Positions 1 to 64,000 of a stretch of DNA of 64,000 bases are shown here, piece after piece (positions within the stretch are counted from its first letter, which is position 1; each line of letters begins with the position of its first letter). The stretch is taken from the NCBI RefSeq assembly GCF_006345805.1, contig NC_043020.1, positions 30,132,001-30,196,000 of the forward strand. Direction: 5' to 3'. This stretch comes from Octopus sinensis (taxonomy: Eukaryota). The notes under the pieces were generated by a model. It did not search any database and was not told the origin of the DNA. It saw only the letters and a list, made by a program, of their open reading frames with translations. A program made the translations under genes and the position numbers.

Positions 1-1010
1 CTTCGGACTTAGTATAACTATAGATACTAACCTGACGGTTGTCAATTTCTTAGACGTTTCCTTAGATCTTAATAAGAATATTTATAAGCCTTATAGGAAG
101 CCCAATGATAGACTAAGTTATATTAATGTAGGTTCATGCCATCCCCCTATAGTATTCAAAAATTTAGTTTAAAATATTAGTAAGAGGATTTCTAGCCTCT
201 CATCTGATGAGGACATCTTCAATAGCGTTGCCCCAGTTTATAATAAGGCTTTAAAAGATAGTGGTTTTAGCGAAAAAATAAAATATACACCCATTACTAG
301 CCCAGCAGTAAGGAAAAGGAATAATAGAAATAGGAAGGTCATCTGGTTTACGCCCCCTTACTCACCCGAGGTGGCCTTCAATATAGGTAAATATTTCCTA
401 GCACTGATAGATAGACATTTTCCAGTTAACTATACTTATAGGAAACTCTTCAATAGACACAATTTAAAAATTAGTTTTAGTTCCACTACAAATTTTAAAA
501 ACATAATCAAACATAACATACAAAAAACACAACAAGAAAACAGCTGTTCATGCAGGAATAAAGAATTGTGCCCGCTAAATGGAGCTTGCATGTCCAAGAC
601 ATCATATATGAAGCTACCGTAAACTCTATAACCACTAAAGACAACCGTTTCGACGAAGAAATACGTGGGCCTGACAGAGGGTAATTTCAAGGCCAGGTTC
701 AATAACCACACTTTGAGCTTGAGGCACTGGAACAAAAGAAAAGCGACACAATTATCTAATCATATTTGGTCTTTAAGAGATAAAGGTGTCGATTATAACA
801 TACATTGGAAGATTTTGGCCAGATGTAAGCCCTATACCAACGGCAGCGGAAGGTGCGGTCTATGCGACATGGAGAGATGGCTTATCTGGAAAAGCAGCTT
901 AGACCCTACTACATGTCTATACACAAAGACAGAACTTTTCGGATCATGCCCACATGTGACTAAATTTCTGTTACGTTTTTGGTCCCCTAAAGAAAACAGA
1001 TAGAACATGC
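1..1010 (+). mobile_element. Penelope-like retroelement (PLE #1), 3' part: RT thumb/C-terminus plus GIY-YIG endonuclease, with stop/frameshift; runs off the window start
   Basis: Translation gives VVNFLDVSLDL, WFTPPYS, CSCRNKELCPLNGAC, YVGLTEGNFKARFNNH, TQLSNHIW, RCGLCDME and KTELFGSCPH, typical of PLE RT-EN proteins. Confidence 0.9.
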
Positions 1011-1205
1011 TTTCTATGTTATGTCCCAAGGAGATTTTATATATTTTATATATTTTTTATATATTTTTTATGTATTTTTATATAATTTTTATGGCGAAAA
1101 ATGCGAGCGATGTATAAGTACGCAGGCAAGCAGAGTTATAACACAGTAATTTCCCTTTGTATAACGGTATTTTTTCATATTTTTTCATAGCGTTTTCAAA
1201 TAGCC

Positions 1206-1265
1206 AGATAACCGAAGAGATGTCGTGGATTCCCACTTCGGCATCTGAAACTCAGAGTTTTATCT
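1206..1265 (+). ncRNA. Minimal type I hammerhead-ribozyme-like motif in the 3' pLTR of PLE #1 (U4C core variant)
   Basis: Stem I agataa/ttatct; core CCGAAGA; stem II GATG..CATC; GAAA; near-palindromic stem III CTC-A-GAG; GUU cleavage triplet. Confidence 0.6.
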
Positions 1266-1289
1266 GACTATCGAGTAATGTAACATATA

Positions 1290-1320
<31 letters not shown>

Positions 1321-1473
1321 ATGTATATATATATATATATATTATATATATATATATATACAATTATATGTTACATTACTCGATAGTCAAGATAAAACTT
1401 ATACATATATAAGCAAAAATGCTAGTTTTAAAATCTCTCTCATTGATCAGCGCAGTAGTTGTACTAACAAGTA

Positions 1474-1918
1474 ATATTCGTAGCCACTTCAGCAGACTCT
1501 ACTGCGATTTATTAACCCCAAGAGGACATCTCCTTTAGCTGGTTAACGAGGCAGAGCTGCATCCGATAAACTACGAGCAGGGAAGCGAACCCCTGCCACC
1601 TTCTAGCGACGGGATTAGCAGATCCGTCCTGGTTTCGGGCTATTTCTGTCACTCTTCAGTACTGGATACATCGTCTACTAGAGATGTCAGTAGCTCGCTT
1701 CTGCACGCAATATATTTCAAGCGAACGAAATAGCCCGAAACCAGGACTGCTCTGCTGGTCCCGTTGCTAGGAGGTGGTAAGGGTTCGCTTCCTTGCTCGC
1801 AATTTATTGGATGCAGGTCTGCATCGTTAACCAGCCAGAGGAGATGTCCTCTTGGAGGTTAAAAAATCGCAGTAGAGTCCGTTCTAACGGACAGCCATGT
1901 TGAAGTGGCTACGGATAT
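1474..1918. mobile_element. Foldback/MITE-like element with ~170-190 bp inverted arms
   Basis: 1474-1646 matches the reverse complement of 1727-1918 (e.g. agaggacatctcct/aggagatgtcctct; gtcctggtttcgggctatttc/gaaatagcccgaaaccaggac); 80-nt spacer. Confidence 0.8.
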
Positions 1919-2144
1919 CATATATCCAAAAGTGGGCCGAGTAGAAGCTGTCCCAGAAAAGACGGGCAGAGTTGGCGAATGCCTGAATCTGTTTCTGCTA
2001 TTTTTTTTTTTTTTTTACTTCTTACACACTTTTATGTGGCCCTACAACAACGCTTGACAACGGCGTTGGTTTGTTTATGATTCCGTGACTCAGCGGTTCG
2101 AAAAAAGAACTGATAGAATAAGTACCAGGCTTAAAAATAATACT

Positions 2145-4120
2145 AAAAAAAAAAAAAAACTAAATAAGTTCCGGAGTCGATTTGTTCGACCAAAGACGGG
2201 GAATCGGTTTGTCACGTCTTTGCGTAATCCCAGTTCTGTACCTCGCGTTTTCTACCTTCACAAACGTTCTTTTGTGAACTCTTCGAGGAAAACACAACAA
2301 CAACAACAACAACAACTACTACTACTACTACTACTATTTTGTTTGGCTTGCATTGATGCGACTGAATTTTAATAGAAATTTATTTAATGCGAATTTTATT
2401 TTTATTTTTATTTAAATTTTTTTTTGCTATAAGGTAAAAATAATAGAAATTATTCAAATATTTTTTTATTAATGTAAAATACAAGAATATTTTATCTTTA
2501 TTTCTTTAGGTGAACTATTTAACATATCTGACGCCCTGGGGATTGAATAACAAAAGATGAAGACGAAAACGAAAAAGAAGTCGATTAAATGAAATCACCC
2601 ACGGCTAGAATTGTGAACCGGCGAATCTTTGTATTGAGTCGCTGATTTATTTGGTATTTGGCGAGAATTGTTTGGAAATTTTGGTTTTAAGAAACGAATG
2701 ATGTATAATTGTATAAATTGAATACCATTACAAAGCGGTGTCTTGGCAGAATTATTGCAGCGTCGGAATTAAGAAGCGCTTTTCGGTTCTTGACGTTCTG
2801 ATTTCAAATATCGCCAAGGTCGACTTTGCTTTTCAGACTATCGGGGTCGATGAAATAAAGCAATAGTCAAGGAATGGAGCTGAAGTAATCGGCTTGTCCT
2901 CTCCCTTCAAAATTAGAAAGGATTATTTGAATATCAAGAGCGGCGAGTTGATCAAAATCGTTCGAGCAGCGGGAAAAAATACATTTCTTCCGGATCTTTT
3001 ATGTTCGGAGGTCAATTTTGCCCTTCATTCTTTCAGATCAACGAAATAAGTACCTAAGTCAAGAACTGGGGGTGTTGGTATCGACTATCCACCCGCCTCA
3101 AAGTTGCTGGTCCGGTGCCAAAATAAAAAAAAAAAAAAAACTAAATAAGTTCCGGAGTCGATTTGTTCGACCAAAGACGGGGAATCGGTTTGTCACGTCT
3201 TTGCGTAATCCCAGTTCTGTACCTCGCGTTTTCTACCTTCACAAACGTTCTTTTGTGAACTCTTCGAGGAAAACACAACAACAACAACAACAACAACTAC
3301 TACTACTACTACTACTATTTTGTTTGGCTTGCATTGATGCGACTGAATTTTAATAGAAATTTATTTAATGCGAATTTTATTTTTATTTTTATTTAAATTT
3401 TTTTTTGCTATAAGGTAAAAATAATAGAAATTATTCAAATATTTTTTTATTAATGTAAAATACAAGAATATTTTATCTTTATTTCTTTAGGTGAACTATT
3501 TAACATATCTGACGCCCTGGGGATTGAATAACAAAAGATGAAGACGAAAACGAAAAAGAAGTCGATTAAATGAAATCACCCACGGCTAGAATTGTGAACC
3601 GGCGAATCTTTGTATTGAGTCGCTGATTTATTTGGTATTTGGCGAGAATTGTTTGGAAATTTTGGTTTTAAGAAACGAATGATGTATAATTGTATAAATT
3701 GAATACCATTACAAAGCGGTGTCTTGGCAGAATTATTGCAGCGTCGGAATTAAGAAGCGCTTTTCGGTTCTTGACGTTCTGATTTCAAATATCGCCAAGG
3801 TCGACTTTGCTTTTCAGACTATCGGGGTCGATGAAATAAAGCAATAGTCAAGGAATGGAGCTGAAGTAATCGGCTTGTCCTCTCCCTTCAAAATTAGAAA
3901 GGATTATTTGAATATCAAGAGCGCGGCGAGTTGATCAAAATCGTTCGAGCAGCGGGAAAAAATACATTTCTTCCGGATCTTTTATGTTCGGAGGTCAATT
4001 TTGCCCTTCATTCTTTCAGATCAACGAAATAAGTACCTAAGTCAAGAACTGGGGGTGTTGGTATCGACTATCCACCCGCCTCAAAGTTGCTGGTCCGGTG
4101 CCAAAATAAAAAAAAAAAAC
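2145..4120 (+). repeat. Near-perfect tandem duplication, ~981-bp unit x2
   Basis: 2161 onward is repeated at 3142 onward. The only internal difference noticed is a 2-nt indel (gagcggcg vs gagcgcggcg). All three junctions are poly-A runs. Confidence 0.92.
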
Positions 4121-4329
4121 CCATCATTTATATATCAACCAGGAGCGGCGGACAATATGCCGTGCAATATTTCTCCCGGTTCTAACGCTTTAGGTTTGAG
4201 GTTAACTTTATGTTTTATGCCCCTGGATTCGATAAAATAAAATATAAGACAGGTACACAATTCGGTGTAATTGACTAACCCCTCCCCTAAAAATTGCTAG
4301 CCTTGTGCTTAAATAAAAAACCACTACAA

Positions 4330-5220
4330 TAAAAGGCGGCGGGCTGGCTGAATCGTTAGAGCCTCGGAAAGAATGGTTTGTTGTATTCGGTTCTTTATGT
4401 TGTTAGTTCAAATCTTGTTGCAGTCAGCTTCGCCTGTCCTTTTTAGGACCAAATCTAAAAATTCGGATCGATGTTATCAACTTACATTTTCGCCTCAAAA
4501 CTGCTGACCTTTGACCTAATTTAGAAATGATTTAAATATCAACTACAAAAGCTCGAACTGATCTCATTATTTCTCCATTGCAAGGGCAGCGAGCTGGCAG
4601 AACTGTTAGCATGCCGGACCAAATGGTCAGTGGCATTTCGTCCGTCTTTATGTTATGAGTTCAAATTCCGCCGAGGTCGACTTTGCCTTTCATCCTTTCG
4701 AGGATGAAAGGCAAAGTAAGTAGCCGCAAAATAAGTACCAGTTACGCACTGGGGTCGACGTAATCGGCTCAGCCCCACCTCCCACAAATTTCGGGCCTTC
4801 TGTCTATAGTAGAAAAGATTATTTCTCCATCGGAAGGGCAAGCAGCGAGCTGAGCTGGTAGAATCGTCAGCACGCCGGACGAGATGCTCAGCGACATTTC
4901 GTCCGTATTTACGTTCTAAGTTCAAATTCTACCGGGATCGACTTTGTCTTTCATTCTTTCAGGGTCCACAAAATAAGTACCAGTCAAATACTGAGGCCGA
5001 CCTTATCGACTTTTCTCTCCCCCTAAAAAATGCTGTTTCTTTGCTAAAAAAGTTGAAATCGTTATTCTCCATTGGAAGGCGGCAAGCTGGCAAAATCTTG
5101 AGCGCGTCGGACAAAATGCTTCGCGGTGTTTTTTCCGGTTCTTAGCGTTCTGAGTTCAAATCCAGCTGAGGTCATCTTTGCCTTTCGTCCTTTCAGAATT
5201 GATGGAATATGTACCGCTCA
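4330..5220 (+). mobile_element. Cluster of tRNA-derived SINE copies (ggcggcgagctggcagaatcgttagc family)
   Basis: Repeated diverged copies of ggc(g)agctggcagaa..gagttcaaat..gtcgactttgcctttcatcc..aagtaccag. Confidence 0.8.
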
Positions 5221-5241
5221 AGCACTATGACCAATGGTATC

Positions 5242-5473
5242 TATTTCTTTATTACACACAAGGGGCTAAACACAGAGGGGACAAATAAAGACAGACATAG
5301 GTATTAAGTCGATTACATCGACCCCAGTGTGTAACTGGTACTTAATTTATCGATCCCGAAAGGATGAAAGGCAAAGTCGACCTCGGCGGAATTTGAACTC
5401 ACAACGTAACGGCAGACGAAATACCGCTAAGCATTTCGCCCGGGGCGCTAACTTTTCTGCCAGCTCGCCGCCT
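5242..5473 (-). mobile_element. Young full-length SINE with a 16-bp target-site duplication
   Basis: Reverse complement of the SINE consensus, flanked by tatgaccaatggtatc at 5226-5241 and 5474-5489. Confidence 0.9.
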
Positions 5474-6994
5474 TATGACCAATGGTATCGACACACTCTT
5501 TGCCTTCTATAAAAAAAATAAATGACAAATAACTAAAATATTCCATAATTGCCTTAAAATGTTCTGTTAATTACTAACAGTCATTAACACGACAATTAAG
5601 TGAGAGCACGAGAGTCCAGTGCACTTGTGTTCCGGATAATCTTGATGAGTAACGGACGAAAAGGATTTTCTTAATCGAAAACTTCTAAAATATGAAATAC
5701 GATGATGGTTGGATATTTACTCCTTGAAATAAGGGATCCAAATAATTATCACATAACCCCTGCAGTTATTTTAATGAATGATGCCCTCCTTAAGCATCAG
5801 CCTTCTTTTGTATAAAAATATTTCTACAGAGCTTCTCAGTTGTGTCTAGGGAAGGTCATTATGCCAACGAACGCGCACACACACACTGGCTCTATTTCAC
5901 TTCTTTATCATTTATTTTTCAATTGATTAAGTGTTTAACCTATTGACAAATCGATTTTTTAATTAATAGTCCTGTTAATCAATCAATCAATCAACCAATC
6001 AGCAAGATTTGTGAAAGTGCTTTCGTCACCATTCGCGACCGCATCAGTGTCGTTTCTTCTCTGCTCTAGGTTTGTTTATCTGTTTGTCTGTCTGTCTGTG
6101 TCCGAGATACAACAAAAAATATTACATGACATCACATCAAGAAACTTGTAAAGTAAATACGAAAACGATGACCTGTACGAAGCCCTTTTTCTAAATTTAT
6201 AGTCTAGTTTAATAGACATCTTGAATTTATGACGCCTGATGAGGGGGACAAAGTAGGTTTATACTTGTATGATCTGGATGCTGCAGTTACCGGTTTCTCT
6301 AATAAAATTGCAGAAAGAAGGAAATTGCAGAAAGAATGAAATTGCCGAAAGAAAGAAACAGAAAGAAAAACGAATGAAATGTCCATCAACAATGTTTAAG
6401 AGCAAAAGATTTCGTTAAATCTTTTATATTTCCCTTGTGTCAGTCGTTAGACCGTGGCCACGCTGGGGCACCACCTTGAAGAATTTTTAGTCGAAGGAAT
6501 CGACCACAGTAATTTTTTAAAGCTTAATATTTATTCTTTCGGTCTGTCTAGCCGAACTGCCATGTTACGAGGGCGTAAACAAACCGACACCGGTTGCCAA
6601 CCTGTGGTGGACACACGCGCGCACACGCACACAAATATATTTCAGTGCCTTCTGTTTCTTTCTATTACACTCTATACTATTATAACAGTGTTTTGGACCA
6701 TTCATGTATTGAGTTCTACGCCAGATTATTAGTCTCACACAACCTAAGCGAATTATTAATACACACACACACACACACACACACATGCATAGCACACACG
6801 TATACATACAAAGATACACACATTTTTTCAAAAATCGATATCGCAGCCATATTGCCTGATTCAATAGAATCGATAAGAGGCATCCTACCTCAACCGGCGG
6901 ACCTAATATGGAGATTAAAAGAAGCCGGAATAGAGTATTACTTTGTCCATAATAAACAATGTTCAAATCGTACCACACTTTTTCTAGAAATTAC

Positions 6995-7080
<86 letters not shown>

Positions 7081-7536
7081 TGGATTTGCTAAATTATTTT
7101 TAATGAAATGTAAAGGTCGATATAAATGTCCGATTCTTTGTTGTTCCGTTCTGATCGCATTCATATTTTATGCTTTTATTTAACAGTCTCTTTTTTTATT
7201 GCTGGTGTATTACATTTATTCTTCATCCCTTTTACCCTTCCATGCTTTATTTTATTGTTTTTATGAGAAGGATATTCTTGCATGTGTCTCTGTTCCATGT
7301 GGATAGTATGCTACTCCAACCAAAATATATTATTACAGTAAAAAAGCAAAATGGCAAGTAAAAACAAAAAAACAAGGGACCTCCTGAGAAGTCACCTGAG
7401 GAGATGCATCTGCACCTACGATGTATGGGAATTGTTTGTATAACATCTCACCTGTGAACGACAGGTGAGATGGGTGGAAATAGTGGTTCTGAATAAAGAG
7501 TCTCGTGAATTCCATTTCCTCTCTCTCATATTTTTA

Positions 7537-8454
7537 ACTAGCAGACGTACCCGGTAATTCCTGGGAAAGCGGGGTTTATCCCTTGGTTCCGTTCTCATAA
7601 TTGTTTCGTTAATCCAATAACAACAATACAAAATATGTGGCCCTTAAAAAGGTTTTTGTGCATTTACAGAGAATATCGAACTGTCTTACACAGGATCTTG
7701 TTTTTAAGAATACCCAATAAGTTATGAATACCCAAATTGTGAAGCCAGTTATGTAATAATTTAAAATTAGTTACCCTATAGTAAGAATTCAAATAGAGTA
7801 GCTCCGAAAAGGGCTTTAATGCGTTCCTAGAATATATAGAACATAGGAAATACTAATTAGGTATGTATACTAAAATCGTGAAGCATGTTACATAATAACG
7901 GGCTAATCAGATATGAGATAATAACAATTCAAAGTAAAAAAAACTCTGAAAAGGGCTTTTGTGCATTCCCAGAGAATATTACCCTCAGTGGTGCTAGTGT
8001 TGCTATATTCATGAATAAGTCACTAACCGAAATAAGTGAATCAGTTGTGTTTAGGAAAATACTATTTACTTGTTAAGGGTTGTACTGGATAAAGTGCGAA
8101 AATAACAGTTCAAATATTAAGAAATAAGCATACTTAACTTCATTTTTACATTTTTACCAAATAATTTAGGAAAATGAATGGTTTATTTACCTTGGCTATA
8201 ATTAAGGATCCCTTCTAGGGGCGAATGAGTTATTTCCCTTGGTTTTAAAAATAAAATATATTAGATATATATAAGGATCTCCTCCAGGGGTCCTATTATC
8301 GATTTTTTTCAACAATCTGAGTATGCCATAAGGTTTCCAGACATGAGTTCTACTCACGTGTCAAGTTTCAACAAAATCGATAAAACGATGTAGGAGTTAA
8401 CTAACAACTCCACAAACACAACCACAGACAGAATTTCCCACAAATGTAGAAGAT
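7537..8454 (+). mobile_element. Non-autonomous Helitron/Helentron-like (DINE/HINE-type) element
   Basis: Starts actagcagacgtacccggtaattcctggg; ends aagtttcaacaaaatcg..acagacagaatttcccacaaatgtagaagat. These termini resemble DINE-like elements, but this is recognition from memory only. Confidence 0.4.
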
Positions 8455-8724
8455 AAACATAACAACAATAACTGATTGTTATTCCATGCCAGAGCAATCA
8501 CATATAATACCAATAAACATGGAATCTTCAAACTTTTTGTTTGATTTCATGTAAGATGTTATGAGCATATGCATCTAAGATTTCATTTTGTATGGCATCA
8601 GATAGGAAATCAACTCGTCATTTAAGCCGCTGACTTACGTCTGCGCCACATTTCTTTAGCAAATTCTTTTATGAGATTTACAAAGTTTCCTGTGATATGC
8701 GTTAACTTTCTCTTCGAAGATGGA

Positions 8725-8935
8725 ACTAGTAACTTCTTTTATCTTTTACTAAGGATATTCTTTGATCCTTCCACAATGGAACTGCGAACTGCTATTATCT
8801 TTTACTAAGGATTTTCTTAATTCTCTGGTCATGAAAATGCTAACCATTTTTATCTTTCACTAAGTATTATCTTTAATTCTTCAATGAACTGGTAACTACT
8901 GATATCCTTTATTAAAGATATTCCTTAATTCCTTC
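8725..8935. repeat. Degenerate minisatellite, ~55-bp unit x4
   Basis: Recurring tatcttttactaaggatattc-like core. Confidence 0.6.
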
Positions 8936-9176
8936 TCTCCAAAGACGGAATAGTTAGCTTACATAGAAACCCTTGTTCAATGACATATGATCTGCATGCT
9001 CAGCTATTCCAGAAACAGCTGTAAGAAACATTACGTATTATTTTTTAAAATCCTTTATTTACTATAAATACTCTGAAATTATGTTTGTATTATAAATTAC
9101 ATGTTCTAAAGTGAAACCACATGTTTCACTTGTTCATCTCTCTCTAATATTTAACGACCAGTTCAATGATGAACCA

Positions 9177-9240
<64 letters not shown>

Positions 9241-9249
9241 ATATATATA

Positions 9250-9446
9250 TTTATTTTATAGAAGGAGCTTCTACAGGACTAGAACTGTTTCATTCAAAAG
9301 AAATCATCAGGAAGCTAGGTGACAAGAGTAGTTTTGGCATTTATAAATTGGATAAATGCCAAAACTACTCTTGTCACCTAGCTTCCTGATAATTTCTTTT
9401 GAATGAAACAGTTCTAGTCCTGTAGAAGCTCCTTCTATAAAATAAA
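9250..9446. ncRNA. Near-perfect 95-bp-arm palindrome made of two head-to-head hammerhead-ribozyme motifs (- copy intact at 9266-9316; + copy at 9380-9430 with G8A)
   Basis: Arms 9250-9344 and 9352-9446 differ at one base; loop aaattgg. Minus strand reads agcttc-CTGATGA-tttc(tttt)gaat-GAAA-CAG(ttctagtc)CTG-TA-gaagct. Confidence 0.8.
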
Positions 9447-9541
9447 TTAATTTACTCTGCTATGTATTGAGTACCTTATTTACTGTGGTTAACCCCGACT
9501 CAACCCGGACCTACATATATATATAATATATATATATATAA

Positions 9542-9615
<74 letters not shown>

Positions 9616-9644
9616 GTTGTATGTATGTATGTATGTATGTGTCG

Positions 9645-12200
9645 CCTGTCCTTCCTCCTGCTTTTCCCACCTTCTTCTCCTCTCTGCCGCCTCTCTATGC
9701 TCCAAACACGCTACGCTTCATTATCCATTTGAATCAACTCTTCCATCAATTTCTTTCTGATACCAAACTTCGTAAACTCCAATCACTCTTCCATTCCACC
9801 CTACCCGACGCCACTACCCCAACTCCTCCACCACCCTTCTCCCCTCCCGATAGGCTCCATCCACCCACACCTAACCCCACTGCCCCTCCCTACAACCCCT
9901 TCTCCCTCCCTCCCGTTAGGCTCCATCCACCTACACCTAACCCTACTGCCCCGCCCACCACCCCACACACACCTCCCCAATCCCTCCCCCTCAGACCTCC
10001 ACGAGACCTACCACCCCTCCTACTTCTATTCACCCACACCACCCCTTCTCCACTTCCGTCTGTTGTTACCATTCCCCCCGATCTTCCCCTCTCTGCGGCT
10101 GAACGCTCCGTCCTTGGTAGGGGTCTGCGTTTCATCCCCCTCACTCCATCCTGTAAGGAATTCCAAACGCGAGTTGATGTCCACAGCTTTGTGCGCCGTG
10201 TCCGGTTGGGGGCGCATTACCACGACTCGCCACCCACACCCAACGAAGAGGACGACTGCTTCACTGGCCTGGGCCGCCGACCATCCCCGTGGACGCCTGC
10301 CCCTGGCCAGATCCTAGCAGTGGATCTTTTCGCGGGCGCTTGTCAGCGTGCATTGGAGCGGTTCAACTTCTCCAGGCGCCAACGCCGCCTCAACATCTCC
10401 CCGGCTGAGCTCTTGGCTCTTCGTTCCCTCCAACGGCGCGCTGACATTATCATCAAACCGGCTGACAAGGGTGGAGCTGTAGTGGTGTGGCGCGCGGACC
10501 TCTATAGGGCCGAGGCTTTCCGCCAACTCAATGACACCTCCTTCTATTCCCCTCTGCCCTCTAACCCCACACGTAGCTACCAACAGACGGTATCCTCTAC
10601 TGTCCAAGACCTCATCTCGTCCTCCCGTCTCCCCCGCACCGCATCCAACCTAATTGTGCGAACCCCACCATTTACTTCCTCCCCAAAATCCACAAACCCA
10701 ACAACCCTGGCCGCCCCATCGTCTCCGCCTGTAACTGCCCCACGGAGCTCATCTCTAAATACCTCGACCGTGTCCTTGCCCCCCTAGTGGCATCTCTTCC
10801 CTCCCACATCCACGATACCAACCATGCTCTCCGGCTTTCAACTCTTCTCCTTTCCTCCCGCTCCTCCAAAATCCTTTTACTATGGACATCCAAAGCCTCT
10901 ATACTGTTATCCCTCACCACGAAGGACTGCAGGCCCTTCGACACTTTCTTGACCTCCGCTCTAACCCTGTACCTGACATCTCCACACTCATTCGTCTGGC
11001 CGAACTTGTCCTTACTCTGAACTGCTTCTCGTTCGCGGGCGAGTTCTACTCAGGTCTCGGGAGTGGACATGGGAACGCGAATGGGCCCCAACTATGCGAA
11101 CCTGTTCGTTGGCTATGTTGAGACCCAAATATTCTCTAATTTCACTGGTCCCACTCCTGAACTATATGGTCGTTATATTGACGACATTATCGGTGCCACC
11201 TCACTCTCACTCCCGCGAACATCTAGATTCCTTCCTCTCTTTCATCCAATCTTTCCATCCAGCCCTCCACTTCACTTCCACTATCTCCAACACCTCTGTC
11301 TCCTTCCTCGACATTTCGGTTAGCATTCTTCACTCCACTCTTACCACCTCCATTCACTACAAACACACAGACTCACACTCATACCTCAACTTCTCTTCCT
11401 CCCACCCAGAACACAGCAAGCTTTCCATCCCCTATTCCCAATTCCTCCGTCTACGTAGGCTCTGTAGTGACGACCATGACTTTGAGACTCAGTCTCAACG
11501 TATGGCTCACCACTTCACCCTACGTGGATACCCCCTCACCACTATCCACACCGCCCTTGCCAGAGCACGGTCCGTGGACCGTGTATCTGCTCTCTCTCCC
11601 CGAACCCGCCCTGTAGTCTCCCGCCTCCTTTTTCCCCCCTCACTTACCACCCCACGACCCTACGTCTCCAACGCACCATTCTTCGAGCTTTCCGTCATCT
11701 CCAGTCCGACCCGTCCACTTCACACCTCTTCCCTAACCGACCCCTCCCCTCTTTCAAACGAGCCACAACCTTCGAGACCTTTTGGTCCATAGCTCCTTCC
11801 CTGACCCTACCTCCCAACCCGGCTCGTTCCCCTGCTCCCGCCCACGTTGCCGCACTTGCCCTTACCTCTCCAACACCACCCGCCTCACTAGCACCCACCA
11901 TCGACCCTATCCCATCATCCACTCCTTCACCTGCACCTCCAGCAATATTATCTATTGCATCTCTTGCTCTCTCTGCAATTCCTTGTACAATCGGACAAAC
12001 GGGACGCCGCTTGGCTGACCGGTTCGCGGAACACCTTCGTGACATCCACCTTGCGAACGACACACCGGTCTCACGCCATTTCCGCTCCACCGGTCACTCC
12101 TTGCAACACCTATCTGTGTTCGGTTTGTCCTTACACAGAGGCCATCCGGATTCCCGTTTGCGCCGTGAACAGAAATTAATCTCTCTCTTCGCTCTTATAC
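9645..12200 (+). mobile_element. Penelope-like retroelement (PLE #2): nearly complete RT plus Cys-rich linker plus GIY-YIG ORF, broken by several frameshifts
   Basis: Motifs IIKPADKG, PKIHK..GRPIV, MDIQSLYT, MGTRMGPNYANLF, RYIDD, VSFLDI, SIPYSQFLRLRRLCS, CSRPRCRTC, CTSSNIIYCISC..C and DRFAEHLRDI across ORFs 9606-10787, 10882-11121, 11063-11323, 11094-11792, 11782-12018 and 12011-12520. Confidence 0.93.
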
Positions 12201-12900
12201 GCCATTTGGTCTCAACTCTCCCCCCTCCTCATCTAACCCCCCTCCTCACCTATCCTTTCTCCCCCCCCCCCACTTCTTCAGTCCTTCATCCTTTCGCCCC
12301 CCTACTCCCCTTCCCTTCTTCCCTCTTTCTCCCTCCCTCTTCCCTTCCCTCTGCTCCCTCACTCCCTCTCTCCCCTTCTCCCTCTTTCCTCCTTCATCCC
12401 CCCCTCCTCCCCTTCCTCCTCCCCATCCTCTCCTCTTCCCCCTTCTCCTCCCCCTCTTCTTCCCCTCCCCTTCCCCCCCTTTCTCCCCTCCCCCCCTATT
12501 CTCCTCACTACACCACATGACTTTACACATCACATCACATATGATGTGCCATACTAATACACACACCAACTAATACATACTAATACGTACTAATACATAC
12601 TAGTACATACTAATACTTACACACCAACCCTATACATACACACGTCCAGACCCCGCATACGCACTTATACTCTCCTCACACACACACACACCTATACATA
12701 CCAATACGTACTAATACATACTAATACATACTAATACATACACCAACCCCATACATACGCACGTCCAGACCAATCCTACGCACTAATACTCTCTCATACA
12801 CACACACACACACACCCTTATACATACTAATACATACACCAACCCTATACATACACACATCCAGACCCCTCCCACGCACTTTTAGCTGGTCCCTCAACCC
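12200..12900 (+). repeat. C/T-rich tract (12200-12510) plus catactaatacatac-type minisatellite; probable 3' UTR of PLE #2
   Basis: Almost purine-free tract followed by repeated atactaatac and acacaccaaccc..gtccagacc units. Confidence 0.65.
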
Positions 12901-13051
12901 ATTTATCAACCCTATTATCTCCCCTTATTTCGCTCTCGCGTCTCATGTTGATCTTTGACCTCTGGCCGAAATCAGATCGCATGTTGATTCGTTAGCTACT
13001 GCACGCATTTTTTTTCTCTCCTTCTTTCTGTGTTTTTTCTCTCTCTGTGTA

Positions 13052-13089
13052 TCTTTCTGTTGAAGAGCGTAGGCTCGAAACGTTAAAGA
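13052..13089 (+). ncRNA. Minimal hammerhead-like motif (A6U, extra A after A9) in a PLE pLTR
   Basis: tcttt-CTGTTGA-A-GAGC(gtag)GCTC-GAAA-CG-TT-aaaga; the palindromic AACGTT provides a dimer-type stem III. Confidence 0.55.
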
Positions 13090-14297
13090 CTTGTTTTATT
13101 TATATTTCCTGAGCGCCATACTAATACAATTGTTCGTTTGTTTTCCACCTGCCTTCGTCTTTTGTTTATTTTCATAAAGCTTCCCGTTATATATATTATA
13201 TAATATATATATATATATAATATATATTATATAATATATAGTACGTTTATTATTTGTTGCGCAAGATTTTTTTATGTGAAGTCGTGTGTTGAAACAGATA
13301 TTGTTATATTTCGGAATGGTCGTTTTGCCAGTTTAACCAATAAAAACACACGCACTATATATACAAATATTACAGACACCCCCACACACTAAATAAACAT
13401 AGACGCACATAGATATATAAGCATGCGTAAATGAAGACATACAATAGAAATACAAATGGCTGACGGTTAGTAAGGAGAGACATAAATAAGAAAGAAAACA
13501 AAGGACCACTGATGCGGTCATAGGAGTGTGACGAAAGAACTCTGGCCGAAATAAGATTAAGATTAATGTAAAAAATAAATAACACTGAAGCAAAGTAACA
13601 CCAAATATATATTGCGCGTGTGATTTTATTGGCTAAACTGGCAAAATGACTATTCCGAAATATAACAATATATATATATATATTCATACATATATATATA
13701 TATATATTTCCCTCAGTTGCAGTTTGTTTCTTTAATACCCCCCCCTTTTGTACACACACGCACATACATACATACACCCACTCCCACGCACTCACACACA
13801 CATATTTGCATATATATATACATTACACTTACACACACTTCAAATTTACTTGCCATACATACAACTACGCACACTGGACACACACACACTACCACTCAAC
13901 ACACACACTGGCACGTTACATACGCCCCCACCCATTTCCTCCTTCCTCCTTTTACCACTGACCACTCACTTGCTACTGCTATGTCAACTACCTTTCGCCC
14001 TACGTACACACACTTACATACAGACGCACGCACTAACATATACATATATTTTTTTCTTATCTCGCCTCACACACACATACACACACGCACACGTACACAC
14101 TCACACATACATACACATTATCTTTCCTATTCATCGAGTTGTTACCAACCTTCCTTTCTCCGCTCTTTTGTCTTTAAAAACTAGCCCCCGTTATCCAAAA
14201 CTTCCGGCCTTTCAGCATGTTTACTTCGTAAAAACCAGTCGCGTTTTTTTTCCCTCCGTTCGCCCACCTCGGGATCTTTCTTTCTTCCTTCTCTTAT

Positions 14298-14332
14298 GTT
14301 TCCGACGAAGAGCTCCGCTCGAAACGTCATAC
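14298..14332 (+). ncRNA. Minimal hammerhead-like motif (U4C, extra A) in a second pLTR-like module
   Basis: gttt-CCGACGA-A-GAGC(tcc)GCTC-GAAA-CG-TC-atac, followed like the 13052 copy by tttcctgagcgcc..taatac..aattgttc. Confidence 0.5.
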
Positions 14333-14470
14333 CCTCCTTCTTCCCTCTTTCCTGAGCGCCTAATAATAATACTTTAATTGTTCCACGTGTTGTTGTTTTT
14401 TCTGTTTTCCCGTTTGGATTATATACACACACACAACACACACACACACACACACAACACACACACACAC

Positions 14471-14584
<114 letters not shown>

Positions 14585-14927
14585 GAATGTTTAATTTACA
14601 AGGAAAGATCCAGAGGAACAGTTACCAGGGTAGCCAAATGTCATATAAGCGCCTAAGAAATTAAAAATCACACTTGCGTGACTGATAATTCCGAGAAGTG
14701 AGACGTGTTTTGGAGAACATAAGAGTAATGGGAAATAGAGACAAACGCTCAAAATGTTATTTAAATCATTTATATCACCATATCACCGACATATGTTTCG
14801 ATAGATGCATTAAAATAAATCCGAGAGGAAGAAAAATGTGGGAAAATGCATCAATCTCATCAGGGAGGATATAAACAGCAGTGTTCATAAATAAGTCATT
14901 TTTACAGGTGTAAGAAACTACAATATA

Positions 14928-16010
<1,083 letters not shown>

Positions 16011-16174
16011 AAAAAAAACCGAAAGTATTTTTTGTTTTTTCAGAAAAATGTGGAGAAGTACAGTTACCTCCCTTAGACTGTTTATTTTTTTAAAGTTTCC
16101 AAAATAATTGGTGTTTTGGCTATTTCGATATGAGGTTGTTATCTGGATTATTGCCTACGGGAGAAACATTATGA

Positions 16175-16175
16175 G

Positions 16176-16234
<59 letters not shown>

Positions 16235-16237
16235 TTG

Positions 16238-16285
<48 letters not shown>

Positions 16286-16333
16286 GTAGTAGTAGTAATA
16301 GTAGTAGTAGTAGCAGCAGCAGCAGCAGCATAA
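16175..16333. repeat. Compound trinucleotide microsatellite (CTA)n(TTA)n(TAG)n(CAG)n
   Basis: Seen directly. Confidence 0.95.
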
Positions 16334-17224
16334 TTACTATCTACCAAATTATTAGAGGTTGAACCAGGATCATGAGGGTTTTATTACTTAATTAGCTTCT
16401 TTGCATCCTGACTTAATTAAGGACGAATTATAGCAAATCAGCGTTGTTACTGAAAAACGTTAAGATTGGCGGATAATTTAGAGATTCTGAGCGATGTGTT
16501 TTTCACCAAATGTTTTGTTATATTAGTTGGATGGTTGCTAAAACTGCTGATGTATTTTTGATTGGAAAATATAAAGCTGTATTTTTGCGTGTAAGGTCAA
16601 GGAAATTAACTTTTGTTCTATCATCAACGAAGGTAATACTTAGACCCCTATTAGAGACGCAACGCTTTCAGATATTGTGGCAGACACTTGTACAAGACGA
16701 GTATCGCTCTTTGAGTCTTCGTGAGTGGGAACTAGGGACAGGCCGAAGCGGGATGACCACTAATCACGCAAAACCGCAGCTTTTATATCACGTGTGTGCG
16801 TGCGTGAGTGTGCGCGTGTGTGTATGTGCATGCGTGTGTACGTGCGTACGTGCGTGTGTGTGCGTGAGTGTGTGAGTGTGTGTGTTTATGTTGTTTGTCC
16901 TGTGTTTGTTTATGTCCCATTAACTTAACGGTTGAACAAAAAAGCATCGATAGAATAAGTGCCAGACTTTAAAATTAACTCCTGTGGACGCTTTGTTCGA
17001 CGAAACCTTTCAAGGCGGTGCCCCAGCATGGTCGCAACCCAATATGTGAAGCAAGAAGAGAAAAAAGAAAAGAAAAAAAACTATGAGAAGCTGTAGTGGA
17101 GCTACACGACATCCACAACAGCAACAACAACCGATTGTCGGTTTAACCACAATTCTTACAGAGACGAACTTCTAAGTCAATCCTTACCACTGCCGGTTCT
17201 TGTCAATTTCACGAAGCCCTAAAC

Positions 17225-17724
17225 CAGGGGCGGGGAAACTTTTTAGAGCGACGGACAAAAATTTCCTAAGAAAAAGGTCCACGGACGGATCACAAGTTCT
17301 AGCTCTTATATTTGTGTAAATCTTGTATATATCTGTGTATAATTTGATATACATTAATAAAGATAAGTTTAACATATTAAATTAACGCGTAACGTCTTCA
17401 TTAACGTCGCCACTGAATTTAGGATGTTTATATTACTTATGAGGCATTCTATTTTCTTCAGCTAAAGTGTTGTTGAGTGTCAAGGGGGGTGGTACATACC
17501 TAGGAATATGAGATTTATCGTGAAAACAAAAAAATTCCATTCAAATGGCAATGGCTAGACGATTTCTGATCTTTTAAGCCGTTTATGGAAACGCGACCCA
17601 TGACGCAAATAGCTATACGAATATTGTATAAATTTTGATTGAAAAATTAACTATATTTTGTACAGATGAGTATATAAGCCTGCAGGCACCAGAAGACGGT
17701 CTCGCGGGGGTTTCCCCACCTCTA
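17225..17724. mobile_element. hAT-type MITE
   Basis: Imperfect TIRs caggggcggggaaac / gtttccccacctcta; flanks ccctaaac/ctctaagg only loosely similar. Confidence 0.55.
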
Positions 17725-18062
17725 CTCTAAGGCAAAGCGTTTTGCCTTCTACATTCAAATATACATCACAATTTTCGAACATTATATACAAATTTGATGG
17801 CAAGAAAATCCTTTTATTTTTCCTTTCATTTCAGTGACTGGATAATGATGCATGAAACTAAATTCTAACACTTCCATACAAAAACCTTTTCGATAACAAC
17901 CAGATTTGTCAACGTGTAAGGCGCATTTAAAACAACTTCCTTTCGTTTTCAGAAGTTTAAGGAAGAGTTGTCTCCCTTGACAGAATTTTTTTTTCGAAGA
18001 GAAATAATTCCCATCATTCGAGATAATTATTATCTCCCTTGAATCTTTGATCAATTACTTGA

Positions 18063-19020
18063 TATTAAGTTCGCAACAAAGTTCCTGTCGTTTTTTAAAA
18101 TTTAAATTTTTTTAAAGGTTTAATAAAAATAACAACTAATTAATCAATAATGTATTCACCCTTGTTGTTTACAACTTCTTCCCAACGTTCGACAAGATTT
18201 TCAATACCTTGTTGGTAGAAATCACCAGATTTCGACTCGAAAAATTGATCCAACAAAGTTTTCAGTTCTGCATAAGTATTGAACGAAGTTCCGCGCATAG
18301 CATTTGAAAGGGATCGAAAGAGGTGGAAATCCGTTGGTGCCAAATCAGGAGAGGACGGCGGGTGCGTCAGCACTTCCCAGCCATGCGTTTGAATGGCTTC
18401 CTTGGTTATATTGGCGATGTGAGGGCGGGAGTTATCGTGCAGCAGAAAATCTCCATACTGCCGATTAGGTCTTTTCTCTTAAATAGCCGTGTTGAGTCAT
18501 TCCATCTGTTGAACATAGAGTTCCGCGTTGACCGTTTGGTTCCGTTCAAGCAATTCGTAATGGATAATCCCTTCCCAGTCGCACCATACGCACAACATCG
18601 TTTTACGCGGATGAAGATCTTGCTTCACGCACGGTGTTGCTTGTTGACCAGGGCTAAGCCATCCTTACGCGGCTTCATATTGATGTACAGACACCATTTT
18701 TCGTCGCCAGTAACGATTCGGTAAGGAAATCGTTGCTTGTGTCCATGAGTTGAGCGGTGACGAACAAGCAAACCAGCCAAGATTGTGGTTCGTTGATTTT
18801 GTTGTTGTTACTTAAAGCATGCGGAACCCATGCTCCATACTTCTGAACCTTTCCATCGAGTGAAGATGCTTCTCTATAGCAGTATGGGAACATTCCATTT
18901 TCTCTGCCAGTTTCCTTGTCGTTTGACGAGAATTTTCCTGCAAAAGTTGGTTTAATCGCTCTTCATCGAACTCAACTGAATGTCCAGGACGAGGTGTGTC
19001 TTTGAGGTCAAAATTCTTGG
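18063..19020 (-). mobile_element. Mariner transposon (DD34D), 5'-truncated, frameshifted pseudogene
   Basis: Motifs WVPHAL, IVTGDEKW, LLHDNSRPH, HPPSSPDLAPTDFHLFRSL, ERWEEVVNNKGEYIID*; TIR-like tattaagttcgcaacaaagttcctgtcg at 18063. Confidence 0.92.
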
Positions 19021-19650
19021 GGGACTGGATTGATGCCCTGCCTGTGGCCAACATTGGAGGTCTACTCAGTCTAGGTGAATTCCGCATCTCCATTGCACTC
19101 AGAGTAGGAGCTGACGTCTGTAGGGGACTGAGATGTCGCAGCGGTAAGCCCCTCGACCCTACAAGTCTTCACGGTCTGTCTTGTCGCCTAAATGCTGATC
19201 GCTTCGCTCGTCACACCGAGCTAAACCTAATCATTAAGCGGTCCCTGATTAGGATTAATATCTCCTCAGTTCTTGAGCCCCCAGGGCTACCAAAAATGAT
19301 GGAAAGGGACCAGATGGCCTTACCCTCTGTCCCTGCATTAAAGGTAGCTGCCTCATTTGGGATCCCACTGTCTGTGACTCTTTTGCTCCCTTCCACACCC
19401 TGGATGCTGCAGTTAATGGGAAGGTCACTGCTTCCGTAGCCGAACGGAAGAAAACCCTGAGGTATCAGAACCTGACAGTGAACTGTCTCTTCCAGCCTGT
19501 GGCGTTCGAGACGTTCGGAGGGATTGGGCCACAAACCGCGAAGTTCTTGTCAACGTTGGCAGCTCGCCTCACCGAGGTGTCAGATGATGCCCGCCATCGC
19601 CCGCGGTAATGCTGCGAACGTGCTGGCTTGCTTCAGTAGGTTCCGTTAAA
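19021..19650 (+). mobile_element. CRE-clade non-LTR retrotransposon 3' fragment (zinc knuckle plus restriction-like endonuclease)
   Basis: FRISIALRVG..CRSGKPLDPTSLHGLSC..RHTELNLIIKR..LEP..PDGLTL..WD..VAFETFGG..RGNAANVL. Confidence 0.85.
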
Positions 19651-21290
19651 CTCTGTGATGTACGACTAGTTGCAGTGATAAAAAGAAAACTCCCTTTAAA
19701 TGGTTTCAATACAATCTTAACAGAAAAGTTCTCCGGTAATTTTCTTTCATGTTAATTAAAAAATTTGCCAGCAAAATCTTATAAAATGAGAATGATAGAA
19801 AAGATGTACATGTTTATATGTTATGAAAAAGAAATTTATTATTGTTTATCAAAATCTCAACAGACTCCACTATTTTTTCCGTACATGACTATTGCAGAAG
19901 GTTACGAGGGGCCCATCAAACTAATTATGACCGTAGGGCCAGTTCGTGAAGACAAGGCAAACAAACTGTTCGTAAAAAGCTATTTGTTGGAGCTGTACCA
20001 AAGTTACTGTCCCATCCTGGTGTCCGAAGTCTTTTAATCATTAAAAATTAGCCAAAATATTAACAAAAAGGGCGGAGGCAATGGCTGTGTGATTAAGAAG
20101 CTTGCTTTTCAACTCACGGGATTTCAGGTTCAGTCCCATTGTGTGGCACCATGGGCAAGTGTCTTCTACTACAGCTCTGGGTTGACCGATGCCTTCTGAA
20201 TGAATTTGGTAAACGAAAACAGTGCGGAAGCCCGTCGTCATTATTCTTTGAATGTCGGTTTTCCATGCTGGCATGGGTTGGACTGTTTGATATGGAGCTG
20301 ATCAGAATCTAATCATGTGTGTGTGTGTGTTGATTAGCTTACGTCCCCGTCACTTAGCAGTTCGGCAAAACAGATTGATAAAATATATATCAAAGTTGAA
20401 GAATGTACAGGATTCGATATATTCGACTGATACCTTCAAGGCGATGCCCCATCATGGCCGCAGTCCAGTGACTGAAATAAGTAAAAAGAAAAGATAAAAA
20501 ATAAAACGAGTCAACAAATGAGCTTCGGGTGGGGGTGGGGGTGGTGTCTCAACCTGCTAGAAATAGCAGCCAAATTATAATACACTCATTGAAGTTACAC
20601 CACACTCTCTTGAAAAATACAAAATAAAGAAGAACACGTCAGATAATATAGTTTATAGCCAATCAAAATCACTGAAGATAATATAGTGTAAAGCTTATCA
20701 AAAGCATTGAACTGTCACGACTGGAAAATCTTTGCACAAAAATCGATCTTGGCCTAAGCGATAACAAAAACGAAGGGAAGATAAATCGTGTTGTTACTTT
20801 GTATAACATGGTGACCTCCCTTGCACTGCGAAAGCATATGAGAAACTATTTTCCTTGGAATTGCGGCGAGTTTCTTGAAAGAACGGGAAACTGATGGGAG
20901 TTTATTTATTTGCTTGTTTGTTTATTTCTCCATTTACTTTTGTATTTATTTTATATTACTATTGATGGATTATTGGTTTATTAGTTACGTTTCTGCACTG
21001 AGAGTGACAAGAGAATGACTGACGCAAAATATGAAATTTTATTACTGAAATCCCCTTTTTTTTCTTTCAGATTTCTCTTTAACGACAATACAAAAGACAT
21101 CACCACACACATACATATATTATGTCATGTGTGTGTGTGTGTGTGAGTGTGTGTGTGTGTTTTCTATGACTGGGCATATAATTAACTTCCTATAAATATA
21201 TTAATGCTCTTACAATGTGTCTGTGTATATATATGTGTGTGTGTGTGTCTGTGTATATGAGGTCTCTCATATATATATATATATATATAT

Positions 21291-21592
21291 GCACCTAGAA
21301 AGTTACCCTCCCAGGCACAAGTCCGAGCAAGGTTGTTTATGGAAGACCAGAAGTCACCCATGCATACTGGCCTCCCCTCTCCACGCCACCAATGTTATCC
21401 AAGGGAAAGACAAAGGCTATGATACAGCTTGGCACCTGTGACGTCGCAACTTATTTCTACAGCTGAGTGAACTGGAGCAACATGAAATAAAGTGCCTTGC
21501 TCAAGAACACAACACGCAGCCCGGTCCGAGATTCGATCTCACAACCTTACGATCGTAAGCTCGACGCTCTAACCACTGAGCCATGCGCCTTC
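21291..21592 (-). mobile_element. tRNA-derived SINE
   Basis: Minus strand starts gaaggcgcatggctcagtggttagagcg (A box) ..gatcgaatctcggacc (B box-like). Confidence 0.85.
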
Positions 21593-21655
21593 AATATCAT
21601 ATAATATATATATATATATATGATATATATATATATGCATATATATATATATATG

Positions 21656-21694
<39 letters not shown>

Positions 21695-21740
21695 ATATAT
21701 TATATATATATATATATATATAATATATATATATAATATA

Positions 21741-22051
21741 TACCACCGTGATCGCCGTGACAGACCAGGCTATCAGATGTTGCCACACATCGCTGGTCAC
21801 AATGCGCTTCGCATTGTATTAGCCTTCAAATGACACCATCCCACTGGCTAAGCGAGCATCCCAACAGAAGAAAGAGGGAGAGAAATTTGTGGCGAAAGAG
21901 TACAGCAGGGATCACCATCACCCCCTGCTGGAGCTTCGTGGAGCTTTAGGTGTTTTCGCTCAATAAACACTCACAACGCCCAGTCTGGGAATCGAAACCG
22001 TGATCCTACGACCGCGAGTCCGCTGCCCTAACCACTGGTCCATTGGCCTCC
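21741..22051 (-). mobile_element. tRNA-derived SINE (second family)
   Basis: Minus strand ggaggccaatggaccagtggttagggcagcg..gtttcgattcccag. Confidence 0.85.
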
Positions 22052-22061
22052 ACACACACCG

Positions 22062-22130
<69 letters not shown>

Positions 22131-22686
22131 ACACACACACATATATATATATATACACAGACACATTGTAAGAGCATTAATATATTTATAGGAAGTTAAT
22201 TATATGCCCAGTCATAAAAAACACACACACACTCACACATAAACCTACGTAAGTGGAATTGAAAAGTTATTTTCACTTCCACCATGGCCGCATCAGCGTT
22301 CGCCTGCGGAAGGGTGGGACTCACGTGGTTACGCAACTGACGACGCTTGACCTACATCGCTCCAGTTTTCCTTCTTGTATTACAAAAGTAAGCAAGGCCG
22401 CTGCTCCTCTCGCAATCTGCACCAGGGAAGAACAGAGGATGAGGGATTCGATTTCTTTGGTCTGAAGGTGCGTCCGAGGCTGACATTTACAGCAGGCTTT
22501 CAATACAATACGCGAGAAGCGTTCTGTTGCATTGTGGTGTGCATCAGTGGCCCGAGAAGTTTTTTACGACGGTAAACTGCACGTTAACCAAATATTTATG
22601 ATAGACAAATGACAAATCCCAAAACAATATCCTCTTTTTCCTCCACTGTGAACACGGCAAACTTTGGTAATAATTTTCTAACAGTA

Positions 22687-23260
22687 AGGCGGCGAGCTGG
22701 CAGAAACATTAGCACGCCGGGCGAAATGCTTAGCCGTATTTCGTCTGCCGCTACGTTCTGAGTTCAAATTCTGCCGAGGTCGATTTTGCCTTTCATCCTT
22801 TCGGGATCGATTAAATAAGTACCAGTTACGCGCTGGGGTCGATATAATCAACTTAATCCGTTTGTCTGTCCTTGTTTGTCCCCTCTGTGTTTAGCTCCTT
22901 GTGGGTAGTAAAGAAATAGGTATTTCGTCTGCCTTTACGTTCTGAGTTCAAATTCCGCCGAGGTCGACATTGCCTTTCATTCTTTCGGGATCGATTAATA
23001 AGTACCAGTTACGCGCTGGGGTCGATATAATCAACTTAATCCGTTTGTCTGTCCTTGTTTGTTCTCTCTGTGTTTAGCCTCTTGGGGGTAGTAAAAACAT
23101 AGTTATTTCCTCTGTCTTAACGCTCTGAGTTCAAATTCCGCTGAGGTCGACTTTGCCTTTCATCCTTTCGGGGTCGATAAATAAAGTACCAGTTGCGTAC
23201 TGGGGGTCGATTCAATCGACTGGACCCCCCCCCAAATTTCGAGCCTTGTACCTAGAGTAG
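22687..23260 (+). mobile_element. SINE concatemer: one full copy plus two 5'-truncated head-to-tail copies
   Basis: Units restart at (g)gtatttcgtctgcc after the ..gtaaagaaatag tail (~22915, ~23098). Confidence 0.85.
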
Positions 23261-24309
23261 AAATAAATATTATTTTAACAATACCCATAGAATTCCACAG
23301 TAAATAGGCAATTTTTAAAAGATTGTACGTTTATATGAAACTATAAAAATCTGTGTTCCTTTGTAGATCGTATATTCTGCATTATTTTCATTAAAAAATA
23401 CTTTTCAGTTCTTCTGGATGAATCTGTAATTGAAGAAGTATAAGTTTCTCATTCTCTCAGCAGTTTAGAGGTTCATTTATAATTTAAGAGCTTCACAAAT
23501 GATCACCGAAAATATTCATGTCACCAATGTTGTGCCTTTCAACCATATGTTTACAGTTTTTGCGATCTTATCTCTCCCTTTCATTCTATGTTCTATCTTG
23601 AGCTCGTTATCTGTTGGAAATACTCTCTCTAAACTCCTCGATTCATGGCTTTCCCTCCTACACGCTGATCCTCCCGTGATTGTTCTAATTGTTCGCCCTC
23701 TGCTTCACTTTACATCATTGCCTTCTTCACTGTCTCATACTTTCTCTTGTTAGCTTACATCGTCTGTCATCGTCTATTTTATAAGCAAATATCAATTTCC
23801 AAGCGAGCAGACAATAAATAATTGCTCTTATGCGCATGCGTTAAGTGATAGGCAATATGAAAAAAAATAAAACAAAATTTAGTTCAATTGAAAATGAAAC
23901 TATATTTTTCACTCCCACTCACCGCCGCCACCTCCACCATCATCATCATCATCACCATCAGTAACAAAGCTCAGTTTAAGTTGTTCGCCAACCATTATTA
24001 TTTCATTTCGTTTCATTTCAGTTCAGTTCAGTTGTTTGTTTTTATCCACTTTTCTTGCTGGGGAACCTTGTACGTGGGTACAAAGTGAGCTTCTCAACAA
24101 CTTAACCGATTTTTAATTCAGAGTGTAATCTAATTCAATTTCGAAGAAATGAAAGCGAAGGAAAATGAGAAACGAAACAAACGCAAACGTGGTGTTTCTG
24201 CGAAGGTAAAGGAAGTATTCTTAAAAATCGGGCCAAAAACTCAAACCCGTGAAACCGTGCAGAACGAACATCAAAGGGTTAGCTGTAGTTCCTTTGTTTA
24301 TGCAGAGGA

Positions 24310-24365
24310 AGGGAGAGGGAGTGACGTCACGAAGTGACCGGAAGGGGAACGAAATGACGTCACAT
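24310..24365. promoter_or_regulatory. Candidate promoter: two CRE palindromes and an ETS site in a CpG-rich patch
   Basis: TGACGTCA at 24322 and 24355; CCGGAAG at 24338; donor-like cgag|gtaaga at 24562/24563. Confidence 0.45.
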
Positions 24366-24614
24366 CACGTAGCGATAGGTTGAAGACGGCCCCTTTCTTA
24401 CAGGGTTTGCGGCAAGGTCAAGTCGTGTGCTGGGAGCTCTCGTAGAGTAGTGGTCCTTTCTAGGCAATTGTTGTGAGAGCTTGCACGTAGTTACAACTGT
24501 GACTTCGAGCTGATTTCCCGTGATCCAACGCTTGCACGGGTTGCCGCTGATTGCAACTCGAGGTAAGAGTGACTTGATCTCGTGCCTCACAACGGCTTCG
24601 CAGTATTTCATCCT

Positions 24615-24930
24615 TTCGATTCCGCCGAGGTCGACTTTGCCTTTCTTCCTTTCGGGGTCGATAAATTAAGTACCAGTTACGAACTGGGACCGATGTAATC
24701 GACTTAATCCCTTTGTCTGTCCTTGTTTGTCCCCTCTGTGTTTAGCCCCTTGTGGGTAATAAAGAAATAGGTATTTCGTCCGTCTTTACATTCTGAGTTC
24801 AAATTCGACTGAGGACGACTTTATTTTTCATCCTTTCGGGATCGATCAAATTAAGTACCAGTCAAGCACTGAGGTCGATGAAATTGACCAGTTCCCAACC
24901 CCAAAATTTCAGTCCCATGGTAGAAAGGAT
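24615..24930 (+). mobile_element. SINE dimer fragment
   Basis: Same family and same aaagaaatag|gtatttcgtc junction (~24770). Confidence 0.8.
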
Positions 24931-25569
24931 TATTATAATTACTTTTAAGGGGAACAGTGGGAGTTTTCACATTACTTATAACATTTTTACTGACCCCCAC
25001 TGAACAGATGACTTATTGAAGATCTTTGCTTCCTATCGTGAATTGGCCATCGACGACCTCTCTCCATTGTCTGCGACTCTTGGCTGTCTTTATTGCTTCG
25101 TTCCAGTTGGTTCCTGTCCTCAGCTGTTTTTAGGGCGTCCTCTCGTGTTTTCATTCTGGGTTCCGGGTCAGGAAGTATAATGCAAGATTTTGGCTTCGTC
25201 CTTTGGGATTTTGTTGCTTCGCGTCAAATGTTTCTCTGAGAGAACGTCTTTCTTTCCTCGGTCTTGTCGAGTTTTGTTATTGATGAGATTTTCTAGGTAG
25301 GGTGTGTTAACCCTACGCAAACCCGTTTTTAGTTCTAGGAACAGTGGCCCGTTTTAGTTTGACCTCTATCCTTTGACCTGTCCAACCTGGGAGGCCTTGG
25401 CATAGCTCTGAGAATTGTTGCGGCATACAAGCCATCACACCACGACAAGGGCAGGATCTCATGATGAGAACAGTTTAACGGTAGCTATAAAAACTTAATT
25501 AAAAATATATCTGTATCACTTTCTGTCTTAATTAGTGTGAAACAGTATTGTGCTTTAATACCGATTCTT

Positions 25570-25910
25570 CATTAATCTGATTTCTATCATGTTGCAAGAA
25601 GCCTTTAGAAATACACCCCTTCATAACATGATGGTGAGTTCTGTTTACCCAGACCCGGTCGGTAGGATGGTGATCTTGGACATAAGCAGCAAAGAAGGTA
25701 ACGCTGGAGTCTTCATACTAACGACAGACTATGCTCCAACAGAAGCTGGACGGGTTTCTTTAGACGTCTAGAGACTTCCCTAGGAACAGATCGCTCATAA
25801 GTGTTAGTGGACGACTGGAATGGAATCTTAGACAAGAGCAAAGATTATGCGTGAGTAGCGGAGAGGAAGGAGGGGTGTAAACACCCTCGCTAACCTTCCA
25901 ACTTCCAACT
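25570..25910 (+). mobile_element. Tx1/L1-like LINE apurinic endonuclease fragment
   Basis: DPVGRMVILDI..YAP..VLVDDWNGILD resembles APE domain motifs. Confidence 0.55.
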
Positions 25911-25924
25911 ATATGACAGGCTTC

Positions 25925-25925
25925 A

Positions 25926-25980
<55 letters not shown>

Positions 25981-26515
25981 GAGTGAGCGAGCAGAGCATG
26001 CCATCAAAGTGACACTGGGGTAAAATATACGAAGCCCAATATACCCACCATGACTACCCGCCTGATAAGGGTACACCAGGCACATGCGTCACAACCATAT
26101 GTGCGCGGCATGGTGATCTCATATGAAGATAAATAGCACATGACCTTGCAGGTGGGGCCCAGTTAGAATTTTCTTCTGGTCGAGTAACCCATCCCGCTCA
26201 AAAGGTCCTGAATAAGGGTTGTTTAAGGATGTTGAACAAAACACCCATGTTTCCAAAGGTGAATTATTCAAACCCCAAAGAATCCCCCTCAACACATTGC
26301 TATGATGCTCCCCCTCTACTTCTGCTCGTGATCAGAGATGCACATATCGTCAGCCACTAAGGGACATGCTCAACTGGTTAAGGTCAAACAACTGACAAGC
26401 CAATCTGTGGTATTGAGCAGAATATTTGCTGTAGCCCATCTTATACCAAGACAAAACAATGTACATGATGACACTTCCAATCAGTTAAGATCAGAAGCCG
26501 TGAGAGCCAATATAT
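25925..26515 (-). mobile_element. Retroposon 3' end with an (AAT)n tail (unclassified)
   Basis: Non-coding body ending on the minus strand in a long (AAT)n tail at 25925-25980. Confidence 0.5.
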
Positions 26516-26541
26516 CATCATCATCATCATCATCATCATCG

Positions 26542-26578
<37 letters not shown>

Positions 26579-26878
26579 TATTATTGCACAGCACTTCGGG
26601 CAAGTTTCTTCTCCTGGACTGACCAATGGCTTGTGAGTGAATCTGGAAGACGGAAACTGCGTGGATGTGTGTGTGTGTGCGTGCGTGTGAATTTCTTTGT
26701 GTCGGTCGCCCCGGTGTTACTTTGTTTCCGTTCCCGTAGCTTAGCGATTCAGCAAAAGAGAGTGACAGAGTAAGTACTACACTTCAAAAATAAGTACTGA
26801 GTCTACTTGCCGGACTAAACCTTTAAAGGTGATGCCCCAGCATGGCCGCAGTCTAATGACTGAAACAAAAGATAAAAG

Positions 26879-26922
<44 letters not shown>

Positions 26923-28809
26923 CGTGCTCTTTTGAATCTTAAGGATTTCTCTTTTACAGAACAAGTTCAAATATGTTGTCATTGTTTAAATTTAGGTCAG
27001 CGCTAACCTAGTAGATCAGTAATCAAAGATATTCCAACCGTGACCACCTGGTTAACCTATAAACAACTACGAACAACAGGACTATATTCTTCCGATATCT
27101 CTCATTCCGCATTCCAGACGATAGACTACAACTTGAGGGAGATCTGGCTACTACTTCTAGCAGGTTGAACCACAGTCTACAGAGGCTGCTTCTTTGGCTC
27201 CTACTGGAAAATATAAAAACTATTAGCGTAGGTAATTATAAATTATAATCATTAATTAAAATCATTATCAGGACGGCGAACTGACTCAATCGTTAGTGTC
27301 GAACAAGACGCTTTGATAGTATTTTTTCTGACCCTTTACATTTTGGTTTCAAATCACACAGAGACCACACCTTTGCCTTTCTTCTCAAAGGGGTCAATAA
27401 AATAAAGTATCAGTCAAGCCCTGGGGTCGATGTAATCGACTCACGCACCACCTCCAAATTTTCTGGCCTTGTTCCCAAATTAGAAGCCATTATAGAAGTC
27501 AGCCGTCTGCTATGCGTTTTACTCATTTCCGAAGAATTCCGAACATCGAGTTTTCAGACAGCGGGAATCATGTTGTTTTTTAGGCCCCTAATCCGCTCTG
27601 ATTACAGCGAAGTTCCATAATGAAAGACATGCCCATGTCATGGAGAAGCCGTCATTTTGTCAATTCGATATCCCTTTCCTTTTATTATATTCTTTTTAGG
27701 ACGATAGGATGTGATTTGAGGGGATATTTGACTACTATTTCTAACAGATCGAGCAACCACGTAGAGGTTCCCCAGTTGGTTCGTAAATTAATGTATTAAA
27801 TTTTAGCTGTCAGCCTCGTCCAAGACCATCAAAGCCCTCCCTCGGTTGTAAATCAGAATTCAAGGGCAGGACAAATGAACGAGAGAAGAAATAGCACCGA
27901 CTGGGGGTTTTTATGTTTGTTTTTGTTTATTTTTTTAATATCTTGTCTGTCTTTTGTCCGGTAGTTTAAAGTCTTACGTTCGAATCCGACTTGGACTTGT
28001 CCCGGAAATTAGACAAAAAAGACAATAACAACAACAACAACAACGATGATGATGATAATAATAATAATAATAATAATAATAATATAATAATAATAATAAT
28101 AATAAAATGTATTATTTCTGCTTTGACATTTCTCTGTAATTTTAAACAACATCGATTCAGGAAGGAAGGAAAGAAGGAAGGTAGGAAGGAAGGTGCTGAA
28201 GGGTATCGCAAGTTTGGCCGTCCCCTTTTACACACAGACACGACCTTTGCAACCGACCTTTGTGGCCGACTTCAATAAAAAACCTGACGTTGTTGTTTAT
28301 TAGTTGGCTTTTTTTTTTTAAACAATCGCAGTTATTCAAGTTTGGTTAAAAGTATTAATGAGTAAATAAATGAGGATTTATGAAAATTAATTCTAAACAC
28401 AAATTTACTGCATTCCTTCAATCTGAATGACTCATCGTTCAGCTTAAATTCGCGACTTTTTAAAAAAATATTTATATAATTTATCTTCACATAGTTTTCC
28501 ATAACCTCCACGAATTTATTAATTATCAACTCTAATAATTATACAAATTGTGTCACGATTTACTTATTAATTTTAATAAGTTTAAATTCCCGTTTTTATT
28601 GTCAGATTTTTATTTCCCAGATTTTATTTCTCGTTTATTTATTATTTTTTTCTCCATTCTTTTCAGATAATTTAACTTAATTACAACAAAGGGAAGACGA
28701 GAGCAAAGGAAAGAATGTTAATAATATTTCATTTAGATGGGAACTTTTGATCGTTTAACGGAGGTTAATAAAATAAAAGTGTTCGAAAGGAGAATGACAC
28801 AAAAATTAT

Positions 28810-29790
28810 TGATCGTTTATTAAAAAGAAGGAAAAAGTAGGTAAGTCGGGAGGAAAGTAAGAAAAAATTGAAACAACCAGGAAGAGAGAGAAATAGAGAA
28901 AGAAGGGAGTGAGGGAGAAAGAGAGAAAGAAAGGGTCTGAGTGATAGTGAAGGGGAAAGAGAAAGAGAGAAAGAAAAAACGCTAAGCTGAGTGAGAGTAA
29001 GAGGATGGGAAGAACGAGAGAGTAGAAAATAGAAGGAGGAAAAAATAAGAGGAAGAGGGAAGAGTGTAGAAAAAATAAGGAAGAGAAAGATAAAGGATAG
29101 ATCGAGATACGAAGTGGGAGGAGAGAAAGAATAGAAGAATAAAAGGAGTGAAAAAGAAAGGGTAACAAAAATGAGATCGAGTAAGGTGGAAGGAGGAGCA
29201 ATGGAGTAGGAGAGATAATCGGATAAGAAAGAGAAAGAGTAGCGAAATATAGGGAGTGAGGCAGCGGCGGTAGGAGGAATAAAGTAAGAGAAAGAAGGGG
29301 AGGAGAGAAAGAGAAGGTATTAAAAAAAATGCAGACCGAGTAAAGTAGCAGGAGGAGTAAAATAGTATGAAGAATAAGGGGGGGGAGAAAGAGGCAGGAG
29401 AGCAGAATTGAGAGTGAGTAAGGGAGTAGCAGGAGACATAACCGGGTGAGAAAGAGAAAGGGTAGAAAAATTGAGAGAGTGGGACAGCGAAAGGAGTAAT
29501 AGAGTAAGAGAAATAAGGGGATGAGAAAGGGGAAAGGTAGCCAAGTTGAGAGTGGGTGAAGTAGCAGGAGGCGAATAAGAGTGAGAGAAAAAGAGAAAGG
29601 GTAGGAGAATTGAGTAAAGGGGGGGGTGAGAGCAAGAGAGTGAGAGGAATAAAGGGTGAGAAAAAGAAAAAAAGTAAAAAAATATAAAACTATAACAAAA
29701 AAAAAGCCCGGCCAGACCGAGGGAAGTATAGGAGAGAAGGAGAGAGGAGGAGGAGTATAGAAGGACGAGGAAGGAGGAGGACGGTGTGTA
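28810..29790. repeat. ~1-kb polypurine (G/A) low-complexity tract
   Basis: Plus strand almost devoid of C; this yields stop-free L/S/F/P ORFs on the minus strand. Confidence 0.9.
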
Positions 29791-29963
29791 ATTGTTAGAC
29801 AGGTGCTCATCCATTGAACATCGCGTAGAAAACGGAGAGCAATGGCGGTAGTTAGTTGGTAGCAGTGGAAGGTTGTTTGTTGTTGTTTTTGGTACTGTGT
29901 TAGTAGTAGTAGTGAACTGTTGTTTTTAGTAGGCCAACCAACCAGCCAACTAGCCAGTAAGTG

Positions 29964-30000
<37 letters not shown>

Positions 30001-33000
30001 ATATATTTATCCGCCACATACATAGATATATCCGCCACATACATAGATATATCTGCCACATATATATCTACGTGTGTCTGGTGTCGCCCGATCATTTCTC
30101 GCCACGGGAGGAGGAAGAAGACGATGATGACGACGACAAAACAGCAACGATGATGACTGCTCTATCTCTGTGAGTGAGTGTGAGTGAATGGTGTGTATCT
30201 ATTATAGTATTTCACATTGGTTTTTGGTGGCCGCTGCGATGATGGCGGTAGTCGCAGTCGCCATCGTCGCTTCCAACATCACACACAACAAATTCGTTCC
30301 AACTTGCTCTCATTGTTGTTATTTATTTGCCCTCCTTGCTTGCTTTCTCGCTTCCCTCTTTTGCTTCTTTTCCGCAAACCAAATTCTGCCAGCAATTCCG
30401 CAGCTGCCCCTCACCAAAGAAGTATGGATAACCACTAACACAAATACATATATTATGGAGAGAAAAAAACCAGGAGAGGAAATCGTCGACTTCTTCCCAT
30501 TTTCTCTCGATTTCTTTTTAAAGAAGTCTTCCAACAATTAAAAACAAAACCCAAACATCTCCACAATGCATCAACAATACATACATCCACACATCCAAAC
30601 ATATATATTCTTCCCTGGTCTATTACGACCTCATAAAATTATCTAGTCACCTCTATATTCCCATAAGATATAATTAATATATAATTGTTATATATGTAGT
30701 ATGTAATATATAATTAATATATAATTGTTATGCCAATGTCTATAATAATATTTGTTAAATGTTCTTTTGCTGTTTTTTTATTATTATTTAACATAATTAA
30801 AAATATTTTGCTTTAATTTCTTTTGTTGAGGCTGTCTACCTACTCCCCCCCTCTGCTCCATATAATTACTGTTTCTTATAAGGAACTGCTTTGTCTGACA
30901 TTGTTTCCACAAATTTAATGCTTTGCACCGTTTCTCTCCATGTTATATACATACATACATATATATTTATATTTATATAATATAATATATTTTGCTATGT
31001 ATGTAGACATACGTGTGTGTGAGTGTGTGTGTGTGTGTAAATATTATTCTTGGTCTCTTTCGATGTGGGTCTGTTTTCTCGGATACAATTCTGCGGCGGT
31101 TTCAGCCTCGTCTCCTCCGCTTCTCTCTCGCATTTCTCCTCAGTTTGTGCCACGATCTGAGCGAGATCTAAGCCCAGACATCATTGTCTGGCAATAACCA
31201 AAACATTTCATGTTGTTCTTTTAGCTCCAGCTCAATCCTGATGGAGCAGACAGATGTAAACTCAAATGCATTCCAGCCATGACCATCCCATCTTCGGAGT
31301 AGAGATGAACTGCTTTTTATCTTCCACTACATTCTCCATTATGTCCTTCCTTCATTAAAAAAAAAGATTTCTTTAATCTTGGGGCATTATTTGGGAGAGG
31401 TCTAGCTGCTATTTCCAGCATGTGGAGTGTCTGCGTCGTGGCTCCCTCGTTGACACAGAGTGACACGCTGCTCTGCACATGTGTGTTGACATCTTTCCGT
31501 TTTGTCTGGAAACACCCTTGCTTCTCCTCTTTCGTCTTTCGTCACTTAACAGACGAGGCCAAGCTGGAGCACCGTATCAGACAAACTCTTCGAAACCCTT
31601 TCTTTATAATCTATCTCCACTATTTATATATTTAATTTCTGGTTGGTGTTCCAAGACGATTCTCTTTAGATTCCACTTTATTTCCTCCCCCTTTTCTATT
31701 TTAATCACAAACCCATCAAAATAGTTTATTTTTGAAAATTATGTAACACCGAGAACAAAATATATTAAACGAACGAGACAAATATTCTTCATGGTTTTAA
31801 AAGAAAATCGAAACGAAATCCTTGGCTAACTAGAAATAGCAGCTTAGTCTCCCTCAAACCAAATCCCATCCACTTAGGACGGTTTCTTAAAAAGATGGGA
31901 TGATCCCGTTTTTAATGAATTTTTTTAATCAAAGGTTAATTTAGGGGTTAAACAATGAGGATAAAACCCATTTAAAATTATTTCGTAAGATGTCATGTAT
32001 GAAATTTTGGGGCATATTCGGAATCTCCGTCATCTAAAATCATAGGGAAAAAATTTCAAAAAAGTTAAAAATTCTGAGGGGATGGTCGTGGAGGTGGGGT
32101 TAATTTTTCTTTTTTTCTGCATTAATCGTAATCTCCGACATCTAAAACGTAGGAATCCGAAAATATTTTTCAAAACAAAGCATTTTTTCAAGGAGAGATG
32201 CGAAACTGCATTAGCTCCGAAATTTTTTATTCGCAATCAAAATGTTTTAATTTCAAAATAGATTCATAATTTAATTAGAATAAGAAAAAAAAAAAAATTA
32301 AACTTACTAGATTTTATTGTATAGAAGATGATCTTGTATATTTTTGCTTCTTAAATCATCAAAGCAAATCGTGGGGTTTTGGCGTCCTTGGTAACGTTTT
32401 TATTCTTTCTTTGACATGTCAAGATGAAATCTTTTTGTTTAGCTCTCTTAAATTTTATAGTAAAAAATTGCTCTTAAAAGTAAGTATAATTAAGCCTGAG
32501 TGAGATATATCACACTCTATGTTCAGTGTTTTCTTTGACAATATTTTCCTTAAATTTTCTGTTTGCCCAAACATTTTATGAAAAACCGTTTTAATAAATC
32601 TGATTAAAAAAAAAAAACAAGAAAACGCCAAATCCCTGATTTTTTAAATAAAATCCCTAATTTGAAATTTGTAAATATCCTTCTAACCATTCTTCTCCAT
32701 TGAGGAAGTTGTTCTTAAGACGATGTACTTTGTTTTGCTTCTATGTTCCGACAGCTTATGGATATAAATTTTCTTTTATGAATGGAGTAAAGGCAGTTCT
32801 GTGCCAGTTAAAAAGAAAAAAAACACTCCAGCCTAGTTGTGTGTCTACACAGCATGATGTCGGACCAAAATCTTCCACTCAAGCATTTATAATCATTGCA
32901 ATATTTTTTTTTTACTAGATTTTTGACATTTTAAAAAATGTGACGTTGTTTCTTTAGCTAAAAGGATCTTTTTGCCCTTAAGGTGGATGGAATCCAAGCA

Positions 33001-34819
33001 ACTCTGTCACTCACTTTGAAACTGTTTGATAACATAATTGTAGAGAAATAGAGATTATCTATCTTTTTACGTCCGCTTTTCCATATGGGCATGGGTTAGC
33101 ATTTATAGCCGGTTATTCGTCGTGATAAGCAATAATAACTTGCCTTTTACGACACACAGGGGACACACTATAACTATCCTGAAAACCGGGATACTCAGCA
33201 TATTAAATATTTAACAGATATTTAATATTGCCTGAGTAATGAACTAGAATTTTTTTTTCTTACTATTTTGAAGCGGAAAAAAATCTTGTTTTTTCTACAT
33301 TTGGAATAAGGAAATATTTGAAACTGAGTACAGACATCATTCGAGAACAAGCTGAATGCTAAATCTGTCATTTACAAATGAGGCCTAATAAGACTGGAAC
33401 ATGCCACCTTACTGGTCAGACTCTTACATTTTTATCAAGTTAAATCTTGAGACTGTCCCCTTTACTTTCTTGGCTAGAATTTCTCATAACAATAATGGAC
33501 CGATCTAATTCACCTGTATAAATCTACGTCATTAAATTATATTGGTTTTGATTTCAAATTTTTCATCCTAACTCAGTCTGTGGGGATATAATTATCTCCC
33601 TTCGTATTAATGGCCATCCAGAGGGCGTTACGCATGAATCTAATTTTTTATTAACCAAAAAGTTTTTTGGTTCACTAAAATTATTTAAGAGTTCACTCAG
33701 TTATTTGCTCTGGGAAAAAAAAATAATCTCCATGCTCTTCACTCAGTCTCAGACTGTTTAGTTAAGAAGTTTGCTTCCCAGGCACATAGAGATGTGTGGG
33801 TGCTTTGTGTCTCCTTGTCTTGAGACATTGGTGGTTGCAAATGAGTGTCACTCATTCTGCACAAACATGTCTCACCTTGAGGAAATATTATTTTGCATGG
33901 AAATGGGTGAAGGTTGGCAACAAAATGGGAATCCTGCCATAGAAAATCTGTCTCATGGGTCATGTCCATCTGACCCATGCAAGCATAGAAAAGTAGATGT
34001 TTAAATAATGGTGACGAAGCTATTAAAAAATACAATTATTGGTCAGGAATGAGATAAAAGCCTTGTACAACCCCCCAGTGAAAGCGCTTACAACAGCTCA
34101 AATCTCCTTTTTCTTACTATCTCTAAAACTATAGTGCAGAAAATATCTGTAAGGTGGACCCCTTGTGCAGCATCTTGAGCAGCTGTTCTCTTCTTGGGGC
34201 TCAGATTGACCGATGCCTTGTAAGTGGAAATTAGCAATTGGAAACTTCAGAACCCTGTCATGTCTTTGTGTCTGTTGATGATGTCATCAAAGTAACTTGC
34301 CAGACTGCAATTAGTTGGTATAATTAACTAAAACCCTGATGTTAATACCACAGCATAGCTGCAACCCAATGATTTGAGGCCTGTAAAAAGATAGATACAT
34401 GTATCATCATCGTTAATGTCTATATTCCATGCTGGCATGGATTGGATGGTTTGACAGGAGCTGTCCAGATTCCAATTGTCTGTTGTGGCATGGTTTTTGC
34501 AGAGTGTGCTGGGTGTGTTTACGCAGCCCTGGCACAAAATGCATTTTATGTGGCAAAGGCCAGCAGTTATTGTGGAGAGGCTAAGCTGGTTAAATTGGCC
34601 TCACTGCTCAACTGGTACTTATTGACGAAAGGCAAAGTTGACCTTGCTGGAATTTGAACTCAGAACGTAGCAGCAGACAAAATACCACTAAACATTTTGC
34701 CCGGTGTGCCAATGATTCTGCCAGCTTGCTACTTTGGTGTATATATGTATATAGGTGCATGTGTTGTTAGAAGTTTGCTTCTCAACCACATGGTTCTGGG
34801 TTCAGTCCCACTGTGTGAC

Positions 34820-35150
34820 ACCTTTGGCAACCCTTGTGGCTGATATCCAATGGAGTGTGCTCACCTCATTTTTTTCCACCCTTCACATATGCTCCTGTGT
34901 TCCACTATGATGCTCCATCACAATTCATTCACAACTGTTATACAGTCTACCCTTCATTTGGAGAGAAAATCCCTTCGTTGCCAACATAACAGCTCTCTGA
35001 ACTTTTCCTACCCTTTTTCCTATTCTGGTTGCTATGATTTTGGTGTGGCCACCTCCACTGCTAATTGGGTCACCTAGTCTAAGAGCAGCCACTTCTGTGG
35101 AGCCAAGCCTCCTGCATATTTGAAAGAATTCTTTTGCTGGTGCTGTTATT
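34820..35150 (-). mobile_element. RTE-clade LINE fragment (RT C-terminal part)
   Basis: LGDPISSGGG..IATRIG..LATKGFSLQMKGRLY. Confidence 0.75.
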
Positions 35151-35689
35151 GTTAACAAATTTAGCCCCCCCCCCATGTGTTAATTTTCTTTCTTTCTTTT
35201 TCTCTTTCCGTTAGCTTGCTTGGGGTCACATTACACCTCTTTGTATGCCATTAGTTTAGGAACAGCATATGGAATTCCTTCCCAATTTTTTCTTCTGTTT
35301 ATTAGCCTCTTTCTAAGTGGCAGTGGAACCCTAATCTTCTTTCGGCATTAAATGTCCACTTTTGCCTGCTTGGGGCAGATTTTCTACAACCAGATGCCTT
35401 TCCTGTTGCCAACTCTCATCTCTTTCCAAATAAGGTAATATTTTCCCATAACTAGGTAATGTTTTTCACAGAAGACTGGAAATATGCAGCTTCACTTGTA
35501 TGACTTATACGGTGATAACTTACTACCATCATGTGATGTCTATACAATGACACACAGACACATTCACAATGAGCTTTTTTCAATTTCAATCTATCAAATC
35601 CATTTACAGGGCTTTGGTTTGTTTGAAACTATAGAAGAAGAGACACTTGCCCAAGGTGCTGTGCTGTGGTACTGAACCTAAGATCACAT

Positions 35690-36400
35690 GGTTACCTCAT
35701 AGTTCTTGGCTTTGCTTCCACTTTTAGAATTTCTGTTTTGTCTTTGATGGATTCAACATTGAGAACTAGGTCATTGATATAGGGGAGTTTCCATAACAAC
35801 TGATCGTAAATTTGTTATTGTTTGGAGAACCGTAATGAACAAGGAGAGGGACCGAGAACCCAGCCCTGGTGGACGCCTTGTATGCCAAATTCATCACTGA
35901 CCCGATTGTCAACTCTCACTTTGATGAGATCTCCGTACATGGATTGCACAGTTTTTACAAAGCAGGGACCCCTATCAAAGTTCTTCTCTGGATCAACAGA
36001 TGCCAAGTATAGTAGCTTACTTTAACTAAGAACTTGTAACTGTCTCACTATGAAAAGTGCAACAATAGTGATCACACCTTCCTCTCCCAAGTCTTGTTGG
36101 TTTTGAATTGTCATCAGTGACTCTAACTTTAGTTACTTTCCTAAGTAGGGATGTTGGCCCCTATGTAAACCCATTTTCACCACTGGAAAGAGGTGATCCA
36201 TATTAGTCTGGCCTCTGCCCTTTGACTTGTCCAGCACGGGAGACCATACCAGGAGCTTGCACCCTGCTGGCATATCTGTCGTGGTCACTGAGGCACAGAA
36301 GCCACCACAATGCAACTAGGACTATACCTTGCAGTGAAATACTGCCAAAACTGATAACTCGTTTGTTAGCCTACAGGATGCTGAGTTCATGTCATTCTGT
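35690..36400 (-). mobile_element. RTE-clade LINE fragments (5' UTR, EN, RT)
   Basis: VDPEKNFDR, VQSMY..KVRVDNRVSDEF..GVHQG.VL match RT subdomains. Confidence 0.65.
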
Positions 36401-37243
36401 TGGCACAGCTTGACAAGGTGAGGGCTACCACCATCATTTATCATCTCTACATTGGGAGTCCGTTAAAACCCTTGAAGCCAAGTGAAACGATAGCTGTGGA
36501 TGATGCCAGTGTTGTGTCAGTGGCACCGTGTTTGAGAGAACCTTTGATGCTAAGTGAAATGATGGTTGTGGCTGATGCCAGTGTCACATAACTGGCACCC
36601 ATGCCAGTGGCATGTAAAATGCGCCATTCGAACGTTAGGCCTCACGGAGGCAGTGACAAGTGACAAGACCTTTGGCAATATACCATGCTTGCAAATTCCG
36701 CCAAGGTCAACTTTGACTTTCATCCTTTCAACGTTGATAAATTAAGTACCAGTTATGTACTGGGGTCGATGTAATTGACTGCCCCCCCATCCCCCAAAAT
36801 TTTGGGCCTTGTGCCTAGAGTAGGAAAGAATATACCATTCTTGAGAAAACCTGTCAGCCAAGTGGTAGTCATGGCCAATGCCAGTGTTTCGTATCTGGCA
36901 CCTGTGCCAGTGGCATGTAAAAAGCATCCACTACACTCTTGGTGTTGTTGGCATTTGGAAGGGCATCCAACTGTAGAAACCATGCCAAAGCAGATTGGAA
37001 CTTGGTGCAGCTTTCCAGTTTTCACTCAAACCATCCAACTCATGCCTGCATGGAAAACAAATAATGATGATGAGATATATATATAACCTATGTGTTTGTT
37101 TTTGCTCTGCCCCTTACTGCTCGACAATCTCTTGATTTGTTTATGTTCCTGTAACTTAACAATTAGATTAAAGAAAAAAAAAAGGACCAATAGAGCAAGT
37201 CCTCTACTCCTCAAATAAGTCGGTCAGTTTACTTGACTAAAAC

Positions 37244-37532
37244 CAGGCCTGGCCAACTCGAATTACATTGTGGGCCACTTTAACCAGAGAAAGTTTTTTG
37301 AGGGCCATTTGTATACTTTATGCATAAATAATCAAATTACAGAATCAAGAATTTTTTCCTACTTTTCTTTTGTTTAAAATTATAAAATTTTAGGCTATTG
37401 CTTTATTGCCATTTATAAATCTGAAATTTATTTTGAAATTAAACACAATACTTCAATAAAGTTTCGAACGGACCGCAAGATAAGAGTCTGTGGGCTGCAT
37501 GCGGCTTATGGGCCTCAGGTTTGCCTGCCCTG
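37244..37532. mobile_element. hAT-type MITE
   Basis: TIRs caggcctggccaac / gtttgcctgccctg; flanks gactaaaa(c)/gactaaat resemble a TSD. Confidence 0.6.
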
Positions 37533-38378
37533 GACTAAATCCTTCAAAGCAGCAGTGTGTGGCTATTGTCCAATGAATAAAGCAAGCAAAAGCTATGGGG
37601 CAAATGTGTTTTATATAAGGCAACTCTGTATTGTTAGGAGACAACTGATAGAATGGTGTGATTATGCCACACACACACACACGTGTAAATAGAAACCATT
37701 TATCCTAATTACTTGGATGTGTCTTCATTACTTATACCAGTGATGGCAGCCCCCCCCTTTTTGTTTGTTATTTGAGTGTTGCTTATATGCAGACCTGCAT
37801 TTTAATTTTAGGCAAGTGTCACCTCTATGTATCTTAATTTTTTCCGTTTTTGTATGTATTACCACCTCCTCCATGACACCCCCCCCCACCTCAACAAACT
37901 GAAACTCACCATTGCCTGTGCTCCTATCCATGTTCACTATTCATTGGTTTCTCTTCTCATCTCCACCATCCGTCACTCTCCTTTCACGCATTTCACGTAC
38001 CCACTCATCCATCAAGCCATCCTTGATCCCTTTCTCTTTGCCCCTTGTCTTTCTCCATCCACCTTCTTGTATCTTGAGAGTAAGTCTCGATACCCTCTTT
38101 CTGCTCTCCTTTCTCCTTTCCCTGCTGTGCCTCTTCTACAACAAGACATAATTATATTATAAATTGCTGCAGCATTAAACATCTCTGGAAAATACATATT
38201 TTGGAGGCTGACATGTTGCGTTTTTTAATATACTTTTTCAAATGTAGTAGAGATTTTTTTATTTTCTTTTTTTTAATCAAAAGTTCTATTAAATGTCTCC
38301 TGATGACCAGAAACGTGCCATTGCTTACGTGCACTTCATAGTTTCAGCATAATTTAACATCTGCTAATCTTTCGTATC

Positions 38379-38569
38379 TTAACCCTTTTGCACTTAAACT
38401 GGTCATCATCCAGTCCAAATAGTTTACTTGTTTTATGTTGGAACCAACCAGATCTGGTCTGTCATCAAAATCTCAAAGCCACAACATAAATCCATGATTT
38501 ATTCAATCTAAACAATGTGAATAACTAAGCGTTAGAGTCGAGAGAGTAATGTGAATGCTAAACGCTTAA
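38379..38569. mobile_element. piggyBac-type MITE
   Basis: TTAA-ccctttt...atgctaaacgc-TTAA termini. Confidence 0.6.
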
Positions 38570-39041
38570 ACATTTTGTTTCATGTTTCTTCTCTTTGATA
38601 TGTCTTTTTCTTTTATATTTTTCTTTGTTTTTTTTGTAGGTTTACTATTCGGCACTGTAAAGATCTTGAAGAACTGTTATTCTCCAGATGGATATTGGTA
38701 ATTGAGCCCTTTGTTTGGTGCCCTATTGAATCCAGAGAATCTCTGCAACTAAGAAACTAAACTGCAGTGTATATATATATATATATAGAACAAAAGTGAT
38801 TCCTTTCTGTATCGGAGTGAATATTTCTCTAGAAAGTTCTCCTTCAAATGAATGATGCAGGCCCAATACAACACTGGTCTTCATTCGTATGGTCAGTAAC
38901 GCTCGGGACCTACGTCCAGTTTGCTCCAACACTATAAACCAGCACTTCTTGCTCTCTGCGATATCAGTCATTGTTGCTGTTGTTGTATTACTCTTCTTCC
39001 TATCTTTTTAATACTGCTACTACTACTACTACACTGCAACA

Positions 39042-40169
39042 ATGTGGAGCGTTGATGTTGATTGTCACCAATCCTCCTCCTCCTCACCACCACCGCCGCC
39101 GCCACCACCGCCGCCACCCCCGCCACAAGATGGCACCATGACTAATTACAGTGGCATGAGCCCTTCCAGCTCGGAGCCAACCTCGACAATGCGCATGGTC
39201 AACAGCAAAGGCAAGTCTCTCAACTGCAATTTCTGCGGAAAGTCCTTCCTCTACAGCTCCCACCTTGCCATGCACAAACGCATTCACACTGGTGAGAAGC
39301 CGTTTTCCTGCGACTTCTGCAGAAAGACATTTGCTTATTCATCGCATCTGAAGATGCATGAACGACTGCATACCGGGGAGAAACCGTTCTCCTGCGAATT
39401 CTGTTCAAAGGCTTTTAGTTATTCCTCTCATTTAAAGATGCATAAACGGACACACACGGGCGAAAAGCCGTTTCCGTGTGACTTCTGTGAAAAGACTTTC
39501 TCATATTCTTCGCACTTATCCATGCACAGACGAGTGCACACAGGCGAGAAGCCGTTCACTTGCCAGTTCTGCAACAAGACCTTCAGCTATTCCTCACACC
39601 TCAGAATACACCAAAGAACACACACAGGGGAAAAGCCATTTGTGTGTAATTTCTGTGGATCTGCCTTCGCTCTTTGTGGAACTCTTGTGAAACACAAGAG
39701 AAAGCATGCCAACGCTGCCGACCCGGACTCGGTCGGAATGTCTGGCAGTCAGATGTCTGTCGCCGCAGATAATAAACAACCCATGTACACGACCTGTTCT
39801 AATGGCAGTTGCGGCAGTCTTTGTGTGGCTGCGACAACCTGCTGTGGTGGTGGGGACACCAGCGTTGCCAGCTGCTGCGCTGCTGTCGGCGGCGGCTGCA
39901 ATGCTTCCAGAAGTCGGATAATGGAACAGAACGAGAACACTCGGGAAGCTCTGGCCGTAGCGTCCGAAATAGGAGTCGGCATCAGCATGGCCGCTGAGGC
40001 TGGGGTCAACGTGAAGAGTTTCGGCAAGACACCATCACAGATGGTAAGGAACCATTTACACGGACACGGGCATGCACATGGACACAGCCACGGACACGGA
40101 CACGCGCATAGCCATGGACATAACCATGGACACGGGCATGGAGTTCGTGTGGACAATACACGCCATTGA
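39042..40169 (+). CDS. Intronless C2H2 zinc-finger protein, 375 aa: poly-Pro N-terminus, 6 fingers with TGEKP linkers, Cys-rich segment, His/Gly-rich tail
   Basis: Six CxxC-x12-HxxxH units joined by TGEKP; intact ATG-to-TGA ORF with higher GC than the flanks. Confidence 0.95.
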   Translation: MWSVDVDCHQSSSSSPPPPPPPPPPPPPQDGTMTNYSGMSPSSSEPTSTMRMVNSKGKSLNCNFCGKSFLYSSHLAMHKRIHTGEKPFSCDFCRKTFAYSSHLKMHERLHTGEKPFSCEFCSKAFSYSSHLKMHKRTHTGEKPFPCDFCEKTFSYSSHLSMHRRVHTGEKPFTCQFCNKTFSYSSHLRIHQRTHTGEKPFVCNFCGSAFALCGTLVKHKRKHANAADPDSVGMSGSQMSVAADNKQPMYTTCSNGSCGSLCVAATTCCGGGDTSVASCCAAVGGGCNASRSRIMEQNENTREALAVASEIGVGISMAAEAGVNVKSFGKTPSQMVRNHLHGHGHAHGHSHGHGHAHSHGHNHGHGHGVRVDNTRH

Positions 40170-40326
40170 AGTGTCTCAACATAATAACCCAAGTGACCAA
40201 ATTCTTTTTTCTAAATGTTAGCTGAGAAAACACAATAACCACCACAACCGCAATGCAACGGTCAGTTTACGGACCATTGTCGGTCGTGGGTCATTACTAC
40301 AACCATACATGAAATATATATATATT

Positions 40327-40358
<32 letters not shown>

Positions 40359-41233
40359 AAACAATATACACATCCATGTGCACACTCATATACATACATA
40401 TATATATATATACATACATACATACACACACATCCTCATGAACTTGAATATACACCCCTCCCCCAAGAAAACTCAAATAACTGCACTCATACATACATGC
40501 CTTTAAGAACATAAACAAGCATTAACGACTTTTGTGTCTACATACCTGACGTATAACATATTTATTGCATAGATACACACAGACCACATCCGAGCAAAGT
40601 AGACGCAAGAATATGTATTGCCAGAATATATCATTCATCATTCTACTGACAAAAAAAAAACATATTACTATCTGCAGATATATATATATATCAGTATGTG
40701 AGTGCATGTGTGTGTGTGTGTATACATACATCTACACACACACACACACGTCTATACAAAATTAGCACATATATATATACATACATACATACACACATAC
40801 AGTAAGATGAATAGAAGGATCTAAAGCAATTAGTGGTTGTCTGCATCTGTCAGTATAAAACTGTTCAAAATTGAGATAAATTGATTTTACATAAGGAAGG
40901 AGGAATTTAAGTCTACCACAAAACCTCTCCTAAAAATGGTAACATTTAAATTCTTCGTGGTAAACCAATTTATTCCACTTTTGGACTCAGATGGGTTTCA
41001 AGTTGGCAGAAGGCATGCAGTATGAGATGACAAGTTGTAGGCTTTCATGGGCTTCAGTATCTCAGTGGCACCATTGGAAAATAATGGAAACTTTATAAAG
41101 ATTTCAAAAACAAAATTAACATTTTTAAAATTTAAGACTTAAGAATTAGATACAGAAAGTTTAGGAGCACTTGAAAAAGAGTTGTTTTACATATGTCTAT
41201 ATAATTTCGTATGTATGTTTATATATATGTAAA

Positions 41234-41465
41234 TGTAATATGAGACAATTATTCGGTAGCCATGATAAAACTCCGAGTTTTGGATGCTGTGGTAGAAATC
41301 CATGCCACCATCTCTTCAGTTATCCGGCCATCGGAAAAATGCTATGAAAAATGACCGCATTTTTCCAATGGCCAGATAACTGAAGAGATGGCGGTGTGGA
41401 TTTCCACCTCGGCATCCGAAACTCGGAGTTTTGTCATGGCTACCAAATAATTGTCTCATATTACA
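41234..41465. ncRNA. Solo inverted pLTR pair of the PLE #1 family: head-to-head hammerhead motifs (+ copy intact at 41375-41435; - copy with G12A)
   Basis: Arms 41234-41342 and 41357-41465. Plus copy reads gataa-CTGAAGA-GATG..CATC-c-GAAA-CTC(g)GAG-TT-ttgtc. Homologous to 1185-1290. Confidence 0.75.
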
Positions 41466-41744
41466 CTTACAGATAAATTCCTCTATTTACATAATATCAA
41501 GGTCTCTTTCTTTTCTTATCTTACCGTTTTTGTTAAACCAGAGATGGTTTCCAGTATTAAAGAACTGCAGCAGGGTTCACCAGATACTATTTGGTACTTG
41601 TTTTTGACTCTGCTATTCTGCTAAATAGCAATAGATTATTGCTGAGAAATGGAAATACGAAGCTGGTAGTTGTAATTTGTGTTTTGTTTAAGCTTTTAAA
41701 CAAAGTGACATATCTGTGTGCACATAGTCACATTAATGTGGGTG

Positions 41745-41781
<37 letters not shown>

Positions 41782-41965
41782 GTATGTATATATGTATGTA
41801 TAGGAGTAAATGTAAGGACAAGCAAGTTAGTCAAGTCAATATATAGAAAATGTTAAATTCATTTTATACATCAACTTACTTGTTTTTACAATTACTCGTT
41901 TACCTGCTCAAGTTCAAATCTCTTGAGCACTACACAGTGTATTCTATACAGAGAATACCTGTCTC

Positions 41966-42056
<91 letters not shown>

Positions 42057-42321
42057 TACATACATACAATGTTTGTGTGTGGGTGTGTATTTTTTGGCAG
42101 CTATAGTTCTTATTGTTACTTTATTGATCTTAGCCGGATTTGAATTTGAAATGTAAACGAATTTAGCCAAATAGCAGTTACTTTGTCCAGCGCTCCTGCC
42201 AACCGTAACCTCTCTCTATGTGTGTTTATCCCATTTTTATCCTAACATGGTTGGGATATGTTTTATGCATTGAAACATTGGGTCAAGAAATTTTAGGTTA
42301 CATAGTAATTTGTGTGCATGC

Positions 42322-42378
<57 letters not shown>

Positions 42379-44079
42379 TGCATGAATAAATAATATGCAT
42401 ATTTATGTTTAGATAATTGTATCTCCATGTGCATGCATTGGCTGGGTGTATGTATTGTATTCCTTCTTTTATACAAATACATGCTATAGATCTGAATATT
42501 CTCTTGATCACCAAAAACAAATATACAGATTCTCATGCCACGTACACACACACATATACATGAACAAAATTTGTTAACACATTCTGAAATACCTTCAAAC
42601 TAACTCTTCATAAGTAACCATGCTTCAAAGAGACCTAGGCCTGGGCAACCAAAACGACAATAGCAAATCTTCCGCAAGACGAAGACACCAAAAACAGAAA
42701 CACCTGTAATATGCCTATAACAACCAAAAAAATTAGTGAGCAGATATTTATTTCTAAATCTTAATCTTGACTATATTTTTATTGATAGAACCTTTTTTGT
42801 AGAAATTGTGACTTTGTATATTGTGATTGCTTTAACACATCATTAAACATTGACGATACCTTTCAGATGGCGTTGTTATATTTTCATTCTGGTGTAATTC
42901 GGTGCCGGTCTGGCTGTGTGGTTGAGAAGCTTGCCTACCAACCACATGGTCCCGAGTTCAGTCTCACTGCATGGGCAAATGTCTTCTATAGACCTGGGTC
43001 GACCAAAGCCTCCAAAGCCTTGTAAATGGATTTGGTAGGCAGAAACTAAAAAAAGTCTGTTTATATATATATGTGTGTGTGTGTGTGTGGTAAGTGGCTT
43101 GCTTACCAACCATATGGTTCCGGGTTCAGTCGCACTGCGTGGCACCTTGGGCAAGTGTCTTTTACTATAGCCTGAAATGTCACTCACGAGGTGCAAGCAT
43201 GGCTGCTGTGTGGTTAAGAAGTTCGTTTCCCAACCATGTAGTTTTGAGTTCAATTTCACTACGTGACACTTTGGGCAAGTGTCTTCTACTGTAGTCCTAG
43301 GTTAGTAAACTGAAGCCTTGTTAATGGATTTGGTAGATGGAAACTGAAGGAAGCCCCTTGTGTATATATGGGGTGGGTTTGTGTGTTCTTTCACTGGTTT
43401 TAAACAATGGCTTCATTAACACTGCCATTTGCATGCAATCCACTTTGAAAGCATATCCAGGCTCTTTGACAAGTTGTGTGACTTCTGTAGATGATAGACA
43501 CATTTCAGTATTGCTTGTTCTCAATTCTCCATGTAAGCATATCTGGGCTGTTGTTGAATAAACTGAGACGTTATTGTCTCAGTTGAAATTAGGTGGGAGT
43601 TGATGATGGGTCTGAGTTTAGGCAACACTGCCTCAGCATCCTCGCATCCGATCCTGGCAGGGACGAGAAAGCGTAATGATGTCTGCTGCATAAGATATAT
43701 GTTATGATGTTGCTAAGTGGTAAGGTTGGAACTGGTAAATGAAGATCTATTTTGTTGGCTGTGTGAATAATGACTGAAGCAAGTCCTGAACAGGTAGCTG
43801 AAAATTTATTGCTGTGGAAGTGAAGATATTTGGTGTTGGCTGTTTACAATGAAGAGCATTAATAATTACAGACTGGGAAAGATGAAAACAGCTCTGTGTC
43901 CGTAGGAGTTACTTGTGAGATGTTGAGTGAATGTCCAGTTTGGTCTGTCTGAGAACCTCGACTGACCACATTGGCATAAGTGGAGGCATCTGTTGCTCCA
44001 CTACCTTCAACACTCTGCAATTAATTGAGTGATAAATTGGGTTTTTTTTGTATAGAGAACGGGAAGAATATTTCAAGAA

Positions 44080-44648
44080 AACCATATTGTGCCACAGTAG
44101 GATGCTGATTGGTTGATTAAGAGGACGTCCGGCAAATCGTGGTGGAGTAAAAACCCATTGTAACTGGTGAGGAATTGGTAGAGAAGCTTGGATTTGGTCA
44201 TTCAACCATTCATTGACACTTGCGTGCCATCGGAAAAGTCAACAAATTGGGTCAATGGGTTCCTCACAAACTTTTCGAGTTTAATCATGTGCAAAGAGTG
44301 AATGTGTTCTCTTCTTTGCTGTCACGTTTCACGAATGAACCTTTTTTTTGGGTGGGGGACCGAATAGGGACTGGTGATGAGAAATGATTATCATTTAGTC
44401 CGCAGTCTTCAAAATTATTTGGACAGAAAAAATATGAATTCTGTAGATGAGGTTAAAAGAGTATTGGAGGAGCATCAAGGACAAGCGAATTTTGGAAGAG
44501 GGGCCTTGCAAGTCTCGCACATAGATGGAAGAGCATTGTAGAAAATGAAGGAGAGTATATTTTAGATTAAAAAAGAACTTTATTTATCTTAATTTTGAAA
44601 AATAAAAGAAGTATAAAACAACCACATTATTTATGGGATGACCCAATG
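44080..44648 (+). mobile_element. Internally deleted mariner element
   Basis: GQWVPHKL, RIGTGDEK* joined directly to YHLVRSLQNYL..RWKSIVENEGEYILD*; TIR-like cattatttatgggatgacccaat. Confidence 0.8.
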
Positions 44649-46522
44649 TGTGTGTCCGTCCTTGTTTAGATATTGTGATAATTATAAATGAGTGTGACTC
44701 ACATACAAGCTGTGTCCTTCATTGCCAATACTCTGTGGATTCATGTCTGGCCATGGGGGAAATATTACCTTCATTGGAAACAGGTGAGGGTTGGCGACAG
44801 GAAAGTCATCCAGCCATAGAAAATCTGGCTCCTTCCAACCCATGAAAACAGAAAAATGGACGTTAAAACGATGATAATATTAATCAGGACGTCTTCGGAA
44901 AATACTTGGCTTATTCGCAGTAACACATCAACGATAATCGAGATGAAAAGATAACCCCCACTCCCCTGTAAATTAGTGGTTAATTGCATTGATCTAATGA
45001 GCCACCAAAGTAGTCTATGTACCTCTCGAACTACTAGATATAGCAGCTAAATCTCCTTCAAAACATACGTTAACATTAAAAGACAGAAAAAAAAATCATT
45101 GGACAGCGAGGGTCCTTGGTGCATTGCGTCTGATGAAACGGGCTGGTCACAGCTAGAATTCCTTTGATCCTACTAAATATAGGTGGACATACTTAAAGTA
45201 CTCAGCGTTCAAAAATATGATTAAAAATCTCTTATTTTTGCACAAGGTCAGCAATTATGGTCGGGGAAGGTGTATGTAGATTACATCGAAAGCGGTATTT
45301 GACGGGTATTTTATTTTATCCCTGGCAGAATTCGAACTCAGAATGTAATTAAGTCGGTAAAAATGTTGCTAGATATTTTTGTCCGACGCGCAAACGATTC
45401 CGCCAGTTCGCTGCTTTGAAAAAAAAAAAAATATTAGAAATAATTCTATAGTAATAATAAAGAGAAATAAATATTGGAGATGCTTTTGCGCTCGCAGAAA
45501 CTGCGCGAGCTCCTCAGATGTATCGCAAGCTCTTTTTCTGAAACCATTGCAATTTTGGAAATCCTTCTGTGAGTGTAGCAGGAATCTGAGGGCCACATGC
45601 GTTCTGCTCCCTCCTAATCTGTATGTCACGCCTGAGTTGGGGCAGCGACGGTTGACTTAGTCTTCGTCTGCTGAAGGGTTTCCACTTGCGGTCTTTTATC
45701 AGCCATAGCTACCTTGAGCTGGTTTCACCTGTCATGAATATCTACTTGGTGGATTTCCTCAGTTGCCTGGGGTTCCAGACCAATATTCTGTGGGAGAGAG
45801 CGCACCGACCCAGCTGGAAAACCGTCGCCAACACGAGATCATCTCAAGAATGAACGACAAGTAAGGGAGACAACTCGATGTGCTTCTCTTTTAAGACGGA
45901 AAAATGGTCGGAATCATTGTCAGAGGATCTGATGAAATACCTTGTGGTATTTTTGTGTCCGCTCCCTTCGCATCGAGTTCAAAACTCGCCGAGATTAACT
46001 TTGCTTTTCATCCTTTCGGGATCGATGAAATAAGGTACCCGTCAAGTTCTAGCAGCGATATTTCTTTGAGATCTTAATGATCTGAGCTTAAATCCTGCTC
46101 AAGTGAACGTCACCTATCAACACTCCGGCTCCGATAAAATAGACAAAGAAGATATTGGGATCAACCGAATCAACAAACCTGCAGCGCCTGTAAATTGCTG
46201 GCTTTGTACCGAAGTAAGGAACCTGTTAAATAAACTATCTATTCAGTTACGGCTCTTTACGCTCAGAGTTCAAATCCTATCGATAAAATAAAGTTCCAAT
46301 CAAATGCCGCGGGTTCGATGCTATCTATTGATACCTGAAATTTCTAGCTTTGTCTTTTATCGTTTGGATTGCGGTCATGTTGGGGCACTGTCTTGAAGAG
46401 TTTTAAAAAAAATCAGGTACTTATTCTATCGGTATCTCTTGGCGAACTGCTAAGTTACGGAGATATAAACAAACTAATACCGGTTGTCAAGCAGTAAAGG
46501 GACAAAACAGTCACAAACTGCA

Positions 46523-46605
<83 letters not shown>

Positions 46606-47194
46606 GACGGGCTTCCATACAGTCTCTGTTTACTAAAGTCACTCATTAGGCATTGATCAGTCAAAGGCTATAGTAGAAGACACTTGCCCAATGTGCTGCG
46701 CAGTTGGATGGAACCTGGAACCACGCTGCTGCAACGCAAGCATCTTATCCACACAGCCACACCAGCGCCTATATTCTTGCATATAACCCTTTCTGCTCTA
46801 GGTACAAGGCCTGAAAATTTGGGAGACGGGGTTAAGTCTATCACATTGACCCCAGTGTTTCACTGGTACTTAATTTATCGACCCCGAAAGAATAAAAGGC
46901 AACGTCGACCTCGGTGGGATTTGAACTCAATGCTTGCATATAATAAAAATCAAATTGGGCAGAGCATTGGTAGAATGGTTGGAGCGTTGAGAAAAAATGC
47001 CTTGCGGTATTTATTCTGGTTCTTAACTTTCAAATCCCTCTGAGGTCCATTTTGCCTTTCGCCCTTTCGGAGTCGATAAAATAAAGTACGATTCAGCTCC
47101 GGCTCCATCCTTACTGCAACGGAGGCGAACCCGAGTACCGCCACCCCTAACGCAGACGATAGAAAAATCAATAACTGCAGAAGCCCGGCAGGCC

Positions 47195-47751
47195 GCGAAA
47201 AATTTTTTCCCTCGCGAGAGTTCCGGATCCCAGTTATGAACTCATTTGCATACAGCCAATCAGAGCACAACTTTCAAACTAATTTATGAGTGCATAAATT
47301 AGTGATGGGTAATAAGATAAGGTCACGTGGGTAAGGAATGACCATGCTTCTTTTCTCTTTTGATAATGCTTGTTGTTCTTGTTCTTGTTCCAACCATGGC
47401 TGCCTCTGCAGAGTTATTTGTGTTGTTGTTTACTTTGTAAAACAGTTAGGGGAGAGGGTTGTTAGCCCATCACCCTCTACCCACATTTTCCCCCATCCAC
47501 ATCTTTACCTTATGGGGACCTAACAAAATCCGATAATAGGTAATAGATGCAAATCTATCTAATTACTTGTCTCCTTCTAAAATCAGGCAAAACTTGGTGG
47601 TGATCGGTCGACTTACAACACCGTTCTTCGTCTTGAGTTTATTTGGTAGAATGGTTTGTTAACTTGACAAGATCAAGGTGAGCTCTGATTGGCTGTATGT
47701 AAATGAGTTCATTAATGGGGTCCGGAACTCCAGTGGGAAAAAAAAATTCGC
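47195..47751. mobile_element. MITE-like inverted repeat whose ~74-bp arms carry octamer and CCAAT motifs
   Basis: gagttccggatcccagttatgaactcATTTGCATacagCCAATcagagcac (left) versus the reverse complement at 47678-47751. Confidence 0.65.
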
Positions 47752-49003
47752 CAGCTGACCACCATCAGTTTGTGCCGGTCGCCGTCGAGAAGTCAGGTGT
47801 TCTCGGACTCCGCTAAATCGGAATACTGGCGGCCCTTCTGATGAATGAGACTCACGGGGTGGAGTGGCTGTGGCAGCAAGGGTCGGAAACGACCACGGGA
47901 TGCAGTCGGATATGTTATTTGTCCCGGAGTGCGCGGCCCATTGCTCCTTCCCCCTCCATCTTCGGCTGCTTAATTCCGCCCGCCGCTTTTTTTATTACTC
48001 TTTCTTTGTATTTAAATGTTATTAATAAAATATCTAATAAATGTCTACAGAGAGAGAGAGAGAGAGAGAAAAAAAAGCCCTCAAGTATTGGGGTTCGACG
48101 TAATCATCCACCCGCCACCCGTTCCTCAAGTATAGGTTTTGTACCTATACTTGAAACAGTTTAAAGAAGATGGGTTGACAGAATCGTTAGAGCGCCGGAC
48201 AAGATGTCTTGCGGAATTTCTAGGGGATCTTTACGTTCTGAGTTCAAATTCGGCCGAGGTCAACTTTGCCTTTCATCCTTCTAGGGTCGATAAAATAAAG
48301 TACCAGTGAAACAGAAGAATTGATAGATATAACCCACTAGTTCCCCCCCCCACTCCCCAAATTGTGTCTGTAGTAGTAGTAGTAGTAGTAGTAGTAGTAA
48401 TAGTAGTAGTAGTAAACGAAATAAATTACGTTGAAGGAAAATGACGCTCAAAGATTCAGGTTAGAGAGAGAGAGAGAGAGAAAGAGAGCTTGGCTGTCTT
48501 TTACATAAAACTAACAATGTTGAGCTACGAACAGGAATTCCTGGTGAAGTTAAGAGATAACAAAACCGTTCTCCGGACGCCTCTTGGCTTGCATTTAAAT
48601 CTGGCGTACATGTTATAAAGGATTGAAGAATCGCGTTCCTGCGTGAGGCTGTTTGTTGAAGAAAAGCAAAACTGCTAAATTTGAATTCATTAACAGAAGA
48701 ACAAGCAAGGAACAAACTATATATCGACCAAAAAACACAAAACGGTAGACAGAAAAATGCGAAAACAATCAAATGAAAAACAGTTACGGATTACCAAAAC
48801 AACCATCTAGAAGTTGAATAATAAACAACCAAGCTTTCTCTTATCTATATATCTATATATATATACATATATATATTTGAGTGATAGAGAGAGGGGGGAA
48901 TATATATATGTATATATATATAGACATATAAACACATTTAGTTTTTAAACTAAAAAAAATAATAAAATAAGAGAGACACTTATATAAAATAAAAGATAAC
49001 AGT

Positions 49004-50662
49004 ATGAATAACAGTGGTACAGCCCATGCTGGAACTGACTTCGAAAGTCACAAGAGAAATTCTAGAAATAAACGGTCGTCGAAACGAAACTCAAATCAGT
49101 ATTTCTTTAAAGATTCGAAAAAAAACAACGAAGTCCCCCAAAATCTTTGCGGTACACACCAGAATGTCAACCAACAAAATCAAAAACGAAGAGACAATAT
49201 GAAAATTCAAATGAACGAATATTTTCCAAATTCTGCGCATAATATTCAAACAATGCCAATATATTCTTCTCCTGCATCAAACGAGGGGATGCTTTCACCA
49301 GTCATGGAGTTTGCCAATTCCATGACCCCACCGACACACACAGCGCCTCCTGCCGGAGACCAAATGATGATGAACCCCAATCAAGTGATTACCTATTCAG
49401 CCCCTGGTCAGTGGATCCAGCAAACTACATTACTGCCAAACCAGTCGACCCTGCCCGTACAGCATTATCATATGGCCCCTGCGACTATCAACAGTCCACC
49501 GTTTTACCCGCATTCCATTTCTAACCCTAATGCTATGAGTTACATGCATTCATGTGGCGATTCTCTTCCACCCCAGAAATCAATGTCGGTGCCAGCCATG
49601 CAGAGTTATAAAATGGAACAAAGAAGACAACAGTCTCTCATCCAGATAGTCAACCCGAACACCGGTGAAGATATTTCAAAAGAGATTTTGACTAATCGAA
49701 TGGATGAAGACTTACAGGAATTGGATTCGTTCAGAGACAATCAAATCAATTTACTGGCAAAAGTAACGGAAACAACAACCACACACGAATCTCAGAATCC
49801 CGTTCCAGGTGTAATGGTTCCATATCTAATCCATCCGATTCATTTGCAAGAGGTTAACCCAGTGCAACAGATAATGTTTGAATCTCATATACCGCTCTCA
49901 CATACAAGCGAAAATATTCAGGAACAGTCTACGACCCAAACACAAATTGAAATGTTTGACGAAGAACAGGAGAAACCCATCAATTGCAATAACGGAAATA
50001 TTTCGGTTCAAACAGTTATTGGCACTGTAAAAGAAGATCCGGTCCATCGACCAGCCTTGCCGCAGTCCGAAAACATGATGAAAACCGTGTCAACGGAAAA
50101 CCAGTCGACGCAAGAAAGTAGCGAAATGCTACCGAATAAAATTGTGGATTCTGTCGAAGAATTTGTCCCCCAAAATACAGTTGAGAATGAAACGCTGGCA
50201 CCAGAAGAAGTCAATTCGGTGCAGCGGCATAATCAGGTTTCTATAGTGTATCCGGTTCTAAATAAGTGTCATAGTAAAATGTCGCAGACAAATGCTATGG
50301 ATACAAGCACTGCGGCCCAGGCTCGTACCGAAAACCACCCCATTGAATCTAATTCAGTTGAACAACCGTTTCAGGTGGGCCTGCCATCATACGCTGAGAT
50401 GACCCAACATCAAATTCCTTCTATGACCCCTTTGCAAGTGACTCAAGTTCAAACTCCGCTTCTACCAGCCGTTTCGGACCCTAACCAATTACAAACACGC
50501 CAGCCAGTTGTTGCATACCTACCTGTTGTATTTTATTTAGAGGGAACAATTCCAAATGGAGATCCCATCGCAGGACCCCGTTCGTTCCAAGGGTCTGCCC
50601 ACCCCCAGCCTCTATCTGCACACGGCGCAAAACCAACACAAGGCATTCAAGTGGATATCTAA
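49004..50662 (+). CDS. Intronless 552-aa Gln/Pro/Thr-rich protein similar to the eIF4G N-terminal region, including a PABP-binding-like motif; ends without eIF4E-binding or MIF4G domains
   Basis: Intact long ORF. [24 protein letters not shown] resembles eIF4G [38 protein letters not shown] resembles AGSQVMMIPSQISY (human eIF4G1 recalled from memory). Confidence 0.75.
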   Translation: [552 protein letters not shown]

Positions 50663-53600
50663 AAAAAAAAACAGAAAGAAAGAAAAGAAACAAAAACGGA
50701 TGTAATATTTCGCAAATTGCTTATTTTCAGTTTATAATGAACTAATCTAGATTTAAGAAAGAAAGAGAGAACGAAAGAAAGAATGAATGGAAAGGAGGAA
50801 AGACTAAAAGCTTTTTCACGGCAACGGAGCAGAATTTCGAATCCTGGGGATAAAACGTTTGAAAGAAAAAAAATTCAGTTTATAACAAAGGATTACAACC
50901 GTAAAAAGATATCGGAGCAGGGAAGACGGAATTTTCAATTGAAATTTTTTTTCCTTGTTGACTCGTTCGAGATGTTTCTTTATGAAACACATTTTTTAAA
51001 GATTATTTTGAAAATTATTTTAAAACAAGGAACATAGCTTTAAAGTACATAACTTTAAATGAAAAATGACAAATCTTATAAACTCTATAAGAGATGCTTG
51101 TCTGTAAGAGAAAAGGAAAAATCAGGAAAAACTTATATCGACAGAAGAAAAAAAAAATTGTGTAAAATTGGAACATATTTATTGTTGGGATGTTTTTGTG
51201 CATTTTTTTATTCTTAATTTTTGTTTCTTTTATTTTTCTATTTTTTTTGCAATAAGCCTGAATATTTTAGTGACATTTTTTTCTCAAAGAAATTCTCAAG
51301 ATTATTATTATTATTGTTGTTGTTGTTGTTATACTGCGGTATAAAATTGCAATGGAAAATAAAGTTAATTCGATATTATATATTTATAAATTTTGAAAGG
51401 CTTCTAAAAAATCTAAATTGTCAAAAGAGAAAGAGAAAAAAAATTTAACGGCTGTTAAATAATTTCCTAGTTTACCGTTTCTTTAAAATTATTTACTTAT
51501 ATTAAGGTCTAGAGTTCAAATTAAACTCAGTATTCCGTTTTTATTGTTGCTTAAGCTTCCAGGTCAGCCCCGTCTGAGCAGAAACATTTATGGTCAAAGT
51601 CGTTCCACATGTGACCATCTTTGATTCAGACAGCAAATCAAAGAACACATTCGTTAGAATTTGTCTCAAATTTTGGCACAAGTTCAGCAATTTTTTTTGT
51701 GTGTGTGAGTTAAAATTTCGCAGAGGTCGGTTTTGCCTTTCATGCTTTTGGGGTCGATAAATTAAGTACCAGTTGAACACTGGGGTTGATGTAATTGACT
51801 CATCTCCACTCCCAAATTGCTACCCTTGTGAAGCTGGACGAAATGCTTGGCGGCATTTCGTCCGTCTTTACGTTCTGAGTTCAAATGCCGTCGAGGTCGA
51901 CTTTGCCTTTTATCCTTTCAGGGTCGATAGATTAAGTACCAGTGATTCATTGGGGTCGATCTAATCGACTTGTCTCCTCCCCCAAAATTTCAGGCCTTCT
52001 GCCTATAGCAGAAAGGATTATATTATTTTCATACTTATTTATGCCTTTCTTCTCCTTAAAGTAAGGCTAAGGTTTTGGAGCGGAAAAGGGCACAAATTTG
52101 GAGGGGGGTGGGAGCTAAATATGGAACTTTTTCAAAAGTCGTAATTCCCATTGTATGAAAGACAAGAATACAATATACATGGCGAGTATCACTCAGTCTC
52201 CATTTTCTTTTCCTTCTCCATGAACTAATGGTTATTCCTAAATTCCACCAAAATAAGTTTAATCTCCCTCTAGTCTACATTATTTAACATTTCCTTTCCT
52301 TTTTGAAGAAGGAAGAGTGAAGTTGGGAGGATAATTGGTTGCTGTGTCTAGAAGCGTTACTTCATAGAGGTTCCTTGGTTGGCTTGCACTGTCGACAACA
52401 TAACGCCTTCCCATTCGATGTAAAGGTGACCATCTCCACTTGAGGAGCTAAATTTAGAGCTGCAAATTAATCAAAATCTTCGCCATTATATAGTTGACAG
52501 GTGAAGGCGGCGAGCTGGCAGAATCGTTAGCACGCCGGGAGAAATGCTTAGCGGCGTTTTTTTCCAGCTTCACGTTCTGAGTTCAAATTCCGCCAAGGTC
52601 GACTTTGCCTTTCATCTTTTTGGGGTTTGATAAAATAAGTACCAGTTGTAATCGACTCCTTTACAATTAATGGCCTTGTGCTAAAATTTGAAAGCATTAT
52701 GTAATACTGGTCGTGTCTGTAGAGGAGTAGGAATTATGCCTTTCGGTATTTGTTTCGGTTCGCTGCATTCTGAGTTCAAATCCCACCAAGGTCAACTTTA
52801 TCTTTCGTCCTTGGTCGATAAATAAAGTACCAGTTCAAAGAAGTGGGTTCGCTTGATACCTCATGGTATTTGCTCTAGTTCTTGGGGATTAGACTTAATC
52901 TGTTGCCCGGTTTAACTCTATCCTCTGGTCCTTGGGGTCGTTTTGGGCAATCCTAGCGTTTGGTGTCTCCCTTATCCGAGTTTTTACAGGCTTATATAGC
53001 AGATATAAAAGTGTTGTTCCCGTAAAAGCGTCACCCACGACGGATGGCCTCCTCGCCCTAGCTACACTACCGCTTTAGGGTCCGAATTGACTGTTTAGAG
53101 GATTCAGAGCAAGACTCCGGTTTAAAGATAACTTCCTTCTTGCCGTCTCGGAGGCCCTCAAAAAGTTCCGAGTAACGCTTTTAGGGGTGGAGCGGCATTT
53201 TTGGGTCCTCTGTGTGGGTCTGTACAAGCACGAGGGTGGCCGTCAGGATGGGGAACTCGAAGGTTGCCTTCCCTCCACCCGGTGCCATAAACTTTAGCTC
53301 CAGCCCTGAGGTGCTGCCCTTACAGTCCTCATTAAACGGTAGAAATAGGGGCACTGCGAGGGAAAGTATATCAGAGAAGAGTAAGGTTGGGAAATGCAGC
53401 TAATTTTTTTTTAAATCGTTGAAACTTGTGATGCTGCAATAAATATTTCTGAGTTCAATCCTAAATCAACGATCAGGCAGCTTCATGTTCCTTGACTAAG
53501 CTGTATAAAAGTAGAGCTAACACACTTGTAGTGGTTTATTTTAATATCTTTACTTAATTGAGACTAAACCCGGAATAAAGAAAATTGTTGAATAATTTTT

Positions 53601-55281
53601 AACTGAAGCAAACAAAGACAACGGTATTTTTATATTAGGTTGTCGCTCTAGAATCCCAAATATTTACCGTATTTGATAGCATACAAGAATCACCTCAGGT
53701 CCTAACTGCGAAACTGAGCCTCCCATACGCTAATATCCATCCATCTATCTTTTCCACTGTGCGGCATTGTGCGCACTGTAGCCCTCAGTCGACCGAAGCT
53801 TTGCTTGGCAATTTGATGGACAGGAATTGTGTGTGTGTGTTTGCTCCTCCGCCATCGCAACCGGAATTGGTTTGTTTACGTACCCGTAAATGAACGGTTC
53901 AACAAAAGAAACCGATGGAATTAAGTACCAAACTTAAAAATCAATACTGCGGTCGATTTGTTCAACTAAACCTTCCAAGGTGATGCCCGAGCATGGCCGC
54001 AGTCCAATGACTGAAACCACTCAAGGTTAGTAAAGTCTCATATTTCAAAGGAGGGAATTAGTCGATTAAAGTGACTCTGGTATTTGACTAGGTACTTTAT
54101 TTTATCGACCTCAAATGGACAAAAGGCAAAACTTAATTTCGGCTGGATTTGAACCCAAACCGTAAAGAGCGGAAGAAATACCGCTTTGTATTTTGTCCCA
54201 CTCACGAACAATTCTGCCTCTCCATTTTCTTATTGCTCTCTCTCTCTCCCTCTCTTTATTGAACTGCTGAGAAAGGACCAAACCCCACTGCCTTTTAGCT
54301 TCATCATTCATAAATGTGCCGACAGAATTTCATGTACATCAGATATCCTTTATTCTTCTCTTCGCGCGGTTCTCACGTGGATGACAATATACTTGAAATG
54401 TAAATAAAAGCCATCATTTCACTTAGGAGCGTCCGTCCAGGATAAGACGTTGGACCAAGATGTCGGCAAACGGAATTAAGACCGAATCAGCGATCTGACC
54501 AGAGACTATTTTGACACAGTCAGCTCATATTATTTCTAGAATTTGATTGATTTTGTCTTACTGTGTTCTTCCAATGAACTTTCAATGAAATATTCTCTGT
54601 ATTTAGGCCGCTTCAAACTATATTTTTAATATTTCTACATTTGACTGGGATGACACAAAATAAATAAATAAATAAATGGCGTTTCGATTTATTTTTAAAA
54701 TCTCGAACATTTCTGTTCTTTATTTACCAAACTTTGACATAAAACCATCGCAATAAAATAAATATTCTATGCTGCTATTTCAAAAATTAGTATTTTTCTC
54801 ACCAGAGTCATCGTTATATACAAGTATTCATCACTCTAATAATCCTTCGATCTGCTAGAAGGAGCAGTCATATCTCCGTAAAAATCAAACCCGCCAATGT
54901 CTTTAAGAAGGAAAGACACAATATAGTTTTCTAGATGTACTATGCCTGAAATAAAAGACGATGTGATGGTCATAGCTGGAATTTTTTAATCATAGATATA
55001 TTCAGAAAACTGCCTCCACCGCAATTAAGTGTAAAATTGAATCAAAATCCCTGGATTAAGTTTTTTCTGTTTTGAAAAAAATATTTACAGATTATTGCTT
55101 TTTTCTACCCTATTTCTTCCAAAAAAAAAAAAAAAAAAAAAAAAGAAACAAACTCTTATGGAACAATAGAAGTAATCTGTATTTAATAACGGTTTCAAAT
55201 TTTGGCACAAGGTCAACAATTCGGGGTGGATGAGGGTCAGTATATTATTGACATTTGACGGATAGAATCTTGTTTGTTGTT

Positions 55282-55327
55282 AACACAACGTTTCGGCTGA
55301 TATACCCTCCATCCTTCATCAGGTGTC
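55282..55327 (-). ncRNA. Minimal hammerhead-like motif (intact core, extra A) in a PLE pLTR remnant
   Basis: gacac-CTGATGA-A-ggatg..cagcc-GAAA-CG-TT-gtgtt; a truncated opposite-strand copy cCTGATGAaggctg sits at 55551. Confidence 0.65.
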
Positions 55328-56201
55328 TTGGGGAAATTTCGAACCTGGGTTCTCATTCCTAAGATATTTTTCGATATTAAATCATTATTATTAATACCAG
55401 TATTAAAGAAGAATAGGAAAATATTAGATTTATAAGCCCTAAAATTCACTCCATAATTGCTCACGGTCATATGGCATAGTGGTTAAGAGCGTGGGTTACT
55501 AACCCCAAGATTTCGAGTTCGATTCAAGGCAATGACCTGAATAATAATAACCTGATGAAGGCTGAAAGTATATTGATTTGCTCGAAAGAAGTAAAAGAAG
55601 TTATGATATTAACGATCAGTGATAGTTTAAGATGGAAAGACAGGAGCAAAAATGATGTTTTTTGTCGGAAAGGGGAAAAGAATGAGTGAAGAAGAAAATG
55701 AGGAAGGAGCAGAAAGTCTGAAGAAAGACACGTGTGTCGTTATATGGCCAATTTGGAAAGAAATAGAAATTGGGATTTTTGAAGGCAGGAGGGAGAGAGA
55801 GCACAATTGGCCATTGTATGTAGAGTGTATATATGTTGCTTTTGTGAGTAGTGTGTTTGTATATTAGGGAGTATACATATATATGGTATACGTATAGCCC
55901 AGGTTTCTACCACTTTTGCTGATATATTAGAAAAACCCCTACATTTTATCTTTCCTTCTTAATCTGTTATTTATGGAGCTTTCATGAAGTGGCTGGAGTG
56001 TCACAATAAATGCATTGAAGTCAAAGGATCCTATTTCGAAGGAGATTAGAATTTTATACTTTGAAATTACTAAGTGTCTCTCTTGAAAAAGTCTGAAAAC
56101 TTCTGGAATGCACCTTGTAGCTATTTTTTTTTTTTTTAACTATATCTTTACAAAGAATTATTGACAAAAATAAAAATTCACTGATTAATTAATTTCAAAT
56201 A

Positions 56202-56207
56202 TTTATT
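56202..56207 (-). terminator. METTL25: Candidate polyadenylation signal (AATAAA) for METTL25
   Basis: tttatt on the plus strand at the end of the candidate terminal exon. Confidence 0.4.
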
Positions 56208-56607
56208 GGTTTTATATTCTCACATTCTGTAACAAAATAAGCAACAAAACACAAGTTTATCTCCATCTAAACTTGCAATGATCACAGCATCTGGTTTTTC
56301 CACACAGTTTTACATATGCTGTGTCTATTATATCATCTGTTCCTATACACAACTTCTTGCAAACATTTAGTGTTTGTTTCTCATCTCCTTTTGCTTGTTA
56401 TGTCTGGCATCTATTATTAAGTAAAGCCTTGGATCTGCTCTTGCACCAGTTATCACAGGCAGCAATGAAATTGTTGCATCTGTCGTTATGTCAGTTGTTT
56501 TAACCTTTTAACCTTCACATCTACAATGACATTGCTATTGCATCTTTTGTTGTATATGCTACATCTGTTGTTATATCTGTTACTACATTTGTTGTGGTAG
56601 CTATCAT

Positions 56608-56859
56608 TAAATCTTTTGATACATCTGCTGTTCTGTTGTTGCTATACATGTTATTACGTGGAGCACGTAATAAATCTTTTGATACATCTGCTGTTCTGTT
56701 GTTGCTATACATGTTATTACGTGGAGCACGTAATAAATCTTTTGATACATCTGCTGTTCTGTTGTTGCTATACATGTTATTACGTGGAGCACGTAATAAA
56801 TCTTTTGATACATCTGCTGTTCTGTTGTTGCTATACATGTTATTACGTGGAGCACGTAA
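56608..56859. repeat. Perfect 63-bp tandem repeat x4 spanning a SINE 5' junction
   Basis: Unit taaatcttttgatacatctgctgttctgttgttgctatacatgttattacgtggagcacgtaa. Confidence 0.95.
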
Positions 56860-57076
56860 GATTGTGGTTTCAATTCCTGGACCAGGCGACGCGTTGTGTT
56901 CTGGAGCAAAACACTTCATTTCACGTTGCTGCAGTCCACTCAGCTGGCAAAAATGAGTAACGCTGCGATGGACTGGCGTCCCGTCCAGCTGGGGAACACA
57001 TATGCCATAGAAACTGGGAAACTGGGCCCATGAGCCTGGCTAGGCTTTAAAAGGGCACATTTATTTATTATTATAT
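56847..57076 (+). mobile_element. tRNA-derived SINE with a deleted head and a 13-bp TSD
   Basis: ggagcacgt|aagattgtggtttcaattcctggacc..; TSD tacatgttattac at 56834-56846 and 57077-57089. Confidence 0.8.
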
Positions 57077-57496
57077 TACATGTTATTACATCTGTTGTTT
57101 AACCTTTAGTTACATTTGCCATTACCTTATTGTTACTTCTGTTGCCGTATATCTTACATCTGTTATTAAATCTGTAGTTACATTTGCTGTTAAACTTATT
57201 GTTGTATCTGTTGTTAATCTTTAGTTCCATCTTCTATTATATTACTGTTACATCCATCTGTTAGTAAATCTGTTGACACATCTGTTCTTGTACCTGTTAT
57301 AACATCTGTTGTTATATCTTTTGTTACATCTGTTAGACCTGTTGTTGTAATTGTTGCTAGAGCTGTTGCTGCATCTGTTATTATAGTTGTTGTGACATCC
57401 ATTGTTAATTTTGTTGTCACATTTATTCTTGCATCTGTTATCACATTTATTGTGATATCTGTTGTCAAACCTGTTACATCTGTGTGACATTTGTTG

Positions 57497-57616
57497 TTAT
57501 ATCTTAGTTAAATCTGTTGTTGTATCTGTTGCTAAACCTGTTGTGACATCTGTTGTTGTATCTGTTGTGACATCTGTTTCTTTGGCAACAGCTGAGCAAG
57601 TATCTTCAACTGCAAT
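57497..57616 (-). CDS. METTL25: Candidate extra terminal coding exon of METTL25 (IAVEDTCSAVAKETDVTTDTTTDVTTGLATDTTTDLTKI*)
   Basis: Acceptor cttttacag| at 57617; phase 0 matches the GTATGA donor after the previous exon. Confidence 0.5.
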   Translation of the reverse strand: MAVEDTCSAVAKETDVTTDTTTDVTTGLATDTTTDLTKI

Positions 57617-57873
57617 CTGTAAAAGATAATTGATACTGCAATAAATTATACATTATTAGGAAATGTATGAACATCACACAATCTCATTTCCTTAGTCTTA
57701 AATATTCAACCTTTCCAGGAATAATTGTTTGTTATTAATAGTTAAATCACACAGTTTGCAGTAGAAATTTATAGTGGTTCATACGGACTGGTGAAAGGCA
57801 AAAGGGAAGCGAGAGGGAACCCTAGGACAGGAGGATTAGGTGGATAAAGGATAGAATACAACAGCAATCATAC

Positions 57874-57957
57874 CTTTTTCACAGCAACAATTCCATAACA
57901 GCGAGGAGATGTGACAGGGTCAAACAATTGTAAGAGAGAGACATCTTTGATGGATTC
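57874..57957 (-). CDS. METTL25: METTL25 exon (ESIKDVSLLQLFDPVTSPRCYGIVAVKK); unspliced it ends V* at 57868
   Basis: Conserved LFDPxxSPRCY C-terminal motif; acceptor ctcattag|, donor |gtatga. Confidence 0.9.
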
Positions 57958-58304
57958 CTAATGAGAGAAAATGAAGGAAGACTTGGGTTTAAACAATAAT
58001 AAAACCACATACTACAATACAGCATCATCATCAACATCATTAATGTCATCATCAACATCATTAATGTCATTATCAACATCATTTTATTGTCCACTTTCCC
58101 ATCTTTTTGCTTGGGTCAAATAGAATTTGCCAAAACAGATTTTCTACGGCTGGGTGCTCTTCCTGTCACCAATCCTCACCTGTTTCTAAGTAAGCTAACA
58201 TTTTCCCCATGACTAGACATGTTTTCATGGGAAACAAGAAACGAAGGATACCACTTGCTGGATAGTGACATTTATTTACAACCATCACACAACACAACAC
58301 ACAT

Positions 58305-58590
58305 TATATATATTCCCTCTCTGTTTGGAGGCACAAGCACTTACACACACGGCAGTAACCTCCACCTACTAAACTCAATTGCAAAGCTTCAGTTGGCCAG
58401 AGACTATAGCGGAAGACACTTGCCCAAGGTGCCATGCAGTGACACTGGCACTTTGGGCAAGTGTCTTCTGCTATAGCTTTGGGCTGACCAAAGCTGTGTA
58501 ATTGAATTTAGTAGGTGGAACTTACTGCCATGTGTGTACATATGTGTGTAAGTGCTTGTGTTTCCTAACAGAGAGGGAATGTATATAATA
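58305..58590. repeat. Foldback of two inverted SINE 3' halves within a METTL25 intron
   Basis: Arms of ~140 bp, e.g. gaagacacttgcccaaggtgcca / tggcactttgggcaagtgtcttc; centre ~58443. Confidence 0.75.
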
Positions 58591-58611
58591 TATATATATA
58601 AAAGTTCTAGC

Positions 58612-59600
58612 AACACTACTCCTCAACAGACTTGTTCTGTTCCTTACCGAAAATCATCTTCCAGAAAGCTAATGTGGTTTCAGAGCCAACAGGAGCACAA
58701 CAGATAGGGTTTACGTTCTCAGGTAGCCCCAGGAAAAGTGCCAGGAGCAAAACAAACCACTTTATGTAACATTTGTCGATCTGACGAAAGCGTTCGACAC
58801 TGAGCAGATCAGAGCCATTCCCCATCAACAACAGTGTGAAGCAGGGCTGTGCCCTAGCACCAACTCTCTTCAGCACGATGCTCAAGCAGACCACTGTAGA
58901 CCTCGATGCTGAAGACGGCGTCTACATCAGGTACGGTCTGGACGGCAGTCTTTTCAACCTCCAGCACCTACAGGTCCACACCAAGATACAAGAGCAAGTG
59001 ATCTAGAACCACCTCTTTGCAGATGCTGCTGCTGCACTTGTTGCACACACAGAAAGAGTCCTGCAGCACATCACATCCTGCTTTGCAGAGGCCACCCCAG
59101 CTCTTTGGGCTGGAAGTAAGCTTGTAAAAGACTGAATTCCTACACCAACCAGCTCCTCAGGAAGAGTACAAGATGCCCCACATCACCATTGCTGAAACAG
59201 AACAGAAATTGGTACAGCAGGTCATTTGTCTTGGATATATCAGTTCATCAGATGAAAGTATCAACAAAGAAATTGACAAGACTTGCAAAGGCAAACAAAA
59301 CATTTGGCAAACTGCACAAACGTGTGTGGAATAATAAACATCTTAAGATCAGCAGAAAAGTCAGAGTCTACAGGGCCATCATCCTCACGACGCTCCTATA
59401 TGGCTCTGAGTCCAGGGTCCCCTACCACTGTCATCTCAGGCTCCTTGAACGTTTTCACCAACACTGCCTTTGTACCATCCTCAACATCTACTGGAGTGAC
59501 TACATCACCAACACTGAAGCCCTCAAGTGAGCAAAGGTCACCAGTTTGGAAGCCATTTTATTTGCGACATGATTACGTTGGGCAGGACACCTGTTCTAGG
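58612..59600 (+). mobile_element. RTE/BovB-like LINE RT fragment, antisense in a METTL25 intron
   Basis: GFRANRST, FVDLTKAFDT, VKQGCALAPTLF, LFAD, VYRAIILTTLLYGSE, LRWAGH. Confidence 0.9.
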
Positions 59601-59609
59601 CACACTCAC

Positions 59610-59756
59610 CTGTTCCAGTAGGTAATAAATCCGGTCCAATGCAATGAGTGCTTCGATACATGGGGCCAACGCAGACTTTACTTGGAAAAAAGCAGCAAGT
59701 TTCTTTTTGTCCTCTTCATATTTTACCAAATAATCCTGAACCATTTCTTCAGAGAT
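59610..59756 (-). CDS. METTL25: METTL25 exon (ISEEMVQDY..LAPCIEALIALDRIYYLLEQ)
   Basis: Matches the METTL25 motif LAPCIETLILLDRLCYLKEQ; ttttcag| and |gtgagt; 49 codons. Confidence 0.92.
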
Positions 59757-59951
59757 CTGAAAATTAAGAAATAAGGGAAGACATAAGCATACTCACAAAG
59801 ACAGACAGACAGACAGACAAAAACACACAAACATGCACACTACAGCTAACCATACCACTGCAGTCTTCTCTCTTACACAAAACAGCTGATTTCTCTAATC
59901 AAATAATTCTATGAAGAAATTAATGAAGTATACTCAAAAAGTAGAAATAAC

Positions 59952-60134
59952 CTTTTCAGAAGAACGGTCCAACTTCTGGAAAGCCATTTCCACATAATCA
60001 TAAAACGAAGAACATTTGCTGGCTAATTTTCTTAATTTGATGGAATTCTTCAAAGAATTTTGTTCCTGCTTGGATAAAGTATCAATGAAGATCTTCTGAA
60101 GGAGTGCTCGTTGGAATAGAGATTCTCCTGTTAA
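59952..60134 (-). CDS. METTL25: METTL25 exon (LTGESLFQRALLQ..KCSSFYDYV..SSEK)
   Basis: Matches ESLFYRAVLQ and SKCSSFLDYV; AG/GT boundaries; 61 codons. Confidence 0.92.
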
Positions 60135-60739
60135 CTGGATAAGAAAAAAAACAAAAATCGAGGAAAAATAATTGAAGAATATGACAAACTTAGGGTAATC
60201 ATGAATTATTAACAAACATGTTATTGCATTGATTGGGCAAAAACTCTCCGTAGACATCCTGATGGAGTCATCTGTTGGAAAAGCAAACTACTTTTACTAT
60301 TTTTAGATATGCTATCTTAACATTTGTTGGCCATTTCTAGCACCGGCAACAAGTTGGTAACCTCAACTAACTTAACAATCAAGTAATAACCACAGAATCA
60401 TAGAATCACAATAAAGCTCTTTAATACCAATATATATTATGTATATATATGTACATCCTGTGTGTGTATGTGTGCAGATATATATATATATATATATATA
60501 CATACACACAGTTATTGTTAACACTAATCTGGTAAAATTAAGAGAGTTACACATCTTTCAAAATTTGACAATAAAATTTAATTAAGTAACTTACATTATA
60601 TAACTAATAATCAATAATTGTGTTAATTAAAAGCACATTAATGTAAGAAAATATTATATAAACAATGTGTCCTATTTTGCTATATATATATATATGTATG
60701 TATATGTATATATACATATATGATGATGATATATATATG

Positions 60740-60843
<104 letters not shown>

Positions 60844-60894
60844 TGAGAGGAAAAGTATGTCTATGAGTGTGTGCATGCACACACACACATGTAC

Positions 60895-61019
60895 CTTGCT
60901 AGAAGATATGATCCTGTTCACAGACTGGCAGGCCAGATTTTTTGTATTTTGACCCAAATGAAACTTCATCTTCCTCAGAATGGAACTGACAGGGAAACCA
61001 TATTCACTTTGAGCAGCAC
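60895..61019 (-). CDS. METTL25: METTL25 exon (GAAQSEYGFPVSSILRKMKFHLGQNTKNLACQSVNRIISSSK)
   Basis: Conserved GFP..LAC motif; phase 1 in, phase 0 out, consistent with neighbouring exons. Confidence 0.88.
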
Positions 61020-61427
61020 CTTAGAAATATATGATAAAAATGGTTTAGGGATTTTTGTTTTGAAAGATTCTGATGTGAAATCCTGTGTTGAAACAGATTT
61101 TGTTATGTGTCAGGATGGTCGTTCTTTGTTTGTATTTGTTTTTGCCAAACACATGCATTTGTATGTATTTGTTCTCCTCTTTAGAAGGAACTAAACTGAA
61201 TAGGAGGAGACACACGGGATGGAGAACCACTGAAGAGGTCACTTCCAGATAATGGACATCAAATAAGAACAATAATAAGTCCGAAGTGAAAAGCGAATAT
61301 ATACAGTGTGTGTGTTTATTTGGCAAGAATATAAAATGTGACCATCTCGAGGACAATAATGAAAATAGTCCTAAATGAATAATATCAAACAAATACACAC
61401 ACACATAATATATATATATACATATAT

Positions 61428-61549
61428 CCACCGCATACAGCAGTATTAAGTTATCGGATGTGCCAATTTCCATATCAAATGCATTCCAGGAATGTATTTA
61501 ATATGGAAAAATGGCATATCCAATAACTTAATACTGCTGTATGTGGTGG
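61428..61549. repeat. ~60-bp-arm imperfect palindrome in a METTL25 intron
   Basis: ccaccgcatacagcagtattaagttatcgg..cattcc-a-ggaatg..ccaataacttaatactgctgtatgtggtgg. Confidence 0.85.
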
Positions 61550-62204
61550 CTATATAAACAATGTGTATGTCTCAATATGAAATTTTGCAGCAAAAATCAG
61601 TTACATGTTTTTTAATAATCCATGATTACCCTAAGTTTGTCATATTCTAGAATTTCTGTAGAAAATAATGTAAAATTGCACTGCTAACACTGGAGGACAT
61701 GGTTTTGACTTATAAAACAATTTACTATATTTTATAGCATAATATGGTTGCATAACGAAATACCACGTGCCTACAAGTCATTAACATCAAGATCAGCTTT
61801 GCCTTTCGTCCTTTTGGGGGTGGGGGTCAATAAAATAGGTACCAGTTGAACACTGGGGTTGATGTAATTCACTTAACCCCTTCCCCAATATTTTGGGCCT
61901 TGTGTCAATAGTAGAAAGGATTATTATTATTATAATTAGGGCGGCTACCGGGCAGAATCATTAGCACACCAGACAAAATGCTTAGCGACATTTTGTCCAT
62001 CTTTACGCTCTGCCAAGATTCTGCCAAGGTCAACTTAGCCTTTCATCCTTGTTGTTGTTGTTACCATTATCATTGAACTTGAGTAAGTAATCGAGTAGCA
62101 TCCTGCCCACTTGTGCTTCTTGTAGAAAGAATTATTATTGTTATTATTATCATTATTATTATTAAAGTAAAAACAAACATAATAAATAAAATCGCAGGAC
62201 TGAC

Positions 62205-62763
62205 CGTTGGGATCGAATTCCTCTGTTAAAAGATGATAACAGCATGAGACATTACAGAGGAGATGAGCCGCAGGATTCTGAGAGAAAAACCGAAGCGCCG
62301 TTGGGCAGAGATTGCCACAAGTATGAAGGCCTGCGACAAGCAGGTTGCTGCTGTCGCCCTGGGAACCGGCGTCAGCTTCACATTTATCATGTTCTGCAAT
62401 CAGCTGTAAGATATTGGTGTCAGAGTTTACATACGTGGTAAATGGACAGTAAAACCCCCTTGGTTCCTTCTCAGTGGTCGTTGCAACATATTTCTGAAGA
62501 TTACCACCACAGTCACCATTATTCTGATTCTGATTCTGTATTTTCAGAGATTCTTCTTCGTTTGGAACTGGTTGATTCTGATAAGAATTTTGGCTAAGGG
62601 TAAATTTTTTAATAAGTCCTGACCACTGTTTTTTCAAAATCTTTGCTCTCTTATTCGCTCCTGATGTATTCTGGTCAGCAGAATCAATACCAAAGACTTT
62701 TAAATCGTAACTGAAAGCAAGTTGGGTTCCAAGATAGCCTTTGCCACTGCCCAAGTCAACAAT
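62205..62763 (-). CDS. METTL25: METTL25 exon with the SAM-binding motif
   Basis: IVDLGSGKGYL, VFGIDS, GLHTCGNL, NVSCCYHLL.EEF; ccacag| and |gtcagt. Confidence 0.95.
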
Positions 62764-62866
62764 CTGTGGTACGAGTAAAAGAAAAAAATTACATTATCAA
62801 GAGGGGAGAAAATTCTAAAAAAAATATGATAAACTTAATTTTTGTATTTGTTTTAGTTCAACTTAC

Positions 62867-63141
62867 TTTACATATTCCAAAGCGCTGGCACAGTGAGTGG
62901 CACAACTGTGCCATAACAGCCACTTCATGGGACTTCTGTTTCGACATGAAATCCTTAACAAATGGTGTTTTGTCTTCAGTCAGTCGATATTTCATCTTGA
63001 GATCTTCAATGGCAGTTAATACAGCGAGCTGAGGAAGAGTATTTTCATGGGCAGATTTGATAAATTCTTCAAGATTATTGTGGCTCCATTTCAAAGTTTT
63101 GCATTCCAGGTCGGCAAGTCTTGAATTTTTTCCTTTGATGC
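62867..63141 (-). CDS. METTL25: METTL25 exon (..NLEEFIKSA..DFMSKQKSHEVAVMAQL..FGICK); upstream exon(s) not found in the window
   Basis: Matches FMNMKKSHEVQAMSEL; ttcttcag| and |gtaagt. Confidence 0.92.
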
Positions 63142-64000
63142 CTGAAGAAATAAACAGAACAAAGGAAAGCATTTACGTAACAAGTGAATGGAATTAGTGA
63201 AAAATAATGGGAGGGGACTCATAAGACTCAAGGCAGACTCATAAAACTCTGAGTTGGTAGAGTCATCAGATTGAGTCATCTTTGTGAGGAGAGGAGTCTA
63301 GTCAATGTTATTGATCGCAGTACTTTATTTTATAGACCCTGAAGGGAAATAAGACAAAGTTGACCGTGACAGGATCTGAGCTCAGAAAGGATAGAGATGG
63401 AAGAGATGCCATTAAGCATTCTGTCCAATATGCTAATGATTCTGCTAAATAATAATTCTTTCTACTCGAAGCGCAAGGCCTGAAATATTTTGGGGGAGGG
63501 GAGCTAGTTGATTACATCAACCCCTGTACTCAAATGGTACTTCTTTCATCAGTGCCAAAAAGATAAAAGGCAAAGTTGACCTTGGCGGAATTTGAACCCA
63601 GAACATAGCGATGGGAAAAATACTGCTAAGCATTTCGTCTTGCATGCTAATGATTCTGCCAGTTCAAAACCAAGATCATAGATATTGCCATACCTGGGGA
63701 TGAATGTGTAGATGACAAAGTGCTGGAAAAGATGGAGAAATACAGACTGCTAAAAGATGAAATTGCAAGAATGTGGGTAATGAGGAGAGTAACTGTTATT
63801 CTGGTAGTTGTAGGAGAGCACTAAGAATAACAGGGTTGAGAAAGATGTCAGAGAAATTGGGAATTGACATGGGAGCAGAGCAGGCCCCTAAAAACTGCTC
63901 TCGTGGGTACAGCTAGGATTTTGAGATTGGTGCTTAGGTTCTCTGTGTCTTCCATGACAGGTTAACATTCAGGTACCAAAGCTTATAATTTGCAGAAAGA

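What the first reader, a model, noticed from the sequence alone, without database searches (positions are those of the whole stretch)
49004..50662. Intronless, stand-alone eIF4G N-terminal paralogue: a possible PABP decoy or translational regulator
Seen: an intact 552-codon single-exon ORF followed by an A-run. It has a PABP-binding-like motif (~49613-49690) and an upstream [15 protein letters not shown]..PFYP segment collinear with the eIF4G N-terminus. I found no YxxxxL-phi eIF4E-binding motif and no MIF4G domain before the stop. Established: the eIF4G N-terminal motif binds PABP RRM2 to close the mRNA loop, and this region is multi-exonic in vertebrate eIF4G. Inference: a retained retrocopy or truncated paralogue that could compete for PABP like PAIP2, or recruit PABP to condensates; potentially an undescribed cephalopod translational control factor.
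Basis: partly seen in the sequence, partly recalled or inferred. Interest (0 to 1): 0.8.

Follow-up and report, generated by a model that had tools for sequence, protein, structure and literature searches.

The report
Octopod stand-alone eIF4G N-terminus-like gene
Octopuses and the argonaut carry a conserved, intronless gene for a disordered protein whose best-conserved stretch resembles the part of translation factor eIF4G that binds the poly(A)-binding protein, without the rest of eIF4G, so it may bind poly(A)-tail complexes, but this is untested.

Summary
Window 49004-50662 (+) is an intact 552-codon ORF with an in-frame stop 36 nt upstream. It has no Pfam domain, no YxxxxL-phi motif and no MIF4G.

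It is a real gene. Full-length orthologues exist in O. vulgaris, a third octopus and Argonauta hians, with the same start, the same stop and the same neighbours. dN/dS is 0.05-0.08 along the whole length.

Residues about 109-231 align collinearly with vertebrate eIF4G1 residues about 75-199, including the PABP-binding motif:
- BLASTP 39.7 bits, pairwise E 2e-6.
- hhalign probability 82%, E 1e-5.
- Shuffle z 8.2.

That motif is the longest invariant block of the protein. AlphaFold predicts disorder throughout.

No eIF4G exon lies elsewhere in the window, so the ORF is not an exon of eIF4G. The A-run is not a retrocopy poly(A) relic, and no retrocopy hallmark survives.

PABP binding and a decoy role remain inference. 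Only 2 of 6 basic motif residues are kept. The human PABP-only eIF4G1 fragment does not repress bulk translation. I could not retrieve the canonical octopus eIF4G, so the parent gene is unresolved.

Verdict: a new eIF4G-derived, lineage-restricted variant of moderate interest.

The parts
49004..50662 (+). Single-exon CDS of 552 aa plus stop. It encodes a predicted intrinsically disordered protein.
   Evidence: ORF. Orthologues run end to end. dN/dS is 0.05-0.08. The in-frame stop lies 36 nt upstream and there is no GTRAGT donor inside. AF2 mean pLDDT is 30.8.
49328..49696 (+). Segment (aa 109-231) homologous to vertebrate eIF4G1 residues about 75-199.
   Evidence: BLASTP 39.7 bits, E 2e-6. hhalign probability 82%, E 1e-5. 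BLASTP against fish fragment P0015, E 3e-4. Shuffle z 8.2 and 6.6.
49613..49690 (+). eIF4G-type PABP-binding-like motif (aa 204-229, [26 protein letters not shown]). Its core lies in the longest invariant block of the protein (aa 210-236, 49631-49711).
   Evidence: The only PDB match of the motif peptide is the eIF4G peptide 1LJ2_C. Invariant block. Lowest local dN/dS, 0.023 for codons 185-276. AF2 short helix at 225-230.
49049..49123 (+). N-terminal Lys/Arg-rich cluster (aa 16-40, [25 protein letters not shown]). It may be an NLS or an RNA-contacting patch; this is inference.
   Evidence: Sequence. Invariant block 21-36. Codons 1-80 have dN 0.125 with dS saturated against Argonauta.
49808..49885 (+). 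Invariant block aa 269-294 ([26 protein letters not shown]), a candidate linear motif of unknown partner.
49982..50041 (+). Invariant block aa 327-346 ([20 protein letters not shown]), a candidate linear motif of unknown partner.
50498..50539 (+). Invariant block aa 499-512 ([14 protein letters not shown]). It contains the only relaxed Yxxxx[LMF]-phi match, YLPVVFY.
48594..48784 (+). Non-coding block conserved with Argonauta (70% over 210 nt), upstream of the ATG. It may be a promoter or 5' UTR; this is inference.
50663..51363 (+). Putative 3' UTR up to the first AATAAA, 696 nt after the stop. Short blocks just after the stop are conserved with Argonauta.
   Evidence: The third-octopus contig is collinear to 51327.

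Best explanation
This is a genuine, stand-alone, intronless protein-coding gene of octopods. It encodes a 552-aa intrinsically disordered protein made of short invariant motifs joined by variable linkers. Residues about 109-231 descend from the N-terminal region of eIF4G, and the most conserved element is the eIF4G-type motif that in eIF4G1 docks on RRM2 of poly(A)-bound PABP.

The proposed mechanism is inferred, not shown. The protein binds PABP on poly(A) tails through this motif. It has no eIF4E-, eIF4A- or eIF3-binding module, so it cannot bridge to the cap or recruit ribosomes. It would instead occupy the eIF4G site on PABP and use its other invariant motifs and its basic N-terminus to bring other partners or RNA contacts to poly(A) mRNPs. 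That makes it an adaptor or modulator of selected mRNAs, affecting their stability, storage or translation, rather than a global shut-off factor.

Shown here: the ORF, its orthologues, purifying selection, synteny, similarity to eIF4G1, absence of the other eIF4G domains, and predicted disorder. Inferred: PABP binding, competition with eIF4G, and the adaptor role.
For: A real gene:
- Orthologues of 554-556 aa share the start and the 'VDI*' stop.
- dN/dS is 0.081 against a third octopus (dS 0.345) and about 0.05 against Argonauta. All six segments are below 0.15.

Stand-alone:
- An in-frame stop lies 36 nt upstream (99 nt in Argonauta) and there is no donor-like site inside.
- The neighbours are the same in Octopus and Argonauta: a C2H2 zinc-finger gene upstream and a Methyltransf_32 gene on the opposite strand downstream.
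- The ORF is the only conserved plus-strand coding block between them.
- tblastn with full-length eIF4G1 and eIF4G3 hits only this ORF in the 64 kb.

eIF4G relationship: with database confirmation of the vertebrate sequences.

Motif constraint:
- The 27-aa invariant block 210-236 is the longest in the protein.
- Every hydrophobic or turn position of the human motif is retained, as I213, I215, P218, N219, G221, D223, I224, E227, I228 and L229.

Disorder.

Literature: eIF4G 41-244 and 84-294 bind PABPC1 RRM1-2 directly through a short N-terminal motif (PMC10546976; PMC4174440).
Against: - No binding or expression data exist.
- Only R207 and R208 remain of the six basic residues of human [10 protein letters not shown]. 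Alanine substitution of these residues weakens or abolishes PABP binding in human eIF4G1 (PMC4174440; PMC13081929).
- The similarity is too weak to surface in database-wide searches. The region is rich in Pro, Gln and Asn, so some of the score could come from composition, although composition-adjusted BLAST and block shuffles remain significant.
[quoted passage not shown] A simple decoy effect may therefore be small.
- The basic N-terminus could be an NLS, which would place the protein in the nucleus.
Confidence: 0.45

Rival explanations
1. A lineage-restricted disordered protein whose eIF4G-like stretch is convergent or coincidental, a short linear motif in a P/Q/N-rich context. It does not bind PABP. 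It works elsewhere, for example in the nucleus via its basic N-terminus, through its other invariant motifs.
For: - Database-wide searches find no eIF4G at E<=10 or E<=0.001.
- hhalign probability is only 82%, and the fish eIF4G1 block-shuffle test gives 4 of 1000.
- Most basic residues of the motif are lost.
- There are an NLS-like cluster at 16-40 and several other equally invariant blocks with no eIF4G counterpart.
Against: - Three collinear elements (QxMMxPxQ..Y, PxFYP and the PABP motif) occur with near-identical spacing in one gapped alignment. Pairwise E is 2e-6, z is 8.2, and 0 of 1000 shuffles reach the score.
- The only PDB match of the motif peptide is the eIF4G peptide.
- The motif is the most constrained block of the protein.
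Confidence: 0.25
2. Gene fission. In octopods the PABP-binding N-terminus of eIF4G is encoded separately from a canonical eIF4G that lacks it. This protein then supplies, or has taken over, that function in trans.
For: The ORF carries only the N-terminal module. The ORF profile matched no octopus protein besides its own orthologues at more than about 30-41 bits, so the canonical octopus eIF4G N-terminus is not closely similar to it.
Against: There is no motif in the ORF that would link it to eIF4E, eIF4A or eIF3, or to a truncated eIF4G. I could not examine the canonical octopus eIF4G, so this is neither supported nor excluded.
Confidence: 0.07
3. A global PABP decoy and translational repressor of the PAIP2 type. 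It would sequester PABP from eIF4G and shut down poly(A)-dependent translation.
For: The eIF4G-type motif is present without any ribosome-recruiting module.
Against: In human cells the PABP-only eIF4G1 fragment does not repress global synthesis, and repression by the 2A N-terminal fragment needs eIF4E binding as well (PMC13081929). The ORF has no PAM2 motif and no similarity to PAIP2.
Confidence: 0.15
4. An exon of a longer eIF4G gene, or a decaying retro-pseudogene.
For: The ORF is intronless and is followed by an A-run.
Against: - Start and stop are conserved in four genomes, and an in-frame stop lies just upstream.
- There are no eIF4G exons in the 64 kb, and the downstream neighbour is on the other strand.
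- dN/dS is 0.05-0.08 with no frameshift.
- The A-run is not conserved.
Confidence: 0.03

Closest known systems
N-terminal region of vertebrate eIF4G1 (human residues about 75-199, including the PABP-binding motif at about 174-199)
   Same: The two align collinearly at 30-35% identity, sharing (A/S)GxQxMMxPxQ..Y, PxQxY, PxFYP and RR..I.I..PN..G.DI..EI(L/M). Both regions are disordered, and the motif ends in a short helix.
   Different: The ORF has no eIF4E-binding motif, MIF4G, MA3 or W2 domain. Four of the six basic motif residues are lost. It has an extra basic N-terminus and about 320 unrelated C-terminal residues. It is a single exon, whereas the vertebrate region is split by introns, for example between KRERKT and IRIRD, as inferred from read-through fragments.
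Caspase-3 N-terminal cleavage fragment of eIF4G1 (N-FAG / casp3-cpN)
   Same: It is an eIF4G piece that retains PABP binding but none of the eIF4E, eIF4A or eIF3 sites. This makes it the nearest functional analogue of what the ORF encodes (PMC13081929).
   Different: It is produced by proteolysis, not by a separate gene. In human cells it does not repress bulk translation. It does not share the ORF's other conserved motifs.
PAIP2 (PABP-interacting protein 2)
   Same: It is a small disordered protein that competes for PABP RRMs and modulates poly(A)-dependent translation (PMC9019252, title and abstract).
   Different: There is no sequence similarity. PAIP2 uses PAM1 and PAM2 motifs, and the ORF has no conserved PAM2. 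PAIP2 displaces PABP from poly(A), whereas the eIF4G motif binds PABP that is on poly(A).
Partial eIF4G paralogues DAP5/eIF4G2 and PAIP1
   Same: They are precedents for proteins that carry only part of the eIF4G architecture.
   Different: By established knowledge, they keep the MIF4G core and lack the N-terminus. This ORF is the reverse: N-terminus only.

Membership tests
eIF4G family (eIF4G1/eIF4G3) | MIF4G (HEAT-1) domain that binds eIF4A and eIF3 | tested here: not met
   No Pfam family even at E<=10. tblastn of full-length eIF4G1 and eIF4G3 against the window hits only ORF residues 116-231.
eIF4G family (eIF4G1/eIF4G3) | Canonical eIF4E-binding motif YxxxxL-phi | tested here: not met
   A regex over four orthologues finds only the relaxed YLPVVFY at 505-511.
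eIF4G family (eIF4G1/eIF4G3) | MA3 and W2 C-terminal domains | tested here: not met
eIF4G family (eIF4G1/eIF4G3) | N-terminal PABP-binding motif and flanking N-terminal homology | tested here: met
   This is at sequence level only, and 2 of the 6 basic residues are kept.
PABP RRM2 ligands of the eIF4G type | Direct, motif-dependent binding to poly(A)-bound PABP RRM1-2 | not testable with these tools
   No complex prediction or assay is available. Fused or foreign sequences are not accepted by the structure tool.
PAIP2 / PAM2-containing PABP partners | PAM2 motif (LNxxAxEFxP) that binds the MLLE domain | tested here: not met
   No regex match. The nearest string, VEEFVP at 384-389, lacks the conserved Leu and Asn, and its Pro is Asp in Argonauta.
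Processed retrocopy | Intronless coding sequence | tested here: met
Processed retrocopy | Poly(A) relic at the end of the inserted mRNA, and flanking target-site duplications | tested here: not met
   The A-run abuts the stop codon, is followed by conserved 3' sequence, and is not conserved. The only flanking repeats are dispersed SINE-like copies and A-rich low-complexity sequence.
Processed retrocopy | An identifiable multi-exon parent gene in the same genome | not testable with these tools
   I could not retrieve the canonical octopus eIF4G. The three homology searches returned only the orthologues or short vertebrate eIF4G1 fragments.

The most novel reading that the evidence does not exclude
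Octopods have evolved, from the eIF4G N-terminus, a dedicated stand-alone protein that docks on the eIF4G site of PABP. Through about five further invariant linear motifs it couples poly(A) mRNPs to other machinery such as storage, transport, decay or condensates. This would be a genetically encoded counterpart of the proteolytic eIF4G N-terminal fragment, and a natural tool to separate closed-loop functions from ribosome recruitment.
Probability: 0.3. Interest if true: 0.75.

Novelty: new variant of a known kind. Interest (0 to 1): 0.5.

Why it matters
What the eIF4G-PABP contact is for is again under debate. Recent work reports that it is dispensable for bulk initiation but can be used for repression (PMC13081929). 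A gene kept under strong purifying selection since before the Octopus-Argonauta split, and encoding only the PABP-docking part of eIF4G plus other conserved motifs, would be a natural experiment on that contact. It would show what occupying the eIF4G site on PABP does when no ribosome-recruiting module is attached. It is also an example of a taxonomically restricted gene built from a fragment of a core translation factor. Current annotation lists it only as 'hypothetical protein', and the O. vulgaris model lacks the first 65 codons.

Tried and rejected
- Pfam on the ORF: nothing, even at E<=10.
- phmmer and profile searches of all PDB sequences: one chance VapC hit for the full ORF and nothing for the profile.
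- HMMER profile against 1.84 billion representatives, and the word-index search at E<=10: only the orthologues.
- Third homology search, with a hybrid human/octopod N-terminal profile meant to fish out invertebrate eIF4G N-termini. It returned only short vertebrate eIF4G1 fragments and not even the octopod proteins, so it says nothing about mollusc eIF4G.
- AlphaFold2: no fold (pLDDT 30.8), so I ran no fold search.
- Retrocopy hallmarks: none.
- A hidden eIF4E-binding motif: only YLPVVFY, which has Pro and Val where a helix is needed.
- PAM2: rejected.
- Downstream or upstream eIF4G exons: none.
- Whether the Logan contig from SRR11869390 is RNA or DNA could not be decided. It is collinear with the genome and ends in simple repeats, and the run is not mentioned in the paper library.
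- Resemblances of blocks 288-299 and 333-356 to human eIF4G1 residues 221-300 were judged to be chance, because their order is inverted and BLAST does not report them.

Full report
**1. The observation**

[15 protein letters not shown] (117-131) and PPFYP (165-169) lie upstream. No Pfam family matches, even at E<=10. A regex finds no YxxxxL-phi; only a relaxed YLPVVFY at 505-511, and no PAM2. The description is accurate.

**2. Is it a gene?**

A word-index search of 5.8 billion proteins found two relatives, both called 'hypothetical':
- Octopus vulgaris CAI9740005.1, 490 aa and 99% identical. It is annotated from Met66.
- Argonauta hians GAB1609194.1, 556 aa and 73-75% identical over 100% of the query.

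Cluster look-up added a 554-aa protein from a Logan contig of run SRR11869390. That 2405-nt contig is collinear with window 48912-51327 at 88% identity, so it comes from a third octopus species. The O. vulgaris genome in fact carries the full ORF of 555 codons from the same ATG.

All orthologues begin MN.. and end ..VDI*. Nei-Gojobori estimates:

| Comparison | dN | dS | dN/dS |
|---|---|---|---|
| Window vs third octopus | 0.028 | 0.345 | 0.081 |
| Window vs Argonauta | 0.14 | saturated (pS 0.73) | about 0.05 |

All six 92-codon segments are below 0.15, including the first one, which lies upstream of the annotated O. vulgaris start. The lowest value, 0.023, is for codons 185-276. This is a protein-coding gene under strong purifying selection along its whole length. 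It is not a pseudogene.

**3. Is it stand-alone?**

- An in-frame stop lies 36 nt upstream of the ATG (99 nt in Argonauta). There is no GTRAGT donor in the ORF.
- DNA similarity between Octopus and Argonauta stops at the ATG and fades within about 100 nt after the stop.
- Gene order is the same in O. vulgaris, Argonauta and the window. A single-exon C2H2 zinc-finger gene (window 39042-40169, +) lies upstream, and a Methyltransf_32 gene lies downstream on the minus strand.
- Six-frame peptides of window 40170-62034 were searched against the Argonauta locus. The ORF is the only conserved plus-strand coding block. The conserved blocks at 57871-61020 are minus-strand methyltransferase exons.
No MIF4G, MA3 or W2 exon is found.

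The ORF is therefore not an exon of a full-length eIF4G.

**4. Relationship to eIF4G**

Database-wide searches do not reach eIF4G. An HMMER profile against 1.84 billion representatives, and a profile search at E<=10, returned only the orthologues. Targeted tests are positive:
- BLASTP with composition adjustment gives one gapped alignment of ORF 116-231 with human eIF4G1 82-199: 39.7 bits, 30% identity, pairwise E 2e-6.
P0006 and P0004 are identical over their true parts. P0009 is 'EIF4G1 isoform 15, partial [Pan troglodytes]'. Reptile, bird, frog and fish fragments were also recovered.
- hhalign of the octopod alignment against an alignment of those vertebrate fragments gives probability 82%, E 1e-5, 107 columns and 35% identity, for ORF 109-230.
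- BLASTP against a fish fragment gives E 3e-4.
- The Smith-Waterman score against the database-derived primate sequence is 102. Whole-sequence shuffles give 44.8 +/- 7.0 (z 8.2), and 30-aa block shuffles give 49.8 +/- 7.9 (z 6.6). None of 1000 shuffles reaches the observed score. For the fish sequence, z is 4.9 and 3.7.
- The 38-aa motif peptide, searched against 177,635 PDB sequences, hits only the eIF4G peptide of 1LJ2, at E 1.2 because the query is so short.

I conclude that residues about 109-231 are homologous to the eIF4G1 N-terminus. My estimate is about 0.8, with composition (P, Q and N together 28%) as the main caveat.

**5. Anatomy**

AlphaFold2 with the three-sequence alignment gives mean pLDDT 30.8, which means disorder. 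It predicts only helices 54-73 and 225-230, the latter at the end of the motif.

Conservation among window, third octopus and Argonauta comes in blocks. The longest invariant run is 210-236 ([27 protein letters not shown]), which is the eIF4G-type motif. The other invariant runs are 21-36, 129-141, 190-203, 269-294, 327-346, 423-434 and 499-512.

Compared with human [24 protein letters not shown], the octopod motif keeps every hydrophobic or turn position (I, I, P, N, G, D, I, E, I, L for M). It keeps only two of the six basic residues.

**6. Retrocopy?**

The gene is intronless. The vertebrate counterpart is interrupted by introns, as inferred from fragments that read through exon ends, for example KRERKT|... 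and ...|IRIRDPNQ.

The A-run is not a poly(A) relic. It abuts the stop codon, is followed by 3' blocks conserved in Argonauta, and is itself not conserved. The flanking repeats are dispersed SINE-like copies and low-complexity A-rich strings, not target-site duplications. I could not retrieve the canonical octopus eIF4G, so origin by retroposition, partial duplication or fission stays open.

**7. Mechanism**

From the literature:
- A short N-terminal eIF4G motif binds PABPC1 RRM2.
- Fragments 41-244 and 84-294 bind PABPC1 RRM1-2 directly.
- The KRERK mutant binds more weakly (PMC4174440; PMC10546976).

My best reading, with confidence 0.45, is that the protein docks on PABP through this motif. 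Because it lacks the eIF4E, eIF4A and eIF3 sites, it would act as an adaptor or competitor on poly(A) mRNPs, using its other motifs and its basic N-terminus.

A PAIP2-like global decoy is less likely. In human cells the PABP-only caspase-3 N-terminal fragment does not repress bulk synthesis, and repression by the 2A N-terminal fragment needs eIF4E binding too (preprint PMC13081929). Loss of most basic motif residues, and a possible NLS, also argue for caution.

**8. Novelty and verdict**

No source gives the protein any name other than 'hypothetical', and a paper search combining eIF4G, PABP and octopus returned nothing on such a gene. To my knowledge no eIF4G paralogue consisting of the N-terminus alone has been described. 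DAP5 and PAIP1 are the converse case: they keep the MIF4G core and lack the N-terminus.

The protein fails every defining domain test for eIF4G membership. I therefore file it as a new variant: an eIF4G-derived gene carrying a PABP-motif and restricted to one lineage. Evidence covers Octopus and Argonauta only.

Interest is 0.5. The gene is solidly real and unusual, but its function is wholly inferred.

Noticed in passing
window 49004-49198; L002 upstream of 10001: The public O. vulgaris gene model (CAI9740005.1, 490 aa) starts at Met66. The 65 upstream codons are open in O. vulgaris, conserved in Argonauta and a third octopus, and under purifying selection. The model is probably truncated at its 5' end.
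   Followed up: yes
window 39042-40169 (+): A single-exon ORF of 375 aa with C2H2 zinc fingers (Pfam zf-H2C2_2 5e-46), a poly-Pro N-terminus and a His-Gly-repeat C-terminus. The Argonauta orthologue is much longer (511-543 aa) because of Gln/His and Gly/Ala low-complexity expansions.
   Followed up: partly
window 57871-62754 (-): Exons of a Methyltransf_32-domain gene (Pfam 8.8e-21 for 62038-62754), conserved with Argonauta and convergent with the ORF.
   Followed up: partly
window 48227-48324, 51695-51790, 51864-51960: Three copies (75-87% identical) of a SINE-like element of about 100 nt flank the gene. They are dispersed repeats, not target-site duplications.
   Followed up: partly
window 56521-56919 (-): An ORF made of four tandem copies of a 21-aa unit (LLRAPRNNMYSNNRTADVSKD). 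This is a 63-nt tandem repeat, also seen as 63-nt blocks in the comparison with O. vulgaris. It is probably non-coding satellite.
   Followed up: no
window 9606-12520 (+): A run of Pro-rich ORFs of 393, 232 and 169 aa that look like a degraded mobile element. None matches any Pfam family.
   Followed up: partly
window 48594-48784: A non-coding block conserved with Argonauta (70% over 210 nt). It lies 220-410 nt upstream of the ATG in Octopus but about 1.2 kb upstream in Argonauta, separated by expanded TA-rich repeats. It may be a promoter or 5' UTR.
   Followed up: no
window 50153-50170 (aa 384-389): VEEFVP resembles the EFxP end of a PAM2 motif (PAIP2 has AKEFVP). The Leu and Asn positions are absent and the Pro is Asp in Argonauta, so it is probably not a PAM2.
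   Followed up: yes
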